Assembly (NCBI GenBank): GCA_038087875.1
Contig: CM075988.1
Location: forward strand, 17,672,001-17,736,000
DNA: 64,000 nt
Reading direction: 5' to 3'
Source: Malacoraja senta
Lineage: Eukaryota
In this document: one piece after another, positions 1-64,000 of the stretch
Position numbering within the stretch: the stretch's first letter is position 1
Layout of the letters: each line of letters opens with the position of its first letter
Position numbers and translations under genes: made by a program
The notes under the pieces: generated by a model
Told to the model about the DNA's origin: nothing
Database searches by the model: none
The model's input: the letters and a program-made list of their open reading frames with translations, nothing else

Positions 1-253
1 GGTTCTTTATTGTTAGATGTATCGAGGCGCAGTGTCATTTTTTTTTGCATACAGTTCAGTAAAGTATTACTTTAATTAAGCACAATCTTAGATTAAGTAC
101 AAAGTGTAGAGAAATGGCCCACTGAAACAATGTCCGAATCACCAAGTTTTGGCGCCATTATCAAAGTCCAAATTGCTTTGGGTGCAGCTGGCCATAAAGG
201 CCCGTTGACCTGACGGCGTTGCTGGGTTGGACTTGGACTCCAGAATCTCTCTG

Positions 254-1260
254 TGCATCAATGTTGTTCAGGCACCTGCAATTAACTGTTTACTTTCTCC
301 TTGTATCTGACCTCCCAAAATGCAATACCATACCAGATTAAACTCCACAGGCCAATTCTCTTCAAATATCTGTTGCTGATCTATATCCTGCTGAATCCTT
401 TGGCAGATTTCCTTATTGTCTGCAATTCCACCTATGTTTGTGTCATCTGCAAAGTTAATAACCAAACCATATACATTTATGTCCAAGTCATATGACAACC
501 ACAGAGGTCCCAGCATAGATCGTTACGGAACAACACTGGTCATGAAACTCTACCCAGAATGCCACCCTTCCACACAACGCGCTTTCATCCTTGAGTAAAC
601 CAGTTCTGAATCGAAATGACCAACAGTGCAGAGAAGATTTACAAGGATGTTGTCAGGACGTGAGGGCCTGAGCTATCGGGAGAGGATGGGCAGGCTATGA
701 CCTTTTACCTTGGAGCACATAAGGATGAGGGGTAATCTTATAGAGGTGTATAAGATCATGAAAGGAATAAATAAGGTAAATGCCCATCTTTTACCAAGGA
801 TAAGGGTATCAAGAACCAGGCGACATAGGTTTAAGGTGAGGGGAAAGATTTAATAGGAACCCGAGGGGCAACATTTTCACACAGAGGTTGGTGAGTGTAT
901 GGAACGAGCTGCCAGAGGAGGCAGTTGAGGTAGGTACTATAACAGTATTTAAAGGGTATTCAAACAAGTACATGGACAGAAACGGTTGAGTGGGATATGG
1001 GCCAAACGCAGGCAAGTGGGAGTAATGTAGATAGGGTATCTTGGCCAAAGGGCCCATTTCTGTGCTGTATGTGTCTACGACTCTGTCACCAGAGATCTCA
1101 CGTATCTTAACCTTCTGGATCAGCCTATCATGAGAGACTTTATCAAATGCCATACCAAACTCCATGTAGCGAACATCCCCTACCCTACCCTAATCAATCA
1201 TCTTTGTCACCTCCTCAAAATACCCATTCAAGTTTGTAAGATATGATTTGTCCCACATAT
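254..1260. mobile_element. Nested CR1 fragments (minus-strand RT piece interrupted by a plus-strand 3' end at ~622-1080)
   Basis: FADDTNIGG..VEFN and AFDKVSHDRL on the minus strand; CR1 3' end on the plus strand. Confidence 0.7.
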
Positions 1261-2231
1261 AGTTGACTTTCCTCAAGTACCCCATTCTCTACCCAATGTG
1301 AGTAATTGACATTTGGATCTTGCTGCTAGATGAGCTGGTGGTAGCATATACAGTCACTAAACTAAGAGGAACTTGGACAAGCACGTGACTAGTCAAGACA
1401 TAGAAGTGGGCAAATGGGATTTCTGTTGATGTGCCGAAGGGCCCATTTCTGTGCTGTACACCTCAATGACTCTTCAATTCCACGGCTTTGATTGGTCTAG
1501 ACTGTTGCAGATACCCTGAGTGGCTGCATTTGGCTGTCTTCACTCAAGACTCACAGAGTATAATGCACCAATGTGATGTGAGAAATATATTTTTTTGCAA
1601 GAACATAAATGTAGCATAGTATTTCCAAACTGCCTGGGGCAGAGAGAGAAGCTAGTTTCAGTATTATCTATAATTCACACAGTTCATTCTCCTTTATGGT
1701 CCATGCACTTATCTTACTGAAGGATCTTTTTGAGGTCTCCACTTGCTCTCCCTCCTTCAGAACATCAGTCTGTTATCTTAAGTAAAGATTAAGAAAGGCT
1801 CATAAAATATTGGAATAAAGTTGCATAGTTGGCATGTGTTCAACAAAATAGTCTTGTTTTTTTTATATAGTTGAAGGTCACCACGTGTGCCCAAATCTTG
1901 ATTTCTGAAGATAGTATTATGTTTCACTGAGTAACGTAGGTATCTTAATACAGTTTTAAAGCTGGTGAATATATGGTGTCACAGAATAGAACTTATTGGC
2001 TTTTATAATAATGCATTTGTGCAGACTGGAACCAAAATAAATAATATGCTAGGTTTGATTACTGCACCCAAAGGTGGAATAGAACATTATTTTCTATCAA
2101 ACAAAACTACATTTTGTTTTATATTTTAATGTGTGGATAGAGCAGTATGTTGAGTGCCTCCATGATAGTTGGACTGTAAGGATAAAAGCACCTTGTGTAT
2201 GAATTGGAAAATTCAAATTTTATATTTCAAT

Positions 2232-3160
2232 GTCATTAAACTGGAAAGAGTGCAGTAAAGATTTACGAGGAAGATGCCAGGACTCGAGAGCTTGAGTTAT
2301 AAGGAGAGGTTGGTCAGGCTAGAACTTTATTCCTTGGAGTGCTGGATGCTGAGGGGTGATCTTATAGGGGTGTATAAAATCATGATGGGAATAGATAGGG
2401 TGAATGAAGAGTCTTTTACCCAGGGTAAGGGAATGAATGACCAGAGGACATAGGTTTAACAAGAGAGATGAAAGATTTAATAGGAATCTGAGGTGCAGGT
2501 TTTTCACTCAGGTGGTGGTGGAATGAACTGCTAGAGGAGGTAGTTGAGGCAGGTACAACATTTAAAAGATACTTGTGCAGATAGATTGATTGAAAAGGTT
2601 TAAAGGTATATGGACCAATGCGGGCAAGTGGGACTTGCTTAGGCGGGGCATCTTGGTCGGCATGGACGAGTTGGGCCGAAGACTTGTTTTCATGCCAAAT
2701 TACTCTAATTAAATTTAGGCAAGAATACTTTTGGTACCAAGTGCAATATGATGTCAAGCTTGCAGATGTTTACAATATTTTTAACGCCCTGTCCCTCTTT
2801 GTATAATACGAGGTGTTGAATTTAGGTAAGTAAAACCAGGGCAGGACCTGCACCAAAAGAGGTTGGGCCCTGTGGAGTGTTGTAAAACAGAGAGACCATG
2901 AGGTGAATGTGCATACATCCCATGAGAATGATGACAAGGGTGGGCATGCTTGCCTTCAATAGTCAGGGTATTGAATGCAGGAGTCAGGGTGTCATGCTAC
3001 AATTGTGCAACATGTTAGTAAGGAGGCCCATTTGGAGTATTGTGTAGTTCTGGTTGCCCTGCTGAAGGAAGGATGTTAAATTGGAAAGGATGCAGAAACG
3101 ATCTATAAGGATGTTATCAGAAAGATTTGAGCTATTGGGAAAAGCCAGATAGGCTGGGCC
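2232..3160 (+). mobile_element. Decayed CR1 fragments
   Basis: ctggaaagagtgcag..agatttacgagg, ccagaggacataggtttaa and ttggagtattgtgt motifs. Confidence 0.7.
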
Positions 3161-5439
3161 AACCTCTTGCCTGCCCGGAAGCCAAGGAGAGGCGAAAATA
3201 AAGGAATTTTCATTGTATAATTGTTCATGTTTCTCCTGTAGGTGGTAAAGAAATTAGAAACCCCATGATTTTTACCATCAAGTTTGTTAATTCAGTACTA
3301 TTATCCTTTCAATTTCGTTCAAAAATCAGTTTAGTGGTTGCTGGTTGTCTTCCAATTTTGTATCCTCAATAAATGTTGACTTGCACATCAGTCTTAGGAG
3401 CCTTTATGGCCAAGCCTTGCCACTTGCATCATTGCATCACAATCTGCTTGTACTAGCAATTGCTTACGGCTCTTTGACCTAATGGACAGAATTGTTATGG
3501 TTAGCTAGGGTTTACTTCAGTATACCGACCAAGAACCGACTTGAGGGATCTTGCTTTATGTCCTGTGACTGATTGTGCAGTTGCCCAAGAGTTGTGAGAT
3601 TAGTTTCCAAATGAGCCTGTACATAGGCTCTGTGAATTCAGTACTTCACGCCAGGGCTTAATTCAATGAATGATTGACTTCTCATTTGATGGAATGGCAG
3701 CTCACAATCCTACCCCTTCCCCGTGCCTCCCCCCCCCTTTCCCACCCACCTTGTCAGCTTGATAATTTCCCCTTTGTACACTCATCTCACATTCCTGACT
3801 CGCCCATTTCCCTTTAATCCCCCTTATTTTCCCTCCCCCCTGTTCACTTCCACCCATATCCCTCCCTCCGGCTTTACATTTCACTCCTCCTCTTCTCTCC
3901 TTTTCTTACAACCTTTTGTCTCCTTTTCACCTCTAGCCTTTGTCACTTACTCCCCCCACATGCCAGTAAAACCCTCCCCTACCTACCTCCACCCATGTAC
4001 CAGTAAAACGCTCCCTACCTCTCACTTGCCAAACTTTGTCCACTCGCCACCTCCCTGGAGGGTTCATCAATAAGCCTCTGCATGAGGATGAAGTCACACA
4101 AAATGATCAGCATGTCTCTGAGTTGGCAATTAACTGCGGGAATTGACCTGACTATTAGAAAGATGATATGCATTTTATGGCATAATGCTCTCCAAGTTAC
4201 GGAGTAGAATACTGATGTATTTCCATGGCTAATGTCACAAACACTTGGTAATACATTAAATTCACCCAATAGTTTAGCGTCTGATATGACCAGCTGAACT
4301 AATGATTGACTTGGTAAAGAGCATTCCCATTTGTATGTTAGTCACTGGGCTGATTCCTGGACTTGTATTGCATAATCATGACCTTCTACTTGCATCACCG
4401 TCACTTTATCTAAATGAGTACCGTCTGCGTAAAAGGAGACTCGAGATGATCATTAACCAATGTGGTTTTCCATTTCAAAAACAAAACTACTATCAAAATA
4501 ACATTTGTCACTTCTGCAACACACCCAAAAGTGCATTGTTCTCTGAAAACATTTTGAACTCAATGGTAGAAACCTAAATTAGAGACGCATGTAAACTGCA
4601 GGTGCCGGTTTACAAAAGAGACACAAAGTGTTGGAGTAACGCAGCGGGTCAGGTAGCAACTCTGAAGGACATGGATAGGTGACGTTTCAGGTCAAGACCC
4701 TGCTTCAGACAGATTGTAGTAGAAAACAGTCCCTTTGGTCCAACTTGGCCATGTGGACGAGGACGCCCCATCCATGCTAGCCCCACCTGCCCGCTTTTGG
4801 CCCATATCCCTCTAAACCTTTCCTATCCATAAGTAGAGGGGAATAAGTTCAGTTTAGTTTACAGATCCAGCATGGAAACAGGCCTTTTAGCCCACCGAGT
4901 CCATGCCCACCATAGATAACCCGTTCATACTAGTCCTATGTTCTTCCACTTTCGCATATGCTCCAAATAGACTAGGGGCAATTTACAGAGGCCAATTAAC
5001 CTTTCTGTTATAAATCCCATCTAGGCCAAAGCGAGGGAGGAATTCGTTTTCTAAAATGAATAGTGCGGTCATGTTTGGGTAAGAACACATGGGCAAAGAA
5101 AGCAGGAAAATAAATAACAGTATAACTAATGGGAAGGGACGGGACGTTCTATTGAACTTGAAGGGGCATGTTTAGATGTAGTGAGAAAGGAGTGAAGTGT
5201 GCAGAAACACATTGCTAGATGGAACATTGAGGCAGGATAGCACAATCTCATGGAGAGATTTAAGATGGAAACAAGATATTCAAAATAGTGTCATGGGGTC
5301 TTCTACTTCCACCCGACACATGGGGGACGTTCAAATCTCTCTAGAATTAGATTCAAGCCCACAACCTAGATATAGGCAACACTCTCCTCATTGCATTAAA
5401 GATTGTCATTATGTTGTCAAACATTTCTCCCTGAACCCA

Positions 5440-5950
5440 TGCAAATGGAGAGCCGCGAGCGCGGCGGGAGTATTCAGGGGAGCTGCGCGCACGGCGGGAG
5501 TATCCCAAGGAGCCACGTGGGCCCGACTCACCCTCCAAACCACTGCACCGCGGACCGGAACCCGCCCGGTTGGCCCGACTTGTCCCCACAGGCTGCGGTG
5601 TTGGGGAGGCCTCGTGGCGGCAGCGGTGAGGCCTCGCGGGTCGACCAGAGGTCAGCGGTCAATGAGAGCGTGGGGGAACCGCCGTGAGGGGGGGAGGGGA
5701 TGAACAATGGAGGACCCCACGTGGGGGGACCGCCTTGAGGGAGGGGAAGAACAATGGACAATGGAGGACCCGCCGTGGGGGAGGGGGAAAACAAAAGGGG
5801 GACTGGGGAGGGGGCGGAGAACAAAGGAGGAGATGGCGTACTTTGTAACTTTGTCAGCGCAGAAGGTGGCTGCTATTTACATACCTTGGGTATGCAAGCA
5901 AAGAATTTCACTGTGCCTTGTAACATGTGACCATAAAGTACTCCATTCTA
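5440..5950 (+). mobile_element. GC-rich non-autonomous retroelement fragment with LINE-like tail
   Basis: CpG-rich body ending aagaatttcactgtg..catgtgaccataaagt, a tail motif shared with other LINE ends in the window. Confidence 0.45.
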
Positions 5951-6618
5951 CATTATCTAATGACTCATCCCTTTGTGGGATCTTGTGTTACTAACTAACT
6001 GGCAGCTTTATCATTGACAGCACTTAAAAGTTGGTAATTTTTATGATACATTGGGATACCTGACACAATCAATGCAAATTAAATACTCTTTTATCTTGTT
6101 TTTGTGAACAATGTAACCATCCACAGGGAACAAGCTAAGAATAGTAAGGAACCGTAGATGCTGGAATCTTGAGGAAAACACAAAGTGCTGGAGGAACTCA
6201 ACCGGTCAGGCAGTATCTGTGAAGGGAATGGACAGGTGGCGTTTCTGGTTGGGAGACTTCTTTTGTCTAAAGTCTTAAATGTCGCCTGTCTATTCCCTCC
6301 ACAAATGCTGCTTGACTTTGTGTTAAGCTAAAATAAATATACTCTAAATATAAAATAAATATAAATAAATGACCACAAAGCTAAGTGTAAAGTGTAACAA
6401 ACTGCATACTGAAATTTCTTATTGATGCCTGTGAATGCAGTAGTAATGCTGTTATTACAGAACATTTTATTATTAAATATTTTTCAATTAATATTTGCAC
6501 ACACTGATTTTTATTATATTGTTTATTATATTGTTTACGGTATACTATGTTTACATATTCTGTTGTGCTGTTGCAAGTAAGAATTTCATTGTTCTATCTG
6601 GAACATATGACAATAAAA

Positions 6619-6621
6619 CTC

Positions 6622-6711
<90 letters not shown>

Positions 6712-6750
6712 ACTCTCTCTCTCCCTCACTCTCTCTCCCTCACTCTCACT
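6619..6750. repeat. (CT)n microsatellite
   Basis: Directly visible. Confidence 0.95.
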
Positions 6751-7167
6751 GGAAACACTCAAGAACCATGAAATAGCTTTGTGTTTTCTTGAGTATATTT
6801 TCCAAAATCCATGTGCGTTGATTATTTCTGTCTCCTGTATTATTGAATGGGGCTACACTTGCACTGATTATTAACGTCCCCTAGATTGTTGAGCATGACT
6901 CATGGTGATTTAGTGGTAGTGCACTGAATATTACTGTCCACTGTGTTAAAAGTCGAGTTGAGTCAAGAGTGCTTAATTGTCATCTGTACTGACAACAGAA
7001 GAGTGATATTTTTTCATCCTGCGGCTTAACAGGCCCATAAAAATATGTCGATAACTAAGAGGGTGGTGGGAATATGGAATGAGTTGCCAGAGGAGATAAT
7101 TGAGGCAGGCATTATAACAGCATTTAAAAGATACTTGGACAGGTACATGGCTAGGAAAGGTTTAGAG

Positions 7168-7990
7168 GACACAAAGTGCTGGAGTAATTCAGTGGGTCAG
7201 GCAGCATCTCTGGAGATAAAAGAATGGGTGACCCTTCGGGTGGGGACTCTTCTTCCGACTGAAAGTAGGGGATGGGAGGGGAAGGTGAGGAGCAGAAGGT
7301 GAGAAACCTATCAGGGCCAGCCACAAATGACCTCAGGCAGGGCGGTACCTGGTAGGCCCATTGTTGGCTCGGGAAGCTGTGATCCCAAGAGAAACAATGA
7401 GGAGAATTATGGAACTGGTAAAACAACTAGGGAGGAGAAATGGGGCAAGGAGAGAGGGGGAGGGGAAGGGAGTATGAGATGAAGTGACTTAAAATTAGAG
7501 AATTCAATGTTCAATTGGGTTGTAAGCTACCCAAGCAAAATATGTGGTGCTGTTCCTCCAATTTGCTTGTGGCCTCACTCTGGCAATAGAGGAGGCCAAG
7601 GACAGAAAGGTCAGTATGGGAATTGGAAGGGGAGTTGAAATGGCTGGCAACCGGGAGATCCCATAGGTCTAGGCGGACCGAGCACAGGTGTTCAGTGAAA
7701 CGGTCACCAAATCTACGTTTAGTCTCGTCCATGTACAGGAGCCCACGTCGGGAACATCGGATGCAGTAGATGAGGTTAGAGGAGATACATATGAACCTCG
7801 GTCTAACCAGAAAGGATTGTTGGGGTCCCTGGATGGAGTGAGTGAGGAAGTATAAGGACAGGTGTTACATCTGCAAGATGTGTTTAGTGGTGTTTAGTTT
7901 GGAGTTGACGGGAATGTCGGGGGATAATGTGTTGGATGTGGAGGCTGCTGGGGTGAGAGAATGTAGAGTGTGGAGAGAATTCCCTGAGCA
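7168..7990 (-). mobile_element. Penelope-like element fragment
   Basis: ORF 7511-7732: ETKRRFGDRFTEHL..LPVASHFNSPS..LEEQHHIFCLGSLQP (GIY-YIG endonuclease C-terminal half). Same terminal repeat as the 61.3-61.46 kb copy. Confidence 0.8.
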
Positions 7991-8104
7991 TCCACTCTAC
8001 CTATCAGGCCTTTCGCATAGAAATAAGTTCAATTCAATCCGACAGTCCTTCCTTGCTCCCTGGAAATATCCTCTCCCCATCCATTCTATCCAGGCCTCTA
8101 TCAC

Positions 8105-8780
8105 AGGTAGATAGGGTTGTCATGAGGGCATTCAATTCATTGGCCTGTATCATTCAGGGTACTGAGGATATAAATTGGGGTTAGACACAAAAAGCTGGAG
8201 TAACTGAGCAGCATCTTTGGAGAGAAGGAATGGGTGACGTTGTTATGTCACAGTTGTACAAGACGTTGGTGAAGCCACATTTGGCCGCATTCAGTTTTTG
8301 TCACTTTGCTATAGGAAGGATGTTGTTAAACTGGAAAGAGCGCAGAAAAGATTTTTGGGGATGTTGCCAGGACTCGTGCTTGAGTTGAAGGCAGAGGCTG
8401 AGCATGCTCGGACTTTGTTCCTTGCTGCGCATGAGCCTGAGAGGTGTATAAGATCTTGATGAAAATTGACCTGGTAAATGCAGCCTTTTACCCAGAGCAG
8501 GGGAAGCAAGAACCATAGGACCTTGGGCAGAGGGGAAAGATCTAATAGTAACCTGAGGGGCAACTTTTTCACACACAGAGTGGTGGGTATATGGAACGAG
8601 CTGCCAGAGGAGGTAGTTGAGGCAGGTGGTATAACAACATTTGAAAGACAATTGAACAGGTGCATGGATAGGAAAGGTATAGAGTAATATGGGCCAAAGG
8701 CTGATCGATGGGTCTAGTGTAGATAGGGTTTCATGGTCGGCATGGGGAAGTTGGGCTGTTGTTTTCGTGCTGTATGACTA
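8105..8780 (+). mobile_element. CR1 3' fragment
   Basis: NLRGNFFTHRVVGIWNELPEEVVEAG. Confidence 0.8.
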
Positions 8781-10239
8781 CGAATACAGTCTTAGCCTCT
8801 CCTTATTGTTCAAGCCCTCAAGTCCTGGCAATATCCTGTTAATTCTCCTCTGCACTCTTTCCAGCTTAATGGCATCTTTCCTATTTCAAGGTGACCAGAA
8901 CTGAACACAATACTGCCAAGTGCGATCTTAAGATCTTGTACATCTGTATCAAAACATCCCAACTTCTATACTCAATTACCTGACTGATGCATTGATGACT
9001 GAGCACCAGTGGGTAGGCTTGGTGCATTGAACATGTGCTTAGAAGTAAAAAATGATTATTTTTTTAAAGTTGTGTGCAATTTAAAACAATACTGGATGCA
9101 CTCTTTAAATGTGATATGAAATGGTTGTTTGTGCTAATCAGTGGCATTTGGCATGTCTTCCTTCACCCTGGAGACCTCATTACACTCATGATGCTTTCAT
9201 TTTGCAATACAATTTAATTGAAAAATCGCTCTAGGTTCTATTCCAACAAGAAGCCAAAAGCAGTCAACATAATAATTTTAAGGGTATTTGAGAGAAAAGG
9301 TATTTGCAAGACTGGAGAATGGAACTGACAACCAAGACTGGAGAATGGAACTGACAGGATTCCTCTGCTAGATGCCAGCATTGCTTCGATGGTTGCGCAA
9401 CTTAGCCCCTTAGAATATTTCCTTTATACACACATCTGTGCGGCCAAATTCTGCTCTAATTCCATTTACACATTTGCAGATACCACTACAATAATGGGCT
9501 GGACCTTGAACAATAACAAGACAGTACAGGAAGGCGAGAGAGAGCTTAGTAAAGTGATGCCAAGACAGCAACCTCTCCCTCAATGTCAGCAAAATGAAGT
9601 AGCTGGTCATTGATTTCAGGAAGTGGGTAGCATATGCACTCCAATCTGTATGAATGGCATTGAAGTGGAGATAGTCGAGAGCTTCAAGTTCCTAGATGTA
9701 AATGTCAACAACAATTTGATGTGTTCCAACCACATTGACAATAGAGCCAAGAATGCACATCAATACATCTACTTCCTCAGATGACTAAGGAAATTTGGCA
9801 TGTCCCCAATGACTCGTACTAATTTCTACATGCAGTATAAAAAGCAGGTTTGACAATTGCTCTGCTCAAGACCATGAAAAACTGAGGAGAGTTTGGACTC
9901 TGCCCAGTCCCTTGTACCACAAAGTCTCTGTTAAACAAAACACTCCAGGACCCTGCTAAAGGCTCTACTTCATCTAATCCTATTTAGTTTATAATGGAAA
10001 ACTTCCTGTACAGGGTATTGAAGTAACACCATGAAATATTTCTGATGAATAAGTTGAATGATTACAGGTTTAGCAAAAGAGTCACCAGAAAAGAAGCAAT
10101 ACAATGCAAATTACTTTAATTTATTTGTTGCAACACAATTACAAGATTTCATTGCTCTGGAATTGATGCAGTTGGATAAACATACGAGGGAGAAAGAATG
10201 GAAATTTATGGATGGGAGGTGGTTTGTATGAAGCATAAT

Positions 10240-11005
10240 ACGATACAATACGATAGAACAAGGGTTCCCAACCTGGGGTAAATTTACCCCCACCCTGGGG
10301 GTAAATTTTGCCTACTCGGGGGGGTAAATTTGTTGATTCTGGATTTGTTAAAAACAGTATTTTAAAATTTCCCCTTTGTCAGATGCTTTATTATGGGAGA
10401 AGTGTAAACTCAAATTGCTGAACAAAACAGGGTGGGGGTAAATTAACTTTCGAAAAGTTGCCACGAGTAAACGGGACAAAAAAGGTTGGGAACCCCTGCG
10501 ATAGAACTTTATTTATCCCTGGAGGGAAATTGATCTGCGTCATAAAACACAAGATGAAGTTAAAGTGACGAGTGGAAAGAATTGAGGATGTGCAAAGATT
10601 GGGGGGGGGGGGGGGACGGAAATCAGTCTACCCCTCAATAGAAGGGGCAAGTGTTGTACAGTTTGATAGCCACTGGGAAAAGGGATCTCCTGTGGCGTTC
10701 TGTACTGCATCTTGGTGGAACCAGTCTGTTGCTGAAGGTACTCCTCGGGTTGACCAGTGTGTCTTGGACGGGGTGAGCTGTATTGTCCGAGATGCTCCGC
10801 AGTTTGAGGAGCAGCCTCCGTTTCAAGACCACCGCCCATGAATCCAACTCTGCCTCCAGGACAGAGCCAGCCTTTCTGAAGAGCTTGTTAATCCTGTTGC
10901 CATCCGTGGCCTTCGCCCTGCTGCCTCAGCACATAACAGCAAAGAAGATGGGACTGGCTACCACCGATTGGTAGAGCATCTGCAGCATCTTACTGCAGAT
11001 GTTAA
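10240..11005 (-). mobile_element. Rex1/Babar-like LINE 3' fragment (tail interrupted by the MITE)
   Basis: Minus-strand HP..RL..PRCSTERHRRSLFPVAIKLYN, typical of Rex1/Babar ORF C-termini. (tatcg)n-like tail. Confidence 0.6.
10259..10498. mobile_element. hAT-type MITE
   Basis: 8-bp TSD cgatagaa (10251-10258 and 10499-10506). TIRs caagggttcccaacc / ggttgggaacccctg. Subterminal ggggtaaattt repeats. Confidence 0.85.
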
Positions 11006-13377
11006 AGGCATTAACATAATGGATAAGGCTTTAGCTGAGTATGAACTCACATGGTTCATTTTCAGCGCATTGGCCTTCATCAGTCATAGTATTGAGTATA
11101 GCAGTTGGGAGGTCTTGTTACAGTTGTGCAAGACATTGGTGAGGCCACATTTGGAGTATTATGTTCAGTTTTGGTCACCCTGTTATAGGAAAGATGTTGT
11201 TCATTTGGGGAAAGGGTGCAGAGAAGATTTATGAGGATGTTGCCAGGACTCGGCGGCCTGCGCTTCAGGGAGAGGTTGAGCAGGCTGGGACTTTATTCTT
11301 TGGAGCAAAGGAAGATGAGGGCTGATATTATTGAGGTGTACAAAATCACGAGACGAATAGATTGGGTAAATACACAGTATTTTTCCTGTTTCCATCTCTA
11401 TGACTGCAACATAACTAGTTTGTGTGGTATGCAGACTGCATATTTACATTCATCGGTCAGGTGCGGATTATAAAAGTTGAGGTCATGTTCCTGTTGTATA
11501 AAACCTTGGTTAGACCACATTTGACATTTTGTGTATAATTAAAGTCCCCCCATTGCAGGAAGGATGTAGAGGCTTGCGAGAGGATGTAGAAGAGGTTTAC
11601 CAGAATGCGGCCTGGAATAGAGGATATTAACTATAAGGAGATTTGGACAAACTTGGATTGGATTGCAGTGGATGGTCAGTCACACATACCAGACTCCCCA
11701 CCAATGACTCAATCTACATTTCCCTCGGAAAAGCAGCCAACATAATCAAAAGAACGGTCTACCCTGGTCTTTCCTTCTTCTCGCTCCCATCCAGCAGAAG
11801 GTACAAAAGCTTGAAAGCATGCACCACCAGACTCAGGAACAGCTTCTTCCCCTCTGTAATCAGGTTTCTGAACAGTCCTTCCTTAAGCTAGGGTAGTTCG
11901 ATTCACCTCTATCCCTTTGAGGACATTGGATTTGGTTTATGAAACTGGTGTACTGCAATACTGAGAACTATATTCTGCACTCTGTATCTCCCCCTTTGCC
12001 CTATCTATTGTACTTGAGTTTAGTTTAATTTATTATTGTCACGTGTATTGAGTTGCAATAAAAGCTTTTGTTTGACTAGATTGTATTTATGTATAGTATT
12101 GTGTGATCAGATTGAAAGGCATGCAAAACAAAGCTTTTCACTGTACATCGATACTCGTGACAAAAACAAACCTAAACCTAGAGCGTCAGAGTGACTTGAT
12201 AGAAGTTTATAAACTGATGAGAGGCATAGATAAGGTAGATAATCAGAGCCTCTCGCCTAGGATGAAAATGTTAAATACTAATGGACATAGCTTTAAGGTG
12301 AGAGGGGAAAGAATTACAAGACAAGTTTTGTTTTTACACAGAGTGGTGTGTTCTTGGAACACATTGCCACATAGCATGCTGAAAGCAGATACAATAACAA
12401 TGTTTAAGAGGCATTTAGACAGACATGAATATGAAGGGAGTGGCGGAATATAAACTGAATGCAGGCAGATGTACAGTTTAAATTGGCTTCTGGTTGATAG
12501 GAACGTCATAAGCTTGAGGGCCTGTTTGTGTGCAGTACTGTTCTTTGTTCAGAGAAGGAGACCTTCCCTGTCCTTATCCTGCCTAACCATTCCAGACCAC
12601 CAACGTGGTTCATTCTGAATTTCTTGAGATACCACCTTTCTGTAAATGAATATATGTTTAATGGAATCACTTTACATCAGTAAAACTCGAGCTCAGTACA
12701 TCTGGCTGTGAACCTCAGCAACTGTGGGAAATAATAATGAACAGAAAGAGGCATGAGTTACTGCTTGGGTTAATCCCAAGGTCTCAGCTGAAAGCCTGAT
12801 CTACTACAACCAGTTCTAACCAAAACCACAATAATCCACTCAAAGGCAGTTACTCAATTCGTTCAAATGAAAATTTTGCCTCATTCTTAGATAAATTGTG
12901 GTACACTTTAGTTATTCACATATATCAGTACATTAATTCTGGAAAAGCTGCCCTCACTGCCCTAACATTTCTATTGTCCAGCTACTTAAAAAACACCACA
13001 CTCGGGTCATACAATTCAAAGCACGAGGTTTCACCAAAAATCCGAACTACTGTGATTTTCCCAGTGAAAAGTCATGAAAACAGTGTTTTTTTAAACTTCT
13101 ACAACACAGGATTCTAAAAAACGGTTTCATAAATATCCAAAAAGGTATGTTCACTGGTGGAGATTGTATATGATTGGAAGATCTGTTGAATTAAATTAGC
13201 TCAAATTTAAATGGACAGTACTAAAATATGAGAATGTTACCTCATTTTTACTTATAAACACACAAAGTTGGATTGGAATGAGACGCTGGTTTGGCCATGC
13301 GATGTGCTTCATCTGGAACCTTCAACAAAGCATCACCTTCTTTGCTGGAAAGCACACAAACACCCAAAAAACCCTCC

Positions 13378-13601
13378 GTGTAGGAAGAAACTGCAGATGT
13401 TGGTTTACACCGAAGATAGGCACAAAATGCTGAAGCAACTCAGCGGGACATGCAGCACCTCTGGATAGAAGGAATGGGTGACGTTTCGGGATGAGACCAG
13501 ACTTCTTCAGGAGAAGGGTCTCGACCCGAAAAGTCACCCATTCCTTCTATAGAGGCACTGCCTCTCCCGCTGAGTTGCTCCAGCATTTTGTGTCGATCTT
13601 C
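13378..13601. mobile_element. Inverted pair of Penelope-like terminal repeats
   Basis: 13380-13510 and 13511-13600 are the same terminal sequence in opposite orientations. Confidence 0.75.
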
Positions 13602-14339
13602 AAAAAAACCTTCAGAGGCAATGGTTACAGGACCAATTCCCACATCGACATCTCAGCGAAGCTGTTTCATTAGCTCCAGCACCGTAAAAATATTGAACTA
13701 TTGGAAGTGCCGTTATTTGAATCAGTTGTAGAATGAAAGTCCACTTCTCTACACTGGGCATGTCCTGAGGAAGAGCAGGGGAAAAGGACTTGTGCCTAGT
13801 GTCTCACGGACAATATTTATCTTTAACCAACAGATTACGTGATCATTATCACACTGTTGGCTGGAAGAGTTTGCTATTAACAAATTGGCTGTCTGGTTCC
13901 TATTTTGCAATTATTGCATTTCAAACGTACTTCATTATCTTAAAGTGCTTTCAGACATCATGGGTTCATGAAAGGCTCTATATAAATGTAAGTCTTTGTT
14001 TTCACTTTGACAATGAAGCTTCTATACAGGATGTATTTAAGTAGCAGTGCTGACGTATGAAGTGACTATTAAACCAGAAAGAGTTCTCCTAAACACATTC
14101 ATCTTTTTGCTCCCCTTCATAACACTTCTTGAAACATATGTCTTCTTTCAAGCTTAGGATCACCTGCCCTAATATCTGATCTGGCTAGGTATTGAACTTT
14201 CATCGATAGCACCTTGGAATGTTCTGCTACACAGATCTGTGGTATGCTCATGGGAATTTTGTACCCTGGCTCAGCCTCTGCAATCCACATGCCCTTTGTG
14301 GTTTTGTTACAGCAGCCCATGCACTGAAGAGATCGCTGA

Positions 14340-14690
14340 GGCTTGGATAGAGTGGATGTGGAGAGGATGTTTCCACTAGTGGGAGAGTCTAGGACCAGAG
14401 GTCATAGCGTCAGAATTAAAGGACGTTCCATTAGGAAAGAGATGAGGAGGAATTTATTTTGTCATAGAGTGGTGAATCTGTGGAATTCTTTGCCACAGAA
14501 GGCTGTGGAGGCTGTCAATGGATATTTTTTAAGGCAGAGATAGATAGATTTTTGCTTAGTACAGGTGTCAGGGGTTATGGGGAGAAGGCAGGACAATGGG
14601 GTTAAAAGGGAAAGATAGATCTGCCATGATTGAATGGTGGAGTAGATTTGATGGGCCGAATGGCCTAATTCTACTCCTATCACTTATGAA
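14340..14690 (+). mobile_element. CR1 3' fragment
   Basis: DRVDVERMFPLVGESRTRGHS..RVVNLWNSLPQKAVEA. Confidence 0.8.
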
Positions 14691-15144
14691 CTTATCTGAT
14701 ATTTCCTTGAGCACAGAAGATTTAATGATGATCTGATTGAGATGATAAAAGCATTTGATGGGTAATTTCAGATAAACTGTGCCTCACAACATTTGGACAG
14801 GTACATAGATAGGATTAGAGGGACATGTGCCAAAAGCAGACAAGTGGGACTAGAGTAGAAGGGCCTGTTTCCACGCTGTATGACTCTGACTCTCCAGTAA
14901 CTTGCCTACCACCCATGTTAGGCTCACTGGTCTATAGTTCCCTGGCTTTTCCTTGCAACCCTTCTTACCAAGAGTCACAACATTAGCCACCCTCCACTCT
15001 TCCAACACTTCACCCGTGTCCAATGATGATTCATATATCTCAGCAGAGAGCCTGCAGTTTCATCTCTGGCATCCCACATTGTTCTCGGATATATCTGGTT
15101 CACATAATGCTGTAATCACCATCAATGGTGCTAAAGTAGAAATC

Positions 15145-16225
15145 AAGTCAAGAGTGTTTTATTGTCATATGTCCCAGATAGAACAATGAAATTCTTACTT
15201 GCTGCAGCACAACAGAATATGTAAACATAGTACATAAACAAGAGAAAAAAAGTTCAGTTTGTGTATATATATATATACACATACACACATACTCAAAAAA
15301 CAAACAATTATAGTGCAATAATAATAATAATAATAGTCTGTTGCAGTTCAGAGCTTATTTGTTGTCATGTTTAATAGCCTGATGGCTGTAGGGAAGAAGC
15401 TGTTCCTGAACCTGAACCTGGAGTTACAGCTCCTGTACCTTCTTCCCGATGGCAGTGGTGAAATGAGTGTGGCCAGGATGGTGTGGGCCTCTGATGATGT
15501 TAGCTGCCTTTTTGAGGCAGCGACTCCAATAAATCCCTTCGATGGTGGGGAGGTCAGAGCCGGTGATGGACTGGGCAGTGGTCACAACTTTTTGCAGTCT
15601 TTTCCGCTCCTGGACGTTGATTGCTTCAAGTTCCTAGGTGTAAATATTACCAACAATATGTCCTGAACCTACCATATAGAAGTGTAAGCTAAGAGGGAAC
15701 ACCAACGCCTCTATTTCCTCAGGAGACTGAGGAATTTCAGCATATCTCCAATGATTCTTACAAACCTCTACAGATACATCATAGAAAGCATACTGTTAGG
15801 TTGTGACTCCGTCTACCATTGACCCCATCTACACTTCATGCTGCTTCAGGAAAGCAGCCAACACAATCAGTCTTTTCCCACCCTAGTCATGCCTCCTACT
15901 CCCTGCTCTCGTCGGGCAGGAGACACGGATGTTCGAAAGCGCACACCACCAGATGCAGGAACAGTTTCTTGGCTTTTGCTATCAGGCTTCTGAACAGCCC
16001 TACCATAAGCTAGGCTACAGTCCCAATTCTCCACCCTACCTCGTTGCAGACATTGGACACTTTGCTGAGATCAATATTTGTACACTGTATCTTCTATTCG
16101 CTCTACCTATTGAACTTGAGATTGGCGATTGTATTTATGTGTGGTATTAACTGATTGGATTGGACAGCATTTAATTAACAGCTTTTCACTGTACTTTGGT
16201 ACATATGACAGTAACAAACCTAAAC
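15145..16225. mobile_element. Two Rex1/Babar-like LINE fragments (minus ~15145-15610, plus ~15615-16225)
   Basis: FKFLGVNITN..QRLYFLRRL and TTRCRNSF..AIRLLN motifs. Confidence 0.6.
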
Positions 16226-17389
16226 CTCTGTGAAAGTCTATATCCGAGAGTGGGCCGAAGAATCTTCAGGGGACTGTGGGATGATGTTAGAGGAGTCCTA
16301 AATCATGAGGGTAATAGACAAGGTGAATGCACTGTCTTCTTCCCAGGCAATGTGAACCAAAAACTAGAAAGCATAGGCTTAAGGTGAGAGGGGAAAATTT
16401 AAAAGGGACCCAAGGAACAATTTCTTCACACAGAGGGTGGTAGGTATATAGAACGAGTTGCCTGAGAAAGTGATTGAGGCAGGTACGTGGAGAGTAAATT
16501 GGGTGCAGTTGTTATTGCGTAAGTCCACATCTAACATGTTGGTGACATTTATAGGCCAGGTGGCCAAAGTTCAGGACAGGCTGTAAGGAGGAGGAAGAGG
16601 ATGGCAAGGTAAATGCACGAAATAGAGGGATATGGATTATGTGCAGGGAGATAAAGTCTTGGCATCATATTCAGTACACACATTGTGGGCCAGAGGGCCT
16701 GTTCTTGTGCTGTACTGTTCTATGTTCTATATAAAGGAACCTTGGATGATTAGTGTTTGTAAATTTGGTCCAAAAAAAAAGCAAGTGTATAAGTTTTGAA
16801 AGATGAAATCAGACAGAGCCTTAAAGGAATATAAAGCAAATAAGAAAGAACTTATGTGAGCCATTAGAAGGCCCAAAAGGGACCATGAAATGTCTTTGGT
16901 GAGTTGGATTAAAGAAAGTCCCAAGACCTATTCTACATACATTAAAAAAAAACAAGAGGGTAAGCAGAGAGAAGGTGGGATTGCTCAAAGTTCACAAGTT
17001 ATAGGGGTAGAATTAGGTGTATACCGCCATTCAATCGTGGCTGATCTCTGCCTCCTAATCCCATTTCCTGCCTTCTCCCCATAACCCTTGACACCCGTTC
17101 TAATCAAAGATAAAGACTTTGTGCTTGGTGTCAGAGGATGTAGGCTAGGTACAAAATTAGTTCTTTGCCTTTGTATTCGCCAAGGAGAAAGAAATGGGTA
17201 ATAGCAAGATCAGTGTGGAGAATACTAGTTTACAAGAGCAGTGTGAGGTTAAGATGAGGTGGTGTTGGGGCTCTTGAAGAGCATTAAAGTCATAAAGTGA
17301 AAGCAATGGTTTGACAACTAGGAAAGCAGGAGCTCAGAGTGATCAGGACAAATTTAATTTATATATTTCATATTTTGCTTTCTTTCTAA

Positions 17390-17554
<165 letters not shown>

Positions 17555-18553
17555 TAAAAGATCTTTGTTTCAACTGAAAAAATCATTAACACTTCATGAA
17601 AAGGGTGTCAGTGATTGGAATAGGTAGACAAAAATGCTGGAGAAACTCAGCGGGTGCAGCAGCATCTATGGAGTGAAGGAAATAGGCAAAGTTTCAGGCT
17701 GAAACACTTCTTCAGTGATTGGAATGCTAGTTGGAGGTGGTTTCTTCCTGCACTGACTCAAGATCCGGCTGACACACATTTAGAGGGCCATACTGTTCCT
17801 TCGCTTGCTTGGCCGTTCCATCCGATTAGGGCTGATTTGGCAACATGAGATTGTAGAAAGATGCACCAGAGACTTTGAACATTCATTTGCCTCTACCTGC
17901 TGAGTTCCTCCAGAGGTTTATTTTCTGCTCCAGTCCAGCATCTGCAGTCTCTTGTGTCTCCATGAGATTGCAGCTCTTTGTTCTCATAATTTTACCTTTC
18001 TCTCCACCACTCCACTTCCATCCCACCCTGCTTTAGTGATTAATTCTCTTTACTCTTGCAAAGATGCTGCCGAGTAGATTTGGGGAGTAGTAAAAATGCA
18101 GCTGAAATTTTTGCACAAAAGCAATACTTGCAATTCTGCATGTAGTTTGGGATTCAGTCTGCAAAGGTGTAACACAATGGATAACTAATACTCAGATTTT
18201 TATTGCAACTATGACATTTTTAATGTTGCTTAATGTCTCATAACTAAAAGCTTTTAGTCCTTTAAAGGATAACAGCAGGGAATATTTGGGGTGTGGATTT
18301 TAGGTGTAAGGTGGGAAGAAGTGTCTCGACCTGAAATGTCGCCTATTCGCTTTCTCCAGACATGCTGTCTGACCCGCTGAGTTATTCCATCTTTTTTTGT
18401 CTATCTTAGGTGTAAGGTGGGTTTTGCTGGCCCTCTGTGTACCTTCATTTTTTTGGTTCATTCGTACTGCAAGCCTGTGTTTTTTTTTCAATATATAAAG
18501 TTTGATGGTCTCAGTTGAGGTAGGTGTTGACTTGCTCTTTCTTGTGTTCGCAG

Positions 18554-18617
18554 GTCATGGAGACCAAAAATATGCTGTATCTTGTAACTGAGTATGCCAA
18601 AAATGGAGAGATCTTTG
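18554..18617 (+). CDS. SIK2: SIK2 internal coding exon (probably coding exon 3)
   Basis: tcttgtgttcgcag acceptor and gtaagt donor. 64 nt encoding [21 protein letters not shown](D), in frame with the previous exon. The next exon (DYL..HGR) was not found in the window. Confidence 0.95.
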
Positions 18618-19129
18618 GTAAGTGTTTGTCTCATTGCATCTCTGTCCACGTCTGGCCGCCAGTTCTCACAATTCTACATGTATGAAGGCATCTAGTATAT
18701 ATGTTCAGATTAAAATGGGTTTACAAAATGAGAGGGGATAGCCATACCATTTGTTTTTTGTAAGAGAGCGAACTGAACTTCAGTAATGAAGTGGCACTCA
18801 GTAATTCGACCACAGGCACAAATTCTGGCAGATATACTCGGTGTGTGGCTGAGTGCCAGCTCTGGCTCTTTTTTTCTGAGACAGAAGTTGGGCATTCATG
18901 TCTCTCTCAGGTGTGTCTCCCATCCAATGAGATTTCCACACATTGATATCTCTGCTATAACCTGATAATGACTAGATAATTTATTTATCATCAATGTTGT
19001 CAGGACACTGGAGATAGTAAGCACCAACATGGGCTGATGTTCCATTGCAGCCATGAAGGAGCATGTTTTATTGTATTATGGTACTGTTTCTCAGATGAGA
19101 CATTAAGCTAAGGCCTGCATTTATTAATT

Positions 19130-19250
19130 CTTCGTCTTGCGTAGTCTAAAGTTGTAAGACAACTTGTTCTGTTTGATCTTCTGTGCACGCCAGGTTGATT
19201 GCATTCGTGGAAACAGGGTGGACCACGTGAAAGTTGCAATCTCCCACCCC
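19130..19250 (-). mobile_element. Ribozyme-headed SINE-like retroposon, copy A
   Basis: 12-bp TSD catttattaatt (19118-19129 and 19251-19262). Degenerate GAA-repeat tail. Highly similar to 21578-21718, with small internal deletions. Confidence 0.85.
19197..19250 (-). ncRNA. Minimal HDV-like (CPEB3-like) self-cleaving ribozyme, copy A
   Basis: Minus strand reads GGGGUGG-GA-GAUUGCA-ACU-UUCACGU-GGU-CCACCCU-GU-UUCCA-CGAA-UGCAAUC. This gives P1 7 bp with G1-U wobble, P2 7 bp, P3 3 bp, L3 UUCACGU, and J4/2 CGAA with the putative catalytic C. P4 is reduced to a short linker. Confidence 0.8.
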
Positions 19251-21577
19251 CATTTATTAATTGAACCATCAAGAGCCAATGGCATCCTTTTGAGGAAGAA
19301 TAGAGGATGCTGTCTCCAGTGTCCTGGCCACTATTTATCCCAAAGACAACGTAATTGATAAATAAATTATCTAGGCATTATCATGTTATTGCAATGGGAG
19401 ATCAGTAGGTGCAAATTCAAAAGTACCTCTTGGCTAATAGACACTTCGGGCAACTTGGATTACATAAATTAAAGAGTTTTTTTAAAGATGGGTTGCTCTG
19501 ATACTATGGAATATTTACTGTCTGGGATCTCTGAATGGTTTGAGAGTGGATTTTTGTTTGCAAGGACATTTTGTTTGAACTCCTTGCAGGATCTAGCCCA
19601 TACACTTTGTGTTGCACTGAAGGAATGTTGCATTGTCATTGGTGCCTTTTTTTAATCTGTGCAGGAGCATAAGCATTTTCGTTTTAATTCAGTCTTGAAG
19701 GATACAAGATTTCACCTAAACATACCAACTCTTGTGTACGGACTCAATGTGGTCTACTATCATAAATTCTTATCATTAGTGTGATTGTGCCGGATTAGCA
19801 GGATTGTCACTGAACTGTAGGCAAAGAAAATAATTTCACTGTACATAGGTACACATGACAATCACGTACCATTGTACATTTGAACCAGTGATCACAGCTT
19901 CCTTCACCTAGCCATTGAGATTATGAGGAGTTCTTAGGCCCAACGCACTCTGTCAACTTAAGTCTTTTATCCATTGTGCTTTTGGAGCCATTACTGAATG
20001 CAGAATTTCACTGCAGTATTTCCTGGCTGTAATGTGGAGGTGGTGGAAAGCTGGAGGAGGGGGAGGAATGGTTTTCGATCACGTTTTTTAACCTGGAACT
20101 TGCTGTATTTAATTCATTTTGGGGGTCATGTGCATTATGGGCAAGGTCAACATTTGTTATCCATTCTGCATTGCTTTGGAGAAGATGCTTGTGAGCTGCA
20201 ATCATTTTCATGAATGCTAGAGGAAGGAGTTGCAACTGCAGTACAGTTTGTGGATGATATACACTGTAGTCACAGTGCACAGAGGGGGTGTAAATTACTG
20301 TTTAGTATGACTTGGAGGTAAGAGAGCAATCCATTGATACCCAGCTGACAAACCTCCAGAAATGTGGTTCAGAAACACACGTGTAAGGTCTTTGTCAATG
20401 GGAAACAATTTAGATATTCTCTGTCAAAGGGAATTCATCCAGGGTTATCCTGTTAATTATAAACAACTCAAGGATTTCTTGTCAGTGCGAATACACTCCA
20501 GCGATGCCATCTCAATGGGAACACGTTCCAGAGATGCCATCTCAATGGGAACACACTCCTTCACAGCCTATACATTACTTCCACTTCATCAGAAGTGTCA
20601 ACTAAACCCAAAGTGAAAAAGTGTGATCATCAGAATTTTTTTTTTAAATTCATATGCACAGTAGAAATAATCTATCAATACATCTAACAAATATAGACAA
20701 TGAAGATGTTAAGCCTAACTTTAATAGACTGCGCAGGAAGCTTTCTCAATACAAACCTGGTCACCTCATAGGCCCCAGCAATACTGACCTGCTTGGCAAC
20801 CTAGCCTTAGATAATACAAAATCTAATAATGTGCAATAAGCTCTTCTAATTGAGCTGCTTTGATGTAGAATTCTGTTAAGAACATGAAAGAGTTGACTCT
20901 GTTCTGCATCAGCATTTAAGTAGTTTTATGATCTTTCTTGTTGCCCTACTGACTGATGTATGCTTGGCACATTATAAGGTCTGTTATATTATGCCATGTC
21001 TTTTGTGAATGTTTGACTCATTGATTGAATTGATTTGAGTTGAAATATACAGCATGGAAACAGGCCTTTTGGCTCACCGAGTCCACGCCATCCATTGATC
21101 ACCCGTTCACATTAGTTCTATGTTATCCCTCTGCCTACCCTCTAGGACCAATTAACCTCCAAACCCGCACGTCTTTGGAATCTAGGAGGAAACTGGAGCT
21201 TCCAGAGGAAACCAACGCAGTTACTGAAAATTCTAAACACTCTTTAAAATAAGTTTGTTCTTTAAGGAAACAATGAATTGCAGATGCTAGTTTACAAATC
21301 ATGACACAAAGTGCTGGAGTAACTCAGCATCTCAGGCAGCACCTCTGGAGAACATGGCTGGGTGAAGTTTCCGATCGGGATCTTTCTTCAATGTCACCTA
21401 TCCATGTTCTCCAGAGATGCTGCCTGACCCGCTGAGTTACTACAGCTCTGTGTCTATCTTTGTTCTTGAGTTCACGGGTTCTCATGCTCTTTCTCAATCT
21501 CGTTGTTCATGCCTCCTCTCTTTCTCAAAGGGAAGGCTTTTCTTGTTCTCTTTTTTGTATGTGTTCCATGGGGTTTA

Positions 21578-21718
21578 CTTCTTCTTCTTGCGTATGGCGT
21601 GCACAGCCTAAAGTTGTAGGACAACTTGTTCTATTTGATCTTACTTGATTGTGCACGCCAGGTTGATTGCATTCGTCGAAACAGGGCGGACCACGTTAAG
21701 GTTGCAATCTCCCACCCC
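21578..21718 (-). mobile_element. Ribozyme-headed SINE-like retroposon, copy B (141 nt, apparently full length)
   Basis: 10-bp TSD atggggttta (21568-21577 and 21719-21728). Ends in ...CAUACGCAAGAAGAAGAAG. Structured 3' half. Confidence 0.85.
21665..21718 (-). ncRNA. Minimal HDV-like ribozyme, copy B
   Basis: GGGGUGG-GA-GAUUGCA-ACC-UUAACGU-GGU-CCGCCCU-GU-UUCGA-CGAA-UGCAAUC. Same fold as copy A. An L3 C->A change removes the predicted P1.1 pair. Confidence 0.75.
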
Positions 21719-24700
21719 ATGGGGTTTATTCACTCTCTCATATTACCTCGTGCTTTCTTCCTTTTCTGTTTTATCCTACCTCACATTCTTTCCCTCACAT
21801 TTACCTGTTCTCACTTTTTTCGCATTCTTTTTCGTTCTTGCGTTTGCTTTTCCTTGCTCCTTTCTTCCCTTTTTATTATTCTCTCTTTTCTCTCTCCATT
21901 TCACATATCACAGTCAACTGCCTTGATTATCATGATTTATTACTTGGGTACAATGTAGTCTGCTGTGGAGTGAAACCCCTGCACTGAGAATCTGCCGCTG
22001 CATCAGGCATGCACTGATGACAGTTTCATCCCACGTGAACACCCTTGTGGTTTCCCTACTGACTCAATTCTGGGCAACTCTCTGCCACAACTACGCGTTT
22101 CTGTAAAAGCTTTCCTGGAAAGTTTCCTGTTCTCTTCTCATCATTAACTGCACAAATTTTCCCTCATTTTGTTTTGCCCCTGGTATCTTCTCAGATCATT
22201 GGTTGGTGGTGGGATGCAGGGATCAGATAAGTGAGGGTGCAACCGTGTGACGTTGTTAGTTCTCTTGGCTAATGGGAGGCTTGAGTAATCCATGCTTCCT
22301 GCTGACAGTTTTAATTGCTTGTTGTGTCTTTTTGTAAATTGGTTGTTTCCTGCCAATTGTAGGGCACTGGCTAAAATTTGTAGAGGAAGTGTGTTCATCC
22401 TTGATGAGATGAGATGAGAGGAGGCCTGCTTAGAGAAAGCCAGCATGAAGCTCAGTCCGTCAAAGGAAGGCCTTTGTTGCAATGTCTCTAGGCTACATGC
22501 TGTACTACTAGTTGCTTTTTATCCTAGCTATTTCTGCATTTCTTAAATTAGTAGAAATCCTATGTAGGGAATCCTAATCCTTCAGTCTGAAGACTGGTCC
22601 CGATCTGAAATACCGTCTGTCCATTTCCCTCCACAGATGCTGCCTGACTCGCTGAGTTCCTCCTGCTCTTTGTTTTTTTGTTCAGGATTCCAGCACCTGC
22701 AGCCTTGTGGACTCCTGGGGAGGAAGCTGTTCGCTTGATAATTTTATAAACCAAATCTGCAAACACCCCACCTACCCTACTTTTTGATGGGATTGTTAGA
22801 AATCGGAGAAATAGGTCAAACCATTTGCTCTGCCAATCAATAAGGTCAACTGCAAAAAGTAAACAGCTGGCGAACTCAGCAGGTCAGGCAGCATCTGTGC
22901 AGGCAGAGGGATGTTGACATTTTGGGCTGAAACCCTGCATCAGGACTCCACAGTTTGGTGAGAGGTGGGATGCAAGGATGTCCTTTTGCTTCATGTTAGA
23001 GCACCTGCAGTCTCTTATGCATCCAATGATCTTGGACTGTTGACTTTAAGTGCATCTCTTGCGCCGACCCCATACCCTTGGTTCCAGCAGTTTTAAAATC
23101 TACCTCACCCAAGAATGATAATAACTCAGCATTCAATTTTCTAGGCTAAGGATTCCAAAGATTCTCAACCCGTTGAAATAATTTTATCCCACGCCCCCTC
23201 TCCAGATTCTAGATTCCCTCATCAGGAAAAATACGTTACAACTTTTGACTTACCAAGCCACCTTAAAATTTGTGTTTTAATAAGATCACCCCTCATCCTA
23301 AACTCCAGTGTATGGTAGCCTATCCACTTAATCTAGCCATGTCCGGCAGTGTCCGTAGTGCCACACACACCCCAGCTATGGAGATTGAAGGTGAATACAG
23401 AGGATTGTATAATATCAGTTCCCTTGAATAAGACAGTATCACACACATACATGTCAGAGCTCCACGATGATTGGGAGATGACCATGTGTTGCTTGTGTTA
23501 TAGACTGAAGAAGGTGACAGTTTTGGAGCCTGTTTGCTTTAATGGAAGTGACACTGCCATTGGTTTTCTTCGTAACGTTGGACAGTGCCAGTTCCTTTTG
23601 TCGCTTTATTAGTTTCATGGATACTTATTGTAGCAATTTGCCTTTTATTGACCTCTTGGATAAGTCACAGATAATGTGACGAATAAAATTGACTTTGACT
23701 TTGAGACATTTCCTGATGGAAATATTTCTCTAATGCGAATTAAGGGGAAGATGAACAAAGTTAAAGCGCACTTGTTAAGGAGAAGTTGGGTGTCGATATC
23801 AGTGTCTTTCAAACTATATTCATCCCAAAAATGTTCCTATTTGTCATCTTGTTTAAGCATGATAGATTATATTAATAGAATAAGTTCATATTTTTGTGGG
23901 TTTGGTTGGTATAAGAATATTGTTTTGTCACCAAGAAATGTCATGAGTCCTTGAAACAAGCCATATTAACCTCATCTCTCTGAAATAGAGGGCTAGTATT
24001 TAACAATGTTTTGCAAAAATTGGTTTGAATGCACATTTTTCCTCTCATGGTCTCTATCACAATCGTAAATGGACAAATGGAGTACGAGAATTAAATATAA
24101 CTACCTCTAACAAAGGAACAATGTGAAACTTGGAGGACGAGAGAAATTAGGCTCTGATCAAGAAAAAGGAGGCATGGGCAGGCATAGGCAGCTAGGATCA
24201 ACTGCATCCCTGGAGGAGTTTCGGGAACTGAGGGGTTAGCTAAAAATGGAAATGAGGAGCGCATAGAGGGGAAATATATAATAGGAAACCTGAGGAGCAA
24301 CTTTTTCACACAGAGGGTAGTGGAACAAGCTGCTAGAGGAGGTAGTAGAGGCAGGTACTATCACCATGTTTAAAAACATTTGGATAGATACATGGATAGG
24401 ATAGGTTTAGAGGGTATGCGACAAAGATGGTCGGTGTAGGCAAGTTGGGCCAAAGGCCCTGTTTCCACTCTCTATGACTATGAAGATGTAAACAATTCCA
24501 GCGTCATTGCTTCCTGTCAGTGATGCTTTGGATGACCAATGACTATGTAAAGATCGCCAGCTGACATGTTTAATGCAGTAAATGCATAATTCCAGATAGT
24601 TTATTTCATCCTTTTCTGTAATTAGATATTTGTTACCTTGCAGTGACACACTGATTACAATTATTCTTGTTAAAGTATGCATAGCAATCAGTGGGAAGAT

Positions 24701-27700
24701 AAGTGTATTTGTGTGGAAGTGTAGTGTGATTGTAAAAGTTTAATAAAGAACTAGATCATGACTTTGCTGAGCATACTCAGCTGCTCTTATGCCACCTCTC
24801 ATCTGTCACCTCCAACCTTCATTTGATTAGAATTGGGTTCATATTTGGGGTGATAATGCAGTTTTCTGTGAAGCCAAAATGTCAAACAATTTTTCCGGCT
24901 GATGTGTTTCAAACCTTCGATTTCTTTAGGGCATGTTCTAATTAAAACCGGCAGATTTCCATCCCTAAAGGACATTAGTAAATCTTATGGGTATTTTCAG
25001 CAACTCAGCACTTTTAGGGTCACCATTATAAATGCTAGCATTTTATTTCCAGATTTATTCAAATGGAATTAATTGTTCTGCAGCCTCTGGACTACACAAC
25101 CATACCCTGATACTGATTAATGAAATACTGGCAAGAGTGTTGGCTCCTGGAAAATCACTCCTCTGCGTGAATCATCGCCTGCAGAGGGGTAAAGCAGCAA
25201 CGTTTGAAGAGGGGAGGTGGGAGTTGGTGGGATGTGGTGGAATGAGACTACCTCTTGTCATTTCAACCATTTGCTTATCATCCTCGGTAACCTCTCTTCA
25301 GTCAACCTTTTTGTTTGTCAAAACGAGGGTCATTGTCTATGGCCTTGACAAGTCATGAACACATCTCCTTCAGCATCAACTAGTGGCATTGGACGGTGAG
25401 ATTTGCTTTAGTAATGGAGAAGTACAAAACTCAGGGGTTGATTTAAAATAACCTCTTTAATGTTATCTGCTAAACAAAGTCCGTCCACATAGGTGCAGAT
25501 ATGTCACACATGTACTATAGCAGCAAATGTAATTGCCCATCATTAGATCACTTCAGCTGGAGCAGCTGAGAGCTGTAAATCAATGCATGTCTCTGCTCAA
25601 TGTGTGGTGTTTACTGCACAAAATTCTCTGTGGCAGTTGTCAAAGGCTGAGAGAAGCTGAGTTTTGATGGCCTGATGTTAAAGTAAATTAGTAAGGAGGT
25701 GACAACGGATAAAATGCTGCAGTTTCAGCTTCGGAGCATTTAAAATATGCTGAATGTTGGAGCAGCTGTAAATACAGGAAGTGTGTTTTCTCCTTGGCTC
25801 CATTGGACGCCTGTGGTCTAAACTGCAAATCTGGCACGAACCCAACAGGTGGATTTGGACTCTGGGGCTGTCTCACCAAGGAAACCAGAGTGAAAACTTT
25901 GCCAGATTATTATCAAAGCTTTTTTGTTCCAAAGTACTAAATGAGTATAATTATACAAATTTATTCAAAACTGAATTGAGGAAAAATATGTATAGCAGTT
26001 AAAACGTGGACCAGATTCTTAATTGAGGTAATTAGTATAGAGGGCATTTAAACAAAGGAAATGTGTTTCTGTGCTGCAAAATTCTCATGCAGAAATTTGT
26101 TCTTGCTTTTCTAGTGGATTTGAGTAATTAACCGTGCTGATCTTTAAGCAGACCTAATCCCTCCCCAGCCATCACTTCACTCTTAATATACCTGTTGAAT
26201 CTCTTGTGATTTTCGTTTATCTTGCCCACTAGATCCATCTCTTGCCCTCTTTTCCTCTCCTGATTTCCCTCTTACGTGGTACTCCTACATTTTATACTGG
26301 TCAAGGGATTACTTGATCCTGACTGGTTTATTCTGATGAATGCCTAATTTTCTTGACTTGGACCTCATTATCTCTTATCTACCAGGGTTCACTAAACAGT
26401 CTGGGTGTCCCAGTCAATATTAGAGGTTAAAATCTCCCACTAATACTATCCTATTATTCTTGCATCTATCTGCGACCTCCCTATATACCTGCTCTTCTAA
26501 TTCCCGCTGACAGATAGAGTTTTCTGAAGAAGGTTCTCGACCCGAAACGTCGCCTATTCCTTCGCTCCATAGATGCTGCCTCACCCGCTGAGTTCACCAG
26601 CTTTTTTGTCTGACCGAGTTTTCTGAAAAGGTCACCAAGAGGATTCATGAGGGCAGGGCCATGGCCATTGTCTACATGGACTTTAATAAGGTCAAGAATC
26701 TGAATCCCTGCCCGCTGCAACATCTCCTAGCCATGTATTCATCTTGCCTGTACCTCTGTTTCTACCCTCACTAGCATGACACCAGTTACTAACCTTGAGG
26801 TCCTGCTTTTTAACTTATTTCCTACCTCCCTATATTCTCTCGCAGGACCTCAAATGTTTTCCATTGGCATGATCTCCACAATGACTCTGGCTGCCCACCT
26901 TTGTTACAACTGCTCAAATGTACTAGTAAAACAAGAACCAGTGATCACAACTCTGCTTTTTATGATAGCCTTGAATAGAAATAAGTCTGACCTTAGGGAA
27001 GGGTACTAAATTGGAATAAGGCACATTTCAGCATTATTAGTCAGGTAAATTGTGAGCGATTGGTGTTTGGAAAGGCCACATCTGACAGGCGGTAGTCGTT
27101 TAATGGCCAGCTGATCAGATTTCGGACCGCCAGTTACAGTAAGGTGAGGGATAACGATGGCAAAGTAAGGTAACTGAGAGGTTGTAAATTTAGTCCAAAA
27201 AGAAGTATCCATAAGGTTAAACAAAATGAAACCATCAGGGCCCTTGAGGAATATAAAGCACGCAGAAAGAACTCAAGCAGGCAATTAGAAAGGCCATATG
27301 GGGCCAGCAAGTGGAGTTTGAGATTAAGCTAGAGAATGTGTTGGGGCTCTTGAAGAACATTAATGTGGAAGTATCCCCAGGGCCTAATGGGATCTATTCC
27401 CGGTTAATGAAAGAGGCAAGAGAGGAGATTGCAGGGGCCTAGATGAAAATCAATGCACCATCTATAGCCACAGGCGAGGTCTCGGAGGTCTCGAAAGTAG
27501 CTAATGTTCTATAGCAAGGGAGGTAGAGATAATTCAGGACATTATAGACTGGTGAACATCACAAGAGTGGTGGGGAAACCTTTGGGGAGGATTAATATTT
27601 ACTTCCATTTAGAATAGAATGGGTTAGTGAGGGACATTCAGCATGGCAGGCCATGTCTTACAAACTTGATTGAGTTTTTTGAGGTGGGGGCCGATGAGGT

Positions 27701-27976
27701 TAGGGCAGTGGATGTCGTCGACACGGATTTTAGTAACGCATTTGATAAAGTCCCTCATTATAGGCTGATCCAGAAAATTAAGATGCACGGATCCACAGTG
27801 ATTTGGGCGTTTGGATTCCGAGTTCTGCAGGGATCTGTGCTGGGATCCTGGAATGCTGGGACCTCTGTTGTTTCTGATACATGTACATAAAGTAAAGTAA
27901 ATTTATTTATATAGCACTTTTCAATCAATTTCAATCACTGAAGCCAAAGTGCTTTACAGAGAAAATTATCCATATA

Positions 27977-29592
27977 CAGTGGCTTGCAAAAGTATTCATA
28001 CCCCTTGAATTTTTCCACATTTTGTCACGTTACAACCACAAACGTAAATGTATTTTATTGGGATTTTATGTGATAGACCAACACAAAGTGGCGCATAATT
28101 GTGAAGTGGAAGGAAAATGATACATGGTTTTCAAATTTGTTTACAAATAAAAAACTGAAAAGTGTCACGTGCAAAAGTATTCAGCCCCCTTTACTCTGAT
28201 ACCCCTAAATAAAATCCAGTGCAACCAATTGGCTTCAGAAGTCACCTAATTAGTAAATAGAGTCCACTTGTGTGTAATCTAATCTCAGTATAAATACAGC
28301 TGTTCTGTGAAGGCCTCAGAGGTTCGTTAGAGAACATTAGTGAACAAACAGCATCATGAAGCCCAAGGAACACACCAGACAGGTCAGGGATAAAGTTGTG
28401 GAGAAGTTTAAAGCAGGGTTAGGTTATAAACAAATATCCCAAGCTTTGAACATCTCACGGAGCACTGTTCAATCCATCATCCGAAAATGGAAAGAGTATG
28501 GCACAACTGCAAACCTACCAAGACATGGCCGTTCACCTAAACTGACAGGTCGGGCAAGGAGAGCATTGATCAGAGAAGCAGCCAAGAGGCCCATGGTAAC
28601 TCTGGAGGAGCTGCAGAGATCCACAGCTCGGGTGGGAGAATCTGGCCACAGGACAACTATTAGTCGTGCACTCCACAAATCGGGCCTTTATGGAAGAGTG
28701 GCAAGAAGAAAGCCATTGTTGAAAAAAAGCCATAAGAAGTCCCGTTTGCAGTTTGCCACAATCCATGTGGGGGACTCAGCAAACATGTGGAGGAAGGTGC
28801 ACTGGTCAGATGAGACCAAAATTGAAGTTTTTGGCCTAAATGCAAAACGCTATGTGTGGCGGAAACCTAACACTGCACATCACCCTGAACACACCATCCC
28901 CACTGTGAAACATGGTGCTGGCAACATCATGCTGTGGGGATGCTTATCTTCAGCAGGGACAGGGAAGCTGGTGAGAGTTGATGGGAAGATGGATGGAGCC
29001 AAATACAGGGCAATCTTGGAAGAAAACCTGTTAGAGTCTGCAAAAGACTTGAGACTGGGGCGGAGGTTCACCTTCCAGCAGGACAACGACCCTAAACATA
29101 CAGCCAGAGCTACAATGGAATGGTTTAGATCAAAGCATATTCATGTGTTAGAATGGCCCAGTCAAAGTCCAGACCTAAATCCAATTGAGAATCTCTGGCA
29201 AGACTTGAAAATTGCTGTTCACAGACGCTCTCCATCCAATCTGACAGCTTGAGCTATTTTGCAAAGAAGAATGGGCAAAAATTTCAGTCTCTAGATGTGC
29301 AAAGCTGGTAGAGACATACCCCCAAAAGACTTGGAGCTGTAATTGCAGCGAAAGGTGGTTCTACAAAGTATTGACTCACGGGGGCTGAATACTTTTGCAC
29401 GCGACACTTTTCAGTTTTTTATTTATAAAAAAATTTGAAGACCATGTATCATTTTCATTCCACTTCACAATTATGCACCACTTTGTGTTGGTCTATCACA
29501 TACAATCCCAATAAAATACATTTACGTTTGTGGTTGTAACGTGACAAAATGTGGAAAAGTTCAAGGGGTATGAATACTTTTGCAAGCCACTG
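27977..29592 (+). mobile_element. Full-length Tc1/mariner DNA transposon (IR/DR type)
   Basis: TA TSD on both sides. ~210-bp TIRs starting cagtggcttgcaaaagtattca, with an inner repeat gcaaaagtattca. Contains a transposase ORF. Confidence 0.97.
28356..29374 (+). pseudogene. Tc1 DD34E transposase, frameshifted near the C-terminus
   Basis: 298-aa ORF with paired-like HTH, WSDETK, QQDNDPKH and SPDLNPIE motifs; 34 residues between D and E. The remaining ELFCKEEW...GGSTKY* is out of frame after ~29245 and again at ~29320. Confidence 0.92.
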
Positions 29593-30282
29593 TAAATGAA
29601 AAAAAAAGAGGTAGGAAAAAAAGGACACGACACACTATTAGAGATTCAACACGAACATCCCCCCACAGCAGAGTCGACACTCTCCACTGTGAGGGAAAGG
29701 CACCAAAATGTCCAGTCCTCCTCCTAGTCCACCCGAGGTCGGGGCCAGTTTGAGGCCTCCGCAGCCAGTCGCCGCAACGGCAGCCCGATGTTGTAGGCCC
29801 GCCTGCCGGGAAGCTGGAACACCGGCATCGGGTGGAAAGTCCTCAGCGGCTTGGAAGTGTCTGGAGCGGCCGCTCCCTCCCCGGAGACTGCGACGCCCGT
29901 GGACTTCAGGCCGCGCCGGTTGGAGCTTCGACTCTGACTCCGTGGTGTTTTCGATCCAGCGCCGCCCGCCCGCGGCGGGACGACCGCAGACCGCGGCTGC
30001 TCGATGTTGGTGGTCGGCGGTCACAGCACTCCGGAGCGGCGACCCGGCAAGGCATCGCCCGCTCCGTGTTGGTGTCCCAGCGCTGTGCCGCCGAAGCTGT
30101 GGTCCCGGCAGGAACGCCGCTCCAGCCCGATGGAAGGCCGCATGGGGAGAGCGAAGATGCGATTTGGAGGAAAACCGCATCTCCGACCAGGTAGGACTGG
30201 GGTTGAAACAGTTTCCCACCCACCCCCCACATAGAAAGAATAGACCTCCAAATAAAAGTTATAGACAATAAAAAGGTTTAGA

Positions 30283-30640
30283 TAGATACATAGAAAATAG
30301 GTGCAGGAGTAGGCCATTCGGCCCTTCGAGCCTGCACCGCCATTCAATATGATCATGGCTGATCATCCAACTCAGTATCCCGTACCTGCCTTCTCTCCAT
30401 ACCCCCTGATCCCCTTAGCCACAAGGGCCACATCTAACTCCCTCTTAAATATAGCCAATGAACTGGCCTCAACTACCCTCTGTGGCAGAGAGTTCCAGAG
30501 ATTCACCACTCTCTGTGTGAAAAAGTTTTTCCTCATCTCGGTCTTAAAGGATTTCCCCCTTATCCTTAAGCTGTGACCCCTTGTCCTGGACTTCCCCAAC
30601 ATCGGGAACAATCTTCCTGCATCTAGCCTGTCCAACCCCT
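30283..30640 (-). mobile_element. Young 5'-truncated CR1 3' end
   Basis: 8-bp TSD ggtttaga (30275-30282 and 30641-30648). Encodes TRGHSLRI..FFTQRVVNLWNSLP. Microsatellite tail. Confidence 0.85.
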
Positions 30641-31489
30641 GGTTTAGAGGACAGACTGCAGGCAGGCGCCCGTACAAACGGCGCCCACTCCTGCACATCC
30701 GCCATCTTGAAAGTCACTTAATGACTTGTTGATTTTGGTGGTTGTTTAGTAAATTTGCAGACGACTCCAATTGATGGAGTTGCAGACAGTGAGGATGGCT
30801 GTCAAAGTTTACAGAGGGATATACAGTAGATCAGTTACAGAAATGGGCGGAGATACGGCAGGTGGAGTTTATTCTGAGCAAGTGTGAGGTGTTACACATT
30901 GGGAGATCGAATGGTGGGGAGAGTATATAGTTAATGGCATGACCCAAGTCGACGATACACTCCAATAAAACATTCAGCTTGGGTCATATTGCTCCAGTGC
31001 CGTGCGTTATCCAGGGCAGAGTGATTTGCTTATATTACCACATACGTCATGAGCTTTTAATTGATGGCAATATACGTGCAGAAGAATAAGCCTTCTATTC
31101 TGCTTATCAGCAAATGTCTCCAGGTTTGGTTGACTTGGCTCCGAACAGAATATTTCCAAGGGCTGGGGTTAGGTCTAGGTCGGCTATGATTGGGTTAGGT
31201 TCCATGAATTTTTGGATTTGGACTGTATTTCAACAGGACCCTGTGGAATTATGATCACAAACCTCCAGCCAGAAGAAACCCTTCCACCACACCCATTTGT
31301 CTTAATATGATTAAACCAATTCCAAATCTAAAACAGCCAAATTACTGTGGATCCCATGCATCTTAATCTTAGTTGCACCAATGTAGGCCAGTGTCCTATT
31401 AGACTCTTGAAAATATTGCAATATTTTTTGAAGAAGTGTTTGACATTCTGAATTAATTTAACACTTTTTCCCTATAATAATATGGAGAG

Positions 31490-31775
31490 ATGGAGCATAG
31501 AAACAGGTTCTTGAGTCCACCATCAACCCATTTACACTAACCCAACATTATTCCTATTCTTCCTACATTCTATCAATTCCTTATAGATTCTACAACTCTC
31601 CTACTACTCTACGGTAATTTGGAGTGGCCACATGACCTACTGAACTGCATATCTTTGGGATGTGGAGGAAACATGGGGAAATTGTGTAATTTCCACACAG
31701 ACAGCGTCCAATGTCAGGATTGAACCCAGCTTGCTGGTGCGGTGAGGCGGGGCTCTACTTGGTGCGCACTATGCT
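31490..31775 (-). mobile_element. tRNA-derived HE1-like SINE (decayed)
   Basis: Minus strand: tRNA-like head (gtgcgcaccaagtagagc..ctgggttcaatcctgac), gctgtctgtgtgga core and CR1-like tail. Similar pieces at ~4860, 21050, 47875, 49405 and 63925. Confidence 0.55.
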
Positions 31776-32782
31776 GGACATTGCGTAGGGCCCTATGCAT
31801 TGTAATTGAACCAGAGGTGTCCAAACTTTGCAAGAAAATCCTATTCTGTATGGTTGTAAATGGGCAAGGCAGGCTCACGTGTTCCTGCAGCTGCATTTAA
31901 CAATTATCAACTGGCATTTCCATCGTAATCCAGAGCTGTGAGCATCAAACTCTAAGATAATGCAAGGTACAAAATTGAATAAATGCTGCACTGTCCGAGA
32001 GATGATGTTTTATGGATGAGACCATAAGGGTAGACTGTGTCGGCAGGTGGATGTCAGACCCTAAGTTACTATTTTGAAGAAAAGTGCTGGAATCTCCAGA
32101 ATGTTGGCCAGTTATTATGCGTACTCATCACTACTTAGAAAACAGTAATGTTTTCCCGATGGCAATGGACTTGAATTGGGTATCTGCTTACGCATTACAT
32201 GTTGAGTGCCATAACCAAGCATCACTTGTACACCACATGAACTGTTCGTTATAACATTAGCTTTTCACACATTGGCTGCCTTGTTTCCTATATTTCAATA
32301 ATGCCTATATTTCTAAAGAACTGCATTAGATGAAGACACATTGGTAAGATCTGAAAGGCATCACAGAAACGAAAGCTTTGCGTTTCTTCCACATTCATGC
32401 GTCAAAGCAATTAATAGCAGTATTTTGCAGTTCCTGTTTTCCACTGCTCAGGCTGTGGCATCAAACATGTCACATGCATCTCGATCCAAGATATCAGCTG
32501 ATTCCCTGTGTGAGTCAGCAGTAGGTGGAGTCCAGTTAAAATTAGCTGTGAGATAGTTGGGAGCAGAGACTGTGACTCAGTAACCTGTTTGACATTCCAC
32601 CACCACCTCTTTTAATGAAACCAATATGCATTATGTCTTAAATGTATTATGGCCTTAAGCAAAATATCAAGCATACCAATGTGGAGCACAATGCAAACCA
32701 AGACAAAGGTGCGATTTACACAGATTTATATTTAAGCATACAGGGCCTATGAGGTTGAGCTGACAAGCCCCTGCAGCACAGG

Positions 32783-32963
32783 TAGATACATAGATACATA
32801 GAAAATAGGTGCAGGAGTAGGCCATTCGGCCCTTCGAGCCTGCACCGCCATTCAATACGATCATGGCTGATCATCCAACTCAGTATCCCGTACCTGCCTT
32901 CTCTCCATACCCCCTGATCCCTTTAGCCACAAGGGCCACATCTAATTCCTTCTTAAATATAGC
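32783..32963 (-). mobile_element. Short CR1 3' end, near-identical to 30283-30455
   Basis: Shared tagatacatagaaaataggtgcaggagtaggccattcggcccttcgag... sequence. Confidence 0.85.
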
Positions 32964-35294
32964 TGTTAAATACATGTACACTCTTAAATACAAATATCAC
33001 TCTTAAATACATGTCCTGCGGCTGGGTTGTCCAGAGAAAAGAGATAATGCCGACACGACATTCACGACAGAGATGAGAAGACGTTTCTTGACACAGAATG
33101 TGGTGAACGTTTGACTTTCTTGGCCCAACAATGGAGGCTCAGTCAGTGGAGGCTCAGTCATTGAACACATTCAAGGCAGAAATGAATAGATATTTTTATT
33201 GTTCGTTGCAAGGATGTGGGCTTCACAAGCTGAGCCAGTATTTAATTGCCCATCCTTAATTGCCGTTGAGAAAATGGTGGTGAACTTCCTTCTTGATCAG
33301 CAGCAGTCCTGGAGGTGTGTGTATTCCCACAATGCTGTTATGGAGGGAGTTCCTAGATTTTGACACAGCGATAGTGAAACTGTTAAAAAATAATTCCAAG
33401 TCAGGACTGTGTGTCCACTGTCGACAACCTCCCGATGGTAGTGTCCGCGTGCTGTTGCAGCACAGACATTGTGGGCCGAAGAGCCTGTTCCTGTGATGTA
33501 CTTCTCCTAGTTCTTCTGACCTGATGATTGAAGGAAGGTAATTCATTGATGAAGCAGTTGAAGATGGTTGGGCCTAGGACAACTGAGGAATCCTGCAGAG
33601 ATGTCCTGTGGCTGCCCTGATAGATCTCCAACCACCACAACCATCTTTGTTTGTTCTTGGTAATATTCCAACCGGCGAAGGGTTTTCCAATTTTTTTGGA
33701 AATGAAGGAAATCAGGGATATACAGTTAGTGCAAAAATGTGGTGCAGAGGAAAAGATTAATATGATTTTATTAAATGTCAGAGCAGTCAACTGGGGCCAA
33801 ATGCCTTGCTGCTTCTTATTGATGACATGTATCTGGTGGCAACTTCGGCCCTACTGAGCACTGAGACAATATATTTCATTCTGCAGTTGCTGGCTCGAAG
33901 GGCCGAATGCCCTACTCCTGCACCTATTGTCTATTGTCTACTACCTACAAAGATATGTTATTTGGTTATGGTTTGAAGAAGTTGTTCACGAGATTCATGT
34001 TAAATCTTTCCCCCCTCACTTTAAACCACACACTGCTTGGATTAAACTCCATCTGCTATTTCTCTGCTTATTTCTATCGTTGATCATTATCTAAATCTCG
34101 CTGAATATTATAAAAATCTTCCTCACTGTCCGCAACTCCAGCTATTTTGGCGTCATATGCAAAATTACTAACCAACTCATTGAGGTCATATATATATTAT
34201 CAAAGCCCAATACACAGTGTAAAAATGTGAGGATATTGGAGCCTGCTAAAATTTGTTGTATTACAGGTAGTCTTGTATTTCAATGTGCACACAGTACTAC
34301 TTCACACATTTGGCATACACAGCTGACAATTTTCACCACCTAATATTTTTGAAAATTCATAGTTTTGCTTTATTTTAAAATCATGATCTCTTTTGTATTG
34401 CCAGGAATGAAAGTTTTAAGGCCTGTTGACCCCAGTCAGAGAAACAAAGGAAATAAAATCCTCTGCCATTTCAATAAACTCTTGGTTTTGTTCACCTGCC
34501 AATCCTCAAATCTGAAGGGAAGAGCGATGCTGAGATTTTCATCTGTTTGCTGTCAATAGCAGGGGAAGAGAAGCAGGCAAGGCGCACACTGAAGGCCCAT
34601 GATATATAGATCAGCACTTAAATACACCAAGGTCTGCAAACATATTGACTTTGACCCTTTTGAAACAACTTTGGAACAAGCTGTTGTGTTACTTCACATT
34701 AGGAAAGTGATGCACTGAGACAATATATTTCACTCTGCAGTTGCGGATTTTTGTATTTGTAAAAATTAACACTTGTTTATATGTTTCAAAGGATGGAATG
34801 TTAAGCTGTAATGTGCTTCAAAACAACTTTTGTTTACAATGAGAGTCTGGAATCAGAGCAGAGGAAAAACAGTGCTTAAGTAGAGGAGAAAGGGGCGTAG
34901 ATAATAGACAGTATAGAGCAGAAGGGAAAAAAGGCATTTAAATTTTCTTTTGTTTTCCTTCATTTTCGGAAACTTCGTGCTGTAGACGCTTTCTGCTTCA
35001 ATGTGCAATTCAGTTGCAAACAGAAGGCAACGTTGTTCAATCATAAAGTCGTACAGCATAGAAACAAGCCCTGAGTAGCACCCACTTTATTGTCATCTGC
35101 AAACTTACTAATCATACCTTGCACATTCTCACATTCCAGGCACCCCTTTACCTGCAAACAACTTGCTCCAATCAACCTTTGCAAATTCCTGTCCAATACC
35201 ATCAAAGCTGGTCTTGCACCAATTCAGAATTTTAACTTATAGACCAGCCCTGTCCTTGTCTATAACTATTTAAAAGTTAATAAAGCTGTAATTT

Positions 35295-37000
35295 TCTTTT
35301 CTTCGGTATTCACCAAGGAGAAGGATATTGAATTATGTGAGGTAAGGGAAACAAGTAGAGTAGCTATGGAAACTATGAGATTCAAAGAAGAGGAAGTACT
35401 GACACTTTTGAGAAATATAAAAGTGGATAAGTCTCCAGGTCCGGACAGGATATTCCCAAGGACATTGAGGGAAGTTAGTGTAGAAATAGCAGGGGCTATG
35501 ACAGAAATATTTCAAATGTCATTAGAAACGGCAATAGTGCCGGAGGATTGGCGTACTGCGCATGTTGTTCCATTGTTTAAAAAGGGGTCTAAGAGTAAAC
35601 CTAGCAATTATAGACCTGTTAGTTTGACGTCAGTGGTAGGCAAATTAATGGAAAGGATACTTAGAGATTATATATATAAGCATCTGGATAAACAGGGGCT
35701 GATTAGGAACAGTCAACATGGATTTGTGCCTGGAAGGTCATGTTTGACTAATCTTCTTGAATTTTTTGAAGAGGTTACTCGGGAAATTGATGAGGGTAAA
35801 GCCGTGGATGTTGTATATATGGACTTCAGTAAGGCCTTTGACAAGATTCCTCACGGAAGGTTGGTTAAGAAGGTTCAATGGTTGGGTATTAATGGTGGAG
35901 TAGCAAGATGGATTCAACAGTGGCTGAATGGGAGATGCCAGAGAGTAATGGTGGATGGTTGTTTGTCAGGTTGGAGGCCAGTGACTAGTGGGGTGCCACA
36001 GGGATCTGTGTTGGGTCCACTGTTGTTTGTCATGTACATCAATGATCTGGATGATGGTGTGGTAAATTGGATTAGTAAGTATGCAGAGGATACTAAGATA
36101 GGTGGGGCTGTGGATAATGAAGTAGATTTTCAAAGTCTACAGAGATTTATGCCGGTTGGAAGAGTGGGCTGAAAGATGGCAGATGGAGTTTAATGTTGAT
36201 AAGTGTGAGGTGCTACATCTTGGCAGGACAAATCAAAATAGGACATACATGGTAAATGGTAGGGAATTGAAGAATGCAGGTGAACAGAGGGATCTTGGAA
36301 TAACTGTGCACAGTTCCCTGAAATTGGAATCTCATGTAGATAGGGTGGTAAAGAAAGCTTTTGGTGTGCTGGCTTTTATAAATCAGAGCATTGAGTTTAG
36401 AAGTAGGGATGTAATGTTAAAATTGTACACGGCATTGGTGAGGCCAATTCTGGAGTATGGTGTACAATTTTGGTCGCCTAATTATAGGAAGGATGTCAAC
36501 AAAATAGAGAGAGTACAGAGGAGATTTACTAGAATGTTGCCTGGGTTTCAGCAACTAAGTTACAGAGAAAGGTTGAACAAGTTAGGGCTTTATTCTTTGG
36601 AGCGCAGAAGGTTAATGGGGGACTTGATAGAGGTCTTTAAAATGATGAGAGGGATAGACAGAGTTGACGTGGATAAGCTTTTCCCACTGAGAGTAGGGAA
36701 GATTCAAACAAGGGGACATGACTTGAGAATTAAGGGACAGAAGTTTAGGGGTAACATGAGGGGGAACTTCTTTACTCAGAGAGTGGTGGCTGTGTGGAAT
36801 GAGCTTCCAGAGAAGGTGGTGGAGGCAGGTTCATTTTTATCATTTAAAAATAAATTGGATAGTTATATGGACGGGAAAGGAATGGAGGGTTATGGTCTGA
36901 GCGCAGGTATATGGGACTAGGGGAGAATACGTGTTCGGCACGGACTAGAAGGGTCGAGATGGCCTGTTTCCGTGCTGTAATTGTTATATGGTTATATGGT
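35295..37000 (+). mobile_element. Young 5'-truncated CR1 LINE (ORF2 RT domain, one frameshift at ~36147)
   Basis: ORFs 35366-36172 and 36156-36920 carry KSPGPD, NYRPVSLTS, QHGF, DFSKAFD, GVPQGSVLGP, Y(A)EDT and FFTQRVV..WN.LP. (ttatatgg)n tail. Confidence 0.95.
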
Positions 37001-40000
37001 AATTGCTGGTCGCAAAATGCTTACCCACAGACACTTCAGTCACATGCTCTTCCCAATTTTCTAAAAGTAGATCAAGATGTGCCCTCGCCCTTTTTGGGGC
37101 GTATACATATTGCTTGATGAAACTTTCCTGAACACATTTGACAAATTCCACCCTGTCTGAGCCCTTGGCACTATGGCAGTCCCAATCTCTATCTGGAAAG
37201 TAAAAGTCCCCTACTGACAACTCTCTTATTCTTGCAGCTGCCGACAATCTCCCAATACATTTGATTTTTTCATTCCCTTTGACTATTTGGGGGTCTGTAG
37301 GACGCTCCCAACATGGTGATCATCCCCTTTTTATTTCTCAGCTCCAGCGACATAGCCTCACTGGATAAATCGTTGGTGAACATTCCCACTTTAGACTTCT
37401 GAAAGCTCTGGATGAAGTAGTTGAAAGTGGTTCGACCTGGGCCATTGCCCAGAGGAAGTAATTAATGTCCTAGATTGAGGTGATTCAGCACAGCAACAAC
37501 AAACATCATTTCTGTGCTGGGTGTGATTCCTCTCATCGGGCTGTTTTCCTTTAGATTCCTTTCTCCTTGATCCCTGTATTTCAATTTTCCTGCAGTTCCT
37601 CAGTGCCACCCTCAGCCAGATGTTACCCTGACGTCAGTGGCAGCCACCTTCACCTCAACTCTGGAATTCAGTTCTTTGGACCCAGATCATAATGAAGTCT
37701 GGAGCCAAATGGTCCCAGCAAAAAGCCACGATTGATGATCAGGTCTTGGTGAGTGAGACCACTCACTAGAACCCTCTGTGACAATTCAGATTAAACCAAA
37801 CCAATGGTAGTTGGCTGAAATGGATAATTTTGAATAGAGATACTTAGGCAAGTTTTGTGTAGGAAGGAACTGCAGATGCTGGTTTAAACATGAAGATCGA
37901 CCCAAAAATTTGGAGTAACTCAGCAGATCAGGCAACATCTCGGGAGAAAAGGAATAGGTGACATTTCAGGTTGAGACCCTTCTTCAGACCAAGGCAAGAC
38001 AAGGGAACGTCTTGTGCAGCTGTAGTATAACATCCCAACTTTGATAGTCACTTGCCGAATTGATGAAGGCTAATGTACCAAAAGCCTACTTGACCACCAT
38101 ATCTACCTGTGGCACCACTTTTGAGGATCTTTAGGCAAGTTTTGTTGGGTGATGCCAGTGTAATAATTAGACTGACTGGAGATACTACCAGTACTGGAAT
38201 GCAAGTTCTCAGCACCCTAGCCACATGTTGTTAGGATTTATAGCTTTTCCAATATTCAATGCGCATAGATACTTGATATCATGTAGATCGATTTGCTTTA
38301 AACTGGCTTCCGTGAGCTTGGAGATCACAAAGGATCATCCATGTGTCTGTTTGCGAATGTTTCAGACATGTTTTGGGACACTTGCGTGCTGGGTCCTGCC
38401 ATTATTGAGCATGGGAATGTTTTCGGAGCCAACTCCCACTGTTACTACTTAATTATCCACCACGAGACACTATCGTGGTGTCAAGATTGCAGGCAGTGGA
38501 TTGGGTCTGTTACTTATGGGATCACTTTGCTCTGAAGAATGCTGCTTCTACTTGTGGTTCAGTGGGAGGACATTATTTCTAATTATGTTTAGGGCTGTTC
38601 CTGACATTCTCTTCTGCACTCCTCGCTGATCAGTTAGTTTGATGGTGACAGTGGAGCGAGGGATGTGCCAGCATATGAAATAGATCATGGAATCTAATCT
38701 GCTGTCATAGCGTCATTGCACTCTGAGATGCCTCGAGTAAATAAGTCAGATCTGAATCTATATCATTTAGAACAATGATAATGGTGGACAATATAAGGAT
38801 GGTATCCTCCATGTGAAGGCAGAACTTGTCCCTGTAAAAACTGTGGTAGTCATTTCTATCACTCCCATAATTGTCAGATGCAGATATATCGGTGAACATG
38901 AGTTTAGATAGACCTTTCTCTTGTGTTTATTCAATTGCCGGCAGCTGCAGATCCAGTTAATTGACCATGCCTTTTAGAACTTGTTTATCTTGGTGGGTAT
39001 ATTTGCTGGCGAGCCATTTTACGACAGGTTAGGACATCGCCTAGCTAGAACACTTCATGTTCTCCTTCTTTCACCATTGCTTCTTCCAAGTGTTGCTTAA
39101 AATGGAGGTGTAACAGTAGATGGTTATCAGGAGGACGATTTATTACCCATGTTTGCTCCGAGCAACCATGGAGGATTAATTTGTAATGGTTGCTCTAATA
39201 TGTAATGAGGTCTTGAGTTCATGTTGAGGATCTTCCAATCCACTCTATCCAATTTATAAACCAGTTTTGCTCCCATTCTAGTAGACTGTGTCTCTCCCTG
39301 TAATGGCACAGATGTTAACGAGTAGATGGTGTCATAAATGTTCAGCAACAATACTGACACTGTTACTTTCTCATTTCTAAGATTCTTCTGCTAAAGATTT
39401 TTTTTAAATTATTTTTTGATTATATGCTATTCCATTTTGAATAGGCTTAATTGCAAAGTTAATAACAATGCAACAGTAGTAATGGAGCATGTTTAACATC
39501 CCAGGCTACATCACACGATTGTTAACAAACAGACTTTGACATTGAATCAAGATGCAAATATTGAACGTGATTTGGGCGATGGTGACAATGGTTTGGTCAC
39601 TAAAGAGAGGGAGGGCAGTTAACGAGGCAATTCCAGAGCTTGGGCTCTTGGCATCTGGACACAGAGCTGGCAATGGTGAACAAAGAAAATCCAGATGTAC
39701 AAGATGCCAGAATTGGAAGATTACAGAAATGCGGTTGTAGGGCTGGAGGAGTTTCAGGATGGGGAGGCTGAGGCCAAGAAAAAGTGATTCAATGCCAGAA
39801 GAAGAATTGTCAGTCAGTTGTTAGTCGGGGATCTAAGGTAGGATGGAAGATGGGAGACCAGAACTCGGAAATAGCCACCACTTGAGGCGACAAAGACTTA
39901 AATGAGGGTTTCAGGAGCTGATAAGATTCAATGTGAATTAACCTGTTTGCGGTAAATTCCTTTCGGTTCATTACATCCCCCAGCATCGTATCCTAATGAT

Positions 40001-43000
40001 GTCATTGGTTGTTTGAGGCAGTTATGGGCTCATGGCTTTAGCATGATGCTTCGTTAAACTAAATGGTTGACCTTATTGCAGCCATTGTTCCAGCGTGCTT
40101 CCAGCACTCTCTTTACCTCCAGTAGGTAGTCTTACAATCTGCAATTCACTTCCTGTAAAAGTGCTACGATTGGAATTACTCAGTTCCCTCACAAGGAATG
40201 GAACGGACAACAACGAGATAAATTCCAGGTTCAAGGGGAAAGAAGCCAATTAACTTACAAACCTGAACGTCTTTGGAGTGTGGGAGGAAACCGGAGCACC
40301 CGGAGAAAACCCACGTGGTCACAGGGGGCCTGTGTTGGCCAACACTGGGTTCTCCTCGATTGCAGAGCCGACTCTTCCTGCCGGAGCCGACTCTTCCTGC
40401 CGATCTGTGTATGTCAGGGAGAATGTGATTTATTGTAGACTAGAATATCTCCTCCCGCAGGGCCAAAGTGAACATCAAGGAAATAACTTGCTGGTTTCCT
40501 CAGCGAAGATTGGGGTATTACCAGCCATGGAGATAAAAAATTGAATTGTGAAATACATCCTTGAGTGGGTCACGATAACATTGGTTATCTTGTGCCTTAT
40601 CTCTCTCTGGAACGATGGTCCATCAGCTGGGCTGGTGAAATTGATGCTCACTCATAATTACTCAGCCGCTGTTGTGAGTCTGATGCTGTGATTTGAGATT
40701 TCAGCCCCTGGATATTAACGCAGCCATTTGACTGAGGCCAGCATGTTGTCACTGTGACCTCACGGTTTTATACACATCTGGAGTTATACCAAGCTCTAAT
40801 TTATTATCTGAAGACAACTTGGAATGTCCATAAACCCACACCAGCTGTTGCTGGTTGACACTACAGGAAGTTTTTCTTTCCCACCCTCAGTTCTAGAGCA
40901 ACATGAGGAGGAAATATTGAAGTTAGTTGAATGAGGTTTTATTCCAGCGAGATGCATTGGATCTAATGTTAATGCTGCGAGTGATTTAGAGCACCATGGT
41001 GCTAAAACCAACTCTTTCATATGATGGTGTGGTGTGAAATTAGGATGGTTGTGCCAGCTGTAAACTGACTACATGACAGTAAGGGGAATGACCTCAAACC
41101 GTGGGAGAGCAGGGCTTCAGTTTGGCTACACTGCTGACCACTGGTAGCACCAATGCTGCCTGTCCAGTTTGTCTAGTCACAGGTTCAATGGCTCACTGCA
41201 ATTACTGCAGTGGGTCTGAGTGATTATGTGGTTTAAAAACTCCACCTTGCCCTCTATTCCTCCATACTGTAAAGTCTGGGACCAGAGGAACAGGAGCCAG
41301 CCATTCATAGACTCATATAGCATGGAAACAGACCCTTCGGCCCAACTCGTCCATGCCGTCCAAGATGCCCCCATCTAAGCTAGTCCCATTGGCCTACATT
41401 TGGCCCATCTCCCTCTAAAACTCTCCTGTACCTGTTTGTGTCTCTTAAATGTTGTTATTGGACTTGCCTCAATACCTCCACTTATCTATCTTCGTACGTC
41501 TTAGGATGTCCAGCACCACCTTGACCGTAATAAGGAATGTCTTCAAGATATCTCCATTGACTGTTGCAAATTCCCTCATCTTCATGTATTTCTCTAGTAA
41601 AAAACAGGGCAAATACTCATTGCTCATATCCCGTGACTACTAACATAGATGACTGCTTTGGCTTCTGAGGGGGGCCCTATTCTCTCTCTACCCTCTTACC
41701 CTTAATGTACATAATATAATTTGGATTCTCCTTAATCTTAACAGCCAGAGCTATCTCTTGCTCTCTTTTTCTAGAGGACCCTTTGTCTTCAAAAAAACCT
41801 ACTCCAATCAACTTTGCTCATTCATGTTTAATACTATCAAAGTTAGATCATTGCTTAATTGTTTATACTCGTGGGAGAACATGACTAATCCACGCAACCA
41901 CTCCTTTTGGCCTTGGGATGTGTGATGAATGGCAACCTTGCTAATGATGTCCACATGCTGTAAACCAATGAAATAAAAGCCATCCTCGTCAATCTGCGAT
42001 CAGTGGTTTCAAGGCGAACATCCTTCCTGTGTCTGTAAAGGGTTGGGTGGTATTTCAACATGTTACATATTTCTTTTGAGTCCCACTCTGACCCTTCTCT
42101 CCACACACGAGCCCTTCACTTTGACTCTGAATGCTAGGATGTTTCCTTGCTCTCATTGTGTGTCCATGCCTAGGTGCCCCCTTTCGCAGTCCCTTCAGTT
42201 TCTGACCTGCACTGAGATCTTAGTTGTTAAAGGTATTGGCTCTCGATGTGTCAGCTAGTCTTTCTCTTCATTTTCCATTCAATGCTATTCTGACAGCCAT
42301 CTCAGGCACACATCCTGCCGAGTCATATTGTGATTCTGAGTTACAGTAATGCCTGAATGCCGGGACCTTTCTCTACCTTCACCACTATCGACCAATTGTA
42401 GCGCTGTTCTCTGGAACTCCTTTCATTAAACCCCTTGCCTCACTACACCCTCTACTTTCAAAAATCACTCCTGTATGCTTTCTCTATTTTTCCCAAACGC
42501 TGTTGATTTCTGCTCAGTCCATCCTTTCTACCTGGTGTTTTGGGACAATATCATGTCAATAGCATAATATGAAGCCAGTTGTTACATTGTTTCCCAGTTT
42601 TGAATATGGTGACCTTATGTTCATGAGAACTTTCACGCTAGCTTGCTAAATATCACGAGAGGATCTAATTTCGCTCCATGGTGATGTTTGTGTGCCTCTG
42701 TCCTCATTTCATATCCACCTGTGTTAATTTCCCTTTTATGCCATTAGTACTGAATTATGTTGTACTCAGGGATATTCTGCATAAATTACTATAAACTAGC
42801 TGCATCTGAAAGGAGGAATAATTTTTCAGTGCAGTTATTTGGACACTGTGTTGAGGAATTCCTTTGAAGTACCCGGTGGGCCCACAGAGACCACAGAATT
42901 AATATCCGTTCCACTTTCTCTTCTTGTACGGCATCTCTTGTGGCAGAGATGTCCTCCATTGATCATTGAACTGACAGGGATGAACAAGCTAGTTATTCAA

Positions 43001-43301
43001 ATGCAAGTTCACCTCGGTTACTCTACATTTTACCTCTGCACTGAGCTTTCCTCAAACATTGCTGCCAAAATCAAGTACATTCTGGCAGGGAGGCTGTACT
43101 AATTGACTCCACTACTGCTCCTCAGTGACCATCATCACAGGGGCTCCTCAGGGCTGCGTGCTTATGCCCCTGTCCCACTTAGGAAACCTGAACGGAAACC
43201 TCTAGTGACCTTGCTCCCCACCCAAGGTTTTCATGAGTCGCCAGAGGTTTTGGTCGCTTGGCTGGAAAGCCTCGACCGAAGCGTGAGCTGCATCTACCGA
43301 C

Positions 43302-43323
43302 CAAAGATCCTATAGGATCTTTG
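43302..43323. mobile_element. 22-bp palindromic micro-insertion with 8-bp TSD
   Basis: ctaccgac[caaagatcctataggatctttg]ctaccgac. Confidence 0.75.
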
Positions 43324-43333
43324 CTACCGACCG

Positions 43334-43349
43334 CACACGCACACGCGCA

Positions 43350-43405
<56 letters not shown>
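43334..43405. repeat. (CA)n microsatellite
   Basis: Directly visible. Confidence 0.95.
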
Positions 43406-43406
<1 letters not shown>

Positions 43407-43609
43407 CGAAGGTGGGGGCCAGGGACAGCGGAGGAGCGCTGTCTTCGCGATGAAGAGGAAGATAAACGGCTGCCACAGAGCACGGTAAGTCCTTTATAGA
43501 GCGCGGGAGGGAGGGAGAGAAGGGGGAGAAGAAGTGGGGACAGTTTTAAGAAGTTTAATAAAGTTAGCGGGCATTTTACCTTCCGGCGGATCTTCTAGGT
43601 CCTGAAAAC

Positions 43610-43631
43610 CAAAGATCCTACAGGATCTTTG
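43610..43631. mobile_element. Second 22-bp palindromic micro-insertion with 8-bp TSD
   Basis: ctgaaaac[caaagatcctacaggatctttg]ctgaaaac. Confidence 0.75.
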
Positions 43632-44989
43632 CTGAAAACTCCAATGAGCCAATCAAAATGGCCGGTCAGCGAAGGCGATTGCCTTCGACTGCCTGTAAGT
43701 AAATAGCGACCCCACTCCACTGGCTTCGACCAAACGGCAACCTATTTTTAGTCGTGGCGTTTTTTGTTTTCTTTAAAATAATCGTAGGAACATAGAAGAA
43801 GCCTCAACTACGCGGAAACCACTTTCGACCATTAGGGAGAGTGACCAAAACCTCCGGGAACCTCACGAAAACCTTGGGTGAGGTGCAAGGTCTCCAGAGG
43901 TTTCCGTTCAGGTTTTCTAAGTGGGACAGGGGCATTAGTCTACTGCTCTACTCTCTTTACAACCATGACTGTGTGGCTGAGCACAGCGTCAATGCCATCT
44001 ATAAGTATGCTGATGACACAACTGTTGTTGGCTGAATCATGGATGGTGATGAATCAGCATGCAGGAGAGAGATAGAACACGTGGTTGAGTGATGCCACAA
44101 CAATAACCTCTCGCTCAACATCAACAAAACCAAGGAAATAGTCGTTGAGTTCAGAAAGGGAAGTCAGGAGACCACAAGGCAGTTTTTATTGGAGACGCAA
44201 TAGTGCAGATGCTGGTATCTTGAACAGAAACACAAACTGGAATCTTGAGCAAAAAACAAACCGCTGGTCAGGCAGGATCTTGGAAGGAAATGGACAGTCA
44301 AGACCCTTCTTCAGACATGGAGCAAAGGGGAGATAACTGGTAGTGAGAGGTGAGGGGAAGGCGTGGGTAAGAGCTGGCTAATGACAGGTGGATCCAGGTA
44401 AGGATGGTTGATTGGCAGATGAGGCCGGTAGTGGAGAGAAAGGTGGAGGTAGTGACCTCTGCTGGAGATGATAATGTGGAAGATGACAGAATGCAAATGG
44501 TGGAACCTGATAAGAAAGGAATGTGGGAAGTGAAATGTAATACCAGAGGGAGGGATTGTAGAAAAAAGAGAGTGGAGGAGGGAAACATGGGGATTGTGGA
44601 GTAGGGAGGTGTGGTTGATGAGCAGAGGTGGAGGGGGGAAGGAACTGAGTAACGGAGGCATGGGGAGCAGAAAGAAATGGATGCATGGAGGGAGGGAATT
44701 TTACATGAAATTTGAGTATTTAATGTTCAAACCGTTTGGGATGGAGGCTACCCAAACAGAAGATGAGGTGGCGTTCTTCCAGTTGCACTTTCCACTTTCC
44801 GTTTACGCTTCCCTTTTTTTGTTGTCATTTTTCGTTGTCGGCTCAGTAGTGAATAGAGTTCAGTTGAGTTGAGTTTAGTGATACAGTGCAGAGAGAGAAA
44901 GAGAGAAGATTGGAGGGTAGGAAAGTAATAAACCCGTGAAGCGTTCCTTTCTGCTTTCACCCTTCACGTGGATGGTATTTCAAGTGTCA

Positions 44990-45770
44990 GAATCAAGAGT
45001 GTTTTATTGTCAAATTCCCAAAACAGAACAATGAAATTCTTACATGCAACAGCATAACAGATACACAACAGGTAAACGTAGTACTCTGTAAACAGCATAA
45101 TGAACAACATAAAAGTGCAGTATAATTTTTAAAAAAACAATATTAATACAAAGACGAAAACAATGCCCCAGGTCTATGTAGTTCCTAGCTTGGTTGGAGG
45201 TTGTGGTATTTATAACCTGATGGTTATTGGGAAGAAGCTGTTCTTGGACCTGGATGTTACTGGTTTCAGGCTGCCATATCTTCTTCCCAATGGCAGGAGG
45301 TGAAATGAGAGCATGGACAGGGTGTGGATCTCTGATGATGCTGGCTGCCTTTTTGAGACAGCAGCTTCTGTATATTCTTTCCATGGTGGGAAGGTCAGTA
45401 GCTATGATGGGCAGTTGCAATCTTCTTCATTCTTGGCTGTTTGACTTGCCAAACCAGGCCATAATGCAACTGCTCAATATGCTCTCTACCGTACACCTAG
45501 AGATGTTTAGGAGGGTATTCATCGCTGGGTCCAGGCAAGTTTGTTATTCTGGCACCATTCGGTCAGTCAATTGATCTCCCTCATATACTCTGACTCATTA
45601 TCATCCGTAATTTATCCAACAGCAGTGGTGTTGCGAATTAAAAGATGAAGTTGGAACTGTTGTCCGGCTACACAGTCATAGGTATACACTGAGTAGAGCA
45701 GGAAACTGAGCACACAGCCTTGAGGTTGTTCCTGTGCTGATGGTTATCGAGCAGGAAATGTTGCTGCCTC
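44990..45770 (-). mobile_element. Rex1/Babar-like LINE 3' fragment
   Basis: LPTMERIYRSCCLKKAASIIRDPHP motif and typical tail. Confidence 0.65.
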
Positions 45771-48700
45771 TAACAAACGCATTGTCTTTGCTGTTTTTTT
45801 TAAAGCTCTGCCTGTCATTTCCCGATATAGTTAATACCACCTCTGATAAACCTACGCTCTTACGCCTCAGAAGGACATAAAGTACTAGAGTAACTCAGCA
45901 GGTTAGGCAGCATCTCGACCCGAGACGACATCTGTCAATGTTCTCCAGACATGCTGCCAATACCCGCTGAGTTACTCCAGCACCGTTCCTTTTGTGTATT
46001 AACCAGCAACTGCAGTTCTTTGTTTCTACTGCTATGCCTCAGATCATCTGGCGCTGATACCTTCATCCACTTCTCTGTTAACATTATAGCTGACGAGCTT
46101 TGTCTGTGTTCTAACATGCATTTTCATGGCTTGCTCTTTGCTACATGGTTCCTGATGAAGTACCTCTTCATTTTAAATTTATTTCTCACCCTTATTTACA
46201 AACTCAATCTTGTCAATATGATGTCCTCTAGCCCCAAAGTCTGATGAAATGTCTGTTCTTTAATTTTCCTCATCCCTAAATGTAATCACGGTATTTGTGG
46301 CTGGGCCTTTGGGTGGCAAGCTCACAAATTCTAGAATTCTTTCCCTCTTTGCTTCTCATTTTAAGATGTTTGTTAAAATCTTTCTTTCTGACCAAGCCTA
46401 TGACAATCTAATGCAGTTCAGCATCAATTTGTAGCTTAACAATGCTGTGAGGCTTCTCTCTTAGTAAAAGCTGCTGTTAGAGTTTCAACTGTAACACATC
46501 ACACAACGAACACAAATGTATTCCGCCTTTATCTCAACTAACATAACACATGCGCACCTCTGTGTACATGTAGAAATATACATAATGTAGAACAATCTGC
46601 CTTGAATTTTGTTCCATTTTCAGACTAAATGTGGATGGCTATTACTTTAAATCTTCCACCATGGTGACACTGCAGAGCACTGGCTTCCTGCAGCTCTCTA
46701 AAGTTGTGTTATGCAGCCAGCAGGGTGTAAATGGTTCCATCTGCCACAGACCAGCCCCCTGGCCATGAGAAGGCAATCACACTGCAGCGTTGACAGCTTG
46801 TGTGCGTCATCAGCACTGCTTCGAAAATTTTCTACTTCAGATAGCAGCTAACAAGCTTTTAGTTCTCACCTGTTGATGGCAACATCAGACAAAAGCTTTC
46901 CAGTGAGAGGGGCAAAGGCCATTAAAGCTGTCATTTTATTACTTTCCTGCATTCAAGAGGAATTCTTCCAATTTACAATAAATATATCTTCAGTTCAGCG
47001 GGGAGTTGGACAGATTTCACCCCCTTACATCTATGGTCTTTTGAAATTGCACAATCATAATAGCTACCGAGCACACTTCATCTCTTTAGGAGCTAACGAG
47101 GCATTTCAATGCACATATATTTGCATCCCAAGGAGCCAGATCACATTTTAAATGAGAATCTCTCTGATTAAAATGATGGAAATCAAAGTAAATTGACAAA
47201 AGACACAATTATAAATCAGCAACCATCTCATTTTTCAAGCCTGTTGTGAAATTTGAAAGCATGGGTGTGACATTGAACATCTACAGATTCCACCTCAAAC
47301 GGGCTGAGTTCTGAAACAATCTGATTTTTTTTAATAAGATTTATTTCAGCACCATTGTGTACTGACATTTGTGTTCTGTGTAACACTGGTTGATTAATGT
47401 TGTGTTCTCGATGTTGGCTGCAGATGTTGACTTCTGGATTTTGCCATTTACTAAAGTACTGTTTATTTGGTGTGACAGTGATATAACAGCAGCTAGTTAT
47501 ATAGTCATACAGCACGGAAACAGCTCCTTTGGCCCATCTCATATAGCAGCCAAGATGCCCCATCTATGCTAATCCCACCTGAACATGTTTAGTCCATATT
47601 CCTCTAAACCTTTCCAATCCATGTACCTGTCCAAATGTTTTTTTAATATTGCTATAGTACCTGCCTCAACTACCTCCTCTAGCAGCTAATTTAATATACC
47701 CCACCACACTCTCTGTGAAAAAGTTGCCTCTCAGGTTCCTATTAAATCTTTCCCCTTTCACCTTAAGCCTATATCCCCTGGGTCTTGATTCCACTGCTCT
47801 GGGCAAAAGACTCTGTGCATTCACCCATCACTATTCCCCTCATGATATTATACACCTCATGCCTGAATGTTGTCTAGACACTGCATCACAGCTACAGAGA
47901 CCTGGTTTCGATCGTGACCTCCATTGTTGTCTGTGTGGAGTCTGCATGTTCGCCTGCATGGGTTTCCCTGCATACCCTGGTGTACTCCTACATCCCATAT
48001 GTAAGTTGGTATATTAATTGGTCACTTACCCTGTGTGTGTAGATGGTGCTTGGTTAATTAGGGGAATTGATGGGAATGTCACTCAGAATGAGTTACCGGA
48101 AATAAGTTGGGGAATGGATTGAACTCAAATGGCTTTGAGAACCAGCAATGTGGTTGGGAAGTGTTATAACACTTGCAATTTTCCACTTTCCCCTCGAAGT
48201 ATTTTCAATGTTCAAGGTATTTTTATTAGTCACATTCACATACACCCAGGTGTAGTGAAGTGAAATGCTTTTTGCCATTATGCAGCACACAAAAAAGAGA
48301 ATACAGACGCAACACCAAGATAGTCTTAACACTGAACATCCCCCCACAATATTTTAAGGCTGATAATCTGTTTTCTGCTTTTCTGCTACGTATTCCTCGA
48401 CCCTGAGACCAAGCCACAGGCAAATTGTTCTACTTTGTTGATCCATGGCCGAGTTGAGTGCTACTCACACTTGACACGCACGTCCAATGCACAGGAGCAC
48501 ACATTCTGAGTTGATCTACTTTCCTTCCTGTAAAATGTCTCCATGCTCTCTGGTATTAAACTGTTCAATTGGTACAGGCAAGCTTTAGGATCTAGGATAT
48601 TTCTATTGCATCAAGCATTCATTCCAGCAAGGTATCCTCAGGGCTAATCCAGTTTTGGCTTGGTTCTGTTCTGCTAAATTCTGTAGGACACCATGTAATA

Positions 48701-50419
48701 ATAAATCAAGATGACACATTAATCCCCAGTGCAGTCAGGAAGCTCAGGAGCGGAGCTGAGCAGGTTCTGGTGTGAGTTCAGACCTGGCCAGCAGAGTTTT
48801 GGATCTATTCATCTTTACAGAGAGTTCCCCAAATAAAATCTACCTCAATGAATCTCTTGATTTTTAAAGAAATCATTGTTACTTTGCGAAAATATATCTG
48901 AAATTGAAACCACATTCTAATATAGAGGGGTAGCAATCAATTAAATCTGACATTGCGTTCTACTTGTGCAGGAAGGAACAGCAGATGCTGGTTTACATCG
49001 AAGATAGACACAAAATGCTGGAGTAACTTAGCGGGACAGGCAGCCTCTCTGGATAGGGTAGTGGTAAAAATATTTTTTCAGGCTATCTTACACAAGCTCA
49101 TACAAAAGGCATGGTGTGTCAACTCATTCTCTCCAAAGTTATCCCAGTGTAGAATTTGTATTGCAATTTCCCTGTCTTCCAATATCCCCTCATGGATGAT
49201 CTGTGGTCTGTAAAACACCCATATGAAGGAGGAAGAATTGCCTGAGGTATACTAATCATTCCAAGTTTAAATGAAGAATTTCAAGGACTATGGTATGAAA
49301 GTGCCCAGTAAAAATGCAGGGGGGTGCGGGGAAAGATTTCTCGTGCAAAGAGTGATATTGATCATTGCGTGGGTGGAGTCAAACAAGGCTTCTGAGGGAG
49401 TAGAGTACAGAGTTTGTATGTTTTCTGCGTGGGTTTTCTCCGGTCTACTCCCACACTTCAAAGACGTACACGTTTGTAGGTTAATTGGCTTTGGTAAAAA
49501 GTGTAAATGGTGCATCCTGTGCTGAATAGTGCTAGTGTATGCGGATCTCTGTTTGTGCGCTGTATCTCTAAACTAAACTAAAGCAAACCTTGACAGGGGT
49601 CTTGGCAGCACGGGAGCAAAAGCAAAATCAAAAGCTCTCTTAGCAACTCTTCGCAACCTTATGAACATCTTTCACTGTCGCAGTTTATACGGAGTGAGCA
49701 GTTAGTGCCGAGACCATGGGGGAAATTTTGTTTGCACAAATAATAAGGGACCTAAGCAGATTAAATTCAAATAGAACCAAAAGGGTCATCAGGTAAACTC
49801 TCGCTGGGAAGGTGTATAATGTAAACTGCCTGCTTGCGAATCTGGTGTCAGAATGAGAACAATGGCATTGGAACCCACTGAGCGTAAACAGAGACTCAAT
49901 GCTGGGGACGTGGGCCTGGAGAGGATATTCCTGTGGATTTGCTCATTGCATTTGAGAAAAGAAGAAAATATTATACCGTAAAATGAAACCAACAGATGAG
50001 GTGTTAATGACGATAAAACAATTTAATCCTTGTATGTGTTTGTTTTTCTGAACCCTTTTAAACTGGTGTTAATGCAGCTCAAACAACTGTAAGCTGCTTT
50101 TTTTTAAACTCATCTGGCAGTTTACGCAATCCATGCCTCCAGCATGTGTCAGCTAGATAAAATAAACTGCCATTTGTTTAACAACTCTTACATCCACAGA
50201 ACTTCCCAAAGTTCTTTTAAGTGCATTGAATTACTTTTTGAAATGTAGACAGAAATAGTTGCTTAGTTGTATCAATGCAAATTAAAAAAAACCTGCAGTT
50301 GCTGGAAATCTGGAAATAAAAGCAGAACGTGTATGAGTTTGTATGTAATCGTTGTAAACATTCAGCAGGACAGGCAGATTCATGGAGAATTAGACAGCCT
50401 CACTTCCCCTTCATTCACA

Positions 50420-51240
50420 GCTCGTACTTTCCCCTCTCTGTAAACTCCAGCGAGTACAGGCCCAGTATCGTCAAATGCCCAATCATCACCGGATCATTCT
50501 CGTATACCTCCTCTGGACTCTCTCCAACGCCAGCACATCCTTCCTCAGATACGGGGCCCAAAACTGCTTACAGTACTCCAAATGCAGTCTGACCAGTGCC
50601 TTATAAAGCCTCAACATTACATCCCTGTTTTTATATTGTAGTCCTCTCAAAATAAATTATAACATTGCATTTGCCTTCCTAACTACTGATTCAACTTGCA
50701 AATTAACTTTTTGGGAATCCTGTATCAGCACTCCCAAATCCCTTTGCACCTCTGACTTCTGATTCCTCTCCCCATTTAGAAAATAGTCAACACCTTTATT
50801 CCTACCACCAAACTGTGTGACTCCACACTATTTCATCTGGCACTTCTTTGCCCACTCTTCCAATCTGTCCAAGTCCTTCTGCAAAGTCCCTGCTTTCTCT
50901 ACACTACCTGCCCCTCCATCTATCTTCCGCAAAATTGGCCACAAAGCCTTCAATTCCCTCAACCAAAACATTGATATACAACGTGAAGAGTTGTGGCCCC
51001 AGCACTGGCCCCTGTGGAACCCCACTAGTCACTGGCAGCCAACCAGTAAAAGCCCCCTTTATTCACACACTTTGCCTTCTGCCATGCAGTCAACCTTCTA
51101 TGCATGCTAGATACCCTTAATTCCCTAGAATCTCCTTAATACCATGTGCTTTCATCTTCTTTAGCAGCCTTATCAAAGGCCTTCTGAAAATCCCGGTAAA
51201 CAACATCCGCCAGCTCTCTTTTGTCTATCCTATTTATTTC
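50420..51240 (-). mobile_element. Decayed CR1 RT fragment
   Basis: LQKDLDRLEEWAKK.QMK; VTSGVPQG on the minus strand. Confidence 0.75.
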
Positions 51241-52325
51241 CTCAATGTAAATGATCAAATGAGGTTCCTTCTGTCCATTGTAAGCAAAACCACGTCATGA
51301 TTCTGAGGAGCAGTTAATTTAAAAACAGTTAAATGCTGGAAACACTCCAAGGGTCAGGCAGCATATTTCACGCCTGATGAAGGATTTCGGACATGAAACA
51401 TTGAATTTTCCTCAGATTCTCTCTGACCTGTTGCGTATATTTTGTTTTTATTTCAGATTTCCAGCATCTGCAGTTTTCTTGGGTTTTTTTTTGATGAATT
51501 AATCCCCTTGTTCTAACCAAAAGTATTTGTAAATCAATATCAAACATGGTCATTATGACATTGTTTATTTGTGGATGCTTGCTGTAAGCATATTGACTAC
51601 CTCATTCCCTGCATTAAAAACCTTTGAAAGTATCACATGAACAGTCCACTACCACTTGGGTACGTCCAGAGGTGGTGACACTATGAAAATGCAAGTTCAG
51701 TTCATTTGACGAACCAGGGAGTTCCGTGCATGTCCTTACTCTGTTTTATGTAAGTGCTTATCCATTGAAAATAAGCACATCAATGCTTGGTAAAGTAGGG
51801 AGATAAAGGATTTGCACATGAGCGCATTAACTGCTCACATGCTAAATGTTTGCTGTGTCGTTTCAAGGCCATAGTGAAGTGATTTCATGTTTGTGTATTT
51901 GTTCATTTCTTAGTCAATCTGATAAACCTTTCACTGTAAATTGTTGCTGTGTAACATACAGGAGTTTAGATTGATTTAAAATCTTTCCAACAAATGACTT
52001 TGTACCATTTATTCATCATTGTTGATATTTATTCTAGTCTGAGGAATGCTGGGTGTTGTACTCAGGAATATCCTGCTTGCATTATTGTCACCCAGCTGTG
52101 TGTGGAATGAGTAATGACTCTTCACTGCAATTAACCAGGCCGCATGTTGAGACCCTTAAAGCAGAGGTGCCACACAATGGCTCCAGCATTGCTGTTTTGC
52201 TGCTTTACCCTCGTGTTCTCTGACCATTCTGAGCCAGAGCCATGGAGATGTGGAGCTGACTGGCATTCACTTGTCCCACTACCAGTAGATTATTTAGAAG
52301 GTGAAACTGTCCTTAAAAGTTTATT

Positions 52326-52360
52326 TCTTTCTCTCCCCTCCTCTCTTTTGTTCTCACTTC

Positions 52361-52402
<42 letters not shown>

Positions 52403-52610
52403 CTCTCTTTCTCTTTCTCTCTCTCACTGTTTGCCCCCCCCCCCCTTCCTCTCTGTTATCTCTTTTGGGTTTGCCTCACTTTCCCTTTTCGTTCATAATT
52501 TCTGTCTCACTTTCTGTTTCTTTTTTCCCTCGCATTTCTCTCATCACTTTCTTCTTCTTCCTCTTTTTTTCTCTCTTACTTACACTCTCCCCATCTGTCC
52601 CTTCCTCTAC
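52326..52610. repeat. (CT)n / polypyrimidine low-complexity tract
   Basis: Directly visible. Confidence 0.9.
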
Positions 52611-53390
52611 ATTGCAGTAACTTCAGACGTTATTCCCTCTTAATTCAGAAAGATGACATGGAGTTTAGCAGAGGTATTTACAATTGTGGCATAAGGAGTA
52701 ATTCAAAGAAGAGAAAAATTGGTGTGGCAGAGAGAGCAAAGCGGAACGACTGGGATGGCTCCTTTCTGTGAGTCAGTACACAGTGCTTGATCACTCTCTT
52801 GCATTTCTACATTCTATGATCCTCCTCGTAGGTCACGGAGAGGGGATTATCCATCACCGATCAGTTAGAGATTGTTGTGCTGATGGACGGGGGAGGGGGG
52901 GTGCGGAGGGGGGGGAATTATTCGTTAATCATTTCTTTGTTTCCTCATTGTGGTTCACTTCCGGATCTTTTCCACTAGCAGATTTTGAACCCTGACATTC
53001 TCCCTGAAACAAGCAGGGCACCTGTCCTGTCCTTCCATGGGAAAACACCAGGGTTACTGGGGTAACTCAGACATTCCTCCTCCAGATTTCTGCAGAGCAA
53101 ATGCTCCATTCTCAACAGCAGGTGTATTTGGAGAGTTTGTATTTCCCTGATCATTTTAACAGCATTCAGTGGGGTGTTTCTGGAATCTGAAAGATAATTC
53201 TAGAATGTGGTATGCAACTGCTAAATATTTAGAAATAATTATCATGTCAATGAGATTTTTATTTTCTCAAGTGTTAATTATTAAAACTACTCGACACAAA
53301 ACCTCACACTCTATTTGGATATCAAAGCATCAAATCTATTTTCATCTTTTCCACGATTCACGATGTTTATATTACCTGCGGAAGGGCAAC

Positions 53391-53590
53391 NNNNNNNNNN
53401 NNNNNNNNNNNNNNNNNNNNNNNNNNNNNNNNNNNNNNNNNNNNNNNNNNNNNNNNNNNNNNNNNNNNNNNNNNNNNNNNNNNNNNNNNNNNNNNNNNNN
53501 NNNNNNNNNNNNNNNNNNNNNNNNNNNNNNNNNNNNNNNNNNNNNNNNNNNNNNNNNNNNNNNNNNNNNNNNNNNNNNNNNNNNNNNNNN
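53391..53590. other. Assembly gap (200 N)
   Basis: Run of N. Confidence 1.
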
Positions 53591-54079
53591 GACCTTCTCT
53601 GCAAACACACAGTATACAAAGTGTTGGACAATTGTTGCATTCTCATCAAAACCGTTTTGAGGGTAGCGTGCTTTGAGAGTGAGACTCTGACCATGCAGGA
53701 AGGATCTAAAGAATATTCCATTAACACACATATTTTCAGAGAGTGTGTTCAACTGAGACACCCCTGGCCCCACTTCCCTCCCACACACATTACATTCAAT
53801 GCAATTTAAAAAATATTTGCTCACAGGATCTGGCCATTGTTGGCAAGGCAGATATTTATTGTTCATCCTTAATTGCTGTTGAAAGAGTGAGGCTTGCTGA
53901 ACTGTTTCCAAATTAACCCTGTTGCTCAGTTGACAGAGTTACATGTAGGTTGGATTGAATGATGAAAGCAGATTTCCTCCCTGGTGAACATGGATGATCC
54001 AGATTTGCTAGACATCCAATAAAGTCATGATATTCATTGCAGAGACAAACTCCTTAAAAATCCCAGATTTATCTAATTG

Positions 54080-55060
54080 AGTCCTGGCAACATCCTCGTA
54101 AACCTTCTCTGCACTCTTGCCAGCTTAACAACTTCCTTCCTATATCAGGATGACCAAAACTGAACACAATACTCCAAATGCGGCCTCACTATCATCTTGT
54201 ACAACTGTAACATAACATCCCAACTTCTATACTCAATACCCTGAATGATAAAGGCCAATGTACTGAAAGCCTTCTTGACCACTCTATCTACCTGTGACGC
54301 CACTTTCAAGGAACTATGTACCTGCACTCCTAGATCCCTCTGCTCTACAACATTCCCCAGGATCCTGCCAATCACTTTGAAGGTCCTGCCCTGGTTTGAC
54401 TTCCAAAATGCAACACCTCACAGTAATCTGCATTAAACTTCATTAACCAATTCTCGCCCATTTGCCCAACTGATCAAGGTTCTGCTATATTTTTTGATAA
54501 CCAACTTCGCTATTTACAATACCAGCCACTTTAGTGTCATCTGCAAACATACTGATTATGTTTTCTGCATTCTCATCCAAATCATTGATATAAACAACAC
54601 ACAGCATTGGCCTAGCACCTCACTAGTTACCTTTACCATCCTATCTTCGTATTCTGCCACCTTCAGGAATCCGTGAATTTGTACATAAGGCAGTTCTGTC
54701 CCTCAATATTTTCTTGGGCCCTACATTCGATGTGTATATCCTAATTTTATTTGACCTCCCAAAATAAATCACTTTGCATTTAGCAGGATTAAACTCCATC
54801 TGCCATTTGTCCAATTTGGCATCCGATCAGCACCTTTCTGTAGCCAGAGATTATCCTCCTCATTATCCACCACTGATTTTTTGTGTCATCAACAGATTTA
54901 GTAATCATTCTGACTACATTCATATCCAAATTTTTAATGGATGTGATAAATAGCAAGACACCAACACCTAGGTACACCCCTGGTCAGAACTTCAAATCAC
55001 AAATGCAACCCTTTGCTATTAACAAACCAATTTTGGATCCAATTGCCTTGGATTCCTTGT
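54080..55060 (-). mobile_element. CR1 fragments
   Basis: EQRDLGVQVHSSLKVASQVDRVVKKA..VRPHLEYCVQFWS. Confidence 0.8.
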
Positions 55061-55068
55061 GCTCCAAT

Positions 55069-55654
55069 CAGGCACGGAAATCGCTATCAAAACATGGGGG
55101 GGGGGCACAATTTCTTGGCGGCCGCGCCCGCATGCTCACACACGCGAGGCTTCGGCCATGGGCCCTGTGAACGGTAACATCGGGAGCTGACCTGGTTGGT
55201 GACCGACTCCAGCAACAGCAGCTCCGTCCGCCCCGAATCGTGGGGGTTTCAATCGGCCCATTCGCAGGTGCTTCAACATCGGGAGCCTCGACCGCGCTAT
55301 TTGACCGCGGGGCGGTGGAAGATCCCGTGGCTATCCTCAGTCCCACCCACCTATTTCCACTTCTGACCGACACCTCCCTCCTCCAATGATCGCCCTGAAT
55401 CATCATGGTCCTGCCCCCCCCCCCCCCCCCACTGCCTGCTGACCGACGTCTCTCTCGTCCAATCGTGCCCTCCCTCGATCATCAGTCCCACCCCCCACTG
55501 TCTCGCGAAAAGCTGAGATTTTTAATAGCTTTTTTTAACCGAGTTTTAAAATATGGATTATAAAACATGGGGGGGGGGGGAATCATTCCCCACCACTCAA
55601 AACATGGGGGGGGGGGCGTGTGTGCCCCCCCACCCCCCCGGATTTCCGCCCCTG
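55069..55654. mobile_element. hAT-like non-autonomous element inserted in a CR1 remnant
   Basis: TSD gctccaat/gctccagt (1 mismatch). Imperfect TIRs caggcacggaaatc / gatttccgcccctg. Repeated aaaacatggggggg subterminal motif. Confidence 0.7.
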
Positions 55655-58259
55655 GCTCCAGTGAATTGGATCAGCCTTCCATGTGGGTCATTTTGCTGAA
55701 GTCCATATCGACTAAATCAAGTACGGCACCCTCAGATGTATATTTAGTTATATCTTCAAAAAATTCAAATTAAATTAGTTGGAAGGGTTTCCCACCAGCA
55801 ACATCATATTTATTATCCTCCCTGTGCAGATTGATCCTCCCTCTTATTCGTAGAGTCATAGAGTCATGTGGCCCAACTCACCGCCCCGAATCGTGGGGCT
55901 TCAATCACCGCAAGATGTTCCAGCTAACTAGTTGGATTTGCCTGCATTTGGCCCATATCTCTCTAAACCTTTCCTATCCATGTGCCTGTCCAAATATATT
56001 TTAAATGGTGTTATTGTAATTGCTTCAACTACTACTTCTGGCAGCTTGTTCCATATACCCACCACCCTTGGTATGAAAAATCTTTTCCCTCTCATCATAA
56101 ACCTATGGCCTCTAGATTCCCCTCCCCAGGGAAAAAGACTGCATTGTACGCTAAATAAGCCTCTTGTGATTTTGTACACCTCTATAAGATCACCCCTCAG
56201 GCCAGTTCCCAAGGGAATGTATCTCTGCTGGGACTCCACAATTTCTTCTCCAGTTTCCCACAGTATCTTTGCATACCCAGCACCATCCTGGTCACACATT
56301 CATCTCGCCATTGCCATTGGAAGAAGGTACAGGAGACCTGAAATCTGTAACATCCAGGTTCAGGAACAGCTGCTTCCCCACAGCCATCAGGCTATTAAAC
56401 ACAACATCAAATAAGCTCTGAACAATAACAGTCTATTATTATTATTGCACTATATTTGTTTATTTATTGTGTATATATGGTCTATGATCTGTAGACACAC
56501 TGAACTTTTATCTTCCGTTTTGTATTATGTTTACATATTCTGTTGTGCTGCAACAAGAATTTCATTGTCCTATCGTGGGGCACATGACAATAAAACTCTC
56601 TTGACTTGATATACCTGATCAAGCCTCTGAGACCTACCTACCTTCAAATGTTTTAGGACATCCAGCACCTCCTCGACTGTAATACGGCACATCCTCAAGA
56701 CATTGCCATCAGCTTTCCCAAGTTTCCCAGTTCTCTTGTGTTTCTCCACAGTAAAAACTGACGAGAAATATTAATTGATGATCTTGCCCATCTCCTGTGG
56801 CTTCACTCATGGACGATCACTTTGGTTTCTGAGGTGCCTTATTCTCTCTTTAGTTTCCATTTTTTCCTTAATATGCATAACATTTCTTTTTATTCTCCTT
56901 AACCTTATCTGTCAGAGCTCACTCATGCACCTTCTTGCCCTGCTGATTTCCTTCTTGAGTATGCACTTCAATCCCCTTCACTCACCAGGGGCACATATGA
57001 TCCCAGCTGCCTATGTCTGACTCTTGCCTGCCTTTTTTTCCTGACCAGAACCTCAATTTCTCCTGTCATCCAAGATGCCTTACTCCCGCACTCTGACAGG
57101 AACATGCAGACCTTGAACTCACTTTGAAAACCCTCCCACTTGCTGGACTTCAATTTGCCTGCAAACAATCTGTTCCAATCAACTTGCGCAAACTCTCTCT
57201 AATACCGTTAAGATTTGCCATGCCCCAATTTAGAACTTTAACTTGTGGATCAGTACTGTCCTTTACCATAACTATTTAAAAATTAATAGAACACATAAGA
57301 GACTGAGGGGTGACCATGTAAAGGTATATAAAATTATGCGTATAGATAAGGTGAGCACACATAGGTATTTTCCCAAGGAAGGGGATTCAAAAAGTAGAGG
57401 GCACGCTTAAGGTGAGAGACTCCTGAAGCTACATGATTCTCCTTCGTGAATCAGAGATTCCCAGGAGTCAAAGGGAATCTTGCACTGTTGCAAAATGTCT
57501 TCGATAACATCCTTGAATCATTTCATACGTCTGCTACAAAACTGGTTACCTAAGGCCAACAGTTTAAGGCAAAAGAAGAAAAGTGTTATTTTTGGTACAG
57601 CTGATGTGTTCACTGCCTGAGAAGATGGCAGAAGTAAATGCAATAATAACTTTCAAATGGATTGAAGTTAAATATTGCCAAGGATAAAACAGAGGGCTGT
57701 CTGCAGAGAGTGGATGATTTGGAGAGTTGTACCAGTAACTGGCACAGAGACAATGGGCCAAGTGGCCTCTCATAATCAGTGTTTTGTTTCCCAAGAGGAA
57801 TTTCCTCCTTGGCTCCCCTTTTCTGGTCACATACTGCACATCTTTTCTCAGTCAAACTGTGAAGCTCACACTCATGCTCAGTTTGACAGTTGAAAGGCAT
57901 TTACAAACACCGTAGCCTGTGACCTTTACGCAGTGAAAGGTCACTGATGTGGATTGTGCTTTGATTCAGCACTTCAAAGCATCTCCATTTACAGCACTAA
58001 ACGGGCGGCCTTCCACGGCCAGGGGCTGTAAAACTTCATCATTTCTCTTTGATTTCAACAACGGGGCCAAATGTTAAAAGCTGAAGAAATAATCTGGAAT
58101 GATTTAAATCTCTTGAAGATATCATATAGTTTGTGAATGTTGAATGCTGGGCCACCACTTGTACGGAGAATAAGGGGATGCTGTTAGAGTCGGAGGGGGT
58201 GGGGAGTACAGTCTTGACGTGCAGCTTGATTTAAAGGAAATTCCCTTTTTTGTCTTTAA

Positions 58260-58712
58260 CCCCCCCCCCCCACATACACCCCACACACACCCACATACAT
58301 ACATGCGCAGAACACACGCACATGGCCCCAACACACACTCACCCACACCTCCCCTTCACACATGCACAGAACACACCCTCACCCGCATACCCCACACACC
58401 AATCACACACACGCAGAAACACACCCACAGAAACACCCCCTCACACACCCCACACCGCCCTCACAGCCCCCTCACCCCACACCCCTCACACACATGCACA
58501 ACCCCCCTCACATTCACGCACACCCCCCCTCACACACACACTCTCGTACAGAACATACACATGCACAGAACACACACACACACCTACGCGCAGACATACT
58601 CACACACACACTCCCGCTCCCATACACACACATACACACACACTCCCCCTCCATACACACATGCATCTCCCAACACAGACATACGCACACACACAGACAT
58701 ACGCGCACACAC
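58260..58712. repeat. Degenerate CA-rich low-complexity tract
   Basis: Directly visible; explains the H/T/P-rich spurious ORFs. Confidence 0.9.
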
Positions 58713-59209
58713 AGGCAATGTTGCAGTGTTTGCCTGGCAGGTGGAATTAATGTGTTTTCCCCAAAATTTGTTTCTAATTTCCTGACTGTGGAGCTGTAGG
58801 GGCCATAGCAAGGGTTAGGGTTAGTTAATACAGGAGTATGATCAAAGAAAACTTTGTACTCAGGCTTGTATGATAGTTAGAATAGCACAGGAACAGGTCT
58901 CTCAGCCCCAATATCTCTGCCAATCATAGTGTCAAATTAAACTAACCCCATCTGCCTGCACCTGATCACACATTCCTACATCCTGTGGCTGCTTATGTGT
59001 CCGTCTTATGGCCACTTGAACATCACAATCATGTCTGTCTCCACTGCCACCTGGCAGCCGGTTCCAGGCAGCCACCACTCTGTGTGTGTATAAAATCACT
59101 TGCTTTACACATCCACAATAACCTAAGCCTTCTCGCTTTTGACGTTTCCACCCTGGGGAAATGACTCTCCCTATTGTCTAAAACGAGATGTACAAACGTT
59201 CGGTTGAAG

Positions 59210-59342
59210 GTGTCTGAAGAAGGGTCTCGACCCAAAACGTCACCCACTCCTTCTCTCCAGAGCTGCTGCCTGTCCCGCTGACTTACTCCAGCATTTTGTG
59301 TCTATCTTTGGTTTAAACCAGCATCTGCAGTTCCTTCCTACC
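59210..59342 (+). mobile_element. Solo Penelope-like terminal repeat
   Basis: gtctgaagaagggtctcgacccaaaacgtcaccc...ccagcatctgcagttccttcctac. Further copies at ~4590, 6145, 17625, 18315, 21265, 22580, 26520, 37858, 45880 and 48965. Confidence 0.75.
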
Positions 59343-60920
59343 CGTTTGTTTGAAGAGATGGGTTTAAAGAAAAGAAAATTATTCTGTTGATTAATGAATA
59401 TTAAGAATAGCGAGAGTAAAAGGACTCTCACGTCAAGGCGCCACACCAAGGCATTGGTGTACTATTAAGTGTTGCCACTGTGCTAACATGGGAAGCACAC
59501 ACTCTGAGGGCATCAAACTCCTACGAGCAAGGTAATTCCAACCAGATTATCCATGCGAGTGAGGTTAGCTGAAGAATAAATATTCACCCCAAGGCACCAG
59601 GAATAACATTCCTGCTCCTCTTTGAAAGGATGCCATGTGGTGTTTTTCTTGAACTGGGAGACAGGGACTTGATTTTGGATCTTCCCCGAAAGACAGCACA
59701 TGGGTCAGTGCCGCACTCCCTTAGGGTGACACTGCAGTTCAAATTAGATTATTATTCTCAAACCTCTGGAAATAGCCGACGCCTGGACAATATCCCTCTG
59801 ATGCTTTCCTATCCATGATCCTGCCCAAATGTCTTTTCAATGCTATAATTTTACCTGCCCCTAATACTTCCCTTAGCAGCTCCACGCTCCGTTTGAAAAA
59901 AGATCCGTGCCTTTCGGATGAGCCATTAAACCGCGAGCATTAGTCTTAAGAGATCCATGGCACTATTTCAAAACAGGGCAGAGAAATAATTCTGGGCCAA
60001 TGCTCACCTATGATCCAACAGCATAAAACAAGACAATCTGTTGCTGTTGTAGGACCTTGCTCTGCCCAAATTGGCTGCCATTTTCCTACATTATAACAAT
60101 TGCCAGATCTTAAAATAAATATTTAATTGGCTCTGAGTGCTTGGCATGTTCTGAAAGGCTCTGTCTGAATGTGAGTTTCTTTCTCCTGCACAGCAGTAGC
60201 AGCTTACCAGCCCAGTGGTTTTTTTGACTGCAACAGAGATTTAACTATTATTCTGAGAATCTCTCGTTTAGAGCTTGGGGCAGGGTTTACTCTGCACTTT
60301 TTCCCCATTTTTTTGACGGATGAGCTGCCGTTTGTAAGATGGAAGGAATTATTTCTGGAAGACATCTTCACATTTGGAAGTGGAACCTAGGTCAGGTTAT
60401 TCCAGGGAGCCACCAGCTCAGCCCCCTTCATATGAGGATTAATGGTAAAAGTACAGGGAGGGGGAGGAAGAGAGAGAAAGCAGCTTGACGCGGTGACAGG
60501 AGTGCCTCTCATTGTGAAGCAGTCCCTGTGATATATCCTTTAACTGCTGGAGAGCAGAGGATTGACGTCAAACACTGCTGATCAGTATGCTGTTCGTTAA
60601 ATGAGACGGCTCAGGAAACGAGTTCATAACCATGAGCTCCTATCTGATTCTTTTGTCAGCAGCTTAGCTGAATACATTCTCTTGCTAAACTGTAGCCCTG
60701 CTATTGGGCTGTGGGTTGGGGAGGGTGGGGAGAGGAGAGTCGATAACATTTTCACGACAGGAGAGTCAAGGTCATTAAAAAGGAGAGGCAAACTTGCTTT
60801 GTTCTATGATGGATTTATTTTTTAAAGAATTTTCGCCACAATTTCAAGGGACGGTTGGTCAGAATGTCAAAGGTCAGCATGTCAAAGGTCAGCTGCTGTT
60901 ATGCTCCAGCACTTGAATCT

Positions 60921-61466
60921 GGACGATCGTTTTGCGGAACACCTTCGCTCAGCCCGCGTGAACTAAACTGATCTCCCGGTTGCTGGACACTTTAATTCTC
61001 CTTCCCATTCCTACACAGACCTTTCTGTCCTCGGTCTCCTCCATTGTCAGAGTGAGGCTAAACGCAAATTGGAGGAACAGCATCTCATATTTTGCTTGGG
61101 CAGCTTACAGCCCAGTCGTATGAATATTGATTTCTCTCACTTCCATCAGGTAGCCCCGGCATTTCCTCCCTCCCTCTCTATCCCTCCCCCACCCAAGTCG
61201 CACTAGCTTCTCATTTTCATCCTACAAACAGCTTACAATGGCCTGTTTACTTTATCATCATTACTTTTTTGCATATCTTTCATTCATTGTTCTTTATCGC
61301 TCCACATCACTTTCTATATCTCTCGTGTCGCTTATTCCTAATCAGTCTGAAGAAGGGTCTCGACCTGAAACGTCACCCATTCCTTCTCTCCAGAGATGCT
61401 GCCGGTCCCGCTGAGTTTTTTGTGTCTATCTTCAGTTTAAACCAGCATCTGCAGTTTCTTCTTACA
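60921..61466 (+). mobile_element. Penelope-like element 3' fragment (GIY-YIG C-terminus + terminal repeat)
   Basis: 11-bp TSD cacttgaatct (60910-60920 and 61467-61477). Translates DRFAEHLRS..LPVAGHFNSPSH..LSVLGLLHCQSEAKRKLEEQHLIFCLGSLQP. Confidence 0.85.
61347..61374 (+). ncRNA. Minimal hammerhead-ribozyme-like motif in Penelope-like terminus
   Basis: CUGAAGA-A-GGGU(CUCG)ACCU-GAAA-CG-UC, with palindromic ACGU at helix III. Confidence 0.55.
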
Positions 61467-61689
61467 CACTTGAATCTTTTAGTTGTCTAGGTGATCATTG
61501 ATCAGCATGGACTCGGTGGGCCGAAAGGCCTGTTTCCACGCTGTAGCTCTTAAACTAAACTGACTATTCTCGCTGATGTCAGTCTTTTCCGAAAGTTTTC
61601 CAGATGAGAGAATGGAATTTCTCTTTCTTCTCTTACATATAATTAGCCAGTTTGGCCTTTGAAAAAAGATGTGTAATTATGTAGCACTC

Positions 61690-63350
61690 AGAACATAGAA
61701 CAGTACTGCAAAAGAACCAAAAGTTGTGTTGAACATGATACCAAGTTAAACTGATCTCATCTGTCTGTACATGATCCATATCCCTCTATTCCTTGTACTT
61801 CTATGTACCTATCTAAAAGCCTCTTAAATGCCACGATCGTATCTGTCTCCACCACCACCCCAGGCCTCCACTACTACTCTGTGTAAAAAAAACTTGCACC
61901 GCTCATCTCCATTAAACTTTCCCTTCTCACCTTATAGTTATGCCCTCTAGTGTTGGACATTTTCACCCTGGGAAAAAGGTTCTGACTGTCTACCCTATCT
62001 ACACCTCTCATAAGTTTATATACTTCCATCAAGTCTCCCTCAACCTCTGACGTTCCAGAGAAAATAATCCAAGTCTGTCCACTTCTCATGTCCTTTTCGA
62101 GATGTTCAGTTTTGGTCACCCTGCTATAAGAAAGATGTCGTTAAGCTGGAAAGAGTGTCGAGAAGATTTTTGAGAATGTTGCCAGGACATGAGCTATAGG
62201 GGAAGGTTGATCAGGCTAGGACTTTATTCCTAGGATCGCAGGAGACCGAGGGGTAATTTTATGAAGCCGTATAAAATCATGATTCTCAGAATTCTCAGAC
62301 TTTTTTTTACCCAGAGTAGGGGAATCAAGAACCAGAGAGCATAGGTTTAAAGTGAGATGGGAAAGATTTAATAAGATCCTGAGGGGCAACATTTTCATTT
62401 GGAGGGTAGTGGGTATCTGGAACGAGCTGCCAGATGAGTTATTTCAGGCAGGTACTATAACAGCATTTAAAAGACGCTTGGACATGGATAGGTAAGGGTT
62501 GGGGGGATGTCGGACAAATGAGAATTGTGAGATGGTGAATTTTGGTCGACATGGACGAGTTGGGCCGAAGGCCCTGTTTTATGCTTTAGTACTCTATGTT
62601 CTAAAATACATTGCATCCTGTTTACTATTTTTAACGTGTATTCAGTGATGTAAGAGATGCAACAGACATTTTACAAACAGCAATGTGTTCGCAACTGGAT
62701 AATCTGTTTTTAACATTTAATGTTGAGTCATAGTCACATAAATGGCCCCTTCAGCCCACCACGTCCATGCTGATCTTTTTGCCCATGCACACTCATACAG
62801 TTTGGTCACATTAGGACCATACACTTCTACGCCTTACCTATTTAACTGTCTGTCTAAATGCATATTAAAAGTCATAATTACTTCTGATACAACCACCACC
62901 TCTGGTAGCAAATACCTGATATCAACTGCTTTCTGTGTAAAAAGCTCACCTCACAGATCCCCTTTAAAACTTACGTCCCTTGTTTTTGATGACATGGGAA
63001 ATAGATTTTGCCTCTCTATCTCATCTATGCCTCTCATAATCCAATATACTTCCATCAGGTCACCTCAGCCTCTTTCACTCCTGGCAGTGAGTCTGGATTT
63101 TGCCTTTGGTTAGTTGAATATGCTATCCAACTCTAATGAGTGGACTTCAGTATACATTCTCTGTGGCAGAGAATTCCAGAAATTCACAACTCTGGGTGAG
63201 AACATTTTTTCTCATCTCAATATTAAATATCCTCCCCTTTATACTTAGACTGTAGCCCCTGGTTCTGCCCCCCCCCCCCCCCCCCCCCTCCAACATTGGG
63301 AACATTTTTCCTGCATCTAGCTTGTCCAGTCCTTTTATAATTTTATATGT
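61690..63350. mobile_element. Cluster of CR1 3' fragments in both orientations
   Basis: GDLMEVYKLMRG..TRGH; YKIIKGLDKLDAGKMFP. Confidence 0.75.
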
Positions 63351-64000
63351 AAGACTTTCATGAGACTTTACGTAAAGGGGAAGAGTCCTGGTTTTTATCA
63401 CTAGATTATCAGGTCATTATTACGCTACCGTTTGTAGGAGCTGGTGTGTGTAAAGTGACCGCAGTGCTTTCCACACCAGTCAATACTCTCCATTATCTGT
63501 AAAGCTCTTTGGAATATCCTACGGCACGAGAAAAGCTATGGAGATACAAGAGACTCACTTCTGTAACTACAATTTTTATTTTCCTTTTCTAATTTGTATG
63601 CAATGGGTTTCACAGATTACAAACAGATTGGAGAAACAGTTATTTCTAATCTTATATTGAATGCTCCTACAGGGACACTTTCTGAACTAGTATTTAAGAA
63701 ATGTAATCTTCCCACATAAATCTTTGACATCTTTATAGATCACTTAAGCCAATTTATGCAGCTTGTGAGCACAAAATGTCTCAGACATCAATGGGACTGG
63801 CAGTGCAATGGAGCCACTTTTTTCCTGGGAAACGCGGAGCCTCTGTACACAGTGAAGCCGAGGAGCTCCCAGTTAGTGTACAGTTCACTCTGCTGAAGTT
63901 CCAGGGATCTGTTTCCATAAACGAGGCACAGCAGTACAGATACTGCCTTACAGCGCCAGAGACCCTGATTTGATCCCAACTATGGGTGCGTGTCTATATG

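Follow-up and report, generated by a model that had tools for sequence, protein, structure and literature searches.

R2 SIDEs of Drosophila join a 5′ HDV-like ribozyme to the 3′ end of their own LINE (Eickbush & Eickbush 2012, PMC3414825). According to that paper, the ribozyme sets the 5′ end of these non-autonomous elements and the protein of the parent mobilises them; they are rare, specific for rDNA and have R2 (or R1) as parent. The Vingi-1_EE derivatives, RIME/Ingi and NARTc/L1Tc arose by internal deletion from an Ingi/Vingi-type LINE, of which the two ends alone are retained, and reportedly have no tRNA or 5S head (Kojima 2018, PMC5786205). Vingi itself is compact, with a single ORF that contains APE and RT domains and no RNase H (PMC13708176, in part). 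On the ribozyme side, the features of HDV-like ribozymes include a nested double pseudoknot of P1, P1.1, P2 and P3 (PMC6326823, in part). The drz-Mtgn and theta ribozymes (Kienbeck 2024, PMC10879173) form this double pseudoknot in ~55 nt, with a short loop for P4 and with the catalytic C as first base of J4/2. In that study, such P4-less ribozymes cleave in vitro and are reported almost only from gut phages, beside tRNAs.

Copy A, the subject of this analysis, is located in a 64,000-nt stretch of Malacoraja senta DNA (the window) and belongs to a repeat family with a putative ribozyme head. Like the R2 SIDEs, this family combines such a head with the 3′ end of its own LINE and is non-autonomous, and the same roles of ribozyme and parental protein are proposed for it. 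Unlike the R2 SIDEs, it is dispersed in thousands of copies, has an APE-type parent and carries a 54-nt head without P4. The family has the organization of a bipartite non-autonomous LINE of the SIDE type: LINE 5′ and 3′ parts with the ORF deleted, dispersed copies, target duplications and a microsatellite tail. The lack of a tRNA or 5S head and the retention of the two LINE ends alone are shared with the derivatives of Vingi-1_EE, Ingi and L1Tc. The predicted catalytic C opens J4/2 as in the drz-Mtgn and theta ribozymes, and the double pseudoknot, the short loop for P4 and the length are alike; here, in place of a phage setting, we are dealing with the predicted head of a vertebrate retroposon. 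Mammalian CPEB3 (RF00622) and copy A have identical letters in L3, J1/4 and J4/2 and a one-pair P1.1. CPEB3 is a conserved, single-copy, sense-intronic ribozyme with P4, whereas copy A has other stems, no P4 and no Rfam match, and lies antisense.

The features are collected in Table 1. Copy A is very probably the insertion of a mini-retroposon whose head would have freed the transcripts of master copies at G1; the copy itself is likely to be decaying neutrally and is predicted to misfold. Taken alone, it is an ordinary decayed insertion that matters little and is a poor choice for an assay. The family matters more.

Table 1. Coordinates of features in the window and, for the last three rows, in other loci of the genome.
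Feature	Position	Strand	Remarks
Copy A, bipartite non-autonomous derivative of a Vingi-like LINE (5′ head + 3′ end)	19130..19250	(-)	121 nt
Putative ribozyme head, copy A	19197..19250	(-)	predicted cleavage 5′ of G1 = 19250
P1 5′ strand, copy A	19244..19250	(-)	partner 19221-19215; G1·U36 wobble; position 32 (19219) is a subfamily/CpG site
P2 5′ strand, copy A	19235..19241	(-)	partner 19203-19197; 5/7 pairs double-changed in sister family
P3 + L3, copy A	19222..19234	(-)	C22 (19229) x G37 (19214) = P1.1; private C19U at 19232
J1/4, 5-nt linker replacing P4, J4/2, copy A	19204..19214	(-)	private G42C at 19209; predicted catalytic C44 at 19207
Predicted non-native 5-bp helix	19206..19227	(-)	19227-19223 x 19210-19206; enabled by G42C; C44 x G25
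Rest of LINE 5′ UTR-derived part, copy A	19181..19196	(-)	has 5′ arm of the 5′-3′ stem seen in intact copies
LINE 3′ end, copy A	19130..19158	(-)	last codons, stop, 3′ UTR, (AAG)n tail
Target-site duplication, upstream copy	19251..19262	(-)	12 bp; abuts G1 of copy A; direct reading
Target-site duplication, downstream copy	19118..19129	(-)	12 bp; copy A; direct reading
Copy B, major subfamily	21578..21718	(-)	141 nt; 10-bp target duplication; C22A at 21697
Host exon, SIK-family kinase	17402..17518	(+)	best PDB sequence match SIK3
Next host exon	18554..18617	(+)	copies A and B antisense in intronic DNA after it
P4-bearing CPEB3-like head	L254:1465-1548	(-)	44 bits; then Vingi-like APE frame
P4-bearing CPEB3-like head	L245:1483-1567	(+)	then Vingi-like APE frame
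P4-bearing CPEB3-like head	L239:1460-1548	(-)	51.1 bits; no ORF match after head

Predicted fold of the 54-nt head of copy A

The minus-strand head of copy A can form a P4-less double pseudoknot of the HDV/CPEB3 type in which every pair is possible. It consists of P1 (positions 1–7/30–36), a J1/2 of 2 nt, P2 (10–16/48–54) and P3 (17–19/27–29), with L3 UUCACGU, J1/4 GU, the 5-nt linker and J4/2 CGAA. All pairs are Watson–Crick or G·U and the canonical core nucleotides are all retained. This agrees with the original prediction, which had described the core of copy A as intact and had proposed a single C-G pair for P1.1 from L3 and J1/4; C22 and G37 can indeed pair. Of the letters that mark HDV-like ribozymes, copy A has the G1–pyrimidine pair (G1·U36), U20 and G25 in L3, and a J4/2 that opens with C44. 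In place of P4 there is only the linker, and the head matches the minimal HDV-like subclass and not the full form.

A strict descriptor gave one match in the real window and one match over 200 shuffled windows, which indicates that the fold of copy A is not a chance occurrence. Rfam searches with the whole window and with 19000–19500 found nothing; copy A went undetected under the gathering cutoff and also with the limit relaxed to E ≤ 10, and the gathering threshold of the CPEB3 model RF00622 was not reached. In nested-model folding, the head is no better folded than shuffled sequences (z 0.5–0.7).

The mini-element family and its parent LINE

The first 18 nt of the element have 4,063 exact matches in the 1.94-Gb genome (control 0), and its 25-nt 3′ anchor has 3,421. 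From the overlap of the head and 3′-anchor samples (29/90 and 7/30), family size is estimated at 12,600–14,700 copies, about 13,000. The two commonest 54-mers occur in 155 + 425 = 580 exact, unmutated copies genome-wide, duplicated segments being counted. Copies were sampled by the 3′ anchor and thus chosen without conditioning on the head: 90 of the first 100 matches listed (3,421 in total), all within the initial 55 Mb of contig C1, were taken, and 73 copies remained once 5 duplicates and 12 copies with truncations or gaps had been set aside. A target duplication of 7–15 bp was found in 65 of these 73, and the tails are (AAG)n. The duplication ends directly before G1 in 35 copies, at +1 base in 19 and at −1 base in 3, so that 57 of 65 lie within one base; a base other than G occupies position 1 in 10 of the 73. 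Sites 8 (in J1/2), 32 (the U-A/U·G pair) and 45 (the base after the catalytic C) are commonly variable in the family. Among the matches listed, 89 derived from an exclusion pattern 3′ of the head are mostly indel variants of the mini-element.

Several minor observations concern the structure of the family. Nucleotides 60–69 of the mini-element (for example in copy B) are fully complementary to a 10-nt stretch of the 3′ UTR, where the parent LINE has a mismatch; the mini-element may thus have gained a better 5′–3′ stem than its parent. Copy A lacks ~12 nt that correspond to the 3′ arm of this stem in copy B, and with this arm lost its mobilisation is unlikely. Further subfamilies (L181 and L194; L183, L191 and L192; L184–L188) have other middles between head and tail, which suggests several independent internal deletions from one parent LINE. 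Eight near-identical copies with common flanks on small contigs (L016–L023) represent one insertion in a larger repeated unit.

The parent was traced from an RT fragment that lay in L182, among 21 loci matched by a pattern on the 3′ side, and that led to 20 RT loci in the genome. The 3′ end of the element is present in 11 of these 20 and its head in 5, three of them inverted. Locus L206 begins with the same head, followed by the APE and RT domains (Exo_endo_phos_2 and RVT_1) up to the stop; it is ~3.1 kb long, its frame is broken by frameshifts, and the pieces of L206 gave no match to RNase H. The head of the mini-element is 88% identical to the 5′ end of L206, and the 3′ 40 nt of copy B match the ends of both L204 and L215 exactly. 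The mini-element therefore retains ~77 nt of the LINE 5′ end together with the last codons, 3′ UTR and tail, the ORF being deleted. A SINE with a tRNA or 5S head was rejected, since the head corresponds to the 5′ end of the LINE. A sister LINE, L222, has APE and RT within a single frame of 886 aa. Apart from the broken frame of L206 itself, the parent LINE has the Vingi-type architecture outlined above, and by size and domains it appears to be Vingi-like; on the same grounds an RTE parent was provisionally set aside.

Parent copies L205, L216 and L217 have an inverted 5′ part that includes the head, as expected of twin priming. The strict descriptor found no head in L202–L237, which are mostly 5′-truncated or mutated loci, and over 15 sister LINE loci a single weak match was all that Rfam gave at E ≤ 1.

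A second mini-element family (L238, L240, L249, L257 and L258–L272) is ~150–170 nt long and has a P4-less head with a CPEB3-identical P3 and the linker UUCCA. Several of its copies exceed the Rfam CPEB3 threshold, and copies with a longer P1 3′ strand begin one base inside the 7-bp P1. Its head has the same length and can be aligned with that of copy A's family without gaps over 54 columns. Between the two families, 10 of 18 pairs have changed on both sides (three in P1, five in P2 and two in P3) as against 0–2 in slid controls; the nine rows were hand-picked and effectively amount to one two-family comparison, and a value of 10 pairs was also attained in 29 of 500 shuffles. L3, J1/4 and the catalytic C are unchanged. 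This covariation and, indirectly, the position of the 5′ ends at G1 support, for the family, the reading of the head as an HDV/CPEB3-type ribozyme. The evidence for a conserved fold pertains to the masters and not to copy A.

A motif for the CPEB3 core has 21 matches in the genome, and 9 of the 20 loci fetched pass the Rfam CPEB3 threshold (35.1–51.1 bits). The frames that follow the heads of L254 and L245 are 31–57% identical to Vingi-like families. A run of 28 nt is identical between the sister head in L254 and the 5′ end given for Vingi-2_Gav in the supplement to PMC5786205 (compared by eye). A younger Vingi-like family (L223:3769-3853 on the minus strand, and L224), with long open frames and copies that are 97–98% alike, starts with a P4-bearing HDV-like fold whose P3 equals that of CPEB3 and whose P1 contains one mismatch; this head had no Rfam match at E ≤ 1. 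Vingi is absent from the ribozyme-bearing LINE clades listed in the available part of PMC5786205. Our literature search found no paper linking CPEB3 and Vingi and, among those that name Vingi together with ribozymes, no title on this link, with subscription papers, patents and Repbase reports outside its scope.

A more far-reaching reading, which we consider more likely than not, is that vertebrate Vingi would be a ribozyme-capped clade, with mini-elements that carry thousands of 54-nt P4-less heads, and that the mammalian CPEB3 ribozyme would be a co-opted Vingi 5′ end. In the papers searched, the clade was not found described as such; the damaged copy A is merely one member. The family copies, in their thousands, would constitute a natural mutational library of 54-nt P4-less HDV-like ribozymes. 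If the family head cleaves, such ribozymes would be abundant in a vertebrate genome also, beyond the gut phages (PMC10879173, in part), and Vingi would have to be added to the LINE clades that bear ribozymes. A cleaving head would further bear on Vingi-based tools for gene insertion in which the native 5′ UTR is retained (PMC13708176, in part). With sister heads that score above the threshold of the CPEB3 model, the question of where the CPEB3 ribozyme came from becomes open to a direct test.

Private changes of copy A and selection in the family

Compared with copy B (head at 21718–21665), copy A had been said to differ at three of 54 positions: U-A instead of U·G in P1, U·G instead of C-G in P3, and UUCCA instead of UUCGA in the linker. 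The letters are as stated, but a fourth difference exists, C22 in copy A against A22 in copy B. The private C22A in L3 of copy B breaks P1.1; all 73 sampled copies have C22. The P1 difference is not a change of copy A. Position 32, also a CpG site, is a family polymorphism (A in 21/73 sampled copies, G in 50/73), and A32 is typical of the subfamily of copy A (8/10 copies) and of the parent LINE heads. Private to copy A are C19U, found otherwise in 1/73 copies, and G42C, found in 0/73. The caveat of the original prediction that such changes may arise neutrally is the more convincing reading, as the family gives no sign of purifying selection after insertion. CpG decay, named there as a source, was ruled out as the origin of both private changes, as C19U is a non-CpG transition and G42C a transversion.

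In a young repeat family, constraint cannot be shown by comparing two copies. Judged by the test of the original prediction, 28 of the 73 sampled copies are intact (28/85 including truncated or gapped ones), and 15 of 73 equal the majority outside positions 8, 32 and 45. Non-CpG substitutions are found at 64/2550 constrained sites, 12/584 loose sites and 29/1499 sites of the tail (Fisher p 0.28 and 0.65). The catalytic C decays no differently from the other CpG Cs: C44 is changed to T in 5/73 copies, and the others are mutated in 4–7 of 73. Among the substitutions in stems, 20/72 preserve pairing, as compared with ~21% expected from the non-CpG spectrum; of the transitions in P3, four are compatible with pairing and seven break it. 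There is no sign of post-insertion selection on the family copies in this test of 73 copies, which constraint on a few copies would escape.

The effect of the private changes was predicted by nested folding with ViennaRNA. C19U turns the loop-closing C-G pair of P3 into U·G, which would raise the P3 hairpin from −1.8 to +0.6 kcal/mol (a cost of 2.4) and lower the probability of P3 from 0.52 to 0.02. The 3-bp P3 of CPEB3 and HDV is very sensitive to single mutations in mutational scans (Roberts et al., PMC9901934, in part). As a change of the linker, G42C is not harmful in itself, since UUCCA is what the sister family normally has at this place. G42C would enable a competing helix between positions 24–28 and 41–45, with a stacking energy of −10.0 kcal/mol versus −4.3 kcal/mol for the P3 of copy A. 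When the 91-nt transcript proposed earlier was folded, this helix had a probability of 0.93, P1 one of 0.05, and C44 was paired with a probability of 0.96; the upstream flank, as present in the genome, is predicted to tie up the P1 5′ strand. For the bare 54-mer, the values are 0.88 for P1 and 0.16 for pairing of C44. Trapping of C44 as strong as in copy A with its flanks was obtained for 3 of 63 gap-free foldable copies. ViennaRNA scores neither the pseudoknot nor Mg2+ contacts, and the misfold of copy A is a prediction of the nested model.

Both private changes, C19U and G42C, are thus predicted to be harmful to folding. The argument from the comparison of copies A and B fails, and the description of the differences as structure-compatible substitutions in copy A is weak: the P1 site is subfamilial, C19U would weaken P3 and G42C would create the competing helix, in which C44 is paired. 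For the same reasons, the conclusion that copy A could still self-cleave is weak.

Host locus and alternative readings

The two exons of a SIK-family kinase gene in the window (Table 1) are accompanied by an earlier exon of the same gene upstream of the window and by later exons ~2 kb beyond its end. Copy A lies 513 nt from an exon of this gene. Since the host exons are on the opposite strand, the ribozyme strand of copy A would be outside the host pre-mRNA.

In two further organisms, C and D, the flanks of copy A differ at 15–22 letters over 477–574 nt (~3–4%). Contigs of both reach into the element on either flank. No joint bypasses it, and none of these contigs shows a gap where copy A has its 3′ deletion. 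From these sequences we conclude that the insertion of copy A and its 3′ deletion predate the split from organisms C and D. In 19227–19300, three runs of C and D have one differing letter each and run X2, which may be the source of this assembly, has none. The contigs stop at 19227 (C, D) and at 19223 (X2) and do not cover position 42. C19U is probably younger than the split, as the common C19 versus the rare U19 would fit the stops at 19227 and 19223 in an assembly broken by repeats.

By analogy with the R2 SIDEs and HDV-like ribozymes, a master copy would be transcribed by read-through. Its head would fold into P1, P1.1, P2 and P3, and C44 as general acid would cut 5′ of G1. The APE and RT protein of the LINE may bind to the 3′ end, (AAG)n tail included, whereupon target-primed reverse transcription would insert the RNA, creating the duplications of 7–15 bp with G1 as the first base. 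Selection would act on the masters only, as is in part evident from subfamily sites and a sister family that keep the fold. After insertion the copies drift, which is observed for the family and presumed for copy A, with P3 predicted to be weakened by C19U and C44 to be trapped by the G42C helix. The 3′ stem arm of copy A was lost during this drift.

Copy A might be functionless and yet cleave itself in vitro, as the original prediction holds, probably slowly, if the native pseudoknot outcompeted the predicted misfold; neutral decay would be in keeping with this. Its Watson–Crick or G·U pairs and intact core nucleotides, the dominance of P1 in the isolated 54-mer, a linker that is natural in the sister family and the in vitro cleavage of other P4-less ribozymes (PMC10879173, in part) speak for this. 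We consider slow cleavage rather unlikely in view of the stronger stacking of the alternative helix, the predicted sequestration of the P1 5′ strand and the high sensitivity of a 3-bp P3 to mutation (PMC9901934, in part). Exact 5′ ends could also arise from an internal promoter with a +1 start, as with Pr77 of L1Tc, the P4-less head being a weak or vestigial ribozyme. The first 77 nt of L1Tc reportedly act as both promoter and ribozyme (PMC3383444), and a promoter would accommodate the copies with a non-G position 1, the sister-family copies that start one base within the 7-bp P1, and a head no better than shuffles in nested models. However, it is in an RNA fold and not in a DNA promoter that one would expect compensatory changes in P1, P2 and P3 while L3, J1/4 and the catalytic C stay constant between two families. 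An origin of the 5′ ends from a promoter is improbable, and the two roles are not mutually exclusive.

The host might have recruited copy A to cleave or regulate transcripts at the kinase locus, for instance as part of an antisense RNA. The intronic CPEB3 ribozyme would be a precedent for this; the exon is close and the insertion is common to at least two other organisms with flanks ~3–4% divergent. Sharing of an insertion over such a divergence is expected without selection, however, and copy A is antisense to the host gene and has two private changes predicted to be harmful, one of them probably younger than the split from C and D. We regard co-option as most improbable and retain the reading of copy A as a neutrally decaying mini-retroposon.

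Motif searches of 18618–64000 did not recover the kinase exon that should follow 18617, and in a genome-wide search for the kinase family the exons of the host gene were not among the matches listed. The window contains a gap of 200 N at 53391–53590, and its GC skew is negative from ~46 kb onwards; because of these two features, a gap or misassembly is a possible cause of the absent exon. The window also harbours a Tc1/mariner element at 27966–29603, with inverted repeats of 231 nt (94% complementary) and a transposase frame of 302 aa at 28344–29252.

Follow-up and report, generated by a model that had tools for sequence, protein, structure and literature searches.

Within the stretch of 64,000 nucleotides analysed here (hereafter the window), one small transposon carries two palindromes of 22 bp, both flanked by exact 8-bp direct repeats that differ between the two. 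Each palindrome is probably what remained, after repair, of a site from which a longer cut-and-paste transposon of the P type had departed. Their geometry is that of the known P-element donor-site footprint, a likeness overlooked in the first-pass annotation of this DNA. Such footprint geometry is already familiar from P elements; the present case consists of two scars without a parent. A longer parent element, its superfamily and the annealing of its overhangs are what we infer, and assignment of the parent to the P superfamily, suggested by the geometry alone, is unproven.

Unit 1 is a perfect 22-bp palindrome at 43302-43323, with copies of the direct repeat CTACCGAC on the forward strand at 43294-43301 and 43324-43331; its self-complementary core CTATAG (43310-43315) may mark the junction of the retained transposon ends. 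Unit 2, the start of which lies 308 bp from that of unit 1 (43610-43631), is a 22-bp palindrome with a T to C change at position 12, bordered by forward-strand copies of CTGAAAAC at 43602-43609 and 43632-43639. Exact matching across the 64-kb window and a motif-free scan both bear out the first-pass description of two such palindromes with exact duplications of their own, and the pattern CTnnnnAC which it gave for both 8-bp targets can be read directly from the sequence. The scan, which accepted any unit of 14-60 bp that lies between exact 8-bp direct repeats and has a terminal inverted repeat (TIR) of at least 6 bp, returned units 1 and 2 as its sole hits over the 64 kb, for an analytic expectation of about 9e-5 per window, and the 22-mer was matched in 0 of 100 dinucleotide-shuffled windows with up to 3 mismatches allowed. 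Apart from the two units, no half-unit with a partner end and a duplication was found within the 64-kb window, and no 22-mer in the 63 kb outside the host element. Each unit consists solely of two 11-bp arms, with no subterminal repeats inside the TIRs, and folds into a 9-bp stem (z -6.8 and -5.9 for units 1 and 2, respectively). The 22-mer is the same at two unrelated targets, shows no resemblance to the flanks, and contains neither the duplication nor its reverse complement. Because its duplication differs from that of unit 2, unit 1 represents a second, independent event; the independent duplications seen are two in all. Unit 2 adjoins two CCAAT boxes (43640-43660) in a GC-rich part of the host element.

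Elements of the PIF/Harbinger type prefer TWA targets. They duplicate 3 bp upon insertion (PMC9179366), and by its 3-bp TTA duplication (43162-43164 and 43935-43937) the host of the two units reads as a PIF/Harbinger-type MITE. This non-coding element of 770 bp (43165-43934) has TIRs of about 94 bp (approximately 43165-43258 and 43840-43934) that are 88% alike, and it combines the features by which such MITEs are recognised, i.e. TIRs, a 3-bp duplication, no coding capacity and high copy number. The autonomous partner of such a MITE would encode a DDE transposase and a Myb/SANT protein. It interrupts a decayed LINE reverse-transcriptase frame on the forward strand, the left part of which (43100-43161) reads ...GAPQGCVL, and the right part of which (43938-44080) continues ...LLLYSLY...YADD. 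A (CA)n-rich microsatellite (43334-43405) is located directly to the right of unit 1. Three levels of nesting are apparent over 43100-44080: a LINE, the TTA-targeting MITE inside it, and the two scars and the microsatellite inside the MITE. The window as a whole is repeat-rich eukaryotic DNA in which frames for a Tc1-type transposase and for a LINE reverse transcriptase are recognisable, and its LINE tails are ones that we take to resemble those of cartilaginous fishes. Harbinger elements are reported as absent from elephant shark, with other cartilaginous fishes untested, in the available part of PMC9179366; if the genome is that of a cartilaginous fish, a high-copy Harbinger-type MITE bears on this reported absence.

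Other copies of the unit-2 site were sought in related organisms. Twenty public runs from eight organisms contain 40-51% of the region's sampled words, and four runs (X1, X2, X3 and X15, from organisms A, B, C and E, respectively) were compared over 43408-43945, an interval that begins to the right of unit 1 and includes unit 2. The host MITE is high-copy in these four related organisms: each run yielded between 8,060 and 15,500 aligned contigs, and in every run roughly 100 or more of these diverge into unrelated flanks beyond 43935-43938. The first-pass annotation had proposed looking for empty sites in other copies of the host MITE, and an empty unit-2 site was indeed found in 4/4 runs, so that the outcome which that annotation had named as refuting its idea did not occur. 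A joint skipping 31 bases, which correspond to the 30-bp insertion plus one A from the A-run of the target, is present in at least 3, at least 3, at least 1 and at least 3 contigs of the four runs, and the full 8-bp unit-2 target occurs once in at least 2 further contigs (X1, X15). Among 32 of the 44,845 pieces, the filled site is fully bridged in X3-25 and X2-17, with at least 31 letters on each side, and the left junction of unit 2 is bridged in X1-1, X1-2, X2-18 and X15-9. The presence of both empty and filled sites therefore makes unit 2 a real insertion; the insertion step is documented for unit 2 by empty sites and a duplication, and for unit 1 by the duplication alone.

After its insertion, unit 2 became a passenger of a MITE subfamily, was multiplied with its host and decayed at its centre. 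The unit as such is inherited in this subfamily. At 43621, where the copy in the window has C, the perfect form with T accounts for 60, 72, 15 and 51% of the depth in the four runs; at 43619, a second change near the centre, to G, accounts for 0.3, 13, 60 and 30%. Summed contig depth over the unit-2 core amounts to 2-16% of that of the flanking MITE, a measure that is not the same as copy number and that contigs carrying the 22-mer from other sites may inflate. As these copies arose through amplification of the host MITE, the copy number of unit 2 is uninformative on any mobility of its own.

Loose contig ends in X1, at 43620 and 43626/43628, were considered as the borders of a longer parent and rejected, since both match the CR1-type LINE of the window (at 35547-35564 and in the tail at 36985-37002). 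These matches identify them as both borders of a truncated LINE copy that lies, in reversed orientation, inside unit 2. An argument on the cut depth of a P enzyme, drawn from the end of the palindrome at base 17 in X1, was withdrawn, this end being a LINE junction. The fragment of this LINE in the window itself (35243-37002) has RT frames that stay open over long distances, and its 3' tail is repeated; the LINE found inside unit 2 in organism A is a member of the same family. The LINE insertion confirms the unit as genomic and is silent on the parent.

In the history that we propose, a long element would first have landed in one copy of the host MITE, generating an 8-bp target duplication. When it was excised, a single-stranded 3' overhang comprising at least the first 13 bases of the element end would have remained on either side, by analogy with the 17 nt of Drosophila P. 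The two overhangs, identical in sequence, could then anneal through their self-complementary core (around CTATAG), after which trimming and fill-in would yield the observed arrangement of 11+11 bp. When such annealing is computed, an overhang made of the first n bases of unit 1 gives exactly the 22-mer for n of 13-22 and a 12-bp product for n of 11-12, a consistency check that is partly circular in that it takes the scar's own sequence as input. A scar of this kind, devoid of internal transposase-binding sites, would stay in place, and the host MITE would go on to multiply with it and its palindrome centre would mutate, as is seen for unit 2. On this proposal, any site vacated by the element would bear the same scar, given the same end sequence, which would explain why two identical units have different duplications.

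Several properties of P elements are consistent with this proposal. P transposase produces target duplications of 8 bp, and its cut on one strand falls 17 bp inside the terminal repeats, as described in PMC7776569; the donor site retains 17-nt overhangs of element sequence (PMC5466332). Among the P{wa} control junctions of the latter source (counted from its Tables 1-2), 18 of 34 retain both 8-bp repeats together with pieces of both TIRs, and perfect palindromes make up 7/34. In Table 2, 2 of the 29 junctions consist of a perfect palindrome of 22 bp with intact 8-bp repeats on either side. Like the units, these Drosophila footprints have intact 8-bp duplications, are often palindromic, and include a class of 22 bp, the very length found here (PMC5466332). 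Their head-to-tail TIR pieces, of at most about 17 nt per end, are joined at a microhomology, a geometry that the 11+11 bp and the CTATAG core of the units would fit. They differ from the units in end sequence, in the extent of the self-complementary core (2-4 bp, against at least 6 bp in the units) and in origin, the units being natural, old, carried by another transposon and without a parent in sight, unlike the P{wa} junctions. Drosophila P scars also vary in length according to the junctions given there, whereas both units are 22 bp long, which counts against the P reading. The stronger core of the units may possibly give one uniform scar length. It is tempting to speculate on a P-like family whose ends carry such a core and whose every donor site seals into a uniform 22-bp scar, an idea that we consider conceivable, if on balance improbable.

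In a vertebrate host, the zebrafish P-like elements known as Pdre, which were mobile, share with the units the CA...TG ends and the 8-bp duplication, and have TIRs of 13 bp (PMC10983969). The Pdre TIR differs from the ends of the units past the first bases, and the available portion of PMC10983969 describes no TIR-only scars for these elements. Excision by zfTHAP9 in S2 cells is reported in the same source to involve larger flanking deletions, which speaks against the P-scar reading. The targets of the two units match the Drosophila P motif ATRGTCCGGACWAT at only 5-7 of 14 positions at the two sites. P elements favour promoter-like open chromatin (PMC7776569), and such a preference might be the reason for two hits within 770 bp.

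The first-pass annotation regarded hAT as the likely source of the units, a view that we do not retain. Both units have an 8-bp duplication and an nTnnnnAn-type target as used to recognise hAT elements; this combination is common to P elements and so not diagnostic, and in target scores P is no worse than hobo, Hermes or Ac, so that these scores leave P and hAT unseparated. The footprints of hAT elements (Hermes, Kat1, Ac/Ds) resemble the units in their 8-bp duplication and palindromic scar. However, hAT enzymes, as described in PMC4763223, form hairpins on the DNA that flanks the element and remove the element together with its ends; the scar is made of flanking DNA and varies by site, whereas the units would consist of element ends and are the same at both sites.

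The alternative that survives best, unlikely though we hold it to be, is the collapse by internal deletion of a longer element with an 8-bp duplication, of any superfamily including hAT. Through abortive gap repair that ends in microhomology joining, or through slippage during replication of the fold-back stem, the element would lose all that lies between two copies of the palindromic core, which is a direct repeat present in both TIRs, and the product of such a collapse would be the identical 22-mer. The "nearly precise excision" of Tn10 is a bacterial analogue of this process. Deletions at microhomologies of 6-8 bp that give rise to MITEs are documented (PMC3814204), and a hAT origin would be compatible with the CA...TG ends as well as with the targets. 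Such deletions are, however, usually one-off and varied, whereas here the same extreme product is found at two independent sites within a single 770-bp element, and collapse from a hAT element needs an extra copying step because hAT excision leaves no transposon ends (PMC4763223). Recurrent collapse was the better of the two options put forward in the first-pass annotation, but P-type excision scars are the reading that we prefer.

The other of these options, an extremely small 22-bp unit mobilised in trans by a transposase, with each copy a fresh insertion, appears very improbable. It would account for two different perfect duplications around the same unit and for a third copy elsewhere with a degenerate duplication (edit distance 2, about 2% by chance), and it is favoured by the failure to find a parent element. 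Made1, a minimal MITE born from deletion at a microhomology, is about 80 bp in length. Made1, as described in PMC3814204, resembles the units in having little beyond two TIRs joined at a microhomology, but belongs to Tc1/mariner, uses a TA target and is long enough for transposase binding and spread, whereas no independent spread of the 22-mer is seen in the sequences compared. The 22 bp provide no room for internal binding sites, of which P needs 10-bp ones inside the TIRs (PMC7776569), Kat1 and Hermes require subterminal repeats (PMC4763223), and 17-nt staggered cuts from both ends would overlap. Nor do the copies of the unit offer evidence for such mobility: the many copies of unit 2 are passengers whose multiplication is that of the host MITE, and the 63 kb of the window outside the MITE hold none.

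As regards the parent, no longer element with these ends was found within the 64-kb window, and the first 17 bases of the unit had 0 matches in viral contigs. The 14-base half occurs in at least 120 viral loci; among the 120 listed, 80 of which have full flanks, none showed a second end with a duplication of at least 6/8, and no parent encoding a THAP-domain P transposase with the same ends was found in the window or in these 120 loci. A protein search with a junk frame across unit 1, an uninformative query, gave no candidate for an empty or filled copy. The motif was not found in print among the full-text papers listed, and Dfam/Repbase or supplementary repeat libraries may hold the parent. 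Exact matches to the 22-mer numbered two in a metagenome collection (L001, L002) and one in GTDB (L003). L002 and L003 have a flank identity of 1/8 and no duplication, and therefore represent the chance background for the 22-mer. In L001, the third copy mentioned above, the 22-mer is perfect and its degenerate duplication is expected by chance at 1.9-2.3%. About 250 bp downstream follows a short frame that resembles a zinc-finger exon and has a weak zf-MYND match (E 0.042); the 22-mer with its duplication and this frame are at 94-131 and 373-489, respectively, of a metagenome contig that looks eukaryotic. L001 may thus offer a weak hint at the same ends in another lineage. That a 22-bp palindrome, far below the size of any described transposable unit, is excised and reinserted in trans and has been active in distant animal lineages, as L001 would then imply, is a highly speculative extension.

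Palindromes and fold-backs are trouble spots for assemblers, and a long fold-back element might have collapsed in sequencing, but such an assembly or library artefact is less probable still: independent contigs from other organisms have unit 2 at the same site, they share variants at its centre (T/C at 43621 as well as G at 43619), and a LINE lies inside unit 2 in X1. A repair scar drawn from flanking DNA and free of transposon ends, be it a hairpin footprint of the kind known for hAT (PMC4763223) or a templated insertion, is refuted by the identity of the units between unrelated flanks with neither duplication inside, and has practically no probability left.

If the two units are P-type excision scars, they would be indirect evidence for P-style staggered cutting inside transposon ends in the vertebrate germ line, a mode of cutting that has been shown biochemically, in the sources cited here, for the fly P enzyme alone. 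A uniform 22-bp scar together with its duplication would, if this is true, allow excisions to be counted and dated and the target motif to be derived from sequence alone, and uniform self-sealing scars would leave, throughout a vertebrate genome, traces of past jumps that could be counted. A caution for annotators is that very small "TIR-only elements" can be footprints which a host MITE has multiplied.

Further repeats were noted elsewhere in the window. An element of 586 bp (55069-55654), with an 8-bp duplication matching at 7/8 positions and 14-bp inverted ends that start with CAGG and contain 2 mismatches, is likely a hAT-type MITE unrelated to the 22-mer. A 441-bp AT-rich element with inverted ends of 49 bp (86%) at 18953-19393 is a possible MITE. 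The Tc1-type transposon at 27966-29603, which has inverted repeats of 231 bp (94%) and a 302-aa transposase frame with HTH_SB, HTH_Tnp_Tc3_2 and DDE_3 domains, looks young.
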